A DNA stretch of 63,997 nt, filler included, from Atractiella rhizophila (lineage: Eukaryota): the NCBI GenBank assembly GCA_021432655.1. It is 20 parts of 20 records of this genome, joined end to end, with 100 filler letters (N's around TTAATTAATTAA, not from the genome) between each part and the next. Parts side by side here need not be neighbours in the genome. Positions count along the whole stretch, not along the records: positions 6,540 to 9,700 come from MU272570.1; 19 more parts are not named here. One strand, given 5' to 3'. The notes below the pieces were generated by a model. That model did no database searches and was not told where the DNA came from. It saw only the letters and a list, made by a program, of their open reading frames with translations. Both the position numbers and the translations under genes were made by a program. How positions within the stretch are numbered: position 1 is the first letter of the stretch; every line of letters begins with the position of its first letter. This document shows positions 1-63,997 of the stretch, piece after piece.

Positions 1-891
1 GCTCAGTTTGTGAACCATCATTCGAGTGCCATGGCCAGGAGACGGCTCCAAATAACTGAAGAAGCTCTCAGTCCCCTCGCCAAGCATCTACTTCACGAAA
101 CTCTCCAGTCCCCTATGACACTCCCCAATTCCCTACCCTCCCCACCGACTTCGAGGCCAGGCAGCGTGGCAGGTACGCGTAGAGGAAGTACGAGTACCGT
201 CACCTCTCATGCTCCTTCCTCAGCTTCTCCTAGCGTGGGAGGAGGAGCGACGACAACGAGGTCACATCCTCATCCCCTCTCCCAGTCTCTCACAAGAAAA
301 TCATCCTCCAGCTCAGTGGGAACGATGACACCTCGACGCAACACACTCACTGCTTTCACTGGAGAAGGAACCACTGTCTCTGGCACACCGCGGACGTCCT
401 TGGATGGCGATGGAGAAGATGTACTCCCCAACTTTTTGTCAGAAGGGACCGTGCTACTCCCTCCTCCGAGACCAATTTCGAAGCAAAAGGACAAGAAAGA
501 GGAAAAGGATATCCCTTCGAAGGACATTAAGCTTATGGGTGCCACTTTTGCGCAGTTGGGTGAAGTGGCTTTGGATGAGGGAGCGGGAATGGAGAGCACA
601 CCCACGACGAGGAGGGGACAAGATCTGTTGGGCAACGAGCCAGCCACACCGTTGCCTTTGACTCTGTCTAATGCTGAGACGGAGAAGAAGTGGTCTTGGT
701 CTTTTGTACCACGGAAACAAGGTATGATTCGTGTTGGAGGGCTTAGGATTTTGGTACTGGAGGATGTGGAAGAGAAAGGGGGCGGAGAGACGGAGGAGAA
801 GGCGGGGATAGATGTTGTTAAGCAGGCAGAAGTATTGAAAGAGTGGGACGTCATTCGGGAACTGTGGATAGCGGGTCCGGCACCGTTGTAG
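1..891 (+). CDS. 3' part of a gene, possibly TRAPP complex subunit 13-like (DUF974); 5' partial
   Basis: Frame open from the window start to TAG at 891. A S/T/P-rich linker is followed by a beta-rich C-terminus WSWSFVPRKQGMIRVGGLRILVLED...EVLKEWDVIRELWI, resembling basidiomycete TRAPPC13-like C-termini. Family assigned from memory; needs an HMM check. Confidence 0.5.
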   Translation, partial: AQFVNHHSSAMARRRLQITEEALSPLAKHLLHETLQSPMTLPNSLPSPPTSRPGSVAGTRRGSTSTVTSHAPSSASPSVGGGATTTRSHPHPLSQSLTRKSSSSSVGTMTPRRNTLTAFTGEGTTVSGTPRTSLDGDGEDVLPNFLSEGTVLLPPPRPISKQKDKKEEKDIPSKDIKLMGATFAQLGEVALDEGAGMESTPTTRRGQDLLGNEPATPLPLTLSNAETEKKWSWSFVPRKQGMIRVGGLRILVLEDVEEKGGGETEEKAGIDVVKQAEVLKEWDVIRELWIAGPAPL

Positions 892-1140
892 CTCATGATT
901 GGATTACGCATAGGAATAACAACACGGTGCATAATCCCGCTGAGTCGTATACACAATGTTTTCGCCCACCACTACCAGTGTCCTTGTCCGCTAGCCCATT
1001 GCATGTCTGCAAAGTTTGGGCGGTTGGGACACCTTGGTAACCGTTTACTATTGCGTCCTATAGACACATACATGGAAAAGATGTTGAGGTTTCGGTAATG
1101 TCAATGGTTTACAAGGTGTTCACAGAATGAGCAAAATAGA

Positions 1141-3170
1141 TTAGTTTCGTCCAGCCTTCTTCCTCAGAATGGATTTCAGAGGTGGCGGATTCGCATTCGG
1201 ACCTTTCTTTGTTGGGCGTGCAGTTCTTGTGCTGGGAGCTCGAGTGGGAGGTGGAAGCTCCGTTTCTTCCTCCTTAATGACCGGCGCGACTGATGATGTC
1301 GAGCTCGAAGATGCCACAGACACTCGTTGTCTTTTTGTCCTGGTCGCGTCTGTGAGCTGAGAGTTGTTGGAACGCTTTCCCGACTGAGTATACGATTCGA
1401 TTTCATCCTAATAACCCAAATTAGATTGTTGTGAACGTTGACTTGCTGCTGACTTGAATGGGGTCATCCGCTGTTTGACTGATACTGCTTAGTGTTCCCA
1501 GCTCGTTAGCTCTTGCAGCAATGCGCTGGAGTAGCATTAAGTATCTTGGTAATGTCAGATGGTTCTTACGAAAACTGTGCCGGGCTCCGCTGCGTCGACC
1601 TCATTGTCCTCGGCAACCGACGTTGGATCTTTGCGGTGCTTCAATTGCTCAGTGACCACTCGCAAATTATTCTCCGCGTCCTCGAGCTTCCTCCGTAAAC
1701 GGCTGCAACAGGTCTCAACCACAGCGTGCAAAAAGAAAGAGAAGCTTGCTGGATTTCGTTCTTTGTTCGCATTCGCAAATTTAGTTCCGTGTCTTACTTA
1801 CACTGAGAATCACGTACCTCTTTTTCGGATAGACTAATCCTAAAATTCTGCTCTGCAACCTGAACGGACGAGACTCGTAGCTGCAGGTAGATTCAGCGAA
1901 GATCCTGCTCATCTAAACTCATGTTACCCGTTCAGCTTCTTCTGTCTTCTTCCTTAACTTGTCGATTTCGTCAACGCCAAGCCTAACTTGCCTCTCCAGT
2001 GCAGCGAGTTGCTCCATGGTCCCCGTATCTCTACCACCAAGCGCTGACTTAACTTCCACGAGCTCAGAATCCCGAGATTGGATGAGAAGTTCCAGTTTCT
2101 GGATCTGCGAACCAGGGTTAGTCAGTTGGCGGAAAGTCACATTTGAGTACGTGCCAACTCTTGAGCGCCGCGGAGGCGCTCCTCGAATATCGCATGTTCC
2201 CGGCTAGCAGACTCAGCCTTGGTCTCCGCCACATTGATTCTGCCTAAGAGCCCGTCAATTTGGGTAGTTCCCGTTGTCAGCTGGGTTTCTAAACTTCGTG
2301 CTTTCTCCTGCTTGCACATTAATCATTGGACATGTTCATCAAGGGCTCACTTGAAGAGTGCTCCGAATATTGCTCATTCCCTTCAATTCTTCCTCCAGGC
2401 CAGACTTTTCACGGCGCAGCTGCTCATTGACTTCACTTGCATCTTTCAGTTTCTCTTCGATTAGGCGATAGTGCGCAAGTTGTTTGATATTCGAAGCAAT
2501 AAGATCCTCTTTGGACTTCGCCATTTCCGCGAGAGATACCTTCAGGTCGTACACCTCTTTGCGAGCGAGTTCGTTTTCCTTTGTAGAAACACTTATGGCG
2601 ATTTCTTGTGAGTGTTGCCTGCCAAGAAATCAGTAACCCCGTTGAGGGAGCGAGGTCGTATAAACCCACCTTTTCTTCAGTTTCTCGTATTCGATCGACA
2701 GGTCGTTCCTCTCCTTCCTCATAGTTTCGAATTCCTTCAATTTCTCAGCTTCCATCTTTAGAAGCTGTCCCCGATGATCGTCGTTGAGCGTAGATATTCG
2801 TTTTTCAAAATCTGTCTTCGAGACATCGTTTGACCGCTGGAGCTCCTGTTTTGCCAATTTCATAGCATTGTTCTCGTCTCGTGCTCTGTCTAATTGGGAT
2901 TCCAAAGCTGAAATTTGGTCCCTAAGCTCGGAAACACTACGCTGATAGTCTCGCTTGCTGGATTCGCTTTCGACTTCACTACGTTTCACTACTTCGCTGT
3001 GATGCTAGTTGAACCGGACAAGCAAACACAAGAAGGCAACATACCCAAGCTGTTTTACTTGGTGTCGCAGAACGCGTGCTGATTCACGCTCGACTTCCAA
3101 AGTTTTTCTGTACATCAGCCTCAGCCTTTACTTTAGCTCGTGTAGGTGAGACATCGTACTGGAGCTCATC
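1141..3170 (-). CDS. Multi-exon coiled-coil protein of unknown function; 5' partial
   Basis: Consecutive minus-strand E/K/L/R-rich heptad ORF pieces (2630-2989, 2339-2554, 2137-2319, 1919-2140) separated by short intron-like gaps, ending ...PPLKSILRKKAGRN* at 1141. Convergent with the upstream gene. Confidence 0.7.
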
Positions 3171-3270
3171 NNNNNNNNNNNNNNNNNNNNNNNNNNNNNN
3201 NNNNNNNNNNNNNNTTAATTAATTAANNNNNNNNNNNNNNNNNNNNNNNNNNNNNNNNNNNNNNNNNNNN
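3171..3270. other. Artificial contig linker (44 N + TTAATTAATTAA + 44 N); first of 19 identical linkers
   Basis: The same 100-nt block, with stops in all six frames, starts at 3171, 6440, 9701, 12962, 16215, 19465, 22706, 25945, 29179, 32405, 35617, 38826, 42026, 45220, 48408, 51595, 54768, 57926 and 61082. Intervening contig lengths run in descending order (3169, 3161, 3161, 3153 ... 3058, 3056). Confidence 0.98.
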
Positions 3271-4950
3271 GGGGATAGATGTAGAACCTTTGTTCTGTCC
3301 AGGTACGAATCAAGCACAGTTGTTTCAACAGAGATGCGCACGTACGAGGGAAGAATGCAGTTCATTCTGCTGCACGATGTACGGTGTTGGAAGCAGCAAG
3401 AGTGACTTCCTCTGCACGTCAATTCTTTTGTCCTATCGTCATCGACAATACGGAATATGTCGCCACCGGGAACAATAACCCAGCGGCAATAGCGGTTGAC
3501 GAGGCAAATCGCATATGGGGACAAGGGAGCCAGGTCGTCTGTCTCGTCTCTGGGGTCGGGATTGCTCCGGCTGTTAATTGGGGTCCTACCAAACGCGAGA
3601 TTGAAGTCGCTGTGAAGGCAATCATCGAAGATTGTTCCCAGGTAGCGGATCAGTTGAAGATGAAGATGCAAGATCGCGGTCTAGGGCATCGCTATCACCG
3701 CTTTTCAGTCCACACGACGGGAAGCGTCAAGTGGGAGGAGTGGGAGCGAACAAAGGACGTCGTGGGTCGGACGAAAGCCTATATGGAAGTAATGGGTCAC
3801 GAAGCGCGTAATGCTGCTCAATGTCTCGCGCAGGGTATGCTCTCTTACCTCTTGTGTAAATACCACATTGAGGTCCTTGTAGTGTGCTGCAAACGGACTG
3901 CAGTTCATCAGCGGTTACCATTACCGTCTCCAGACTCTTGGTTTAGCCGCGAAGATGACATCCAATATGCTCAAAAAGCAACACTTGAAGGACGCCACAT
4001 TGCGACTGTGGGTGGAGCTGGAAACTGGAAATCCACCATTGCACTCGACGCCGTGCACTGCGAAGAGATCGAGCAGTCATTCACAGATCTGACACAGGCA
4101 TTAGAGGAGATCTCCGCTTCTGAGTTTGCTGCGACAGCTTTGATACATTTGCTAAGCTTTCTGATCACATCTGCAACGATATCTTCGCACTGACTAAGTC
4201 TAACTCGCTAGATATTGTGGCAGATTACTTAGGAAGTCGAAAATGCCTTCTCGTTTCTAAGTCACCGTCTCTACATCTCCCTTACCCGATGTCAAGCCTT
4301 CTCCCTCCAATTGTTTCCTTAAGTAATACCGCCTAAGTCGTTTTGGTGTGATAATCAGAGATTCGAAGGAAGGGACAGCCGGGAGAAGGGGACTAACGAC
4401 TTTGTCTCCGCCATGCGAGGTATTGGCTCCTTGGCTCAAATATCCTCCATCACACACACCTTCCGTCAGATGATGTGGAGAGAGACCTAACAAGCAGAGG
4501 TACCCTTCCCTTGTAATATCCTCTGGCGGCGAACGATTGTTTTCCATCTCGCTCCCTTCCGATCCGTATGCTATGTCGTCATGAATGTTGGAAGAGAGGT
4601 GACAGGTGACAGACGCGTTATGAGGAATTTCTCCGTGCTCAGCCATGATCCAATAGACTTCCATTGCCCCGTTATCCTTCTTAAGTTCTCCACACAATGA
4701 GCTTGCATATTCCAATGATAAGCATCTTCTGAAGCAGATTTTCTCCAATCTTGCAGATGAACGGTGTCTGAGGTACGCAAGATTGTGGGCAGGTTGATCG
4801 ATTGTCTTCAAAGGAGGAGTGGAAGCGAATCATCTGTAGTTTTTTGATATTGTCCGCATGGTTGGAGTTGGCGGCAGCCAGCCTATCAAAAGGGAGGCAC
4901 AGGGCTACTTGTCCGTGCAGAGTTGATACCGGAGCCAAGAGATCCTCCTG
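3271..4950 (+). pseudogene. Degenerate patatin-like phospholipase + STAND NTPase (fungal NLR-like) gene
   Basis: CRTFVL...MRTY, frameshift near 3350, then CTVLEAARVTSSARQFFCPIVI..YVATGNNNP..VVCLVSG..YHRFS..WEEW (patatin C-half, DGG motif lost). An intron follows, then WFSREDD..ATVGGAGNWKSTIAL (decayed Walker A). A GERP-like STAND remnant lies near 4475 and in-frame stops follow. Confidence 0.7.
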
Positions 4951-6088
4951 CTCACCCTGAACCCATTAACGCCTCCCCTAATGCCATGAGGCAGTCCTCC
5001 TCCTCTCCATGCAACACTCCTGGGATTCTTTCACTCCGTTAGACAGCGAGTCCAACTGCCTTCCCCACCTCTTCTTTCGTTTTCGTGGTGAAGAAGATGG
5101 GGAAAGGCGCTCAGACACTCGTCGTGTCATACCTGGTCATGCCATTTGAGCAACAGATGATCCTCACGCGGTCCATTAGAGGAAGACGGCGGCGGGGACG
5201 CAAAAGGGGATATTGAGGTCAGAGCGGTGAAAGGAGGGTCATTGAGGCGGAGAGAACGGGATGGAGGTGAAGTGTAACTGATCCTGCAATCGTTCCGGAT
5301 CTTGGTGCGAAGGGGAGACATTGACAACGAGGGAAAGCTGGAAGAAGATGGGCTTCGACGTTCGAAGAACTGTCGTTCAGGATTGCCGTCGTTCAGATTC
5401 ATAAGCGTAGTAAAAATGTCGTAATAAGGTGCGTTATGGGTCGTTAAGTGTCGTTAACAAATGCTTTCAGCAACGATATATGAGCTTTATCTGTTGTACC
5501 AGAAAAGAAATGATGTGGGGGGTCAGGACTCCAAAGGCAGCCCAAAGCCCCTCGAGAAGGCTTGTCAGACTCATTTTAAAGTTCTGGCTGTCCCCTGTCA
5601 AGAAAATCTCGCCTAAAGTGTCAAGAAGTTTCTTGACTCAGTCATTTCGCCTTTCATTTCAAGTAGCCTTTGCTTTGTTGTACATTTAACTCAGTAAATT
5701 CGACGAAACCTTAAACTGCAGTTTGAGTATGAGAGGGTTTTGCGAAACGAGCTCCCTCGACGACCTGTTATTATTTTCGGCTTGACTCACGCCAAGTCTA
5801 TTGCAAGTTGCTATGCGCAAACTGCGGGTCAGAAAAATAAACAGTAGCAATGTCAAAAGGAGTTTGCGACCGGTTTGCGAAAGAAAATGGTCATCAGCGA
5901 CGTCGGGGTTAAAACTGGTCACCAGTTTTGTGTGCCAATCTTCGCCAAACTGAAGCACGGAACATTTTTGAGCTGAGCGGTCTTCGTCATCCTACGGCTC
6001 CCGATGTGCGATCCCACTTTTGTGATTTCGATTCCATCCTTCACTCCTTTGCATCTCTGTGCTTCCCAGTCTCGCCTCCACCTCCACA

Positions 6089-6433
6089 TCAACTTCTCCT
6101 TCGGCTTGCAGAGCTCTTCATACTGTCCGCCGCACTCTTCGTGCTCCTCACACTCCTTCCACCACCGCTCGCATCACTTCGTGCATCACTTCGTCTCCCT
6201 CCACTCCGTGACCTTTTCCCCTCTCTTTCTCCACCTTCTCTGTCTCCACCTTCATCTTCATCGGCATCCTTTCTCTTCCGCTTCCTCACCATGAACTCGA
6301 TTGAAGGATCCTTCGTCTGTTTCCAATTCTTGTTTCCAAGGGCAGATACGAGCTTTTCAATCAGAATTGAATGCGTCAAGATAATTTTGTCAACTTCACG
6401 GTTCATTCCAAGTTCGACGGCTTCCATATAAGC
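6089..6433 (-). CDS. Probable terminal exon of an unknown protein with a basic NLS-like/RS-rich tail
   Basis: Acceptor-like TTTCAG at the contig edge, then AYMEAVELGMNREVDKIIL...MVRKRKRK...SRRRS*. Confidence 0.35.
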   Translation of the reverse strand, partial: AYMEAVELGMNREVDKIILTHSILIEKLVSALGNKNWKQTKDPSIEFMVRKRKRKDADEDEGGDREGGEREGKRSRSGGRRSDARSDASGGGRSVRSTKSAADSMKSSASRRRS

Positions 6434-6539
6434 CTGAAANNNNNNNNNNNNNNNNNNNNNNNNNNNNNNNNNNNNNNNNNNNNTTAATTAATTAANNNNN
6501 NNNNNNNNNNNNNNNNNNNNNNNNNNNNNNNNNNNNNNN

Positions 6540-6779
6540 AGGTCCCCCATCTCCCCGAGAGCGAGCGCTAGTCCAAGGATGGGTTCTCCAGCTGTTTCTC
6601 CTCGGGCTCAATCACCAGCTCTCCTGCATTCACCTGTTGTACCTCACAGTCCGGTCATGACTGGCGTTGCGTCGCCGCTAACACTATCGTCGGATGCAGT
6701 AAACAAAAGTGGATTATCGAGTCCAGTTTCTAAGGTGGAAGAAGGAAAGGACGTTTTATCAGAAGTAAAGATTGAGTAA
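6540..6779 (+). CDS. 3' end of an unknown SP-rich protein; 5' partial
   Basis: Open frame from the contig edge with many SP motifs, ending ...DVLSEVKIE* and followed by AT-rich 3'UTR-like sequence. Confidence 0.5.
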   Translation, partial: RSPISPRASASPRMGSPAVSPRAQSPALLHSPVVPHSPVMTGVASPLTLSSDAVNKSGLSSPVSKVEEGKDVLSEVKIE

Positions 6780-8444
6780 ACCAAGAATTCGAGTCTTTTA
6801 TGATATTGACAGGGTATAACGAGACATGGGTGGGATGGTTTAAAAGGCACAAATTCAATTTGTCGTGCGAAGCTCAGCCTCGGCTCAATATATGAACAAT
6901 TTCCGTGACTTTTTAATTTGATACAATCAGTTGGTTTTGATGGTTCTTTATCTGTTACCCGCAAGTCTCGTGCGAGGCTGTGGACAGTTTCTCTGTTATT
7001 CTCCTTGTTATATTGTTCCGTAGCAATGGCAAATAGCAATTTTGGCATTTTCATCGGCTCCGCTTTCTCACATAATGGAGCATAACCTTTGACTTACCGT
7101 CACCCTCACAATCCTTCCTTAATAATCAACTCGCATAGAACTGGCTACTCCATGTTGGTATTAGTGATTAGTGATAGAGGGATCTGCAGAATCAATAGTG
7201 CGCGTGGGTAGCGGAGGTCGTCGTCATCATTTGCCAGTGGGGGAAAGAATGTGATGATGCAACGTTTTATTTTTGAGGGTGAGCTATTCAAGTTTGTCTC
7301 GTTTCAAATACAGTGTCACAATATCATTCGTTGCCCACATTATCGAAACGTTTAAACAAGCCTACTGATGGCACAATCGAATTATTTGCATTCTGCCTAT
7401 GAGTGTTCCAGCTCGAAAGACTGTAACAAAACATTGAAATCGAAAGAACTAACGATCCTTCCCCTTGATCGCCTTGACGCTTTACCGCAGACTGAACTGA
7501 CCAGTACTTGGCAATTTGGAGATTACGGCGGCGATTTCGCGAACGTAAACAAGTTTCGCTTTTATAAACAATAGATCAAAATCTTCCAAGTGAAGCTTCC
7601 TCATCCTCAGATCTGACCAGTTCTGACTGCAACTCGACTACAGACTGTGTGCTGACCACTCTTTCGCCTACTTCGTTTGAGGCTGGAGATGCAAAATCAT
7701 TTTATCCGCTCTCCAACAAATCTGTTCTTCAATTCACTCTAACTTTGAATTGAAGGTGAGCCGTAGAACGATTTGATCTTGATACAACGTCAATATAGCT
7801 GCACTACTAAAGGAAGCTATGAAGTTATGACCCAATGCTAAGCTGTTTCCTTTGCCTCAGGGCGTTGGCGTTGGACAATGTATTAATTCTCAGCTGCCTG
7901 CTATCGCTGTCACGTGTATTCTCTGTACGACGTTGCTCAAGGCGCTGACAGTCCGAACGTTCAACGTTCATGATATCGATGACCAGTGACCTGCCTCGCT
8001 TTCGGAGTTGTATCGTGCTTTTGAAGTCGTATTTGGGTCTTATGCGTCTTATGCGCTTTGAGCTCAGCAGTTTGAACTGCTGACTGCTCGTCGATCATCC
8101 ATCAACTTGTCGGAGGGTTTGGGGCAAAAATCGTTTCAAAGGAACTACCTGAACGACACAAAAAGGTCAAGAGGAATGTTTGTGAACAGTGCTGCTTTGC
8201 TGCTAAACTTTGTGAAACTTTTCTAATTCATTTCGCTTAATTTCGCCTCAGGGTTCCTGAATTGGTGTGCAATTGTTTTCAAAGAACACAAACATTCCAC
8301 AAAGCTGGGCCTTTGCGCACACAATAATTTATTCGAGGGCTATAAAGAGGTCGCCCTCCAGGTGCTTCTGAACTCGAAAGAATTGACGATGGAGCAGCCT
8401 ACTATAGTTTTGCTTGTAAGCTCGTGTATCTCTGCTATAATGGG

Positions 8445-8625
8445 TTCACATTCTGCTCAGGGCGAGTTGGATGATGGCTACGGCCTCCTCATCAATTACA
8501 ACTTGGTTGTCTTTCCCCAGGAAACAATCCTCAACGTCTTGGTCAGGCTCCTCGCTATGTCAAGTGAGCTCTCTCCATCCTTCATCCACTCAGTTCTAAG
8601 ATGCCCAATTTACTCGAAGACAATG
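8445..8625 (-). mobile_element. Ty1/copia gag relic
   Basis: Minus frame reads NWAS*N*...IDEEAVAIIQLALS. This resembles the copia gag N-terminal NxxxW ... DxxAxxxIxLxL pattern, with stops. Confidence 0.35.
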
Positions 8626-9380
8626 ACTTGAACTCGTCCCCTTCCACCGGTGATTCTGAAAACTCTTGACCATCCTCCTTTTCTAGCCATACGCCTTTTG
8701 TATCCTTTTTTTCTTTTTTCTGCTTTTCTGCTTTTCTTTTTGCTTTTCACCTTCCCTCTTCCACTTTTTCACCTTTTCTCCTTTGAAATCCATCTACATG
8801 TCTTGGCTCCTCTTTGTTGCACATGGGCTGAATCCACTTCATGTCCCCAAGTACCAATAGGCTGTTCGAGCGGCACGGCGGCACGAGGGATAGACAAGCT
8901 GAAATGTGGGCTCTGCGTTGTTGGTGTGGAAGTGATTAATTGCTGAGTCGCAAACAAGACAAGACATGCACCATATTATTCCTCTGTTCATATCATTAGG
9001 CCCGCCGAAATAGACCCACAACACTATAACAAAGCTCTTGCTGTAGATCCGGCTGGATCCAGGACGTCTTTAAATATGAGGACCATCACCGTGAATGTCT
9101 GATTCCACGTCACGTCCTTCTGGCCACATATTCATATCTACGATCACCCAACAAATCACAACCTCAAGAATAAACTGTCCACATCGTGATCCCAACATAA
9201 AACAGTTATTCAATGCCGTACGATGACGCGACGACAAATTCACGCTGGGCAGAGTTAATTTGAACGCTGCCCTATTCTGAGGGCAGAAGAGCTCTGTAAG
9301 TTGTGGGGACTCTAAATTCATCACATTTCAGCCTCTGTAGGGAAACGTTGTACGTATTGGAAATCTCAGCATTCTACCCA

Positions 9381-9700
9381 TCACCACACAACAGGTAGTT
9401 CGGTAATGCCCACGTCTTTGTTCAGAGGACTATACTTGACCTCTTCAAACGGAATCGCCAATCTAAGGTTGGGAAGGCGTTGCCAGAGCGTTGCTGCAGG
9501 TGCGATGAGCAAAGGCACACTCGCCAAAAACAGGGTGGTTACTCACCGAAAACGATTTCCAGCTCAGCCCGAGCCAGCCATTCTGCAACACATTCATGTT
9601 GACCATATCCGAATCCTAGAGCCTGTTCCTTTCCCCTCTTTCGGTGAAGATCGAATGTATCTGGATCGGGGAAGATGTCTTCATCCCTGTTACCGCTCAT
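9381..9700 (-). CDS. CYP55: Cytochrome P450nor (CYP55 family, fungal nitric oxide reductase), last two exons; 5' partial
   Basis: Exon 9700-9547: MSGNRDEDIFPDPDTFDLHRKRGKEQALGFGYGQHECVAEWLARAELEIVF. GTGAGT...CAG intron 9546-9494 (53 nt, phase 1). Exon 9493-9381: ATLWQRLPNLRLAIPFEEVKYSPLNKDVGITELPVVW*. The heme motif FGxGxHxC-VAE-xLARAEL and the C-terminal YSP..KDVGI.ELPV.W are characteristic of P450nor. Confidence 0.9.
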
Positions 9701-9800
9701 NNNNNNNNNNNNNNNNNNNNNNNNNNNNNNNNNNNNNNNNNNNNTTAATTAATTAANNNNNNNNNNNNNNNNNNNNNNNNNNNNNNNNNNNNNNNNNNNN

Positions 9801-12150
9801 TCAGGATTAACGTTACCTGGAGAGAGGAACATGTAGATGAGGAGTTGGAGAAGAGATGGGGGCGAGATGGGCTGAGTAGACCAGTCGGTGGCCCACTTGT
9901 AGATGATGAGGACAACAAGATATCTTTAACCAATGTCATCAAAAGCGTTCATGCTGAGTAGAGGTAGAGAAAGCATACCCAAATATGCTCTGCATGAACA
10001 AGAACTGGGGCAACCACTCAGCCCAAATTCCCCAGGAATGTTTGAAGTGGATAAAGTTGGGGATCTGGAGGCAAATGGCGAAAGACATGTGAACAACACC
10101 GAAGATGATGGACATTTTCATCTTGAGCGAGTTGGCGAAGAGCAAATAGTTGTCTGCTCCATGCCACAGATGGTCCATTCCGAAAGGGTAGGTATAACCA
10201 GGAACCTTGATCGCTTCCACTGGTCCCTCGCCGTGGTGCTCAGGCCAGACCCACTGGGATTCGGAGAAGGGAAGGGTGAGAGAGAAGATATCGTTGTAAA
10301 GCAGACCCGTCCAGATGGAGAAGAGCTAAGGCATCCAGTTAAACTCAGCCGGCTGTGGACTTGAGGGAGAGCATCATACTTACACCCATGAGGATAATGA
10401 TATACCTTCCGTAGAAGGGCTGGTCCAACAATTCATTACCGAATCCACGAGGGAACCTCTTCTCAACCAGAATCATAGCAGCGGCAGCAAGGAACATGAG
10501 GAAACCGTGTCCGATATCACCAAACATGACAGCGAAGAGGAAGGGGAAGGTGATAACCGTGAAGAGACCCGGATTGATTTCGCCGTAGGTCGCCATCCCG
10601 TAGGCATCGATCAAAGCCTATTCCTCCCCCCTGAGCATTCCAATTTCTCCAAAGGAAGGCAGAACAAACCTGATACCCCTCTGTAAACTTGTTCGTCCGA
10701 TGATATGTCGGCGGCTCCTTCGCGTAGGGAATCTCATGCAAAATGGGCTGGACGCCAGTCCCAGTTCCCTCTGTGGCTCTCCTCAACGCTTCCTTGACGA
10801 GTGGGAGGTCTCGCTTTGGAACCCAACCCTCAGCGCGCATCATCCGTCTCCCCTCGTCCTTCTTCCACAAATTCAGGGTCGCAAAGATCAACTTCTCCTT
10901 CTTCACGGCCGCCCACCAAGCCGAGATCTGCTCTGAAATCTTGACCAATTCGACACGGCGAGTTTGGTCGGTTTGGTACAAGACGGTGGAGAGATCTTCG
11001 ATGCGTGAGGTGATTTCGACGAGCTTTCCCTGTCGTTTGGAGGCGCTCGAGTCGATGGGATAGAGCGTGGCACCTAGAGCAGAAGAGATCTTTCGAATCT
11101 TGGCGACGAGTTCGGAGCCGTGTGCAAAGATGATGAAGACGTTTTTCTTGACCACTTTTTCATCATCACCCTTGCTTGCGGCCGGGTCGTCAATGTTGGA
11201 ATCGATCTATCCACTATAAGGCTCGACTTCCTATAAAGAAATAACGAAAAGCTGACCTCCGTCCAGTTCATGTAGAGATTCCCGCGGAGGACTCTCCACA
11301 GTACTCGCTCAAACGTTTCCATCCTTTCCCTGTCGATGGTTCCGGCAACAAATCTTGAAAACAGTTCTATCAACCTCTTCCGCCGGGAAAGCAGAAATAA
11401 ATACACACTCGATGTCCATCCCTCCTAATTCTCCGCCTCGTTCTTCATCACTCCCACCGCCCAACAATCTTTCCCTCTCTCCCTCCCCTCTTTCATCTTC
11501 GAAAGAAGATCTCATTTCCTCTCTCCTCCCTTCCGCCTCTTTGAAGAAAACGCCTGTCTCCTTCAAAACTCCTCTAGCCTCCTCCAACTCCCTTCTCTTC
11601 TTCACGAGGGCATCATAGCTTTTCTCCATCTCTCCAATCCTCACCTCCAAATCAGAAAGCTTCCCAAATAGCTCGTTTGTCATGTGTTGAGTCGAAGGAT
11701 ACGAGGAATGGAGATAGGAAGTTTGGGAGAACGGTCGAATGGGGATGTTGAGCGCATGCAGTTGCGACGTGAGAAAGCGCAGACGACGCTCAGATTCGTC
11801 CAGCTTGCGGATGTCGGAGACATAGATTCGCTGGAAAGCATTGATATCTGGGTTGAGCTGCACAAACACACCTCAGTTCCGTGTCTAACACCAAACCCTC
11901 CGTTTCGTCGTGAATAAGAGGCTCACATCTTTGAATTGGATTTTATTTAGTTCTCCTAGCTCAGAGACCGTTGCGTGTGCAATCTCAGAGGGCACATAGA
12001 GCTGTATGTCACAAACCTCGTCAGTCACAAAGGTATGTGCCAGGCCAGGAGGCTGCGTACCTGCACTAGTGACATTTCCTCCGAACCTGAAAAGATCATT
12101 AGCGAAGGACATATTTCTGGGAGAGACCTACGGAGGAGTGTCTTTGACAT
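9801..12150 (-). CDS. VPH1: V-type ATPase V0 subunit a; 3' partial
   Basis: The spliced start gives MSKTLLRSEEMSLVQLYVPSEIAHATVSELGEL...LNPDINAFQR (exon 1 12150-12132, exon 2 12086-12061). Later motifs: FERVLWRVLRGNLYM, PPTYHRTNKFT, EINPGLFTVITFPFLFAVMFGDIGHG, YPFGMD..WH, NSLKMKMSIIFGV. Confidence 0.96.
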
Positions 12151-12866
12151 GGTGGAGAAGTAGTGATTAGGAACAGTAAAGGGGAAGTGATTGTGGATTG
12201 TGTGGAAGTGGAAGTAAGGGGCTCAAAGGACTACCTTAGGGGGACGACTTTGCCACTGGCCTGGGATGTAAGGTACAGGGAAATTATACAGGGTTCTCGT
12301 CAAGGAGTACTGAACTGGGTGGGCAAACCAATTCGTATCTCTCTTTCCTTCACTGCCGTCTCTCTCTAGACCAAAGCACCTTCGGATAATGTCTATAAAG
12401 AATTCTAAAGTCAAGAGATTGCAACGTGTTCATGAGCTCACCCGACGAAAGCAAGACAGACACAAAGAAGCTGGCGAATGGGTGTTGTTGCAAAGATGCA
12501 GTGACTGTTTCAACGATGGAAGATACAGTAAAATACGCTACCCAATTTTAACTTTTGACAGGTGACTTACTTCGTGAAGCGAGCTATGTTCATCACAACA
12601 TGACCAACAAACGCGCAACTGACCTCTTTAGTTTTAGACTCAGTGAACTTCAACCATTGAACCGCAATGGAAATGTACATCAGTTTCAAGCCCTTGGATC
12701 TCATCCGAGTTACTACCTGGCCGTTTTTTATTGCTTGAGTGGTCCCGCCAAAAGGAATATTTAAGCTGGATGATCCGCTTTATGCGTTTCGATAATGTTC
12801 AGAATATGCAGCTTACATCCTCCATCCTGCTGTGACAACACATCATTTAATTGAATTCTGTTGAAA

Positions 12867-12961
12867 CTGAGGTTCATCAGAGTGACAGGACGAAGAAAAG
12901 ATCAGCATTGCATGAACGTTGGTGAGGAGTCACCTACCTGAGGTTCATCAGAGTGACAGGA
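12867..12961. repeat. 24-bp direct repeat CTGAGGTTCATCAGAGTGACAGGA (12867-12890 and 12938-12961)
   Basis: Exact duplication with a period of 71 nt at the contig end. Confidence 0.9.
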
Positions 12962-13061
12962 NNNNNNNNNNNNNNNNNNNNNNNNNNNNNNNNNNNNNNN
13001 NNNNNTTAATTAATTAANNNNNNNNNNNNNNNNNNNNNNNNNNNNNNNNNNNNNNNNNNNN

Positions 13062-15149
13062 GCTATTGTCCAACAGAGGGTCATAAGTGCCATCGAGATC
13101 ATCGTCACCAATTTCGGCGATGAGGGCATGTTGAGCAAGTACAGCATGAATCCGAATTGCAGCGGCACAAATCGATGCCTTACGTGCATTCAGCAGATAG
13201 ACTGGGGCGATATACGACCTCTTCTCCTAATTCGGCATCAAAGGTTGTTTGAGGATTGTCCCAAGCGTCCCTGAATTGTAAGAATATACAGCTTTGCAAA
13301 TGAATACCGGACAGATTGCTCACAGTATCTGAGAGGCGACCCCTTCCAGCAGTTCCAATGCACTGGCGACATTTGAAGTGCCTAGGAAATTGAAAAAATA
13401 TTCCTGCTGTTGCAACTTGTTCGGTAGACCTAGGAGTTGCAGTCCATCACTTTGGATGGAAAATGATAGAAAGTACATTTACCAGCTAAGGTGGCGTAAA
13501 ACGACAAGTGTTTGTTCCACTTCTTAGAGCGGTTGCCGGAACTATCATCTGCATAGAGAATGACGGGCACCGTCACAACTCGCTTCCCTTGATGTGCTGC
13601 TCTGAGCGTCGAGATTGGGATCAAGGCCTCTACTTGTTGTAACCCATGTGCCTCTGTGATCACACCTAGAAACAGCCGGTGTATTAGACACAAACATAGG
13701 AACCAAAGGTGCCGTACCTTTAATACAATATCTTTCTCTGAGGTGTTCCTGGGTGCTCAGACCATTGTAGAGCAGTTTCTTTAACGGAATATCGAGAATT
13801 TTTCTGCAGTCAACAATGAATCCATTGATTTCTCTATCAAAGAGGACTTCATGACCACGGCCAACTATTTCACTGTTCTGCAAGATCCAACGAGATACAA
13901 TGAAGTATCGGCTGCCCTCAAGTTCTGTAACTTCGTCGGTAAAGAAGAGAGAAGACCGGTATTGAACACAAGGTGTAAGCAGATGCGGACTGAGCTCTTC
14001 AAGCCATTTCTCTGCCTGGTAAATCTCTTGAAGTTGATTTGGAGTGTTTTCCGGGAGAAAAGTGAGGTGCTGGCGGATCAATGGATTGGCGATTGCCTGT
14101 TTTATTTCATAAGCAATGATGTCAACATCAACAAATCAGCAATGGAACCAACCTCCGCAATCATTGCCGGTAGATCGTTCAAGTAGACTAGATTCCCACG
14201 ATGCCCTCGATATTCCTTTGTCTCAGCTCCTACGCCAACTGCCCTCATCTTCTCTGCAAATATCCTCATACTCTCCTTTGATGGTAGAGCTGCTTTTGGA
14301 GCATTCTCCATTCCCATTTCTGGGATCATTTTCCAGAGGACTGCTCAGAGAGGTTCCGAGATGTCGTTTCGCAAGAAGTTGAGCAGGATGTCACAATACA
14401 TGTGCTGAATACATCCGGTCACAATGACATTCATAAATAATGGACCTTACGTACCTGCTTGTTTGGGTAAGGAAAGTACTCCTCCGACTCCTCAATGGCT
14501 GCATGAGTTGTCGGAGCATTATTTCCTGCTGTAGGATGCTTGAGCTCTCACCGGAACTACAAATAACAGACATACCAAAAGAGATTGCCATCCATGCAGG
14601 CTCTGCCTCGAAATCAGCATCTTCGTCACTGCTCTGGCCGTCTAGATTGTCCATTTGGTAATTAAAAGCTTCATCCCCATTTGATTCCTCCATAATATGA
14701 CGTCCAAGTTCCCACTCCTCATTTGCAACTTGCTCTTGCAGATGAAGTCGTGTGAATCCCTCCACCAGGCCCTCATTGAAGTTGACGCCTAGTGCAGGAT
14801 CTAGTTCTCCCGCTACCCAATCCCAAGAATTGTCAATGAACTCCGATACAATCTCTCCAAGCTGAGTAACTTGAACAGCCGGCACATTGGAAGAGATATG
14901 GTATTTGATTGCTGAGGAATAGGAGTGGTTGTCGATGAAGTGATGGGAGCTTGACAAATTGACAGTGTGCAGGTACCGATTGCGGGCTCGAACATGCTTC
15001 TCACGCTGCTCATGAAGACGCCAGGCCGTCACTTTGGACGCTTGAAAATTAGGACAGAAGCGACATTGGAAGTTGCCATGCGGTAGCCATGTGAAATCCT
15101 GCATCTGTATTGGGCCGTATTCAAGAAGTGCTCGATCCAAAGCTTTCAA
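13062..15149 (-). mobile_element. Basidiomycete DDxSGNxSKxWNKH-type transposase gene (CACTA/Plavaka-like clade) with an N-terminal zinc finger; probably internally deleted, partial
   Basis: Exons encode CRFC..HEQREKH (Zn finger), GNLVYLNDLPAMIAE, HLTFLPE..EIYQAEKW..LLTPCV..FFTDE, VILYADDSSGNRSKKWNKHLSFYATLAG|LP..QQEYFFNFLGTSNVASALE. Introns are present. Confidence 0.75.
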
Positions 15150-16314
15150 ATAACCTTCTTATATATATCTTGAGAGGAAATAACAGTCACTTTCCACGGG
15201 ATAGTGGTCTCCTCGACCTTTTTGAGTTGATTACTCAATCTTGGGAAGCAAGAAGCGCGAAAATATGAGATATGCGAAACAAATCTGGATTGCATGTAAC
15301 TGTGGAGATGATGAAAACGAAACAAACTTGGAAACAGGCATCGTGAATCAGCATCCGTGAAGGCAAACATCTCAAGAACCTGGAATGCTCATCATTTCAC
15401 ACCACCCATCAAATGAACCGGATCTCATTCCGGTTCTCTGGACGACAGAATCTGACCAGGACATGTTTCAAGTCCGCCGAAGCAAATCCTGTTGATTGAT
15501 GCCGTTTGCAAAGTCACAATCTGCAGACTTGAGCAAATCAGGTCGAAGATGGAGTGACGAGGAAACTCACCGGAAAGCCTATTACGGACACACACCTCTG
15601 CTCCCCTTCCAACTTCCCATCTCCAGTGTAACAGCTTGTTTTGTTCAGTTAATGGATACTCAAAAGATCATCAAGACCAAGACTTCAACATTTCAAGATT
15701 GGCAACCAAAGTTGTCGAACCAGCTGAATCCTGACAAGTTTTCTCTTCTGCTGACGACGAAGTTTTCTGCAGTTTCTTCATTGCTCCCAGCATCCTGGCT
15801 GGACCTTCCTCGTGGCAATAAAAAGGACCAACATGTTCGTCTCTCCTCTCTCCAAAACTCTAACTAATCAAATTATTAGTCGATTATCATGAGCCACGAT
15901 GACGGGCTTGATTTTTCACAGGTGTTTGGTATGGAAGCCGCTTCACATTAATTCTATCTCTTTAGAACCTGACCTCAAACCTTGGAGGAATAGGAGGTCA
16001 TTTTGGCTTACATGGATCATCGTCAGACTCAGATATCCATGCCGTTGACAGATCACGAGCTCGCGATCATTCTGACTTTGATCTACGGCATCGACAACCA
16101 GTAGTGCAGAGCACTACAGGACCTCCCAGTCCAAACACTCGGAGTGGGCGTGAGCTATCTTTGGAAGAACTCAACAATGCCCTACTAAGGCTTATTGACA
16201 ACAACCGGTTTCTGNNNNNNNNNNNNNNNNNNNNNNNNNNNNNNNNNNNNNNNNNNNNTTAATTAATTAANNNNNNNNNNNNNNNNNNNNNNNNNNNNNN
16301 NNNNNNNNNNNNNN

Positions 16315-17388
16315 TGACCAGAAGGGGAGAGTGGAACGCCACTTGTGTGATTGGGGCATGGAGCTGCGATCTATGGAAGACAACGGTCGACCTAAGACTT
16401 GGCGCGGAAGGGTCAAGCTGAACGGAATACAACGTGAAGCTCCCTGTCGAATAGAAAGCACCAAGAAGAAGGGACCCATCGCTCTTGCTTCCGGCAGTAT
16501 CGACCTGCAGTGCCGTCATATCCTCTCCTTCCTTCCGTTGTTCCAATGGAATATATCCATAACACTCCAACCCTTTCCCGTTCCAAACCCCAATCCTCGA
16601 TGTTCCATCCTGTCCAGCAACGTGCTTCTTTGCTGCAGTGAAAATAATACCTCCTGAATGCTGCAGCAGGGTGTTCGGGCCGGTGGGGTAGGATGACAGG
16701 GACACCGAGGATGTCTTCGCTTTGAGAGCGCGCCAACGTATAGAAATCTTGTACAGCGTTTTCCAAGACCGGGAAGTCGACTTGCTGACGTTTGGAAGGA
16801 GGGAACGGCGCAGGACTGTAAGCGGGAAGTGTTGATGGTAAAGCCGTTTCCAAAGCTTGAACTGACAATCAGCTTGCGTTGAGCATGAAATAAGAATAAT
16901 TGCGCATAGACTTTTAATAGCCTTTGCGCTTCAACGAAGGGTTAGGTCGACACAAAGGAAGCGGCCATTGTTGGTCAAATCACACAACTGGTACAGGTTT
17001 ATATGTCATCGCGCTTGCCAATCAGTTGATAATTGCAATGTTGCTCAAGGCGTTTATGCTTCAGGAAACGTGGAAAGGACTATAGCATTCGGAGAGTGAC
17101 GTTGCTTCTTTCCACTCGGTATTGATGCCAAATTATGCCGCACAACGCGGCCACTTTGGATCAGCATCAATTAGGAGCAACTAACGGCGCTCTTATATAT
17201 CAAATCCGCCATGCTGCAATAATATCCCTCAATCCCTGAAGCTTTGAAGCACAACTCACCAGCCTATCTTCAGCCATCGCATTCCAAAATGTATTCAGCC
17301 TCCCAACCCGGACCAGATCATCAGCTTCCACATAGCTTAGTACCCTCAGAAGCAGCTCAGATGGCAAAGATTGCAACTCCTTCCCCAT
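16315..17388 (-). CDS. F-box protein with a beta-rich C-terminal region; 3' partial, middle exon structure unresolved
   Basis: ATG at 17388: MGKELQSLPSELLLRVLSYVEADDLVRVGRLNTFWNAMAEDRL (F-box), then a GTGAGT donor. Downstream reads LLGAFYSTGSFTLY...VAFHSPLLV. Confidence 0.7.
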
Positions 17389-18184
17389 TCCTCCTTCTAC
17401 CTTGCAAGACGCAGGTGCAAAGCAAGAAGTGGCAATTGTGGTGGATCTCTGAGCCCTCGGAGGGGCTTGCAACTGGTGAAGTGAAGTCCACAACGACGAA
17501 AGAAACTGAAGAAATCTTGGCTCTAATGCAGTATCAGCAGTATATGTGACAGTGATGGAAAGAAGGAATCAGGTGTGTTGTGCTAGGCGGTAGACATATA
17601 GGATACTGGATCTTTGAAGAGTTTCTTCAATTTTCATCACCGATGTGCTTCAAACATCATGAAAAGCTTGACAGGTTGATAGAAGTCGAACTGCTGCTGG
17701 TACTCGAAGTAAGCCAGGTCTCGGACCATGGTTCAGCTTGCTTCGATCCTGACAAGTAGCAGACATTGAAATCCTCGAAACCTTTCATAGTCCAAAGTGC
17801 AGGAAGTCGTCAGACCTCATTCTAGACTTGTTATTTTGGCTCCAGGTCGTCGAACATTTTCATCAATTGTCTGTTGCTTCGGGATGCTTTTTCTTGTTAT
17901 TATACAGTTAGTTATGCTTGTAATGTCGAGCTTCTGCCAGTGATCCAACTTGTCCGTACTGCGTGTAGACAACGTAGCCTGCCACAGGTATCCTTTTACA
18001 AAGAACTACAGTAGGTGTGCTCTTGATGCGGTGAAGAAACTTGTCTCTATTAAGCGAGAAAGCACATTGCTATCACACATGAAGCGATGTCTCTGGAAAA
18101 GTGTTGTGAACACTGTCTATGCCGGTTGTAATATACAGTTGTGTGACAGATCTACCGAGTCGCCTGCTCATTCTATGTCCCATT

Positions 18185-19395
18185 CTAAAGGTCCTCCTTT
18201 GTCACCAATCCCATTTCTTTCAACCTCTCAACAGCAATTAGAAAGGTCTGAGCTGTTTCTTCATGTAAGCCTCCTTTATAACTACGAGACAACGTGAAGG
18301 AAAACAAACCGGAAGGACCCATGACCTGGCCATTCCGAAGAAACTGTTTAAACTGCTCAAAGGTTACATTGTGAATGGGCTCGATCAGCTCCTATACGCA
18401 CTTTTCATATACGACGGTCAAAAAGACATGGAGAACGACTAACCTCGTCATCTTGAGGTAGGGGACTGGAAGATGGAAGTGGATCCTGAACCGCCATGAA
18501 ATTGGAGGAATAACATGCAAAAAATGATGGACGAACGATGACGAGATAGGGTATAAATCTATTCTGCGATGCGATCCTGGTGATCAATTGGTGACCAATA
18601 TGAGAGATGCGTGGACGAACGGTGGACCATTTCAGCTCCGGAAGCCATTCATCCTTCTCATCCACGAGAAGTATCCACGTGCCTCCTTCCAGCCTTACTC
18701 CGAGTGAGCGCATCGAATCAAACGCTAGACGATACTTCACCTCGCTTCTTCGTTAAGCTCGTTCCGCGCGCCGTGTTCTGCTGATGTGTGTTTCTTCCAG
18801 TCTACGGAACCGGATGGAAAGGAGATGTGGAATGTATTCGTTCCTTCATCGCGTCGACATGAAAAACTGGAACCTTTGAAAAGATAGAGAGCAATACCTT
18901 GAGCATACTCTCGTATCATGGTCACGGTTTTCTGCGTGCCGAATGAGCGACAACTGCCTGGGGAAGGAGACAAAGCTTACACTAGCACTGTGGAATGGGA
19001 AGACGACTGTTCCATTATTCAGTCCTTCTCTCGAAAGGGACAAAGGTAAACGTTCCCGTAAAATTCGGAGCTGGAGAACCATGGCCTTCACACCCATGAC
19101 ATCGTCATCAGCGAACCAAGGCGAAACAGTGCAAGATGCAAAGAAAAGGTGGCGTGATGACAAACCGACAACATCCCAATCGATGATCCGACCATCAGGA
19201 AATTGAACTTTGCGATCTTTTACCGATACATATCTAATGAGAGACGCCAAGGGAATGAATTTAGCTTTGCAGGTGTTGAAGAAAGAATACCTTTTGTATG
19301 CCTGTTTTGCTGTAGTCAAGCTAGACATTCGAGGGAGGAGGAAGTATGAAACTTGCTGTATTTTCGGAAACGATGGGAAATTGTAGGCTTTCCAT
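18185..19395 (-). CDS. Nudix hydrolase family protein
   Basis: Spliced reading MESLQFPIVSENT|AYKR|YVSVKDRKVQFPDGRIIDWDVVG...VVFPFHS..TVTMIREYAQG..FPSGSVDWKKHTSAEHGARNELNEEA (Nudix box)..LEGGTW..ELKWST|NRFIPYL..QDDE|ELIE...LKEMGLVTKEDL*, stop at 18185. Confidence 0.8.
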
Positions 19396-19564
19396 CCTGT
19401 GCCAATGAGCAATACCGTGCTGCCTGAGAGTTCCAAAGATCGCGAAAGATAGCGGTCACGTGATNNNNNNNNNNNNNNNNNNNNNNNNNNNNNNNNNNNN
19501 NNNNNNNNTTAATTAATTAANNNNNNNNNNNNNNNNNNNNNNNNNNNNNNNNNNNNNNNNNNNN

Positions 19565-20289
19565 TAGAAAAACAGACCCGTAAGGATATAAACCACAACA
19601 ATATGAGCCGCGATCCTCGTGTCATTATCCTTCGGAATGTTCCCCAACGTGAACTGATCCAATGCCTCTGCCGTCCCTCTCGCAGGGAACCCAATCGAGT
19701 CCACACACATGAGGATGGGCGTCGCGGTGAGGGAGAAGACGCCGAAGATGTGGATCATGAGTTTGAGGAAGCGGAGGAAGAGGTAGGCATCCAAACCGTT
19801 CGTGCGGATCACGTCTTCGGGTGGAGAGGCTAGGAGGGCGATTATCCATCTCCAGGGACCGGAGGGGAGGGGTATTGCTCGTTTGCTGGAAAGGAATGTG
19901 GGTTAGATGTTAATTTCGTGCGTTTGGAAGAAGAATTGTAGGTATCACACTTGTTGAGCACGAAACATGATATATACATGACCACATGACGGGAAATGGG
20001 TCAAGAAACGATGCAAGGAGTGCTTATACATAGAAAGAAGATGAAGAACAAAGAGAACAAGAACGCACTCAGGAGGAGGCAGATAGCTCCTAGGACTGTA
20101 AATCCTGCTCAAGCGATCCTTCAATAACACAAACACGATCACCTCGACCGCGAGTATTGCGCCATTGATGGCAAGCGCTGTGAGGAATGTTTCTGTGTCC
20201 CATGCAGTATTAATATGTAGTCGATAAGTGATTGAGCGAGAATACGCACCCGTGGTGGCATTCTTTGAGTCTTCGGAGGCTGCTGACAT
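19565..20289 (-). CDS. CSC1/OSCA/TMEM63 (DUF221, RSN1/PHM7-like) membrane channel; 3' partial
   Basis: FLTALAINGAILAVEVIVFVLLKDRLSRIYSPRSYLPP...IRTNGLDAYLFLRFLKLMIHIF...LDQFTLGNI...AAHIVVVY. Confidence 0.9.
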
Positions 20290-20627
20290 GTGCCGTGGGG
20301 TATACACTCAGTACAGGCTGAGCGGAGGAGGTATACTGATGCTGAGAGAGTGCTGAGTTGCTGAGTTGAGATGGGATGAGACGCTAAAGAGTGAAATAAT
20401 GAAAAGGAAAAGAACAACGTCACATTGTTCCAATCGTCTTGGCCGCATTTCTCAATCTCATTCTTTAGTATCTTACTACAGAGACTCACTTCTTCTTTTT
20501 CTTGATAAATATCGCTGGGATAGAAGAGAGAAGTAGAAAGATACCTACAATCCTGCTAGAACCCCAATTCAATCTCATTAGCAAAACACTGCTGCTGCAA
20601 AGCCCGCCGTGAGCAGCTAGGTTCAGG

Positions 20628-21750
20628 ATGACGCTCGGAGACACTACATTGCAGCCTTTCGACATATCTTTCGGTCTGAATCTGCTGTGTTCCCATTGGC
20701 GGTATTTCTCCCGAGAGATAACTCTGCAACATCAGGATGGTGTTTCACACACTGGCCAGAAGAGATGGCTGGACCCCTCACATCCCCAGTGTTGGACGTC
20801 TTCAATATAGAATGGCAAGACTTCCCCGTTATGGAGGAGGTAGCCGAGGCAAAGACACTCGATACCTGCGACTTATCGGAAGAACAAAAGGTGGCGTTAG
20901 CTGCTTCTGCCGTGGAATGGCTCGAAGATCAGCTTGCTGTCGTTCTTGACACTGTTTGTGGGACGAATTCCTCAGTTCCTGTATCACACCCATTCTTCGA
21001 GGATCATGAAACCCCAGGAATGTTTGCCCACTTCAACAAGCTTGCCAATACATCTGAAAGGTTCGGTCATGGCACTTGGTGTCATCGCTCGTTATTGAAA
21101 CGTTCTTCACTTATGTAGAGAACGACGAATTCCTCTCTATCAACGCCACTCTATAGCCCATCGTTCCTTAAGCATTTCTGTCTGGTTTGACTGTCGCTGT
21201 GGGCCCGAGTCTCAATGCAATGGGGATGCAACTTGCGAAACCCTTTGGCAGTGATAACATTTACTCACAACAAGCTTAGGTGGAGCTCCTGGAAGCATTG
21301 GTTACACGTTGGGGGAACATCTAAGGACGTAGGAAAAGTGAAGTTGTTGATGGTGTAGACTCTGAAGGTTTCGAAAACAAAATCATTGTCACGAGAGACC
21401 ATCAAATTAGAACAGAACTTAAGCCCAGGTTTCCACATATTTTGGGTCATCCTTGACAGCCGCCAACCAGAGTGCGAGAACGAATCCGGTTGACGAGAAC
21501 TATTTCCGGGCTGCTTCTCGAAACTCAGCAGCGACTCTGCCACCTAAGTAACAAGTGGAACGCACCCTCTCAACAAATCTATCTCCTTTTCGTCTGGCGA
21601 CAAGCCTCTTCAAAGCTCGAGGCGCGCTCTCGCTCCACACACAACATGCAGATTTAGATTCAAAGTTTCCTGCCTGCCCCAAAGAAACTGATCTAAAGAC
21701 TTTGATTTTTCCAATAGCCGCTCGAAGCTTGAAGTCCAGTTTATAAAAAC
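20628..21750 (+). pseudogene. Possible degenerate gene of unknown family
   Basis: A coding-like acidic segment (20687-21060) and an intron-like gap, then a frame interrupted by several stops. No recognisable motif. Confidence 0.25.
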
Positions 21751-23645
21751 TCTGCGGATTCTAGATCCATAATGCAGATGCAGGCAATCCTTTTTTTCTC
21801 CAAAGATAATCTCCTGATCTACCGCTTAAAAGTGTTCCGTACTTCTGTTCATCCCAGAGGAAGAAACATGAACATCAAGTTGCTCGATAAAGGACGTTAT
21901 CGCTCTCTGATTGTTACCATGATACGTGTGCGAGTACATAGCGGTGGGGGACATCATCATCCGTTGACGGTGAAAAGGTAACACGAAAGTGTCCCACGAC
22001 ATAAAATAGTCAAAAGAGCAAGTCCATGTATCTGACACACTGGTTGCTCGGTTGCGATGGAGAGGTAATGGACACAAAAATTATTGATTGATGAACTGAA
22101 TACATCATTTTCTAGGGGTTCGATCCCAATTGAAGGATTTTGGTCCACTTCAGTGTCATAGAGTGAGTCGTGTCGTGTAGTCGGCGCGTTGCTCTCACGT
22201 TGACTCAATCGGGGGAAGTTGAATGGGCAGCTGAGGTCTCCAAGCATCTAATGACAGAATAATCTGGTGTGGAAGACTGGTTGTGCTGCCAGGGTCAATT
22301 GGAACATTAATTTCCCGACGTCTCTCCGACGAGGCATGGTCTGCTGGTGGGCATTGAATGATGTTCACTTCTCTGAGGTTCTTATATCCTCCTTCCAAGA
22401 GTTCAGCAGCACCTCACTTTCTGTGGGATCCAACTATCAAATGCGGAACCCTTATGTCATAGTTATGATTACTCGTTAACTTCGCTGATCTTCATTCTAG
22501 CACATATTCAGCATCCACTTTTACAAATTACACTACCTTGTAAAGAAAGCTGTTGGGTTCTTCAGTAATGTTTGCTTTACAAGAGCGCAATGGTGTACAG
22601 TTAACAACAATTTGAACACAAGATATCAGGTTAAATGGTTGTCAAACGTAGAACCAGATGGAATAGGAAAAGTGATGCTCAACGGAGAACAAAATACATG
22701 CCCCCNNNNNNNNNNNNNNNNNNNNNNNNNNNNNNNNNNNNNNNNNNNNTTAATTAATTAANNNNNNNNNNNNNNNNNNNNNNNNNNNNNNNNNNNNNNN
22801 NNNNNACGAAAGAAGTGGACGCTTTGCATAGCTTGCTAGACCAAAACTACACAGCCGTCTGCTGGCGATTAGGAGGCGACAACCGAGAACCTCACCGTCA
22901 CCAATACGGCTGGAAGTTACGTGCAGGGAATTACGCTGCGGTACGATGGGCAGGCTCTCAACTACAGGATCCAACCGACATCACCCCGTGGTGGGCAGGT
23001 AACACAATGTCTTGCTTACTGGAGGAGTCGCCAGAAGATTATAATTGGCACATGCGCAATTGTTCGGAGCTCTACCTTATTATCAATATCGTAACCGGGG
23101 CTTTTGACACAAAATTCGCGCGTTAACAAGCCTCAAAATGAAGGAAATTTTGGCACACTATGTCTGCGGAACCTGAAACATCACGTGACCACGTCACAAA
23201 ACATGGGCGACAACGTCATCTTGAGTCGGTAGAGCTACGTTGACTATAGTCTGAAAGCTCTGAAATATGATCACAACAACGTCATCTTGAGCAATGACTT
23301 GAATCCTGCCCAGCGCAGGATTGAAAGCCATCACCTGCAGGCTGATAAAACTTCATTACCAAACTCCACTCTAAACCTGAGTTGAGCTTGATAAGAAGGA
23401 CCATGTAGTCATTGACTTCGGAGCTCACGGACTTGGGTGCTCTGCCCGAGTGTAGATATTTCAGCGAAACTTCACTGAATCACACCAAAACAATCCGACA
23501 ATGACAAAAGAGAGAAAACGGACCGTCAACCGTGATGTTCCGTGCAGAAAGGCTCTACCTCTGACACGCCCAGCCTACTAAATCACATATCTCATATCCT
23601 GCTGCAAGGGTTGAGCATGCCTTCGGTCCCATCAATATGCATCAA

Positions 23646-25944
23646 CAAGTGTGTCAGTGCCCTCGTCCCTCGGGCATCCCCCCCCCTGCCAGGGGCTTCG
23701 CCCCTTGGACCCCAGCCTCCGGCGGCCACTGCGTGGAGCTCTTGCCTCTGGCAGCCACTGCGTGGGGCCTCGCCTCCGGTGAGCACAGACTCACCATATG
23801 TACTCTACTGTCTTCAAAAACAATGAAAGCTGAGTGGTCTCCTCGTACCTCGGAGAACCACTTCAGCTTTTGACTATACTGTTAGGAACATGCTGAGAGA
23901 TGATCAGTGATTGAGTACTCGTAACACTTCATTGTAAACTACATTATCTGTTTGCTTATTTTCTTCTCCTTGCTTTGTTTTGACCAATACTCGTAAATTG
24001 TTTGCGTTTGAAACCCGTGAAAGACCAACATAAAGCTGCCCATGAGAGAAAGGAGAAGACTCTAAGTACAAACCCACATGTCCAACAGATTGTCCTTCCA
24101 CTTTATTCAGAGTTAAGGCAAACGCTAAGCGCACAGGGAATTGAAAACGCCGGAATTTGAAAAGGAGCTGGTTTGATACTGCACTGTCAATACCAATTCG
24201 AGGAATGAGAACTGATTCGCCACTGTGTGCACCTGTAATGATGGTTGCTTCGATGACTCATCGGAGAAGCTGAGTGACAATGAGCCACGTGCCGTTGCAC
24301 AGGCCAGCAGATGGATTGAGATTTCACAGAAGAATGATGGGCGCACCGGTCTTGAGGTGTAAACGATGCGAAGGGAATCCAGAGATCTCCAGGGTATTCA
24401 GGTACTCGACAGAGAAGCGATTTCTGAGATCTCCCTCATCATCTATAATTTGATCTGTGCTATAATATACCCAATCTCCTATGGATTCGAGCCACTTAAT
24501 CAAGTGATCGTTGATGCCATCCACACGATGTGGGCATGTCGTAGACCTCTCTTCTGACATTCAATGACCCAGACATATCTGATAACCCTTCCAAAGATCT
24601 GTCGTACCACTAAATCCTTGATGTACTCCAGAGCCTTCAGTCGAAAAACCCTTGAAACCAAATCTGGTCGATCCTCTGGTTTTTGTCCTGGTAGGAGGGC
24701 TTCCGTGATCTCTGCCCAGTGTGGGTTGCAAGTGAAGGTTGTAAAGATATTTGGGGGTCCTTTGGCACCAACTATAGTCATTGCATCCTGGAACAGCTGA
24801 TTCATTGAACGTGGACTGCCAGTGAAACTTGATGGTAATATAGTCCGCCTCCTGATATCTTCTAAAGAATAGCCTTCTGCAAGGGCGTCCGTAAGACCTT
24901 GATACCCCTCAGCTCGAAGAATAGACTTGATTGAACCGCAAATAGCGGAGTCGATTCGCCTCAATTTGAGCATAAGCATCGACTACCAATTCTTGCAGTA
25001 GCCGACCACCGTAGAGAGGGAGTGAGAATATATCATTTCGTTGATGCAATAGAACTCCATTTGGCTGACACGTTGTCGAACCCCAGAATTACCAACTTGC
25101 ATGCCGTCATCATTGAAGTGCTCTCGCTCGTGAGGAGGAAGATCTGCAGGCAGGTCTCGATACGGAATCTGCGGATGCCATCCTTGGTCGCCATATGGAA
25201 ACAGAAGAGGAAAACGAAGTGGAAGATAATTTGAGTTAAGCTCATTCACACGCTGTAAGTTGCTACCGGTCCTGGTTGCCCTGAGCTGGATGACAATATC
25301 TCTGGCCACTCCATATTCTTCTCTGTTACCGTCTCCTACCATCACTACAGCAACTTCACTGGCTACAGGAATGTTGTAGCGTCTTGGGTCCCTATCTCGC
25401 GGGGCGACTGTGCGAAGATGTAGTGTTGTAGTGGGATCCTGTTCCATTCTTTCTTTTGCAAATTTGTAGATCCTGGGATATGGGTTGACACGGAAGAGCA
25501 TAGCCTGAAGGTCTTCAAGCGTCCTACGATTCAGTGATATTGAAGTGTTGCCAACTCTTCGTTCAGTCTGTACAGCTGAATCTGCAATGTAGACCTGTGC
25601 AAATGTTTCACACCCTTCTTATTGTGGTAAAAGAGTGCCAATAAGGTGGCACAACTCTCCCTGAATTTTGAAGGAGTAGGGACCATGTCCAGGAATTGAT
25701 ACCTGGCGGACGCCTAAGGATGTAAATGCAAAAGCATTATTGAATATCCTGATATGCTCTCGAAATGCCATTGACTCTATAATGATTGTTCCTCTCAGAT
25801 ATGTATATGCAAAAAAATTGAATAGACATACTTACCTGTTGTATTGTCATGTGTAAAAAAGCTTTTGTAGCTCTTCAGGTGGAGGCGGAGGAACAGGTAG
25901 CAGCACCTTGCTGTGGAGACAGCACAATGTAAACTTTGGATTTC
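23646..25944 (-). mobile_element. Helitron, non-autonomous deletion derivative (Rep N-part fused to Pif1 helicase C-part); 5' partial
   Basis: Rep region: FREHIRIFNNAFAFTS, GPYSFKIQG, DPRRYNIP, YLPLRFPLLFPYGDQGW, ILPSSFTGSPRSMNQLFQDAM, FTTFTCNPHW, DRPDLVSRVF, VIECQKRGLRHAHI. This abuts helicase motifs LHLKTGAPIILL*NL..GLCNGT, QFPVRLAFALTLNKVEGQS, FSHGQLYVGLSRV, NVVYNEVL. A GC hairpin and CTTG|T lie at ~23646. Confidence 0.93.
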
Positions 25945-26044
25945 NNNNNNNNNNNNNNNNNNNNNNNNNNNNNNNNNNNNNNNNNNNNTTAATTAATTAA
26001 NNNNNNNNNNNNNNNNNNNNNNNNNNNNNNNNNNNNNNNNNNNN

Positions 26045-29000
26045 CTCTTGATAGTTGATTTTTCTTTCGCTGGACTGATTCAGTCATGACATAGGTCTGA
26101 GGGACACTTCGGTCCATTGGACCTGCTTCTACCCAATACGGCCCAAGAGACACCATATCCTGCTGACTTGGAGGTTTGGAAGCAGACTGTTTCAAGAGAG
26201 TCTGTGGATTTTTGGCTGGACTGATGATGTGCTGATACACCAAGTCTTGTGCAGACCGTGAGCTTTTAGGTTCCAAAGAAGTCGTGAAGGCAAGAAGGAA
26301 CCCTTCATATAGGGATCGACGGAGAGGGTAAACCGATGCGTTTTCAGCGGCGAAGGCTAAGGCGCGAGCAAGAGTACGCATTGAAAAATGAGGTGGCTGG
26401 TTAGATCCATCCGCCAGCTCTGCGTTTTTGGCCAGCTTCCGTAGACTAGTGTAAAGCTCCGCTGCATCGAATTCCACAGCCCGATCTGTAACTGAACTCG
26501 TCTTGCTAATATATTCGTGCACAATGCTGATGAGAGAGTCTCTGTCAGCGTCCGGAGGGTCTACCCAGAACCTGGTAAACCTATTTTTCATGACCTGGGG
26601 AAGATCTTTTTTGCCAACGTCTGTGGCAGGGTTCATGCAGGCGAAAATACGGAATTCAGGATGACGAAAGACAGAATCCACCTCTCCCATTTCTGTCAAG
26701 GTGATGGATGAAGTGGGGAATTGTAATATTGGAGCTATCACTTCCAGGGTCTCAAAGGAAGCAAGATTGACTTCATCCAGCAAGATCCAATGCCCTTCCT
26801 TCAAGGCCGTAACGAGAGGTCCATCGATGAAAGAAAATTTGAAAGGTGATGATGAGGCCGGGTGGACTTTTTTCTTCTTAACAAAGGCTAGATCGAATGC
26901 ATCGACGTCCTCGACAAAGTTTTCCCACGCTTTCAAAGATTGGTCATGATCCAGCTTCCTCTTCTTGTGAGGTGATTCGGCAAGCTGTTCCGAAAGCTTG
27001 GAACGTGCCACTCTGGAGGGTAACTGGGCAAAGGCAGTCTTTGAAGCCTCGTGCCAAAGTTTTACCAGCCGGCTATAGCGATGCTTCTCAAAAGTTTCTT
27101 TGACTGAACCAATGAATTTGGCATTCTTGGCTGTATCAAAGGTGCTCGTAAACAAGGAAATAAAGCGGTTGACAAGAGCGGCAGCTTCAACTGGGAAAGT
27201 TCTCAGTAAAAACCGAGAAAGGTAGTGAAATACGCACCTTTCACGTTTTTGACGACGTCGCCATCGACAGGTTTTAATCCACCAATCAAGTCTGCTGGCT
27301 CTGTTTGTTTGCTCAAGTTCACAACAATCAACTTCTTTCCTACATGTTCTGCTAAGTGAGCAACTGCCGTGGTTTTTCCCGTTCCCGTTTCTCCGACTAG
27401 AAGCACTGGTTCGTTGCTAAGGACGCATGAGGCTACACGTTCGAGAAGGAGGCGGGAGGGGCGCGTCAGAGCAAATGGACGAGAAGCTGGCGCCTTGTGA
27501 CGAGATTTGCAGGGTAATCTGGATCGCCCTACTTCGAGGAAAGAATTCTCAATGGAGCTCTCCACGCCAAATGCGTCAGTTGCGACATCATTCTTCACTA
27601 CTTCTGGTTTTCTGCTGCTAACAATCCATTCCACCCGGTCTTTGTTAATCCCAAGAATGCTTCCTAGTCGGAATAACATGGACATTTCTTCGGTCTTTTC
27701 GTTCGCGGAAAAAAAAAGGTCGAGGGCGTCGAGGAAGATGTGATCTTGAAGGACTGGATTGGAGCCAAGAGATGTGAAACTAGTGCAGGAGTGCAATGTT
27801 TTCAAACGCGCAACCCATTTCATCAACCCATCGATGCCAGTTGCAATGCCCATTTCCCTCCAGACCCGCATACAGTCGAGAACCCAAGGGAAATCTCCAA
27901 GCTTTGCAATAACAAGATCATCAAGTTCCTTCTGTTCGAACGGCGGGACTGCGACAGCATTAGACCAATACTCCTTCCCAATCCATCGTTTGTCTTCTTG
28001 GCAGACTCCAAAAAGCATGAAACCTTCGTGTGCGCCAATCCACGAACCTCTCATCCCGCTTTCCGTCCACATTCCTGCACCTGCCTCGTGACCCCATCCA
28101 CCCCAAGCGCCGCCAACCTTCCAGTCTTTGCTTCTGAAATGAATCCTTTCTGTTAGTTCTCGAATGACTGATTCTACCGAACCCATAGGAACTAATTTGT
28201 CTAAAGCCGTAAAAATGACCCATCGACCTGACTGCAAGGCAGCCGCAAGAGTGCCCATGTGGAAGCTGAACAGCTCCTCATTCTCAGGATTGCTTGATGA
28301 CGAGTATCCTCCTAAGAGCGAACGGCCGTCCATAGTCTTGTCACTGAAATCTATGACGATCGGGGGTTGCGCTCCAACATGATGCGCCACTCGACAGAGA
28401 AGTTGAGGGACATCTAAGTGTGATGAACTTGGGAGAGAGAAAAGCATGGGATGTCGGGTCTTGAGGGAGCTGGAAATATGTGGCAGGAGCTGAAGCGCTG
28501 AAGAGGAAACAATGAAATCTGGAGGAGACATCTCTTGACTTTTGGACGGCGAGAGGTAGCGCTCATTCATGACGATTCGCCCATGGAGAATGCGGACGAG
28601 GTGGCACAAATCCTCGTGTCGCAGCTCCAATGCAGAACTGTCCACCTCCATGATATCCTGTTCTTCGACCTTCTCTCCACGCTTCGAATGAAACTGAATT
28701 CTCTCCCATTCGGCATAATCGGCAACCCAAGCATCAATCCGAACACGGTGAGTCCTCAATGAACCTCCACTGGAAAGGTCTTGCTGCATGACTGTTTCAT
28801 CCCAATCAATGTAGTCTTCATTGGCGTCTTCTTGTGGTATGGGCACGAATTCATCTTGGCATATCCATTTCTTCCTCTCTTCCACCCCTCGGCCTGCGGT
28901 CCAGCCTCTCCAACGCTTGACGCAATGCCAGGCCAAAATCCTGGTTCCACGATGTGGAGACGTTTTCATCAATTCGGTTACAAATTTTGGCAGGGTCCAC

Positions 29001-29178
29001 GAGGGAGAGGATTCAGGAGAAGTGCGGCTGATGAACGAGAGCGGGAAAGAAGGCAGGGAGTGCAAAATTCGGAAGAGGGGGAGGAGCATTGTAGGCGAGG
29101 TGCTGATCGCTTCGAGACCAGACGGAGTTGTGAGAAGAGGATGGCGCATAAAAAGAAGAAACATTCTAATAGATAGCC
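26045..29178 (-). CDS. MDN1: Midasin / Rea1 AAA ATPase, N-terminal part; partial
   Basis: NEPVLLVGETGTGKTT, VNLSKQTEPADLIGGLKP, FSFIDGPLVTALKEGHWILLDEVNLA, FRIFACMNPATDVGKKDLP, PHFSMRTLARAL, RRSLYEGF. Confidence 0.95.
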
Positions 29179-29278
29179 NNNNNNNNNNNNNNNNNNNNNN
29201 NNNNNNNNNNNNNNNNNNNNNNTTAATTAATTAANNNNNNNNNNNNNNNNNNNNNNNNNNNNNNNNNNNNNNNNNNNN

Positions 29279-29795
29279 AGCCATTGTCTTTCCCATTTCT
29301 GCTGTTGCAGTACTCTGTAGTCACTTGCCGATTCTGCTGGGTGTCGAGGACGTGTTTCCACTGTCCATGGATACCAAGCTGCATCGACATAATCATAATG
29401 CGGGTGAAGGCTTGGATCTACGACCCTACCACCGCCGATGTCGAAAGGACGCTTTTCGCGTACCCTGTTGCGCCATCTCAGCAAATGTCTCAGCGTTACT
29501 GGACGTGGATTACCATCTCTTGGATTTTGTTACCGAGCTTTGGTACATAGGGTGAGAGCTGATGAAGGGCATCTTGACTTCTGTCCAATGGAGACTGGAG
29601 AAGCTGAGAACTTGATTTAGTGGGACCAGGCATCAGAGGATGAAGTTCTCTTTTATCCATTCTTTCCCTTTGATGGAGAGAGATAAAGGGATCCACGGCT
29701 ATGACAGGTCTCCCTGCCGACAGCAGCGCATCAGCGAAATCTGGCTGAAGAGCTAAAAGGTCAAGCATTCGCTGATATTGAGATCCCTTTGTCAT
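29279..29795 (-). CDS. Possible multi-exon gene fragment, unknown
   Basis: A 99-aa ORF followed by intron-like segments toward the contig edge. No motif recognised. Confidence 0.25.
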
Positions 29796-30412
29796 TCTTA
29801 AACTACACCTAAAGAATATATTATCGCAATAAGCGCAACTCCTTTGTCTTTGGCTGCGGATAAGAGGACAAAGGTTCCTTGCGGAAGTCTTTGTCTAGCA
29901 GGAACCCATTTCAGTGAAGTGAATGGCTGCTCATATCTTTAGTAGCTTTCACAAACTAAGACTTGTGAGAGAGTCGAAGCAGACAAATTATCCAAAGAGG
30001 ATACTCATAAGCAAAACTTTTACTGTTGGGCTCGTCACAGTTCTAAAACCAGTACCAGGTCGATCCTGCTGATATTTGGTTTTCTTGCAAGCTTCTCTGG
30101 CGCTACACCTAGTGAAAGCATTCATGGCTACAAGCGATGATAACAAAAATGGGGACGGTGCATTTTTCGACGTTTCGCAATTCCCTCTTCCCGGTGTTGC
30201 TTCGACAGTGAAGTGTAGGCTACGCAGAGACTGAGGCCACCCTAATACTAGGAAATCAAATGTAGCGCTGTCATACCAAACTCGATTACGAAGTTGTATT
30301 TGTCGATTTTAATCCCATATCTTACAAGCATACTTTTGATCACTTCGTCCACACGATGTACTCTCTTTGGAGCCCATCATCGTAACCCTTTGAGTGCCCC
30401 ATAGCGAAGCAT

Positions 30413-32162
30413 TCAAGTTTTAACCTCTCCCAGCGCTTGCCCGACCTTCACCTTTTCACCCTCCTTGACCAAAAAGCTGAAAGTTTCCGGCGCCTCAAAA
30501 ACCAGCACGATAGTAGATCCAAGCCAAAATCCGCCCATTTCCTCGCCAATGCGGATCGGTTGTCCATTGAGCGTCAAACTCGCGCTTTTGTAGTTGGCCT
30601 CCGTGAATGTCCCAGGAATGGTGGGCCGCAGAGGGCTATTCGTCCGCAGGGATTTGTCGAAGTTTATCCTGATCGAGCCGACATTCGTCGCACCGACTGG
30701 AACCATGGAAAAGAAGCCGTGACGCCAACGACCTAAAAGGGCTACGCGCTCGTTGAGCACGAAGAGGTCGGCCAGTTTCCCAACCATCCAGGGGGAGACG
30801 GAGAAAAGTTCGCCTTATCACGTGGACGGGTCATCAGATATGAAGTGGGAAGGCATTGAAGAGGAAGAGAGGACAACATACCCCCGAAATGGCGTCTACG
30901 TTCGCATACCCAATTTGTGGGCGAGTGGAAACGGTGGTAATCGCCTGGGGCGAGATAAACAACTGTATAGAAGAGCCTATTGTCATCACCAGACATCATC
31001 AGCATACGATACCAAGAAAGGAAAAAGAAATATACTTAGTTCCTGTCCTTGTTCCCTTCCACGGAGCCCATCCTTCTCCCTCCAACTCCATCGCTACAGC
31101 CGCCTCTTGAGATGCGCTTTTTCTGTCAACAGTCTCATCCGTCTCTCCGCCTTCCTTCCCATCTTCCGCCTTCTCCACCCGTCGGTCCGCCTGTTGCTCC
31201 TTTGTTCCTGCCACCAGATCTGTGAGCGAATACTCTAGGCCATTTAGGTTCGCGAATTCCCGCTCGGAGACAATGTGATGGTCAGGGTTCAAAGGCGGGG
31301 TTTCGGACGGAGTGGAAGAGCCTGGAGTAGAGGGAATAGGAGTAGATGCGCCAGAGCCGGAAAGTAAGGCATCGAGTGAGTAAGATGCTCCTTTTATGCT
31401 CTCCACCCTCGAGCCTTTGATCGTTCCGAAGTTCACAATCCTCCCATCGGCAGGCGAGACCTATGCACGTTCTCAACTTTGGTAACGCAGGCCAAGGATA
31501 CTCACTAGTATCGTATCAGCAATCGGCCGTGCTCCCTCCTTCAGTCGTCTCATGAAAAATTCGCTCAAGGATCGATATGTGGTGAGGTCGTCAGTTTCGC
31601 ATTCTTCCAGGTTTACGCCAAAGACCAGAGCATAGAGCTTGAAGCCCGGAACTCGACACCACACGGGTAGAGTATAGGAGTTTAAGGCACCGTAGATGCG
31701 GGAGATAGTGCGTAGTGGAAGTGCGCCAATTACATGCACCTTTGGATACCAAGTCTGCATGCAGGTCCCAATTGATGAAACAATGGACGAACCTGCCATG
31801 GCCCTTTTACGCGAACAGGAGGCACTCTCTCTTCTCCTTCTCCTGTCCCTCCAGCCTGCTTCTCTCTGGCCAGGCGTTCGGCATCTGAATAGCGAGTCCG
31901 GGCTTTGAGGAAACTCAGGAAGCATAATATGGCTATCCCAGCGCCGAGAGGGAGTGGGTACCATTTCGTGGGGGTATCGTTTAGCCTTGCCCTTAAGCGT
32001 TCTGAAGCAGATTGTAAGCAAATGACGAGTGAGAAATGGATCCAGCAACGAACGAAGGAATGGCTCGTGTGATGGAGGGGTAAACTGAGAGCTCTGCCAG
32101 CGTACTCGTCGGCGCAAATAGCTCTTGAGCATGTCGCGCTTGCGGGTTGAGGTCCTGAACAT
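30413..32162 (-). CDS. PSD1: Phosphatidylserine decarboxylase 1 (mitochondrial type)
   Basis: [93 protein letters not shown] (LGST autocleavage motif). Appears complete. Confidence 0.96.
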
Positions 32163-32756
32163 CTTCCCTTATAGTCTAAGCGATACCTAAGCTACTGCTG
32201 AAGAATCAAAGCCTCGAGCGTGGATACAAGGAGAGGTTGTTGAAAGCTGAAAGACGTGACGCACAAGTTACGGTTCCGCTCCAAACGACGAAAACGCGTC
32301 TTCCATTGTCAACTTCCCGCGAGAAAACACGTCGAAACCCTCCATTTTTGCGCGAAAACGTTATTACGGAATAGGATATTAGGTGTACAACAAGGGAATA
32401 ACCTNNNNNNNNNNNNNNNNNNNNNNNNNNNNNNNNNNNNNNNNNNNNTTAATTAATTAANNNNNNNNNNNNNNNNNNNNNNNNNNNNNNNNNNNNNNNN
32501 NNNNCACAGGAAGGAAGATGAAGTAGAAGATGGAATTTGCTGTCAAACCATCAGAGAGACGAGAGTGCAGTTTTGTTTAGGAAACAATAGATTACAGTCT
32601 CAGGTTCATGGCAATACTGAGCTATGTTAAAAGTTGAGGGATGCCATACTAGCTGACACAAGTGACCTAGAGCAATCCAAACACCTAGTTGAAGCTGTGA
32701 AACAAGATTGTAAAGTGCAAAAACATCAAGTTGAGCTATGATACAGAAGTCTTTGC

Positions 32757-32916
32757 TGAGAGAAATGGTGCTGGATGGAGCAAGGGGACAGGGGTTGGTG
32801 GTTAAAGATGATGACCACCCAACCCACCTCCTAGGGATAAAACCATGGGAGCGAACACAACAAAGGTGGCTGACCTCATGAGTACAAAACCGTGTAGTAT
32901 CATACTTAATCCAACA
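32757..32916 (-). repeat. Diverged copy of the same LTR family
   Basis: Shares GCTGGAT.GAGC.AGGGGACAGG.GTTGGTGGTTA, CTAGGG, AAAGGTGGCTGACC and the AATCCAACA end with 33415-33575. Confidence 0.7.
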
Positions 32917-33179
32917 TTTGCATACTCAACAGAAGTTCAGACTTGCTCCTAATCCTAATGGTGTAAGAGGAGCATGCCTCTCCTTGCATAGGATTATCAC
33001 CCTCAAAAACAATTACACTTGGCTGAAGCAAGTAACTCTGTAATGTTGTCATAAGACATGATTCCCTTGGACCAGCAATCATTGAGTTGCTCAACAATAC
33101 CTTCCAGCACTTCAGTTATTGAGATTACCAAGGACTCTCTGTCATTGAGCAGAATCACAAAGGGGAGTAATGATAGGCA

Positions 33180-33575
33180 TGTTGATGTGGCATAGTTGTC
33201 CATCTTGAGTATAGTATGGGTGTCAGGTTTGTGTCAGGCTTGCTCCCACACATTACCGAAATGTGCTTGCCTCAGTCATGTGACCTACTTTTATGCTTCA
33301 CAAGTCAGTGCTCTTACCAGTTGCCACTTTGCCTTTTCTGCTGCTCTCTGCTGCTTTGCGTCTTTGCGCACAGTTTGCCGCTCTGTATTCCAGTTCATTT
33401 CGCCAGTCTGTGAGAGAAAAGGACGCTGGATAGAGCTAGGGGACAGGAGTTGGTGGTTATCATCTTTAACCACTAACTCCTGTCCCCTAGGGTGAAAACT
33501 ATGAAGTGAGTAAACACGGCAAAGGTGGCTGACCATACAAAGACATCACCATGAAATGTAACACCTAATCCAACA
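33180..33575 (-). repeat. Copia 3' LTR (~396 bp, TGTTG...CAACA) containing a 55-nt hairpin
   Basis: Termini TGTTGG (33575) and TCAACA (33180), with an adjacent PPT. Hairpin at 33436-33490. Confidence 0.7.
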
Positions 33576-34319
33576 CTCCCACCTCAGCAGCCACCTCTTG
33601 AAGCTTCCACCAAATCCCATGACCATCAAATAACAGTCCAAGATCCCACCGAATGTAGACAGCATCAAATGGCATGACACAAAGAAAACATGTTAATTTA
33701 CTGCCTAAAGCGAATGGAGAGATCCTCGCACTGCTTAGATCAGCATCTTATAACCTCCAGAAGGAGAACAGAGTTTTATTGCGGCCCATAACTGCCTTGT
33801 ACACTTGGGTAGGGGCGCAGACCCATCATTTCACAGAATTTGGGAACTCAAGCAACTGGTAAAGCCTTGGTAAGGAGGTCTGCAGGCATATACTTGCCAG
33901 GACAGAAGACTGGGCCAATGAGTCCAGATTCTATCGTGTCTCTGAGCCAGTAGAAATGAAGATCCAAGTGCTTCCCCTCTATCCATTCTATACTTAGAGT
34001 TAGATCATGTTACTGGTGTCACAGCGATTTGACCACCATCATGCTGCAGATCCGGTAGATAGTTCATTGCATTGTATATAGCAATTTGACCACCATGACA
34101 CTGTGGACCAGGTCCAGCGCACATGGTAGGGAGAGCCAGATAGGAATCCACATGTATTGCCATAATTGATTTTTTTCTTTCTCTTCTGATATCACAACGT
34201 CACCTTATTCTTTTAGACGGTTGTGATTGGCCTCTTCATTAGTAATCAGCTAATCTCAATGTGCTTGACAAATCACCACCTACACAATTTCCTTCTCCAG
34301 CTATTTCATAGTGTTGTGT

Positions 34320-34420
34320 TTGTGTGGCCACCTTTGCTGTGTTTACTTACTCATATTTTTCTCCCTAGGGGGGGGGGCAGTCTTGGTGGTCATGATCTTT
34401 GACCACCAAGAGTCTGCTGC
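34320..34420 (+). repeat. Inverted partial copy of the same LTR hairpin region
   Basis: CCACCTTTGCTGTGTTTACT...CCCTAG..TCTTGGTGGTCA-TGATCTT-TGACCACCAAGA is the reverse complement of the LTR segment. Confidence 0.65.
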
Positions 34421-35716
34421 CAAAAGGACTGTGTAAGAGTTGTTCTAAATCTTGATAGATTCGCCCATAGGTTGACATCCCAAGTTCGCTTGAGACAGTT
34501 TAGCAGAAGCATTACAAGCAGAGTGAGTGATGATGGAGTGAGATGTTCCATAGATGGAGTGAAGCTTTGCAACAATGGATGTTGCAAGGTCCTTGTTTGG
34601 GGCAATTTCGTTGCTGAGCTGAAAGGTCGATGTTCAGACAGAGGACAGCGATTGCATTGGCATCCCCAGCATCGTATTCAATCACGTCCATCTCCCATGC
34701 CGTCTTTGTGGCTTCCAATGCATCGTCTCCAGGACAAACAGGTTTCTGGCGGATAAATCCATCATCCAGCTTTTGATCTAGGCAATATCATTAAACTTTT
34801 AGGCTCTTGAGTCTGGGGACAATAGCCTTTCACCATTGTTCAAGCCCAACCCTCAAAATTGGAGGTGTATTGTTGATGGCATGGTTTACACATAGCAATT
34901 CCTGGACCCTCCATGGGACATAAGAAGAAGAAGAAGAAGAAGGTGCAGACAAAGTTAAAGGTCCAGTGAGTGAAGAAATATAACACCTAATCTAACACGG
35001 CCTTGGATGGATTGAAAGTACCTCGTAACAACTTGGCAATGTGCTTCAACACCTGAAGGATGTAGCCTGTTCTCATGGAGTATGGCACCAATTAGAGGAT
35101 GATCAAATGGGAATACCTCCTTTTATCTGTACAGAGTGTTGGTGCTTTTGCAATGGGGATCAACCAACAATATCCTCCTATAGGTCACTGTAGGTCCTGA
35201 ATTCACAAAGACTACAATGTCAACACTCCTAGGAATCAGCATTCTCCAGCTACAGGACCACAGGTCTTTTCTTGCGACAATGCTTCTTTACCTACCGGGA
35301 ACATTCAAACCAAACGCTCCTTTCTTGCCTATTCGGACCAAGATTATCCAACATGACCTTCCCTATTCCTGATCGTGATTGCTTCTGGCGTCCCAAATCT
35401 GTCGACAGGTCGTCCTCTACTCGTAGAATAAATTCTTGAAGGCCTGGTGACAGGGGGAAGTGTCGAAGCTGCTGGAGGAGGTCGATCTGGTGTTGTTGGG
35501 CAGATTTAGAGTGGGTCTGGAGACTCTGAGAATCTAGGCATGTGAACTCCTGTCCAAGGATCTCTCTGCATGGTGTACTGACGAGGTGGGGGTGTTTTAG
35601 GCCGTTCAGGTACGAGNNNNNNNNNNNNNNNNNNNNNNNNNNNNNNNNNNNNNNNNNNNNTTAATTAATTAANNNNNNNNNNNNNNNNNNNNNNNNNNNN
35701 NNNNNNNNNNNNNNNN

Positions 35717-37030
35717 CATGGCGATGTGTACGTATATTTACATTTATTCTCCTCGTGTACAGAGTATTAACTGGTCTGTTACATAGATGCGGCCCCAAAC
35801 TTCAAGCTCAAGTATTTCAGGTCTCAAAACTGGCCGGACGAGTGGATCGAGGAAGTGGAGCGCCTTACGAAAGAATACTTGGAGAAGAACTATCCTGAAG
35901 CACTCAGGATTTCCGAGAGCTTGAGCTCAAGCAGACCCACACAGAAATCTGTTCGTTTTGAGTTTGCTATTGATAGGAACTTTGTGCTAACAATCAATCT
36001 AGGCAGTTCAAGACAACTCGAGTTTTTTTGACAACCTTCTCAGCAGTAACAGCAGCACAAGCGCTAACCACGACCCTTTGAAGAGTCTCTGGGATCAGTA
36101 TAGTACCGAAGGAGTTGTCGAGGATGTTGGAAATCCATTGCAATGGTGGGCAGCCTGCATGAAAGAGGCAGAGAAGAAGGGGCACGTGGATTATCTTGCG
36201 CAATGGGGTTTGGGTTTGGATGTTCTGTCCACACCAGGTAAGCTCGTATCCTTTATCTCTTTGCTCTTTGGCTCTGACTAACTGTATCTGCAAGTGATCT
36301 TGATCGACGTTGAACGAATCTTCTCCATCACCGGCAATACCATCACTCCCCGCCGAAATCGACTCTCTCCGGAAAGTTCCCGTGCAGCAGTTGTCCTTGG
36401 TGCCTGGAGTAAATTTGATGGAGCAGACTTTCTAGCGAGGACAGAGCTTGAGGCGGAGTTGACTGGGGGTTGGGAGCGTGCAGGCAAGGGGAAGGGAAGA
36501 AGAGAGGGCGGTCTGCTGCAGCAGATGAGATGGAAGATGGAGAGGGTGTGAGTAGCAAGGTAGTTGTTATCGAAGACAACTGACCTTTGAAAAAAGTGTC
36601 TGAGGGCTTAAGGCTGGAAGGTCTTATTGCTTCAAGTTCTTCGGTCTGTCCTTTTGCATCAGCGTAACTTAGAGGGACTATAGCTTTACTTGTTGGGTTT
36701 ATTTCCTGCAAAGTATCTGCCATACTGAAATTGGATGATCTTATAATAATAACATTTAAACTGGAAAAGATATCAATTAAATTTCAACTCGTAAGTACCC
36801 GTTCTATGACAAGTACTCATTAACTTGTGCTCGTGAGTACCCTGGCAAGACAACGAGTACTTTTTAGCTACATGGGTTATCTGTACTCGTCCATACTCGT
36901 TTACAGCACGAGTACTCTCAGGTAATACTCGCGAGTTAAGGGTGCTTGTGCTGTGCGAGTACAACGAGCGTCGAGCTGAGGTTTTACTTGTCAATTACTC
37001 GTGAGTTTGGGTACCCAAACTCGCGAATCA
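35717..37030 (+). mobile_element. hAT DNA transposon, 3' part (dimerisation domain and subterminal repeats)
   Basis: PNFKLKYFRSQNWPDEWI, NPLQWW, LDVLSTP|..DVERIFSITGNTITPRRNRLSPES..VVLGAW. Downstream, 36790-37025 carries many TACTCG/CGAGTA motifs and a 20-bp palindrome. Confidence 0.85.
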
Positions 37031-37089
37031 GACTCATCGGCAACTCTACCTCATCCAACGCTGACGACTCAGAGGCTAAGAAGATATGT

Positions 37090-38250
37090 CATGGCCACGA
37101 ACTTTTTCTTATGCCAACCATGTGCGTGCAAAAGGATCATCTGTCACAACACCGACTTCCAACCCGATGGCCCTAACACAGGCCCAAGGCTCAGTGATAA
37201 TCTGTTGGACCAAGTGCCAACGTCCGGAGCCGGTCTTATCGTCTCCTCGATAAGAACTCGCAGCCAAGCCCCTGGTATGTAGTTCTAAATTATGTCGACT
37301 TGCTAATCCAGCATATAGAGGCATCTATAAGCTCTCGAGCTAGTCGAACAAGCCAAGTATCATCCCAGCCTGTCATCAAAAGAGCAAGAACGAACCCAGT
37401 GTCCAACATGTATCCTCCTGACCAGTCATTCTCTTCAAGCTTTCGCGATGTAAGATGCTCACCATGGTTGAAAGTAAATGCAGTCTTTTCTAATCCAGAA
37501 ATTGACTCGGAAGGGATGTTCTTGGACGGGCTCAGAGCGAACGTCATCCGCTCTGCGAGCACGAGAAGTGGTTCGATGAAATGCGCTTAGATGTCCTTTA
37601 ATATGAGAAGGCTTGAGGCAGTCGAGGAAGAAACCCAAGCACTTCACGTTCTTCCACGAGATCGACATGCTGAGCAAGCAAACTCAAGATTTCATATGCT
37701 ACCTCTTCTTCCCAAAAGTGCTCAACCTATTCAGAAGAAGAATGCCACGAAGCCTCCAGTCTACATTCTTGATCTTGTGTTCTATAACAGATTCCCTCTC
37801 TCCAGTCGTATTCAATTAAATGCTGTGCTAAATCTCAATTTTGATCTTAGCTTCCCAGACATATTCACAGATGAGCAACAGGCTCAACTGATGCCCTACC
37901 TCAATGCTATCAAGAACGGTGACCTGGACACTCGTTGTAAGCTTCCCGACCTTAATGACGACACCGAATCTATTGATTTGGAAGAGGAGTCTGAAGGGGA
38001 TGTTCAAGAATTTGCTAAGGAGGACCATGCTGGACATCGTGGCACTGGTCAAATAAGGTGGAATTCGAGAAAACAAGCGGCAGAGAATGATCGAAGGAAC
38101 CAGTTTGAGTGAGGTTACGATGGCTTTAGGCAAGAGGAGCAAGAAGAGGAAGCTGACTGGGATTACAACATTGACGATGATGATGATGGAGATTGTGGGA
38201 TGAAGACTTGGATTTGGATGACATTGGCGAAGAGGATACAGGGGAGTTAT
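37090..38250 (+). pseudogene. Intron-containing degenerate gene of unknown family
   Basis: Clear GTATGT..CTAAT..TAG and GTAAGA..CTAAT..CAG introns. The spliced frame has TGA stops (VVR*NALRCPLI*EG) and an acidic tail. Confidence 0.35.
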
Positions 38251-39342
38251 GAAGAATAAAGTTATTTCTCTCTTTTGATTCGATTGCTTGATTTTCCTTT
38301 GTTTCACACTCCTTTAGTACATTCTCACTCACTTATTCTATCGTTCCATATAACATTCAATGATATCATTATAAAGAAAGGGATTCCATGATTAATGTTA
38401 ATGAGGTCAGATGGGTCTCGACAGTATGGCCTTACTTAAGATGGTGATAGCTGAGGCGAACTCAGATGTACCCTCACCACATGCACAGTTCTTCTATACG
38501 CTGTTGTAAACATGGATGAGGAGTCCATCCAATTCTCTTTCCCTTGACCCCGGTATTCCCACTCTCTGAATAGCTCGGCAAGAAGATGCTTATAAATGAT
38601 GCTCCTTTCAGCTTAATTTCAGCGCTACATCGCTCATCTTTTCCAGCAAGTCGTTATATGTGGTCGAGTCTACCTTATTGCATTCCAGCCATTACAGCAT
38701 TTCTTGGTTCTCGAATCATCAAGACGATGCTGTTGATTCCAAGGGTCGAAAGGAATGAATTACAATGAAGTTACAATGGGCTTTTTATACCTTAAGGAAC
38801 TCGGCAAAATGAGGGAAACGGCAAANNNNNNNNNNNNNNNNNNNNNNNNNNNNNNNNNNNNNNNNNNNNTTAATTAATTAANNNNNNNNNNNNNNNNNNN
38901 NNNNNNNNNNNNNNNNNNNNNNNNNGATGACACAACCAACGACTTTGTCGGTTTCCAACAATGTGTTGCAGGGTGTGCGTTTCAATTTAACAACAAAAGC
39001 CCATCCGAGAAACGTGCAGTGAGTACTTTCTAATGATTTTCGCACGAGAGGCAAATATTGACAGACCATTTTCATATTTTGTTGATTATTTGGAGCAATT
39101 AGCATTTTGCGTTGTGCGAAAAACGCTACAAATTGCCTGTCGATCCATTGGGCGATTTGTGTGCGCTCCAACTTGGAGCTCTGCCTCGTGAAAATGCATG
39201 GTGGTTGATTGATTGAGCCGTATGTCAGGGCGCTCAGACTGGGTTTGACGACATCACAGGAGCTGTTCCGCCTCCCCCCTTTCTTGATGTGCAGTGCATA
39301 TAAATACATTCGACATCGATGAAATTTACAACCTGGACACTA

Positions 39343-42000
39343 TCAAGCATTAGAACTCCTCAGCCTCTTGTTTCCATCTGCTTCCATGGCCACCCATTTC
39401 CTCTTGCTACTCGAAAGAACATTGTCCCGAGCAACTGCTTCGTCTGTCCGACTTCTCCACGTTCCCTTCTCGTCCTTAGGCGCCTCCAGTAAAACTTTCG
39501 ACATAAACTTGTGAGTACTCATTCGAGCAATCCTCTGGTCGGCTCTCTCATTAGCCACCTCCGTTATATTCTCTGGCGCTTCATAGTCCTGCAAGCCATC
39601 AAGGATTTGATCAACAAGATCTTTGCGAGCGCCAAACGGTCAGAAAGACTTCGTAAGATCTTTCCCAGTAGCTGCTGAAGCTCGTTAGTAGTGACCTTGA
39701 GGTAGCCAGCACCATCCATTATGATACCCTGTCGACCGGCAACCGTTGACCCAACGTCACTATGCGTCCTGTTGAAGAGGCGAAAGAAGACGGTTATGTT
39801 CAGCATCGGTCAACTCATTTTGTGCATGTGATATAACCGTCCAGGTCAGAACATGTCGTCTTCGGGCTCGTGGGGGACATCCTCCTCTGAGAGGATTCCT
39901 TCTAAGAGTCGACGAGACATGAACTCATAAGTGCCCTGTCGCACAGTCACCCGATGCACGAGAGTATCGAGAAAATGCGTACTGTTCGCTCTCGGGAAGT
40001 AGGGGGCTCGCTTGTTTTTTTTTCGCAAACTCCCAATCAATCAAATAACCCTTTAGCCATCTTCAATTGGGCCAAGAAGGATATTCCCGAAAGAGACATC
40101 ACGGTGCAGCATTTTGAGGTTTCTTTATGCTGCATAGTGAGCTGTGTACTAACTATGAGGCATCATATTCATTTCCCGGGAAGACAGGAGCAGCTCACCC
40201 TCAAAACCGTCTAAAAATCCCTTCACGAGCTCGTAACTAGTTCTGGATTTGCTGAGCGGCCGTCCGACCTTGTCCCAAACAATTCGATAATGTACCAGCT
40301 CAGTTTCGTCTCTTTCGGCCATCGATAGCTTGGCGCGTTGGAATTTGCCCCCAACCTCGCCCTCGGCAACAACTTGGAGGATATTTGGAACCTTGTGTCG
40401 GTGCAGCTCGGTGTAGATTTAACCTGCGGAGAGGTATTCAGATCGTCGCCAGGTGTCTTTGAGGAGGACGAGGCGTTTGTGTTCGGGGTCGTAAGCCTCG
40501 AAGCATCTTGTTCCTCGACCGATAGGTTGATTGTGGCGAAAGATGACGGGTTCTGAAAGGTAGAACGCCTTGTTTTCCACCTATACCTTGAAGATCAGGT
40601 TACCAGCTGTAACATTGAGCTTCGCCTTAGCCTCTTCGGCATGGTCATCATCTTCGGGAAGGCTCTGCATTGTCGTATCATGTCCCCTTTCGGCATCGTC
40701 CGCGTGCGTATAGCGCCAAAAAAATTCGCAGAAGTGGGGGGTCGTAACGTAGTCGAACGAGGGGTCACTAGGAATCCGGCACGAGAATGACAGAGAAGAT
40801 GAGCGGAGTGCTCGCGAACACAGAACGAGAAGACTAGTCTTCTCGTTCTCTGTTGCGATGAAAGAACGCTGCTGTAAATGGTAATTTGGCCCCGCGCCAA
40901 TTTTGCAGCCTGTGAGTTGCCTTCTGACACCTTGCCATCCTTCCCATCGCGAAAGGGCTCATCCTTGCGTACCCTCTTGAACTCACCAAACGACTCCGCT
41001 CTCTTCATGACCGTATTAGTCTCCCCAAGGTAACAATAGAGGACTATATCAGGTTTAATGCCGACCCCATGAACTTGGAGAAAATCTCGATCGGTCTTGC
41101 CGCTAGTGTTCACGAGCTCCCACGTTTCATTGACGAAAGGCCTCATGTACGTTATCTAAAGCCATAAATATGAAAAGGAAGTTCTAAGAGAAGAATGTGC
41201 TCACGAAGGCGTCGTAGTGAGTGAGTTCAACTCCTGAAACATCGGGCGCTGGGTGGGAGCAGTCTGGTAGGTCCCCGCACGACGGCAGCATTTGTAGAAA
41301 CTTGTCTACAGACAATGTTGCGTATTTCCCCATCATATCGCCACAGACGAACTCGTGGGCATCCTCATTCTCTGTCGCTGGAATGATTTGACTGTCATGG
41401 TTGGAACTGCTGGCTAGCAGCTTTGGAGTCCGTCTTATTAGAGAGGGATTGGCGGAGTTGCTGGCTGGGGGAGTAGTAACTTCGGGATGAGAGGTAAGGG
41501 GCACTCGGGCTCGTGGGCATCGAAATCGATGGACAGCACTTGAGCAGACCCATCGCCCGAGGGGTCCGAGCCTGTCTGAGTTAAAACGGGTCTCAAAACT
41601 GGTCGTGCGAAATTGCCAGCAGACCCGTCGCCCAAGGGGTCGGAGTTGGTCAACGTTGGTCGGCGATAAACCTGGTCGACCAGTTTTGACCCGCTTTTTG
41701 GCTGCAAATGTTCTCAAAATTGAAGCGCAAAACCACCTCTGACAAACTTGGAAGGCGGCGGGTGCTCTGTTCTTCAGCTCGTGCGGGATCACACTCTGGC
41801 AGTGTAAATATCTCCTTGGGTTCTTCGGCATGTCGTCCTTCGTCTGACTCGCTTGATTTCCGTCCGTTGGGATTGCTTGACAACTGCAGAGGAGGAGGGA
41901 GGATGGTTAGCCTTTGCGGGATCTTGTTGACGGCTGTCCAGTGAATGGCAGCAACCTCAGAAAGACGTGGTTGGGTGAGGACAGGTTCGCCTGGCAACAT
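39343..42000 (-). pseudogene. Fungal-specific protein kinase (FunK1, Pkinase_fungal) pseudogene
   Basis: GEFK, ARGQITIYS, GRGTRCF, LLKDTWR, HYRIV, LHRDVS.GNI, GYLIDWEFAK, GTYEFMS. Frameshift in a C-run at ~40761-40764, stops at 40581, 40419 and 40125, and a second frameshift near 40055. Confidence 0.88.
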
Positions 42001-42125
42001 GTTTCATTGTCCACACAGGAAAATANNNNNNNNNNNNNNNNNNNNNNNNNNNNNNNNNNNNNNNNNNNNTTAATTAATTAANNNNNNNNNNNNNNNNNNN
42101 NNNNNNNNNNNNNNNNNNNNNNNNN

Positions 42126-42806
42126 ATCTTACGGAAACTCCATCAATGACGCTCTTCAGATTGACATTGTTTTGTAGAGCGTAAAGAGGTCCGACGGTGA
42201 GCCAGAGGTCGTAGAGCGTGTCTTCGCATCCGTCGTTATCAACAACAACACTGTAGGAAGGGAAAAGCAACTAACCATCGAAACGATAGTACTGAGGAGA
42301 AACAGTTAGTGCAAGTTCTTCATTCTAATAAAGGACAAGACACACGTCGACGATTCGCACACCGCTCACAGTGGTGCCGGTCTCATTGTATACAGCAGTG
42401 ACAGTATAGGCTTGGGTGCAGAAGGGGTTAGCAAGAGGATCGCTTTTCAACGGAGCAAATCAGTGCGCGGCAGTAGGTTTGTGTCAGAGGAGCTCACGTA
42501 GATCCAGATGCAGCTTGGGCTTCATCCCAAATCGTCTTGGGAACAAAACCCTGTGCAGAAAGTGAGCACACTGATTGTTAAATGAATGTGAAAGTAAAGA
42601 CGAACAATGTAATCATTCTTGGAGAATGTAACCTGACAAGCTCCCCTAGGAGATCCTCCATCGATAGCAATCCTAATCCAATCTGTTAAACTGTTACACT
42701 AACTTGAGAAGACTCACTCTCGTCCCTTGACACCAGTAATCTCAGTTTGTCCAGCTACGCTAGAGACAAGTGCCACAAGAGCGCAGACAGTAGCAAACAC
42801 TTTCAT
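42126..42806 (-). CDS. Small secreted RlpA-like double-psi beta-barrel (expansin/loosenin-like) protein; 3' partial
   Basis: ATG at 42806 opens signal peptide MKVFATVCALVALVSSVAG. Spliced continuation: GGSPRGACQVTFSKNDYI|GFVP...NPFCTQAYTVTAVYNETGTTVSGVRIVD...DGCEDTLYDLWLT. Only the last exon shows in the ORF track. Confidence 0.65.
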
Positions 42807-43422
42807 CTTCAGGTAAATCTGGAGGTGTCAAGGTGAATAGAGTTGCAGAAGGGATGGAATGGGAAGTTGAGCCTCGCTGGTCTTTTATGGCGATGGCGCG
42901 GAGAATAGATGCTGAGATTATTAGGACTCGGCTCTGGGTGTAGGCGCACATATGACACACCACACTACTTCTGTGCGAAATGCCGTGCTGTTGTCGTGGC
43001 CGTGTGTTCACAACGGTGGAGAATATACTAACAGTCTGTTGCATCATGCGTAAACCTCCTCTTTCCACTGGCACCAAACACATTCGTCGCTAAGATCGAT
43101 AATCGATGGCATGATGAGAGTTCCACGCTTTTCCCAATCCAGCTTAACTTTGTTCAATCATCATTCATCTTGAAGCGATAAAGCCGAGATTTGGATGGTA
43201 AGTAGTTGATTGCCCACCCACTTCTTGTGCCAATTTGTGCACCTGAAACTTTGCCTCGAAGCCGCGTTGAAGAAGCGGCTCCATTGGAATAATGTTTAGC
43301 TGGGTAGAAGCAACATAACATAGTAATGCATCCATGGAAAATGTTGAAAGTGAGACTGAAAACAAATCCTCAATGATGGAAAGCCGAAGAAAACGAATTC
43401 CCAAGAAAGACACGTGAGATAT

Positions 43423-45219
43423 TCAAGACGCGACTGTCCCGAGCGTCGCGTTCATGCCTGCGTCGCTCTCGAAAACTTCAATGCCGCTCTTGGCACCATC
43501 CACTCTCCAGCTCTTCGCTCTATCAAATGCAGCGTCAGACCTATCAAGAAGTAGGCCAAGTTCTTCGTCTGTCATGACGACCGTCTGCTTGTCTGCAAGC
43601 TTAATGTCGTTCAAACCGAGGATGTCCTCCTCGTCCACTTGATACGCGAGCCGATCTTGCTGTTCCCCTGGAACTTTGAAGTTCCCTTTCTCGATCACCA
43701 TCTGACCCAATTTGCGTTTGAGCCCCGCTTTCTTCAGCATCCTTGATTCGACAGTAGAGCCACAGACGAGGCGGAAGACGAGAACGGGGGAGGTTTGCCC
43801 AATACGATGGGAGCGATCGATGGCCTGCATATCGACGGTAGGGTTCCAATCTGAATCAAAGAGGATGACGGTGTCGGCCTATTCGACTAGTCAACAGGAA
43901 TTAATTCAGAGATAACGACAAGACGTACAGCAGTGAGGTTGATTCCCACACCTCCTGCTCGTGTGCTCAGGAGGAAGAGCTTTGGATCACCTTCCCCTTG
44001 TCCTTCAGTGAAACGCCGCATCTCTTCAACTCTCTCGTCTTGCTTTGAACTTCCGTCAATCCGAGCAGGTGCGGGCCATCCTTTAATTTCCACCGCCCAA
44101 TCTGTAACATGGATCGACACTTACCATCAAGAAGACAAGAGAGAAGACCTACCCTCAATGACATCTAACATAGATGTGAATTGGGAGAAGAGAAGTACTT
44201 TATGGTTCTGAGCAAACAAACGTTCTAATAATCGATCAAGCACTGCAGTCGCATTATCAGCGTCACGAGAAAGGAGAGAAGAGCAAGACTGACAGAACAT
44301 CTTGCCCGATGCATTGACGAGGTCGTCGCTCATGCTAGGCAAACCAGTATCGGGATCCTTAGGCCAGTCCATAAGCCACGGCTAATGCCATTCCGAGAAG
44401 ACATTAGGACAACGAAGAGAGGAAGGAAGGCAGGACGGACATGATTACAGATTTTTCTTAGTTGCATGACGACATTCTGCAACTTGAGATTATTGACCTC
44501 TTTCTTCGCTTTCTTTAAATCATATTCCTTCCTCCTCTCATCTTCATTTCCCCTCTCCACCCTCGCTAAAGCCTCCTTCTCATCTATCTCCTTGTTGAGC
44601 TGTCTCAAGAACGCCTTCTCCGACAGCCCTTCAAAATCATTTTCCCGATAAAACCGTTTCTTCCCCCGTCCCCTTCGAAATGGGCGACTTCCGCTGACAG
44701 AAGGGCTCTCTGTGTCAGAGGAGGCGATGGAGACGGTGCTTGCGTTAGGAGTCTTGGGAGGTGAGATTTCGGTTGCACCGTCGTCCAGTTTTGAATGGAG
44801 GAGCACATCTCGAATCTGCCCCTTCAGCACGGCGTCGTAGAGTGTCTTCTGCTGTTGGGTTAGGGGGCAAGAGAGGAGGTACTCCTAGGTCATTCGTTCA
44901 CATCAGCGTTCGTCGAGTTCAAAGGACTGACCTTCTTCCTTGGTATATCCCTCTCTACCTCCGCTTTCACCCTCCTTAATAGAAAAGGCTTCAAGATAAC
45001 GTGCAACTGCTCTACGACAGCTTCGCTCTGTTTGGCATTCAACACATCCGTTTTTTCTTCCTTCGCCTCTTCCGTTCCATCTCCTCCTTGCTCATCGTTT
45101 TCCTCTTCGGTGAAGTTGAACCAAGATGTGAAGTTATCAAGGTCGTCGAATATTTGCGGAAGAATGTAATTGAGTAGAGACCATAATTCAGCAAGATTGT
45201 CTGTTCAAATCAGAATCAG
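43423..45219 (-). CDS. IRC5: SNF2-family chromatin remodeller, LSH/HELLS/DDM1 (yeast Irc5) subfamily; 5' partial
   Basis: [115 protein letters not shown]. Confidence 0.85.
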
Positions 45220-45319
45220 NNNNNNNNNNNNNNNNNNNNNNNNNNNNNNNNNNNNNNNNNNNNTTAATTAATTAANNNNNNNNNNNNNNNNNNNNNNNNN
45301 NNNNNNNNNNNNNNNNNNN

Positions 45320-45521
45320 GTCAGGTTTCGAGAAATGGCAAGTGCGCACAAGAGCCTTCTTCAGAACCTCCTGAACAGCCTGATTCACCGTCCTATATGA
45401 CAACCCAATCGGTACCACTGAACGCGATGAAAGAACGAACTCACATTTTGCCCTTAGGCGCATCAGCCTTCTCCTCTGTAACCTCAACCTCCATGGGCGT
45501 ATCCTCTCCAGCGTCAGACAT
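45320..45521 (-). CDS. RPS12: 40S ribosomal protein S12 (eS12), 5' exons; 3' partial
   Basis: MSDAGEDTPMEVEVTEEKADAPKGKM|TVNQAVQEVLKKALV with intervening GT-AG introns. Confidence 0.85.
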
Positions 45522-45766
45522 TCTTGATATACTATAAAGGACGCTTTCCTAAAGGACTGCCGTAGTCTGCACAACAGGTTCAATTGATTATTCGCTGCGC
45601 CTGAGAAATTGGCATACCTTTTGATCGTTTGTCTTCTAACAAAAATTGGAAAATAGAGGCGCCACACTTGTGATAGGAACGCCGGAGCAATCATTTGGAA
45701 TTGATAAACCTTATTGCCACACCTCCGGTTGGTTCACATTTATCATTAATCAAAGCTCAAAACACG

Positions 45767-46419
45767 ATGTCTTCTGAGAAATTTAACGCGAATCCCACCG
45801 TATTAGTTACTGCATCACGCTCTACGCCTCTCTTACCATCTTTTCTGCTCGATACCGCGGCAACCGCTGATGAAGTGGACGAGTGTGAGATCGACGAAGA
45901 GGAGGTATTTGGTAAATCGTTCATGATCTTATTACTAAAAAGCAAACCTTGACATGTGCCTGGGAAAAGACCTGATACGTTCTATAACGGACCCCGAGCA
46001 TCCTAAGACTCTAGAGCAACTTGCAGTGGTCAAAAAGGAACAAGTCAACATTCGTGGCGATCGTGTTTTTGTTGAATACACACCTACGACTCCAGCTTGC
46101 GGAATGGCATCTATCATTGGTTAGTTACCGTTCTGAAGAATTTGTTCAGTGCTGGATTTTTTCAAAGGTTTAACGATAATCGTTCGACTGATCCAGTCGC
46201 TACCGAATCGGATGAAAGTGCAGATGAGCATCACACCTGGTAGTTACAACCAAGCAAAGCAAGGTCTGTTTATCGATAGCTACTCGATCAGTTCTGAAGA
46301 TCCGGGTAGTGGCTAAGCAGTTGAATGACAAGGAAAGAGTGGCAGCAGCCATGGAAGTGCCCGCCATCATGAACGAGATTAATCGATGTCTTGCTGGCTG
46401 CTCTGGCAGTCTGGTTTGA
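45767..46419 (+). CDS. CIA2: Cytosolic iron-sulfur assembly factor MIP18/FAM96
   Basis: NANP..EIDEEEVF|DLIRSITDPEHPKTLEQLAVV..TPTTPACGMASII|GLTIIVRLIQSLPNRMKV..|VAKQLNDKERVAAAME..RCL. Four exons. Confidence 0.93.
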
Positions 46420-46513
46420 TTTCGCTTGTCTGGTGTCCTCATTGATATTGTACACTGTATGAATAGACGCATTCGCATTGCAATCTGCTATGTTTTGCCA
46501 GAGTGAGTAGGAG

Positions 46514-48407
46514 TTATGGATCCGCGTCCATCCTATCATCCGTAGACGCATTAGGATTAAGCGGTGGATCGTGCAACATTCTCCCTTCTCGTTGCTCATA
46601 CTCTCGGATTTTGTCTTGCACCCTTGCACTGAGCTTCTTGTGGATATCGTCAAGCCCCAAAACTTCCTTGTAATTATCTTTCTCTGCCGCTTCTACGTCC
46701 TCGGTTAACCGCTTCTCGACCTCGTGCGCCAAACCTGGGATGTGGAAAGGTCCTCTGTCCGACTGTCGTGCAAGATGAGGAGGCAGAGTGTCGTCTGCTA
46801 TATCCTCCAAGGCTTGTTCGAGGAGTTTGTTGATGATGACATCAGCCGGTGCTACAGCTAGTGCCTTTCGCCGTCGCATCAGAAAGGGTTGAAAGCTGTT
46901 GGCATTGGCAATTGAGCTTACCTCATGGTATCGCTGTATTGCCTCAGGCGTCTCACCAGCCAAATGAAGTGTCATCCCAAGAGCCGCAAGGGGGGCAGGC
47001 CAACGGGGGTCCATATCCACACACTTTCTGAGAAAGGTTTTCGCTTCATCCAACTTCCTATCTGGCAACATCAATAAGACAACAATGTAGAGGCAAAGAC
47101 AAACCCGATCTTTCGGTAGGCTTGCCCAGCGTTGAAGAGAACTTCTTTCCAGTTGCTCATCGGTGACTGTATCTTGGCGGCCGCGCGCAGGGCTGAATGA
47201 AAGAGCTGAATGGCGATACTGTACCTGTAGGACATGAGCCGTTAAAGGGTATGAGAGTAATCTCGTCATACCTCTCATCGCGATAAGCAAGCACTCCCAT
47301 TTCATTGAGGAGCAATGGATCGTCTTGATTCAGATCATACGCCAGCTTTAGGTATTGGTCCGCAATATGGTAGTTCCCCAGAGTCATGTTCTGCATGCCG
47401 AGGAAGAGTGTTGGCAGGTGATTCCTGTTTGGCGGTTGGGTCTTGTGGAACAGGCGAAGGAACAACAAACCCCATCATGTTCCGTTGAGCTGTCATGTAA
47501 GCGGTCATCGCCTGGTCGTGCTCCCCTTCGTGCGCGAAGCAGTGGGCATAGCATAGCCATGAGGGTCCGTATCTGCTGTCCAAGAGCACACTCTTCCTGC
47601 CGGAAGGTCAACCACCTTTCGACGTGGAAAATAGCAGACTCACGAAAAGAACCGACGAGCTTCGTCCCATCGCGATCCAGAATAGTACCACAAGCCGACA
47701 GCATACCAAGAGACCGCAAGGTCAGGATCTCGTTCCACCAGCTCGTGCGCAAGAACAAATAGTTTGGACCGAAGGTGAGGTAACTTGACCATACAAGCCA
47801 GATGGAGGGCTAGGGTAGCTTGATGATCGCGCTTTTTGTCCAGAATCCTGTGGGCTAGATCAGGGGAGATGTCCAGCATAAAGGAAAGACTTGCTTTGAA
47901 GTAATTGTGTAGCACTCTGCATAGCGGTACGAAGTCAATAGCTCCTCAGCGAGACCAAGCAGCACATCTGGATTGGAAGAAAGGCCATAAGTGGTGACCA
48001 GCTTTTGCCTAGCGGTAGACATTTCCTGCCTGTGACCATACTGCACTCGTTGATCAGAATTAGAGAGGCAAAAGGCAAAGAGGAAAGACTCACCTTTTTG
48101 AGTCGGATTGTGTACATCATCTTTACATAGTCAGCATCATCTTCTACCTGTTCACTATATGCCAGTTGCTGTAGGAGGTCCCATTCTGTAGATTACAGTC
48201 GGTGTTGCTACATGGTGACTAAAGGCACTAACCTTCTTGTCCCGTAAGCATATTCCCTTTCATCAACGCTTCAAAGCTCTCATAGCATTTAACATCGATC
48301 ATAAGAGCATCTACAAAGGCTTCTTTGGCTCGATCGATCGAGTTTAGGTTCTGGTAAATGATGCCTCTGAGATGGCAGAGCGTTGCTTCAAACTGTTAAA
48401 CTTAGCA
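46514..48407 (-). CDS. CDC16: Anaphase-promoting complex subunit Cdc16/Cut9/APC6 (TPR); 5' partial
   Basis: [95 protein letters not shown]. Confidence 0.93.
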
Positions 48408-48507
48408 NNNNNNNNNNNNNNNNNNNNNNNNNNNNNNNNNNNNNNNNNNNNTTAATTAATTAANNNNNNNNNNNNNNNNNNNNNNNNNNNNNNNNNNNNN
48501 NNNNNNN

Positions 48508-51500
48508 TGAGGATGAAGGAGGTTCGCCTCGTCGATCTCCTAGAAAGCACGCTCGAAAGCTTGATAGTGGAAAAAGTCAAAGCAATGATGAGAATTTCAA
48601 GTATTGGACGGATGATGAGATCATTGGTGAGCCATCGCATGCTTTCTGTATAGTTTCTCTGACAGTTCCAATGCTAGATTTTGACCTCCAGCGCTGGGGC
48701 AAATCAGCTACGAAGAAGAATTCGATGTAACCTAGCACCTACTCTCACTTTGAAGAGCGACCTATTGTTCAGCGTGGGGCTTATGTGAAGAAAACAAAGA
48801 ACGGCGCTATTGGCGACTTTCGGGTCTTCTACTCCTTTCTCTGCAAGGAGCACCCTGAAGAGCACAGGTTTGAGCGGGCACGAGATGATCTTTCGACAGG
48901 AACGAATCAAAAAAGTGTCAATGAATGTCTCAAGGTATATCTTTGTTATCTGTCCGTACCACCAATGTCTGAAAGTATGGAGAACAGTTTCATGGCACGA
49001 GCAAGTCAGCGAAGGAGAAACAAGCGGTTCTGATGGCCAACAGTGCAAAGGAGCTTTGGGTACAAACCCTTACTCCGGAGCGCCGTGCTGTCCTTCGACG
49101 AGTTTACACGGCATTGCGGTGCGCCACCTCAGCTCGCCCATGGAACATCACGCACGATAAGTACTATCGAGAAATACTCAAGGTGGGGAATGGAGGAACA
49201 GGCTGCATTGCCAACCTGGATTCTAATAAAGTTGCGGATGATTGTTTCGTGATCAATGACTATGTGAAGGGAAAGGTCAGGCAGAAGCTGCAGGTTCGTA
49301 CTTTTCTCCCTCACATTGCAACGTGATTGACTATTAGTGCAGTTAATCAAAGGCATGTGCAGCATCAGCCTTGATGGCTGGACATCGCCACAGTCCTTCT
49401 CATATGTCCTTGTTTACCTGCATTATCACGAAAAAGGAAGGATGAAGAAGGCCGGTCTCACTATGATCCGGTCAGTGTTGGCAGTACAGTTTAACATGTA
49501 CAAGCAATAACCGCTAGCTAGAATCACGGAATCACATACAGGCGTTGCCATTGCAGAGAGGGTTTACAGGGTGCTTGAGGAGTTTGATGTTTGTGAAAAG
49601 GTGATTTTGCATATTTATCCTGCCTTTATGTGTGCAGCATCGCTCAACGTGTTTCCTACAAGGTCATCCTTCCCATTGCCGACAATGCCTCGAACAATGA
49701 CACTTTTACGAAAGCCATCACTGACCTCAGCAAGTTCCCTCGGATGGTGTGCTGGGGAGGATTGGCAATGCGCATTAGATGCTTTCCGCATATCTTAAAC
49801 CTCATTGCAAAGGTACGTTGTGTTACTAAATGTTTTTGTGTTCATTATCAAACCAATGCTATCACCAGGCATTTGTCTCACGCTTCAAATGTCCGGTAAC
49901 CAAGAAGTCCTCAGTGCATGGAATCGGAACATCTGTTGCACTGGATGAAGCTGCATTGGCAGAACTAGATCATGAAATCAATGAGTCGGGCTTTGGAGAT
50001 GAAGCAGACATCATTGGTGAGTGGTCCCAGAGTCCGGTTCTGCGCTTACCAGATTAAAGGGGCTTTGGACGAAGCGCAGGCTGATGATGCTGCCATCATG
50101 GCAATTGATAACCAGGTCATGGCAACAAAATGTTCCGCAAAGCAGGAACGTGAGGCTCGCTTCACACTTACCAAGGTTTGATTAGTTGTTTTGACTTACA
50201 ACTTATGTTTCTCACAGCCACTCCATTGGATCAGGTCACTAATCTGGCCAAGAGGGTTGAAGACAGTGATGCAATACACACAAGCCTGGAGACCGAAGTT
50301 CTGCAAGCGTAGAAAGATGACCCAGCCGGAGTGCTCAAGCACTTCAAGCTGCCAATCCACCTCATTCGTGCTTGCCCCACCCGATGGAATGGTGAAGGTG
50401 CAATGGTCAATCACGCTCTACAGCTGAGGGAGCCCATCGCAAATGTCTGCGGGAAGCCAAGGCTGAAGCTGGAGAAATGCCGACTGACAGGAATGGAGTG
50501 GTCGATCTTGGATGAGCTTGTTCTGTCGTTTGAAGTAAGTCTTTTGCCTTTGTGATGATCACGACGCAATGTGTTGAAATGGGCTCCAGCTCTTTCAGGA
50601 GACGAGTGACAAAATGTCACAATCTAACAGTCCCAATCTCGCTCGTGTGATACCAATGTTCGATAACATTGGCATTCACCTATCCCGGCTGTATGAAGAT
50701 TATCAGTTGGATGGCGAGTGGCATTTTGCTGAGGCTCATATGGCTATTTGGAATGGTGCAGAGCGTGCCCACAAGCTGCTTGATAAGTACTTCTCAAAGG
50801 TAATAGATGAGGCACACATATGCGCTTGGGTGCTTCATATGCTCCTGGTTTTTGTTGTCTTATTGCCCGACTTGCTCACTTTTTCACAGTTCTTCATCCA
50901 AATCGAAGGATGGCTTATTTGAAGTTGCTAGATTGGGAAACAGTTTGGATTACCGATGCAGTTAACAGCCTGAAAGAGTATTATCAAACGTATTACATAG
51001 TAACCATGACAGGAGAGACTGACACGAGCCGCAAAGTATGTCCTGGTTACCAACAAATCCTGACTGAATTATGGTTAGGACCAGCATCCGCGAAAGAAGA
51101 TGAATATGGCATGGTATGATCCGATGATCAAGCAATTGAATGGGGCACCGGTTGAAGTGGACTTCCTTATGGAGTTTTTGGATGCAAAACCAGAAGCCAT
51201 TATCTTGCGAGAGGACGGGTCAACAAACGAGTTAGATGCATTGAGCTACCACTACAAGGCTTGGAAGGTAGCAGGGTCAGAGCAGGAGAGGAAATTCCGG
51301 GGGCTTGCGATGGACATTTCCGCCATTCCATGTTAGTCCCTTCCTCAAGGCTCTTTGTGATCACTCTGACAAATCTTCTGAAGGCTCTTCAACTGATGTT
51401 GAGAGGGCTTTTTCGGATGGGCGCCTCACAGTCACTCACCTTCGTCACCGACTTTCGGATGCCAGATTCCATGCCTTGTTGATGCTGAAGCTTTGGGATG

Positions 51501-51594
51501 AGGATGGGCTCTTAGCGGATGTGAAGGAGCTTGTGATCCTCCTGGAGAACAGCGATGGTGAACAAAAGGAGGCAAGGCAGCAGCGGAAGAGGAC
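48508..51594 (+). mobile_element. hAT transposase gene, multi-intron, apparently intact coding sequence; ends missing
   Basis: BED-like FLCKEH..ECL, RPWNITHD, SLDGWTS, SHTG, IADNASNND, RCFPHILNL, TRWN, LHPN..W, DVERAFS..RHRLS. No stop noticed within the inferred exons. Confidence 0.92.
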
Positions 51595-52260
51595 NNNNNN
51601 NNNNNNNNNNNNNNNNNNNNNNNNNNNNNNNNNNNNNNTTAATTAATTAANNNNNNNNNNNNNNNNNNNNNNNNNNNNNNNNNNNNNNNNNNNNTTCTTG
51701 AGTTGTGATAGTATTGTCGGCTCCTACGTCACCTTGCTGCAGGCTAATAAAGATGTCTTCTTTCTCCTTTTGGTTCATCAATCACCAAAATCGTCTTGCA
51801 GAACGCTAGATTATGCGTCGCTACTGTTGGACAAGCCACACCTATAGGCTGTTGAGAGATTCATGTGTAAAAGATTATCAATTCTCGGGTTTTTCACATT
51901 CGTGTATTTATCCAAGAATCCATAGGTGACTATCAGACATTTGATAAAGTACATAGATTATGTCCAAAGGCATGAAATCGATGCGATGCGTCTTGTCAAA
52001 TGCGTATTCCCGATCTCTATTGTCATTTTGAGTGATTGAGATTTATTCTTCCTTGGATGTATCAGAAGTGATGCAAAACGGTTGCAATCACACGCCCTTT
52101 GCCCCACGCTTGCAGTTAATTTCAGGCAGCCATCATTGCTTTCTCTCTCTATGGTATTATGCCCTTTCAAATAAACGCTGCTACGCAACTTTCACTTGCC
52201 CAGTAATATTCCAGCTCCGCAGCTTCAAACCCCAAGGTCTCCATTTCGTATAATCTAACT

Positions 52261-54078
52261 GTGATCAAACAGATTCTTGCCTTCTTCGTCTCTCCATTCG
52301 TCCCACCGTCCATCTCGTCCTTCCTCGCGCTGCTTCGACTCATCGCACACTCTTCCTCTTGTTCTGTCCTCTGCAAAGATCATGTCTTCATCCAAACCGA
52401 ACCCGCCGAGTTCAAGCCGACGGCAGGTCCCCTATCCTCTCGTAGAGGGAGTGGGAAGAGCACGAAGAGTAATCCTTTCGAGAAGGAGAAATTGCGGACT
52501 CCGTCCACCCAGAAGACTGTGGAAAGTGACAGTGTAAGGAAGTGGAGAGAAGAGACCCTCTCCGCTGTTTCACCAACCCTGCCGGAAGAAAAGGATCCCC
52601 AGCCTTCCGTCGCCTCGAGAAACCCTTTCCTCGCCCGTGCTGGGGCTCCGAGAGACGACAGTCCCTTCATTCGATCGCCTAATCTTGACCGCTCCATCTC
52701 ACTGTCCCACGCAAAACATCGACCGCAACCTCTCCCCAGGGCTATGTCTCCTCCGCCCCGTCTGGAAGGAACAAGCAATCTCAAAGACAATAATCCGTTC
52801 AAGAATGCTTGGGCGTCAAGCTCTAACTCGAGCCTCGCCACCTACAATCCGAAGAGTCCACCACTTCCTCCTAGACCGAAAGCAGAAAAGAGCAAAGAGG
52901 ATGACAAAGACCCCAGGCAGCCGAAGAGACGCACTACAACTGACGAGCCGTCACGACGGCCGCTGTCTCCCCCTCCGAGTCCTCCAAAACGTAAACCGAC
53001 GGCTTCTGCACCCTCGCATGCACACGATCAATCGCGAAAGATATCATCTACCACCGCCACCGCCCTGTCAACCACCTCTGCACCACCTCTCATCAAACGA
53101 AAGCCCTCAAAACCGACCCTTCTCTCGTCTTCTCATCTCGGAATGCAAACCAATCTCCGACCCACTCCACCTTTGCCCTCCCACGGCTTGAGCGCTGATG
53201 ACTCGAACATATCCAATCGTGCACGGAGCGATTCCTCCACATCTGCATCTTCGAAACAGAAACAAGGCCCGCACGCACCGCCATACATTTACGCTGCTCC
53301 AGCTCCAGCGTTCCCCATCAAACCAGAAGCGTCGAAACGTGGTGTTCCTCCTGTTCCTCCTGTGAAAAGAAGTGCAGATGTCTCGCGCTCCAACTCCCGC
53401 AGCGATTCTCCCGTTGATCCTCTTACTGAACCGTTGCCTCACTCCGCTGTTTTCGTTGGGTCGACGGCGACGAGTGTTGGGTTAGCGAGATCTAAGACAA
53501 CTGGAGCAGGGCGTGGTGCTCTACCCCCTCCCCCACCGAAGAGACGACCAGATTCCCTGTACGGTGCTCCTCCCGCCGTAGCACCGCTGGATGAAGCCAG
53601 CGTGCCTCACCCATTGTATTTCACCACGACAACAGTAAAGAGCGCTCGTGCACCGCCTCCTCCAGCATCAAAGCCGTTGCATTCTCGCTCACAGTCGACC
53701 TTCCAATCTCCCACCGCACCCTCCACGTCCAAGGTCCCTGATTCAAATCCTCCAACTTCCGGCGAGCGCAAGCAGTTTCGAGAGTCCGTAAAGGAGTTCA
53801 CAACTAAGTTAGAAGTGAGAGGACAACCAGAATGGCTTTCGAAGGCTGGTCAGAAGTTAGGCGTAATGCCTGGAGGGAGGACTGAAAAGCAGAGCCTAAT
53901 GGGACCTAAGAATCGAACCGGGAAAGAAGACGTTGTTGAAGAAGAGGATGATGATGATGATAGACGTTTGAGGCCGTCACCCTCGATGGATTTTACGGAC
54001 GACGAGTTTGGAGATCGTGACAGGGAGAGGGAGAGGATGAGGGCTGAGAGGGAGAGTGGGTGGTCAAGGCTCGACTGA
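52261..54078 (+). CDS. Pro/Ser-rich disordered protein with three NPF motifs and many PxxP motifs; start unresolved
   Basis: A 605-codon open frame with SNPF, RNPF, NNPF, PPLPPRP, PPVPPVK and PPPPPKRRP. There is no in-frame ATG before 52744, so an upstream exon is probable. Confidence 0.75.
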   Translation: MIKQILAFFVSPFVPPSISSFLALLRLIAHSSSCSVLCKDHVFIQTEPAEFKPTAGPLSSRRGSGKSTKSNPFEKEKLRTPSTQKTVESDSVRKWREETLSAVSPTLPEEKDPQPSVASRNPFLARAGAPRDDSPFIRSPNLDRSISLSHAKHRPQPLPRAMSPPPRLEGTSNLKDNNPFKNAWASSSNSSLATYNPKSPPLPPRPKAEKSKEDDKDPRQPKRRTTTDEPSRRPLSPPPSPPKRKPTASAPSHAHDQSRKISSTTATALSTTSAPPLIKRKPSKPTLLSSSHLGMQTNLRPTPPLPSHGLSADDSNISNRARSDSSTSASSKQKQGPHAPPYIYAAPAPAFPIKPEASKRGVPPVPPVKRSADVSRSNSRSDSPVDPLTEPLPHSAVFVGSTATSVGLARSKTTGAGRGALPPPPPKRRPDSLYGAPPAVAPLDEASVPHPLYFTTTTVKSARAPPPPASKPLHSRSQSTFQSPTAPSTSKVPDSNPPTSGERKQFRESVKEFTTKLEVRGQPEWLSKAGQKLGVMPGGRTEKQSLMGPKNRTGKEDVVEEEDDDDDRRLRPSPSMDFTDDEFGDRDRERERMRAERESGWSRLD

Positions 54079-54867
54079 TGATTGAGGAGGAAAGGCTTTT
54101 GCTCTCCCTATCTTCGTTTCATTCCTTCGTAACCTTTCGTTTTTCCTCGTTCATTTCAGCTTTTATTAGTGATTGCAGACTCGCATACGTCCGTACATTT
54201 CTTCGCCTTCGTCTCTTAGACCAATCTATGCAGAACCACCTCATGCGTTTTCTAATGTCCCTTTGAATATTACCAAGAAGAGAAGGATACCGAAAACAGT
54301 AACATGTCTCTCTTGAAACATAGGAATGGAAGAATAGGAATTTTATTGTACACTGAGGTCCAGTCAACAGGTTGTCGTCTGCATTTTATAGGTACTCCAA
54401 TCAACATCACCAATGAAACTGACTTGTTTAAGGAGAAAAAGGAAAAATTGTAGGATACTAAGAAAGATGAAGAGAAAAGTACAAGGAGGAGGGTATACAA
54501 AGATACAATAACATCACTGCTTGAAACAGACTTTTGATCACTTGTGTCCTTACGTTTTATCGTGGCATGCGAGTGGTAGAACGATAACGGAGACTCATGA
54601 AAAATGCGACATGGCCTTCATACCCTCCAAGCTTCTCCATCTCTCTCCATCCTCAAGAATGAAATAGATTATTCAAATGAAGCAGAATAACTAGAGACGT
54701 CACGTCGCCTTTTCTATCTTCACGCGTTGATCCCGTCCATATCAAAGATCCCATCATCGAATAATGANNNNNNNNNNNNNNNNNNNNNNNNNNNNNNNNN
54801 NNNNNNNNNNNTTAATTAATTAANNNNNNNNNNNNNNNNNNNNNNNNNNNNNNNNNNNNNNNNNNNN

Positions 54868-55542
54868 AGCATCCCATTGGCAGCGTCGTAGTCCTCCATT
54901 GCCTCAGACCACTTTTGGAGTTCCTTCTCCTTTTTCTCTGTTCCGTTGGAGATGTCAGTATCCGTCTTGAACGCCATTTTCGGTTCATCCGCTTTCTCCT
55001 CCAAATCCACGTCTGCCGATGTAATCTCCTGCAAGTCCTTGCCGAAGATAAGCATCGTACGAGGCAGGGTGCTCTCAGGTTGAGACAAATCCATTGGCAA
55101 CTTTAGGCAGATGCCCAGCTCGCCTTCAGTGGTCGCAGAAGACAATATTCCTTCGAGTTTCGCGCCGCCCTTAAGCGTGGCTACGACCTTGGTACCCTTT
55201 GGACCATTTTCACTTAACCTTACCCTTCGTACTCGACGAAAAAGGGACGTACGACGAGGGAAACTATGAGGAATATGAGCCTGTCATGCATATGTTTATT
55301 CACTTCCGCCACTTCGGAAGCGTTTGGTTTTGGTTGGGATGGAGCTGGGGACTGTCCGTTTGAGAGATGGGACTGGGAAACGGCTGGGCTGCTTGGCCTT
55401 GAGCCTCCCACTGTCGGACCCAATGACGAGTTGGATCCCCATCTCTGCGGCCTCCTGCCGAGTTCGCCCATTAGTTATGTGCCAAAAATGATAGAGGATG
55501 AGCTAAAGCATACTTGTTGGAGTTCCTGCCTTTAGAAGACAT
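54868..55542 (-). CDS. PBP1: Ataxin-2 / Pab1-binding protein, N-terminal LSm region; 3' partial
   Basis: MSSKGRNSNK|RPQRW...HMHDRLIFLIVSLV|GTKVVATLKGGAKLEGILS...FKTDTDIS...EKELQKW. Confidence 0.88.
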
Positions 55543-55767
55543 CTGTCTCAGGCTCACATTCGTGGTCGTTGTCTGGTGTTCCTGGTCAATTTAGGTTTAG
55601 TCCACTCAGCGTGCCCCGACCAGACCAGCAACACTCCTTAGCTATCTCGATTTCCTATCGATTTCCCTTTATCAGTCTCTGGTTCGCTGGCTCATCTCAT
55701 CGTTCTATCACATATCACACAGTTGTCTGCCCCGTCTCAGCAACCGACGTCGCCACCTCGGGACGTC

Positions 55768-57352
55768 ATGCCAATCTACTTCACCAGCCGTCGAGATGGC
55801 AGGCCAAAGCGTCAGAACTCTAGCGAGAATGTTAGCACTCCGCGTGGCGAGTACAGCAATCCTTTCGAGAAGCCNNNNNNNNNNNNNNNNNNNNNNNNNN
55901 NNNNNNNNNNNNNNNNNNNNNNNNNNNNNNNNNNNNNNNNNNNNNNNNNNNNNNNNNNNNNNNNNNNNNNNNNNNNNNNNNNNNNNNNNNNNNNNNNNNN
56001 NNNNNNNNNNNNNNNNNNNNNNNNNNNNNNNNNNNNNNNNNNNNNNNNNNNNNNNNNNNNNNNNNNNNNNNNNNNNNNNNNNNNNNNNNNNNNNNNNNNN
56101 NNNNNNNNNNNNNNNNNNNNNNNNNNNNNNNNNNNNNNNNNNNNNNNNNNNNNNNNNNNNNNNNNNNNNNNNNNNNNNNNNNNNNNNNNNNNNNNNNNNN
56201 NNNNNNNNNNNNNNNNNNNNNNNNNNNNNNNNNNNNNNNNNNNNNNNNNNNNNNNNNNNNNNNNNNNNNNNNNNNNNNNNNNNNNNNNNNNNNNNNNNNN
56301 NNNNNNNNNNNNNNNNNNNNNNNNNNNNNNNNNNNNNNNNNNNNNNNNNNNNNNNNNNNNNNNNNNNNNNNNNNNNNNNNNNNNNNNNNNNNNNNNNNNN
56401 NNNNNNNNNNNNNNNNNNNNNNNNNNNNNNNNNNNNNNNNNNNNNNNNNNNNNNNNNNNNNNNNNNNNNNNNNNNNNNNNNNNNNNNNNNNNNNNNNNNN
56501 NNNNNNNNNNNNNNNNNNNNNNNNNNNNNNNNNNNNNNNNNNNNNNNNNNNNNNNNNNNNNNNNNNNNNNNNNNNNNNNNNNNNNNNNNNNNNNNNNNNN
56601 NNNNNNNNNNNNNNNNNNNNNNNNNNNNNNNNNNNNNNNNNNNNNNNNNNNNNNNNNNNNNNNNNNNNNNNNNNNNNNNNNNNNNNNNNNNNNNNNNNNN
56701 NNNNNNNNNNNNNNNNNNNNNNNNNNNNNNNNNNNNNNNNNNNNNNNNNNNNNNNNNNNNNNNNNNNNNNNNNNNNNNNNNNNNNNNNNNNNNNNNNNNT
56801 TGACAGCTTTATTAGCTGTTGACGCGAGATCCCAAAAAGCGTCTCGGTTCACGCTATGGTGCGACCGAAGTGAAGCAACATTTGTTCTTCAAGGACATGG
56901 ACTGGAAAGGTCTTGCCCAGGGCGAAATCACGCCACCTTTTAAACCGTCAGTCGATCCTGATGATGAAAATCTGGATCGCTCTTCCGTCACTGCAGACAT
57001 TTCGGAGTCCCAATACAAAAGCCGGAGAAGTTCTGTCATCGACAGCGGATTTGGTGGGAGTGATAGGAGGAGCAGCGAACGGAATCCATTTTCTAAGCAT
57101 GTCCAAGGTCTCTTCCGAGGCTTCACCTTCGCTCGAGAAACGTCTGCCGAAAATGGATCGGCACTTCTACGACCAGGGCTTAGACGCAACTCAGAATCAC
57201 GCGCAGCCGATTTTGAACATAAGCGTCGTACCCTTCAACGGAAAGGTAGTTCGTTCGACGAAACTTTGGCGCATAAGAATTTGCCTTTGACTTCTTCCAT
57301 TCCTTCCTTTGATGATTTCGATGGCAGTTGGGGTAGTTTTGACGATGACTGA
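55768..57352 (+). CDS. AGC-family protein kinase (Sch9/Sck-like tail); middle in a 925-N gap
   Basis: After the gap: [41 protein letters not shown] (hydrophobic motif). The candidate ATG at 55768 lies before the gap, so linking the two parts is an inference. Confidence 0.8.
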
Positions 57353-58025
57353 ACTTTTAACAAATCATTTTCTCGTCCATAGTGTAGACTTTAACCTGTT
57401 CAGTTTCAATTTCCCTCTTCATCATCCTTGGTGGACATTGTCAGTGGATGCTATCATGCTGTGGTCACTTCGTTGCCTCAATCTATGTATTCAAAATCGT
57501 TTTTCTTCTGGGTGTGGCGTGGAATATTAGCAGTTGTGATTGTACTAAACCTTGCCGCGTTGAATCGCAGCTACAATAACATGAAAAGAGGCAGAGGGTT
57601 GTTCATTCTCGAACGGAGCATGGAGGAATAACACATTGAAAACATCATTAAGGAAACAAGCAGAAGCAGAGAATAACGCAGCAGAACTATGACAGATGCC
57701 AGAAGTGATTACATGGCTTTACTTCTTCTTTCGACGTTTTCGTTTGATATCGCTCAGTGATACATTCCTGGTTTGGGTAGTGAACGGCAATACTCTGAAA
57801 TATAAGGACAACGTACGAGCTCTGTGATATGGGTTTTTCGGGGACACCATTTGATGTACCATTTGTCAGGTCTCTCAATCTCTCAACCCCTCCTTCGCGC
57901 TCCTCGTCCTCTTCAATAGCTTTCCNNNNNNNNNNNNNNNNNNNNNNNNNNNNNNNNNNNNNNNNNNNNTTAATTAATTAANNNNNNNNNNNNNNNNNNN
58001 NNNNNNNNNNNNNNNNNNNNNNNNN

Positions 58026-58313
58026 TGTATCCATCACCGGAACTCAGATAGGATCCCCTCAGACCATAAAGTGGGTTCTCGTTACAATTTTTTGGGAGAT
58101 TATGTTAAGGAACGGGTAAGGGAAATGCTCGACTTCGCCGCCGAGAAAGGCGTGAAGCCTTGGATCGAAATCAGGGACATGAAGGACGTTGAGCAGGCTT
58201 TGAAGGATGTAGAGGAGGGAAAGCCCAAGTGTGTTTTCTTTCTCCCTCTTCCAATTTGGCAAGTAATCGATATCTGACCCATGTGCAGGTACCGCTATGT
58301 CCTGAAAAATTGA
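58026..58313 (+). CDS. Zn-dependent medium-chain alcohol dehydrogenase (CAD/ADH6-like), 3' end
   Basis: VSITGTQIGSP|..VREMLDFAAEKGVKPWIE..MKDVEQALKDVEEGKPK|YRYVLKN*. Confidence 0.85.
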
Positions 58314-58911
58314 ACGTTGCAAATTTGCATGAAAAAGAAAGAAAACAAAGAAATCTGAAATAAATAGTGTACGGTATGCGCAGACAGAGGACTCATTACC
58401 AAATGTGCCGTTATTGATGTAGCCACACAGTCTGTAGTAAGGATCAATAACAATAATATGTCATTCTTCTGCGATAGGCGAATTGATCTGGCCACAAAGA
58501 CACATTGAGCGACCAGGTGCAGTAGGACACTGCACGCAAAGACTCTTGCACAACACATGTATAACGGCAACAAAGCCGTGAGTCCTTCCGATCATGAAAT
58601 TCAGTGTAGCAGGATGAGCAACATCGAATCAGTGCCGCATACTAAGCCATCCCGAGATTACATGGAGTAGTACGACATATGTGCTCTGAGATGTCTACAT
58701 TGTCACACAACTGCGTTTACATGCGTTTAGCGTGAAATACAAGTGGGGTGGAAATGGTTTTGGGTTCATCAGCACCTAGCGTACGTTTAGCAAATTGCGA
58801 CCCATATATGGCGAGTCTACACCGCCCATTTTGCGGAACGCTAGCTCGAGCAATGACAGGAGTCTGAATTCATGAAGGAATCTCGAGAAGAGCGCCTACT
58901 TACAAAAGTTA

Positions 58912-61059
58912 CTAAGTAGTACGAGACCGAGAACTCCGAGAACCCCTCGTTCTTTTGTCTCTCCCTGAGTTCAATGCCCCCCCTCTCCTCTTGTTACTTG
59001 TCCCAGGTGGCGGAGTCGTCAAAGGAACAGCTGGATCCTGCTCATTTTTCCATGCCTCATCTTTAAGAGCATTCCTTAACACAGCACGCATATTGGCATG
59101 AGTAGTCATCCGACGAATTCTCTCATCAGCCTTCAGATCAGCCTTCTGCTCCGGTGACTCCTCGTCCGCAAAAGCATCGAGAAGATTAGCCACAACGTCT
59201 GTGCGCGGGAGTAAACGGTAACTAAGGTTTTTGAAGAGAATGCCGAGTAGTCGCTTGAGTTGAACAGAGGCGATTTGGAGTTGGTCCACACCAGCCATGA
59301 TGACTCCACTCCGTCGCCGAATTGTTGCGTCGGTGTCGTTCTGAGGCTGTCTCATGAACTCATCCAGGAGCTTCTGGCGCATTGATTCGTTCATGTCGCT
59401 AGCGGCATGTGATATTACTGTCCAAGCCAGAACGTAAACGAAGGATTCGATATCGTCTTGTGCTTCATGTCGGACCTTGTCGTTGGAGGGAATCGCCTTC
59501 AACAGTCGCACAGACATGAACTCGTAAGTACCCTGTTCCCTTGTTAGCGATGGTTTGCAGATCATCAGCTTAGTAATAACAGTTCGCTCTCTGGACTTCA
59601 TGTTGTTGCTTCCCTTCTTTGCAAATTCCCAATCGATCAAATATCCCTGTGGATCGTCTTCGATAGGACCAAGAATAATGTTCCCGGAAGAGACATCTCG
59701 GTGCAGCATTTCTAGGTCCCTCCAGGCGCAAAAGTGTGCTGCGCACCAGGTATGAGTGCTCGGATTCATTCGAGGAAGAAGGGATCAGCTCACCTTCAAA
59801 GGCATCCGCACAAGCTTTCACGAGCTCATGGCTCGATCTGAATTCGGTGAGCGGGCGTCCGACTTTACCCAAAACGATTCGATAGTGTATAAACTTCCTC
59901 GGGCCATCTTCAGTCCATACCTCAGCGCGATGGAGCTCTCCCTCTACATCCTCTTCGGCGACGACTGGGAGAATGTTTGGCACTTGTGCCGCATGCAGCT
60001 CCTCATAGATCTTCCCTTCCGGACGGTATTCGACATGTCGCCAGGTATCCTTGAGGAGGACGAGCCGTTTTTCAGCGGGATAGTACGCTTCGAAACATCT
60101 CGTTCCGCGGCCAGTAGGTTGATTGTGACGAAAGATGAAAGGTTCCGAAAGGTAAAACGGCATCTTTTGCACCATGACCTTGAAGATTGGTTTGCCTGCT
60201 GCGACCTTGAGTTTCAACCTGGCCTCTTTGACATGCTCCTCGTCTTCGGTCCCCAAGTCCGATCTCATCGTCGTGTCATAGCCTCTATCCTCAGCCGAGG
60301 CGTGAGTATAGCGCCAAAAGAACTCTTGGAGGTAGGAGGTCTGCACGTAATCGAACAAAGGGGTCACTTCGAACCCGGCGCGGGAGTGACAAAGAAGGCG
60401 AGCGTTATGCCGTTGAACATAGAACGAATACAATCGCGTTCTTGGTTGAGCAGAAAGAACGATGCTGCTGTAAAGTGTGAGTTGACCGCGCGACAACCGT
60501 GACATGTCCGCGTCATTTTCCTTCACCGTCCCATTCTCGTCATAAAAGGGTGCATCGTCAACTTTGAACTCGCCGATTATGCCAGCTTTCTTCATGACGG
60601 TATTCGACGTCCCCTTATGATCGTAGAGAATCATGTCCGGTTTGACGCTGTTGGCGCCAAATACGTCGTCGAAATCTCTGTCCACATTCTCACTCGTAAT
60701 GACGAACTCCCAATTTGAATGGATGAACGGTGACATGTACTCTTTCTAATGGACAGAAGTATGAGCAGTATGTGTGTAGGACTGAGCGCACTCACAAACT
60801 CGACGTAATGCGTCGGTTCGAACCCCAACATCTTTGGTGCCTGGAGCGGTTTGGCCGGCATTGGCATGTTGCCTGGTAGCGGTGGGAGCTTCTTCAGAAA
60901 CTCTTTCACATCCAGCGTCATATACTTGCCCTTCATGTCATCGCATGTCAGCTGGTAGGCGACCAGGTTCTCCGTCGTTGGAGTGGCTACACCTCCTGAG
61001 TGAGGAGCTCGGTTTAGGCTTCTGTGGCGTGTCTTGTTGTGCGGGGGGATTGGCGACAT
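58912..61059 (-). CDS. Fungal-specific protein kinase (FunK1, Pkinase_fungal), apparently intact
   Basis: Four exons. KPD, GEFK, SRGQLTLYS, FFWRY..RGYD, GRGTRCF, LKDTWR, HYRIVL, LHRDVSSGNI, LIDWEFAK, GTYEFMS, DDIESFVYVLAW. Confidence 0.92.
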
Positions 61060-62639
61060 TGCGGTTGGCGAGCCCAGCCGGNNNNNNNNNNNNNNNNNNN
61101 NNNNNNNNNNNNNNNNNNNNNNNNNTTAATTAATTAANNNNNNNNNNNNNNNNNNNNNNNNNNNNNNNNNNNNNNNNNNNNAAATCAATAGCATCATTCC
61201 CATACTCGATCATCGCACCCTCGCTTTACTCCAGCTTCCCTTCATTTGTTGTGTATACGTTGGACTATCCGTACATCTTTCTTCAGTGAGTGTCTCCTCA
61301 AATTCAAAGGTCCTTAATCCTGAATGACACCAGAGTTGGATAGGTATTATTGTGCTGTGAGAACACGACTAGGGGCTTTTTATTGGGTTATGAGTTATAG
61401 TGCTGCTTGTGCTTGTCACCGTTCATGGTTTGGAGTTAAGCAATTTCAAAGAAATTCCTGAATGAGTATCTATAAAGCGCATACGTCGAAGTTGCTGAAA
61501 TGCTCACATTTCCGAATTCTACTTCCATTACCTACTTGCTACCATCTAAGCCACATTCTTTCAACAGACCTTCCTGACCTTCGTCACATATGGGAAGGAA
61601 TGAATATCTCACGTGCTCTAGGATCCAGAGGGCTCATTCTCCGTCATAATCCGGCAAAATTTTGAACGACCCCACCTTGATCAACCCATCCCCAATTGAT
61701 CGACTAATAACTTAACCTGAGGATTTAGCCTGAGCTGAAGGTACGAAGGGGTCCCTTTTACTTACTTCCATTTATCTTTCTCTTCCTATTTTCTGATATT
61801 TCGCATGTAGATCTTCTGCTTACTGGTGCCTCTATCCCTTTTTGCATCTCTTTCCCATTGCTGATTCAAGTGGCGCGCCATATTTCAAGTCACGTCAGGC
61901 AGATCGCAATTTAGCCTAAAGTCAATGTAATCTCTGACTAGACACCGTCGCTATATTTTATTGACAATGCACCTCCCCGTAATCTTCATGACTGCAGCAT
62001 TGTATATCAAGGTATGTCCCAAATCCGTGTAGAAAGAGAAGAGGGGTATAGATTCTTTGGAAATCCAGTAAGTTGGTTCAAGGCCGTGCTGCTGAGCTTG
62101 TTGTTTATGACACGTGTTAACTGAGATCAATAAATATCCGACGCTTGAATAATCGGCATGAACTACGAGTTGAGATTTGGATCACGCCGATCTTCACGCA
62201 CTTCTATCCGACTCCTTCGCTCCGTCGCTCCAAGCCGCACGCTCAAGGCGACAACCAACACTCTTAGTGCCCCAAATTCTCGTTCCTTTCACCCCTGGGT
62301 TTTGTGGGGCCACCTCTTTAAGAGTGAAGAGCTGGCGCTTGGTACTGTCTTTTGCTAGGATCGCTTGGATCCTTGAATCCTTGAGGGAGGTCGATGATCG
62401 CTGCTTTTCGAAATAATATTTTTGCTGTTTTGTGACGTTTTCGACTTGCTGCTTGCTTTTTATCGAAATATTTGCCTGCATCTTTTTCTGCATTCTCTTA
62501 CGAAATTTGCTGAACCTGGTCGATTTTCTTCATTGAGGTTATTTGGTGGAAAGATTGAAGATGCCTCTGTCAGCAGAACAAGTTATTGGTCCGTTTCTTC
62601 CTGAAATCTCTCAAGAGCGCCTAATAATATAATTCATAG

Positions 62640-63997
62640 GTGGTTGGCTGCTTGGTTTGCACCTCCTCTCTCCGCTTCCCAATTAACCTCCCGTTCTCAG
62701 GCGGATGCCTCTCCTCCATCATGTTCGGCCTTCTGCTCTTCCAATCCGCCTATTACTTCCTGCATTATCGATCTGACTACCTCCCGTACAAAGCCCTCGT
62801 CTCCCTCCTTACCCTCATATGCTCCGTCTCCTGGTCTTTCATCATTGTCCTCATGTGGCATTATCTCGTCACCAGTCGTGATTCTCCCATTGAGAAATTG
62901 AAACATAATCCTGGCATTCAATTCGTCGTCTTTTGCGCCCCTTGGCCGTCTGGTTTACTCAGTCAAATATTCTTCGCTGTAAGGTCCGCTTTTCTGCTCG
63001 TTTTCTTGCTGTATGCAATAAAAACGATGAATGTTGACCTGCATCTCTGGTTGGGGAATAGATGTTATTGGGTCTCGGAACGAAACAAAACCTACCTCTC
63101 CATCTTCACTTTATTCATCTTCGCCTCCGCAGGGGTGTAAGTTCCTTTCTTCAGCCTCCGTCTCACTGCCATATCCTCATGACCATCACATCCCTAACAC
63201 CACTTGTTATGCACGGAATAGTGGCCTAGGAGCAATCATCGTCGACGGCCTTGCCAGTGCCTCTTTCACTGGTAGTGGACGCACGCCAGCGATCGTCAAG
63301 CACGTCGGGAGCTTGATCCAAGCTTGGTTGGTCATTTTACCCTTCCCAGGTCGCTATGGTAAACTCATCACTTCGACGGACAGGCTCTGGATCAACGCAG
63401 GGACAGATCTCGTCATCACTACGTGTTTGGTATTGCAGTTAAATAAAGGGAGGAAGGACAGAGGCAACTCGTATGATTCTTTCTCCTTCACAACTACTCT
63501 TTGCGCATGTTGATTTGTCCTCAATTGGTTGGTTCACGGTGGATGATAGGACCGAACAAGTGCTCGCGCGAGTTCTCAAGCTGTCATTGACGTCTGCGGC
63601 CCTCTCCTTCGCATGGGCCATCATCGATGCCATAACCCTACAACTGAGTGCGTCCCCATTCCTTTCTACACTTCCACTGCACAGACGGATCTGATGTGAT
63701 GGGTTAGCGGCAACGCGTTCGAACTACCATCTCATCCTCTTCCTCCAGCTGCCTTTCATCTACAGTTTGTGCGCCATAGCCACCCTCAACTTCCGGTACG
63801 TCCCTCACTTCCATTTATGCCACAATAATAAAGCGCGTGACGTCACCTACCAGGGACACGCTCCGAACAACTGCCTTCTCTGCCGATTCCCCTCACAATC
63901 CCACAAACGGTGGCGGCCACAGCTCTCACTCTGTAGGGACGCGAACAGGGACCAGCGGAAGAGGGGAGCAGTCGCGCTCGATGATCTCTACGCGATC
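62640..63997 (+). CDS. DUF6534-type multi-pass membrane protein; ends unresolved
   Basis: LLG..SSIMFGLLLFQSAYYFLHYRSD..K.LV, SQIFFA.R, WINAGTDLVITTCLVLQL, VLKLSLTSAALS, IYSLCAIATLNFR, with several short introns. Confidence 0.75.

Follow-up and report, generated by a model that had tools for sequence, protein, structure and literature searches.

A transcribed P450nor (CYP55) gene lying across an assembly break in the basidiomycete Atractiella rhizophila

Does the root endophyte Atractiella rhizophila (Basidiomycota, Pucciniomycotina, Atractiellomycetes) carry an intact gene for the nitric oxide reductase P450nor, and if so, from where did it come and what would it do? P450nor is a marker gene for fungal production of the greenhouse gas N2O. 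The question was raised by a gene end at a contig edge in the stretch of DNA analysed here, a window of 63,997 nucleotides made of 20 pieces of about 3.1 kb, which N44-TTAATTAATTAA-N44 linkers join and which do not form a single stretch of chromosome. One piece (positions 6540-9700) is contig C1391 of the genome assembly (G000), with the p450nor fragment at its edge, directly before the artificial linker at 9701..9800. A first-pass annotation had proposed a P450nor gene end here from a spliced minus-strand frame, and had further suggested a basidiomycete host and horizontal acquisition.

Read on the minus strand, positions 9381-9700 hold the final 88 codons (residues 319-406) of a CYP55/P450nor gene that is truncated by the contig edge. 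Exon 10 is represented by its 3' part (9547..9700, minus strand, residues 319-370), which holds the meander and the heme loop and breaks off with the contig at 9700; in the allele on C1493, this exon starts 49 bases more 5'. An ATG at 9700 was rejected as a start codon, being internal Met319. The heme-binding loop FGYGQHEC lies at 9590..9613 (minus strand), with Cys355 of the model corresponding to Cys352 of Fusarium CYP55A1. Downstream of it, splice choice and alignment place a predicted GT-AG intron of 53 nt (intron 10, 9494..9546, minus strand, phase 1 after residue 369), which measures 49 nt in the C1493 allele. The last exon (9381..9493, minus strand) encodes residues 370-406, including Asp396 (Asp393 in Fusarium), and ends with a TGA stop at 9381-9383. 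Eleven GT/GC-AG choices hold the frame open to the stop. Joining the donor at 9546 to the acceptor at 9494 (GTGAGT...CAG) restores the frame, and only this choice links the frame entered at 9700 to the last exon so as to reproduce the peptide first proposed; the ten others delete or replace conserved residues and were rejected. Spliced alignments of the allelic copy chose the same site. The exon 10 part matches the Pfam p450 family at 2.5e-7, and Fusarium CYP55A1 is the best solved relative both of this exon alone (6e-13, against 1.5e-10 for the next protein) and of the last exon alone (9e-9, against 5e-5), scores well beyond chance. A search with the first window exon gave 49 proteins among 54 candidates at E <= 1e-8, with identities of 71-88%, and its named matches were labelled CYP55, nitric oxide reductase or hypothetical. 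A V-type ATPase subunit a gene at window positions 9801-12150 (minus strand) was set aside as evidence on the host, since it lies on the next, unrelated contig and is uninformative about the contig of p450nor.

The 5' part of the gene was sought with a full-length CYP55 query, which gave 12 matches, all on contigs C97, C1391, C1266 and C1493, and no further locus. The 5' exons are found at the extreme end of C97 (109,957 bases), where exons 1-9 occupy G000:C97:108567-109918 on the plus strand, outside the window. The 3' end is present on the other three contigs: C1266 is 99.8% identical to C1391 over 3161 bases, and C1493 is 94% identical to C1391 over 318 shared bases. Since the final 88 bases of C97 are, in an exact overlap, the first 88 of C1493, an intact model could be reached through this allele. 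Spliced alignment of two reference proteins led to an identical open model of 406 codons, with 10 introns of 48-64 nt, two of which have GC donors. The model joins C97 to the C1493 allele; C1391 begins 49 bases past the end of C97, and so the link between the window and the 5' exons runs through that allele. The 88 residues are identical on all three 3' contigs, whose 267 coding bases differ silently at 6 and 1 places; their flanks diverge. We read these contig ends as a heterozygous bubble at one p450nor locus.

The haplotypes differ strongly here: the interval that separates p450nor from the next shared gene end, about 2.3 kb in C1391 and 1.6 kb in C1493, aligns only over a tiny gene. This predicted three-exon gene, convergent with p450nor (window 8389-8626, plus strand; allele L007 1428-1700), encodes 51 residues in the window and 65 in the C1493 allele, with 22 of the first 44 residues shared. 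Its alleles have diverged while the adjoining p450nor protein is identical, and no other genomic copy was found. At the C97 bubble, the alleles stand at depths of about 1:2 in sequencing run X1 (126:281) and 1:2.6 in run X3, and a molybdopterin enzyme is likewise present on three contigs. These unequal depths, together with the three-contig enzyme, may mean that there are three or more haplotypes, or that nuclei occur in unequal numbers.

Four of 24 public runs (X1, X3, X5 and X19) were compared with the end of C97, covering introns 1-9. X1 reads straight through every intron, as DNA would. In X3 and X5, introns 1-7 are missing at the predicted lengths of 51, 61, 64, 58, 49, 48 and 51 nt, both GC-AG introns included. 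An 18-base exon between introns 7 and 8 is present in X5 and X19, and X3, X5 and X19 all exit at the intron 9 donor and continue into a match to exon 10 (27-29 of 30 bases, by eye). The public record describes X19 as a root metatranscriptome and does not list X3 or X5 as RNA, yet the joints in these two are of the kind left by splicing. The p450nor gene of Atractiella rhizophila is transcribed, and the spliced contigs, which attest the presence of spliced RNA and not its level, induction, strand or start, support introns 1-9. The two introns with GC donors, introns 3 and 7 (L022 ~8940-9003 and 9639-9689, on G000:C97), are private to this gene, are spliced in the transcript contigs and flank short exons of 63 and 18 bases.

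The 406-residue model is 63-72% identical to proteins named CYP55; membership of the family is set at 40% identity or more to its members in the legend of Fig. S7 of PMC6161760. The best matches fell inside CYP55 and not CYP105, and CYP55A1 was the top PDB match for both window exons. By every sequence test applied, the protein is a CYP55 member, as the first-pass annotation had it. Actinobacterial CYP105-type P450s are the next-best solved relatives of the family, at far weaker scores (1e-83 against 1e-167, with protein P0008), and in contrast to an intronless bacterial gene, the Atractiella gene has 10 spliceosomal introns, with fungal introns at conserved places.

Fusarium oxysporum CYP55A1 (PDB 1ROM, 1XQD) is the closest point of comparison among solved structures and belongs to the same length class (403 against 406 residues). 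When its residue numbering is transferred through P0008, the equivalents of Lys62, Arg64, Glu71, Ser73, Asp88, Arg174, Ala239, Thr243, Ser286, Lys291, Cys352 and Asp393 are all retained, and most of them are nearly invariant across 123 homologs. The heme-thiolate cysteine of the FGxGxHxC loop (Cys355 of the model) is a cysteine in 123 of 123. Lys62, Arg64, Glu71, Asp88, Arg174, Lys291 and Asp393, which we take to be the basic NAD(P)H channel and the proton path, are all kept. Unlike the Fusarium enzyme, the model has Gly at the position of Ser75, as do 122 of the 123 homologs. Work on the B' helix reportedly found that Gly at this position favours use of NADPH too, which suggests that the Atractiella enzyme accepts NADPH as well as NADH. 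No N-terminal membrane anchor is apparent in the 406 residues (top 19-residue hydropathy mean of 0.75 in the first 60). In the hydride-transfer state, the amide of NADH is held by Ser286, Thr243 and Ala239 (PMC4030948), which correspond to Ser289, Thr246 and Ala242 of the model. The P450nor cycle, as described in the same source, consists of NO binding, direct hydride transfer from NADH, entry of a second NO and release of N2O, with no redox partner. The gene very probably encodes a working NO reductase.

A second difference from Fusarium had already been pointed out, namely HEC in the heme loop in place of the typical HRC. Arg indeed precedes the cysteine in 110 of 123 full-length homologs and Glu in 1 of 123. 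HEC also occurs in 11 of 47 motif-matching exon matches (49 examined, a set biased towards the query), and in Mrakia. Across the proteins compared, HEC is a tolerated variant and does not signal a new function. Nor was it retained as a clade marker: in a 123-column tree, which offers few columns for such a judgement, the 10 HEC rows need three changes and no starred set includes the query.

Fusarium P450nor has a mitochondrial isoform. In Atractiella, an in-frame ATG lies 21 codons upstream of the model start (G000:C97:108504-108566; L022:8504-8566, plus strand) and would add a basic extension of 21 residues without acidic residues, which looks like a mitochondrial presequence.

To what source the gene is owed was approached through introns and trees. 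A metagenome scan gave 79 p450nor loci, of which 43 were modelled; these were picked by eye as long and intron-bearing, to the exclusion of intronless, short and most near-duplicate loci, and are not independent. Counts refer to the loci spanning each place and cover introns 2-10. The Atractiella introns after residues 66 (25/34 loci), 154 (35/41), 191 (29/43), 221 (16/43), 253 (31/43), 306 (21/42) and 369 (intron 10; 32/37) are shared, whereas the two GC-AG introns, after residues 87 and 247, are shared by 0 of 36 and 0 of 43 loci. Seven of nine tested positions are common in other fungal p450nor loci, and two occur in none. An intron at residue 101, common elsewhere (29/36 loci), is missing in Atractiella. 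Some of the compared loci are ascomycete by their nearest named protein: L052 (99%, Hyaloscypha), L108 (96%, Cadophora) and L097 (89%, Arthroderma). The shared positions show descent from an intron-bearing fungal p450nor, and not from a fresh bacterial transfer or a retro-copy. On this intron record, p450nor is judged to have been in the lineage long enough for intron gain.

Trees were built from 79 rows (59 named proteins, 11 unnamed proteins, 8 modelled homologs and the model), chosen from the 123 homologs and 43 modelled loci, with one row of 366 residues added. In the free tree, the model is sister to nine Leotiomycete rows and one unnamed row, with support of 99/90, and four other basidiomycete proteins stand apart from it; its best sequence identities are to ascomycete proteins. 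The conclusion that the donor was a Leotiomycete was nevertheless withdrawn, since a tree pulling the model out of this Leotiomycete-rich clade, a group named after the tree was seen, beat the free tree by 3.7 log units (p-AU 0.548). Constraining the basidiomycete proteins to one clade cost 37.6 log units and was not rejected either (p-AU 0.148). A bacterial outgroup was sought in a scan of genome contigs, which yielded 12 loci at 27-32% identity, none of them CYP105-like; with no fit outgroup, the trees are unrooted. As neither alternative is rejected, a donor cannot be named. Transfer from an ascomycete, which we regard as probable and which would bear out the horizontal acquisition proposed at first, rests on the patchy distribution of the gene and on a larger published test, and not on our own phylogeny.

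The main competing history is vertical descent from an ancestor early in Dikarya or Basidiomycota (or one entry into the basidiomycetes) followed by widespread loss, the function again being that of an NO sink. The single basidiomycete clade that our test let stand is consistent with it. Moreover, no close relative of the model was found (best 73%, end branch 0.31), the gene keeps 7 of 8 common intron positions against 3 in the Helotiales-like loci L051, L052 and L108, and Atractiella has HEC in common with Mrakia. Against this, five basidiomycete proteins are scattered in the free tree, and none of 200 bootstrap trees sets them on one side with the Leotiomycete rows on the other. In the larger data set of Higgins et al., monophyly of the basidiomycete genes was rejected (p 4e-56; Table S2 of PMC6161760), and their survey reports p450nor in only four basidiomycete genomes and in none from Microbotryomycetes, Pucciniomycetes or Mixiomycetes. 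Vertical descent is therefore possible, though we think it rather unlikely. Under ascomycete transfer, the gene would have arrived long ago as intron-bearing DNA of another fungus, most likely an ascomycete, and would have gained the two GC-AG introns after arrival.

What the enzyme would do in Atractiella depends on its partners. No match to nirK was found in the genome with TIGR02376 or with a fungal NirK query from metagenome locus L066, in a search that is insensitive in an intron-dense genome, and none lies beside p450nor on C97 or on the 3' contigs. A family search of the same limited sensitivity found no globin domain. The flavohemoglobin model gave four matches, all to its reductase-domain positions 227-392, and the best (L039, G000:C59:36098-39583, minus strand) lacks a globin part by eye; it was rejected as a flavohemoglobin, being a 527-residue frame with an FAD/NAD reductase C-terminus. 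The N-terminal part of L039 resembles, by eye, a pyridoxamine-phosphate-oxidase-type domain. Multicopper oxidase and nitrite/sulfite reductase, expected positive controls, gave no match either, and the absences of nirK and globin are for this reason weak negatives. They do agree with the independent, splice-aware search (genblastG) of PMC6161760 as regards nirK and flavohemoglobin. Molybdopterin-domain matches were obtained on three contigs, and the one locus examined resembles sulfite oxidase by eye. On four fungal metagenome contigs (L066, L068, L069 and L072), an apparently intronless nirK frame stands directly upstream of p450nor and divergent from it; each is apparently a compact nirK-p450nor pair in a fungus.

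As known for the family, the soluble heme-thiolate enzyme would bind NO at its ferric heme and take a hydride directly from NAD(P)H with no redox partner, and the intermediate would couple with a second NO to release N2O. Since nirK and flavohemoglobin were not found, in Atractiella the enzyme would serve on its own as a sink for the NO that the fungus encounters in roots and soil, and would not be the end of a respiratory denitrification chain, N2O being a by-product of detoxification. On balance, we lean towards detoxification as its main role.

An alternative is that P450nor forms the end of a partial, respiratory denitrification, in which a missed enzyme or low-pH chemistry turns nitrite into NO and P450nor regenerates NAD+ under hypoxia, possibly as a mitochondrial isoform made from the upstream start. 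The presequence-like extension would suit this role, long N-terminal extensions also occur in 24 of 123 homologs, and the nirK searches are insensitive. However, two queries found no nirK, Table S1 of PMC6161760 counts 0, and no nirK stands next to the Atractiella p450nor, whereas locus L066 pairs the two. The RNA contigs start downstream of the upstream ATG, bearing in mind that contig ends do not show transcript starts. We hold this role to be unlikely.

The neighbours of the gene bear on two further readings. Those upstream on C97 were identified by Pfam as Sec2, an F-box protein and COQ5, and others were named by eye. Higgins et al. put forward the hypothesis that p450nor may often serve secondary metabolism (PMC6161760), and the enzyme could accordingly carry out NO-dependent nitration or tailoring, a role suggested for some members of the family, whose nearest relatives are actinobacterial CYP105-type enzymes. 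Yet the identified upstream neighbours are housekeeping genes, no synthase gene was seen among them by eye (the downstream contigs are short), and the residues for NO reduction are retained, which makes such a role very unlikely. Further upstream, two adjacent near-identical frames resembling a NOB1 nuclease gene by eye (G000:C97:87913-89917, minus strand) may be a tandem duplication or may have arisen in assembly.

On C97, 7 kb upstream of p450nor, lies a COQ5 exon that matches a protein named Atractiella rhizophila at 100% identity, with the next named matches at 65-70% (Rhodosporidiobolus, Microbotryomycetes, Sporobolomyces, Rhodotorula and Mixia, all Pucciniomycotina); this identity makes an ascomycete contaminant unlikely. 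The GC3 of the p450nor coding sequence is 0.52, within the 0.47-0.60 of five neighbouring frames, which are rough frames and not curated genes. Its best identities to ascomycete proteins and its split across contigs might suggest that the gene stems from a co-sequenced ascomycete, was mis-assembled or is a dead fragment. This reading is largely refuted and exceedingly improbable, because exons 1-9 share a 110-kb contig with the Atractiella COQ5, the alleles differ silently only and spliced forms appear in three runs from different studies. The p450nor gene is almost certainly a host-encoded CYP55. The basidiomycete host suggested beforehand is upheld by this context and by the spliced introns, as is the case against a bacterial contaminant, made at first from the intron; nor does this evidence assign the gene to a co-sequenced ascomycete, the origin named beforehand as a refutation.

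How much of this was already known? In 2018, Higgins et al. surveyed 712 genomes and recovered p450nor from 167 (PMC6161760), four of these being basidiomycete (preprint 10.1101/301895). Table S1 of the former gives Atractiellomycetes one p450nor and no nirK, napA or flavohemoglobin, and Table S2 includes an Atractiellomycetes p450nor gene. That gene agrees with ours in class, and a profile without nirK, napA and flavohemoglobin fits the weak negatives obtained here; the tables name the class only, and we infer that it is the A. rhizophila gene. The string 'Atractiell' does not occur in the main text of that paper, the gene is not among the alien-index cases of its Table S4, and our literature search found no paper discussing an Atractiella p450nor by name. 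P450nor of the basidiomycete Trichosporon cutaneum (CYP55A4) is reported to have been purified in 2001 (cited in PMC5869400). Databases hold CYP55 names in Mrakia frigida (63% identical to the model, with HEC), Mycena floridula (70%), M. rebaudengoi and Collybia nuda. All five are basidiomycetes and, unlike Atractiella of the Pucciniomycotina, belong to Agaricomycotina; the database proteins do not group with the model in the free tree. The presence of p450nor in Atractiellomycetes, as a class-level count in 2018, and in basidiomycetes generally is thus already known: the rarity in Basidiomycota stressed by the first-pass annotation stands, and the surprise it attached to the finding does not. 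New here are the full model across the assembly break, the transcript support and an intron record that points to an old fungal source, an advance that we consider modest.

Altogether, our results are probably best explained by a single intact CYP55A-type locus of old fungal source, whose product would be a stand-alone NO sink. A bolder reading, which we consider unlikely, is that a root endophyte without flavohemoglobin took P450nor from a co-dwelling, Helotiales-like root ascomycete and uses it as its sole dedicated NO sink, with cytosolic and mitochondrial forms from two starts, to quench plant NO during colonisation. If this were true, poplar and other roots would emit fungal N2O without nirK, with plant signalling, not denitrification, as the driver. 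In one Populus study, A. rhizophila dominated five of the eight soils (PMC6450171). An intact, transcribed copy in such an endophyte, where nirK and flavohemoglobin seem to be missing, makes the fungus a handy test of the role of p450nor, a question raised by Higgins et al.
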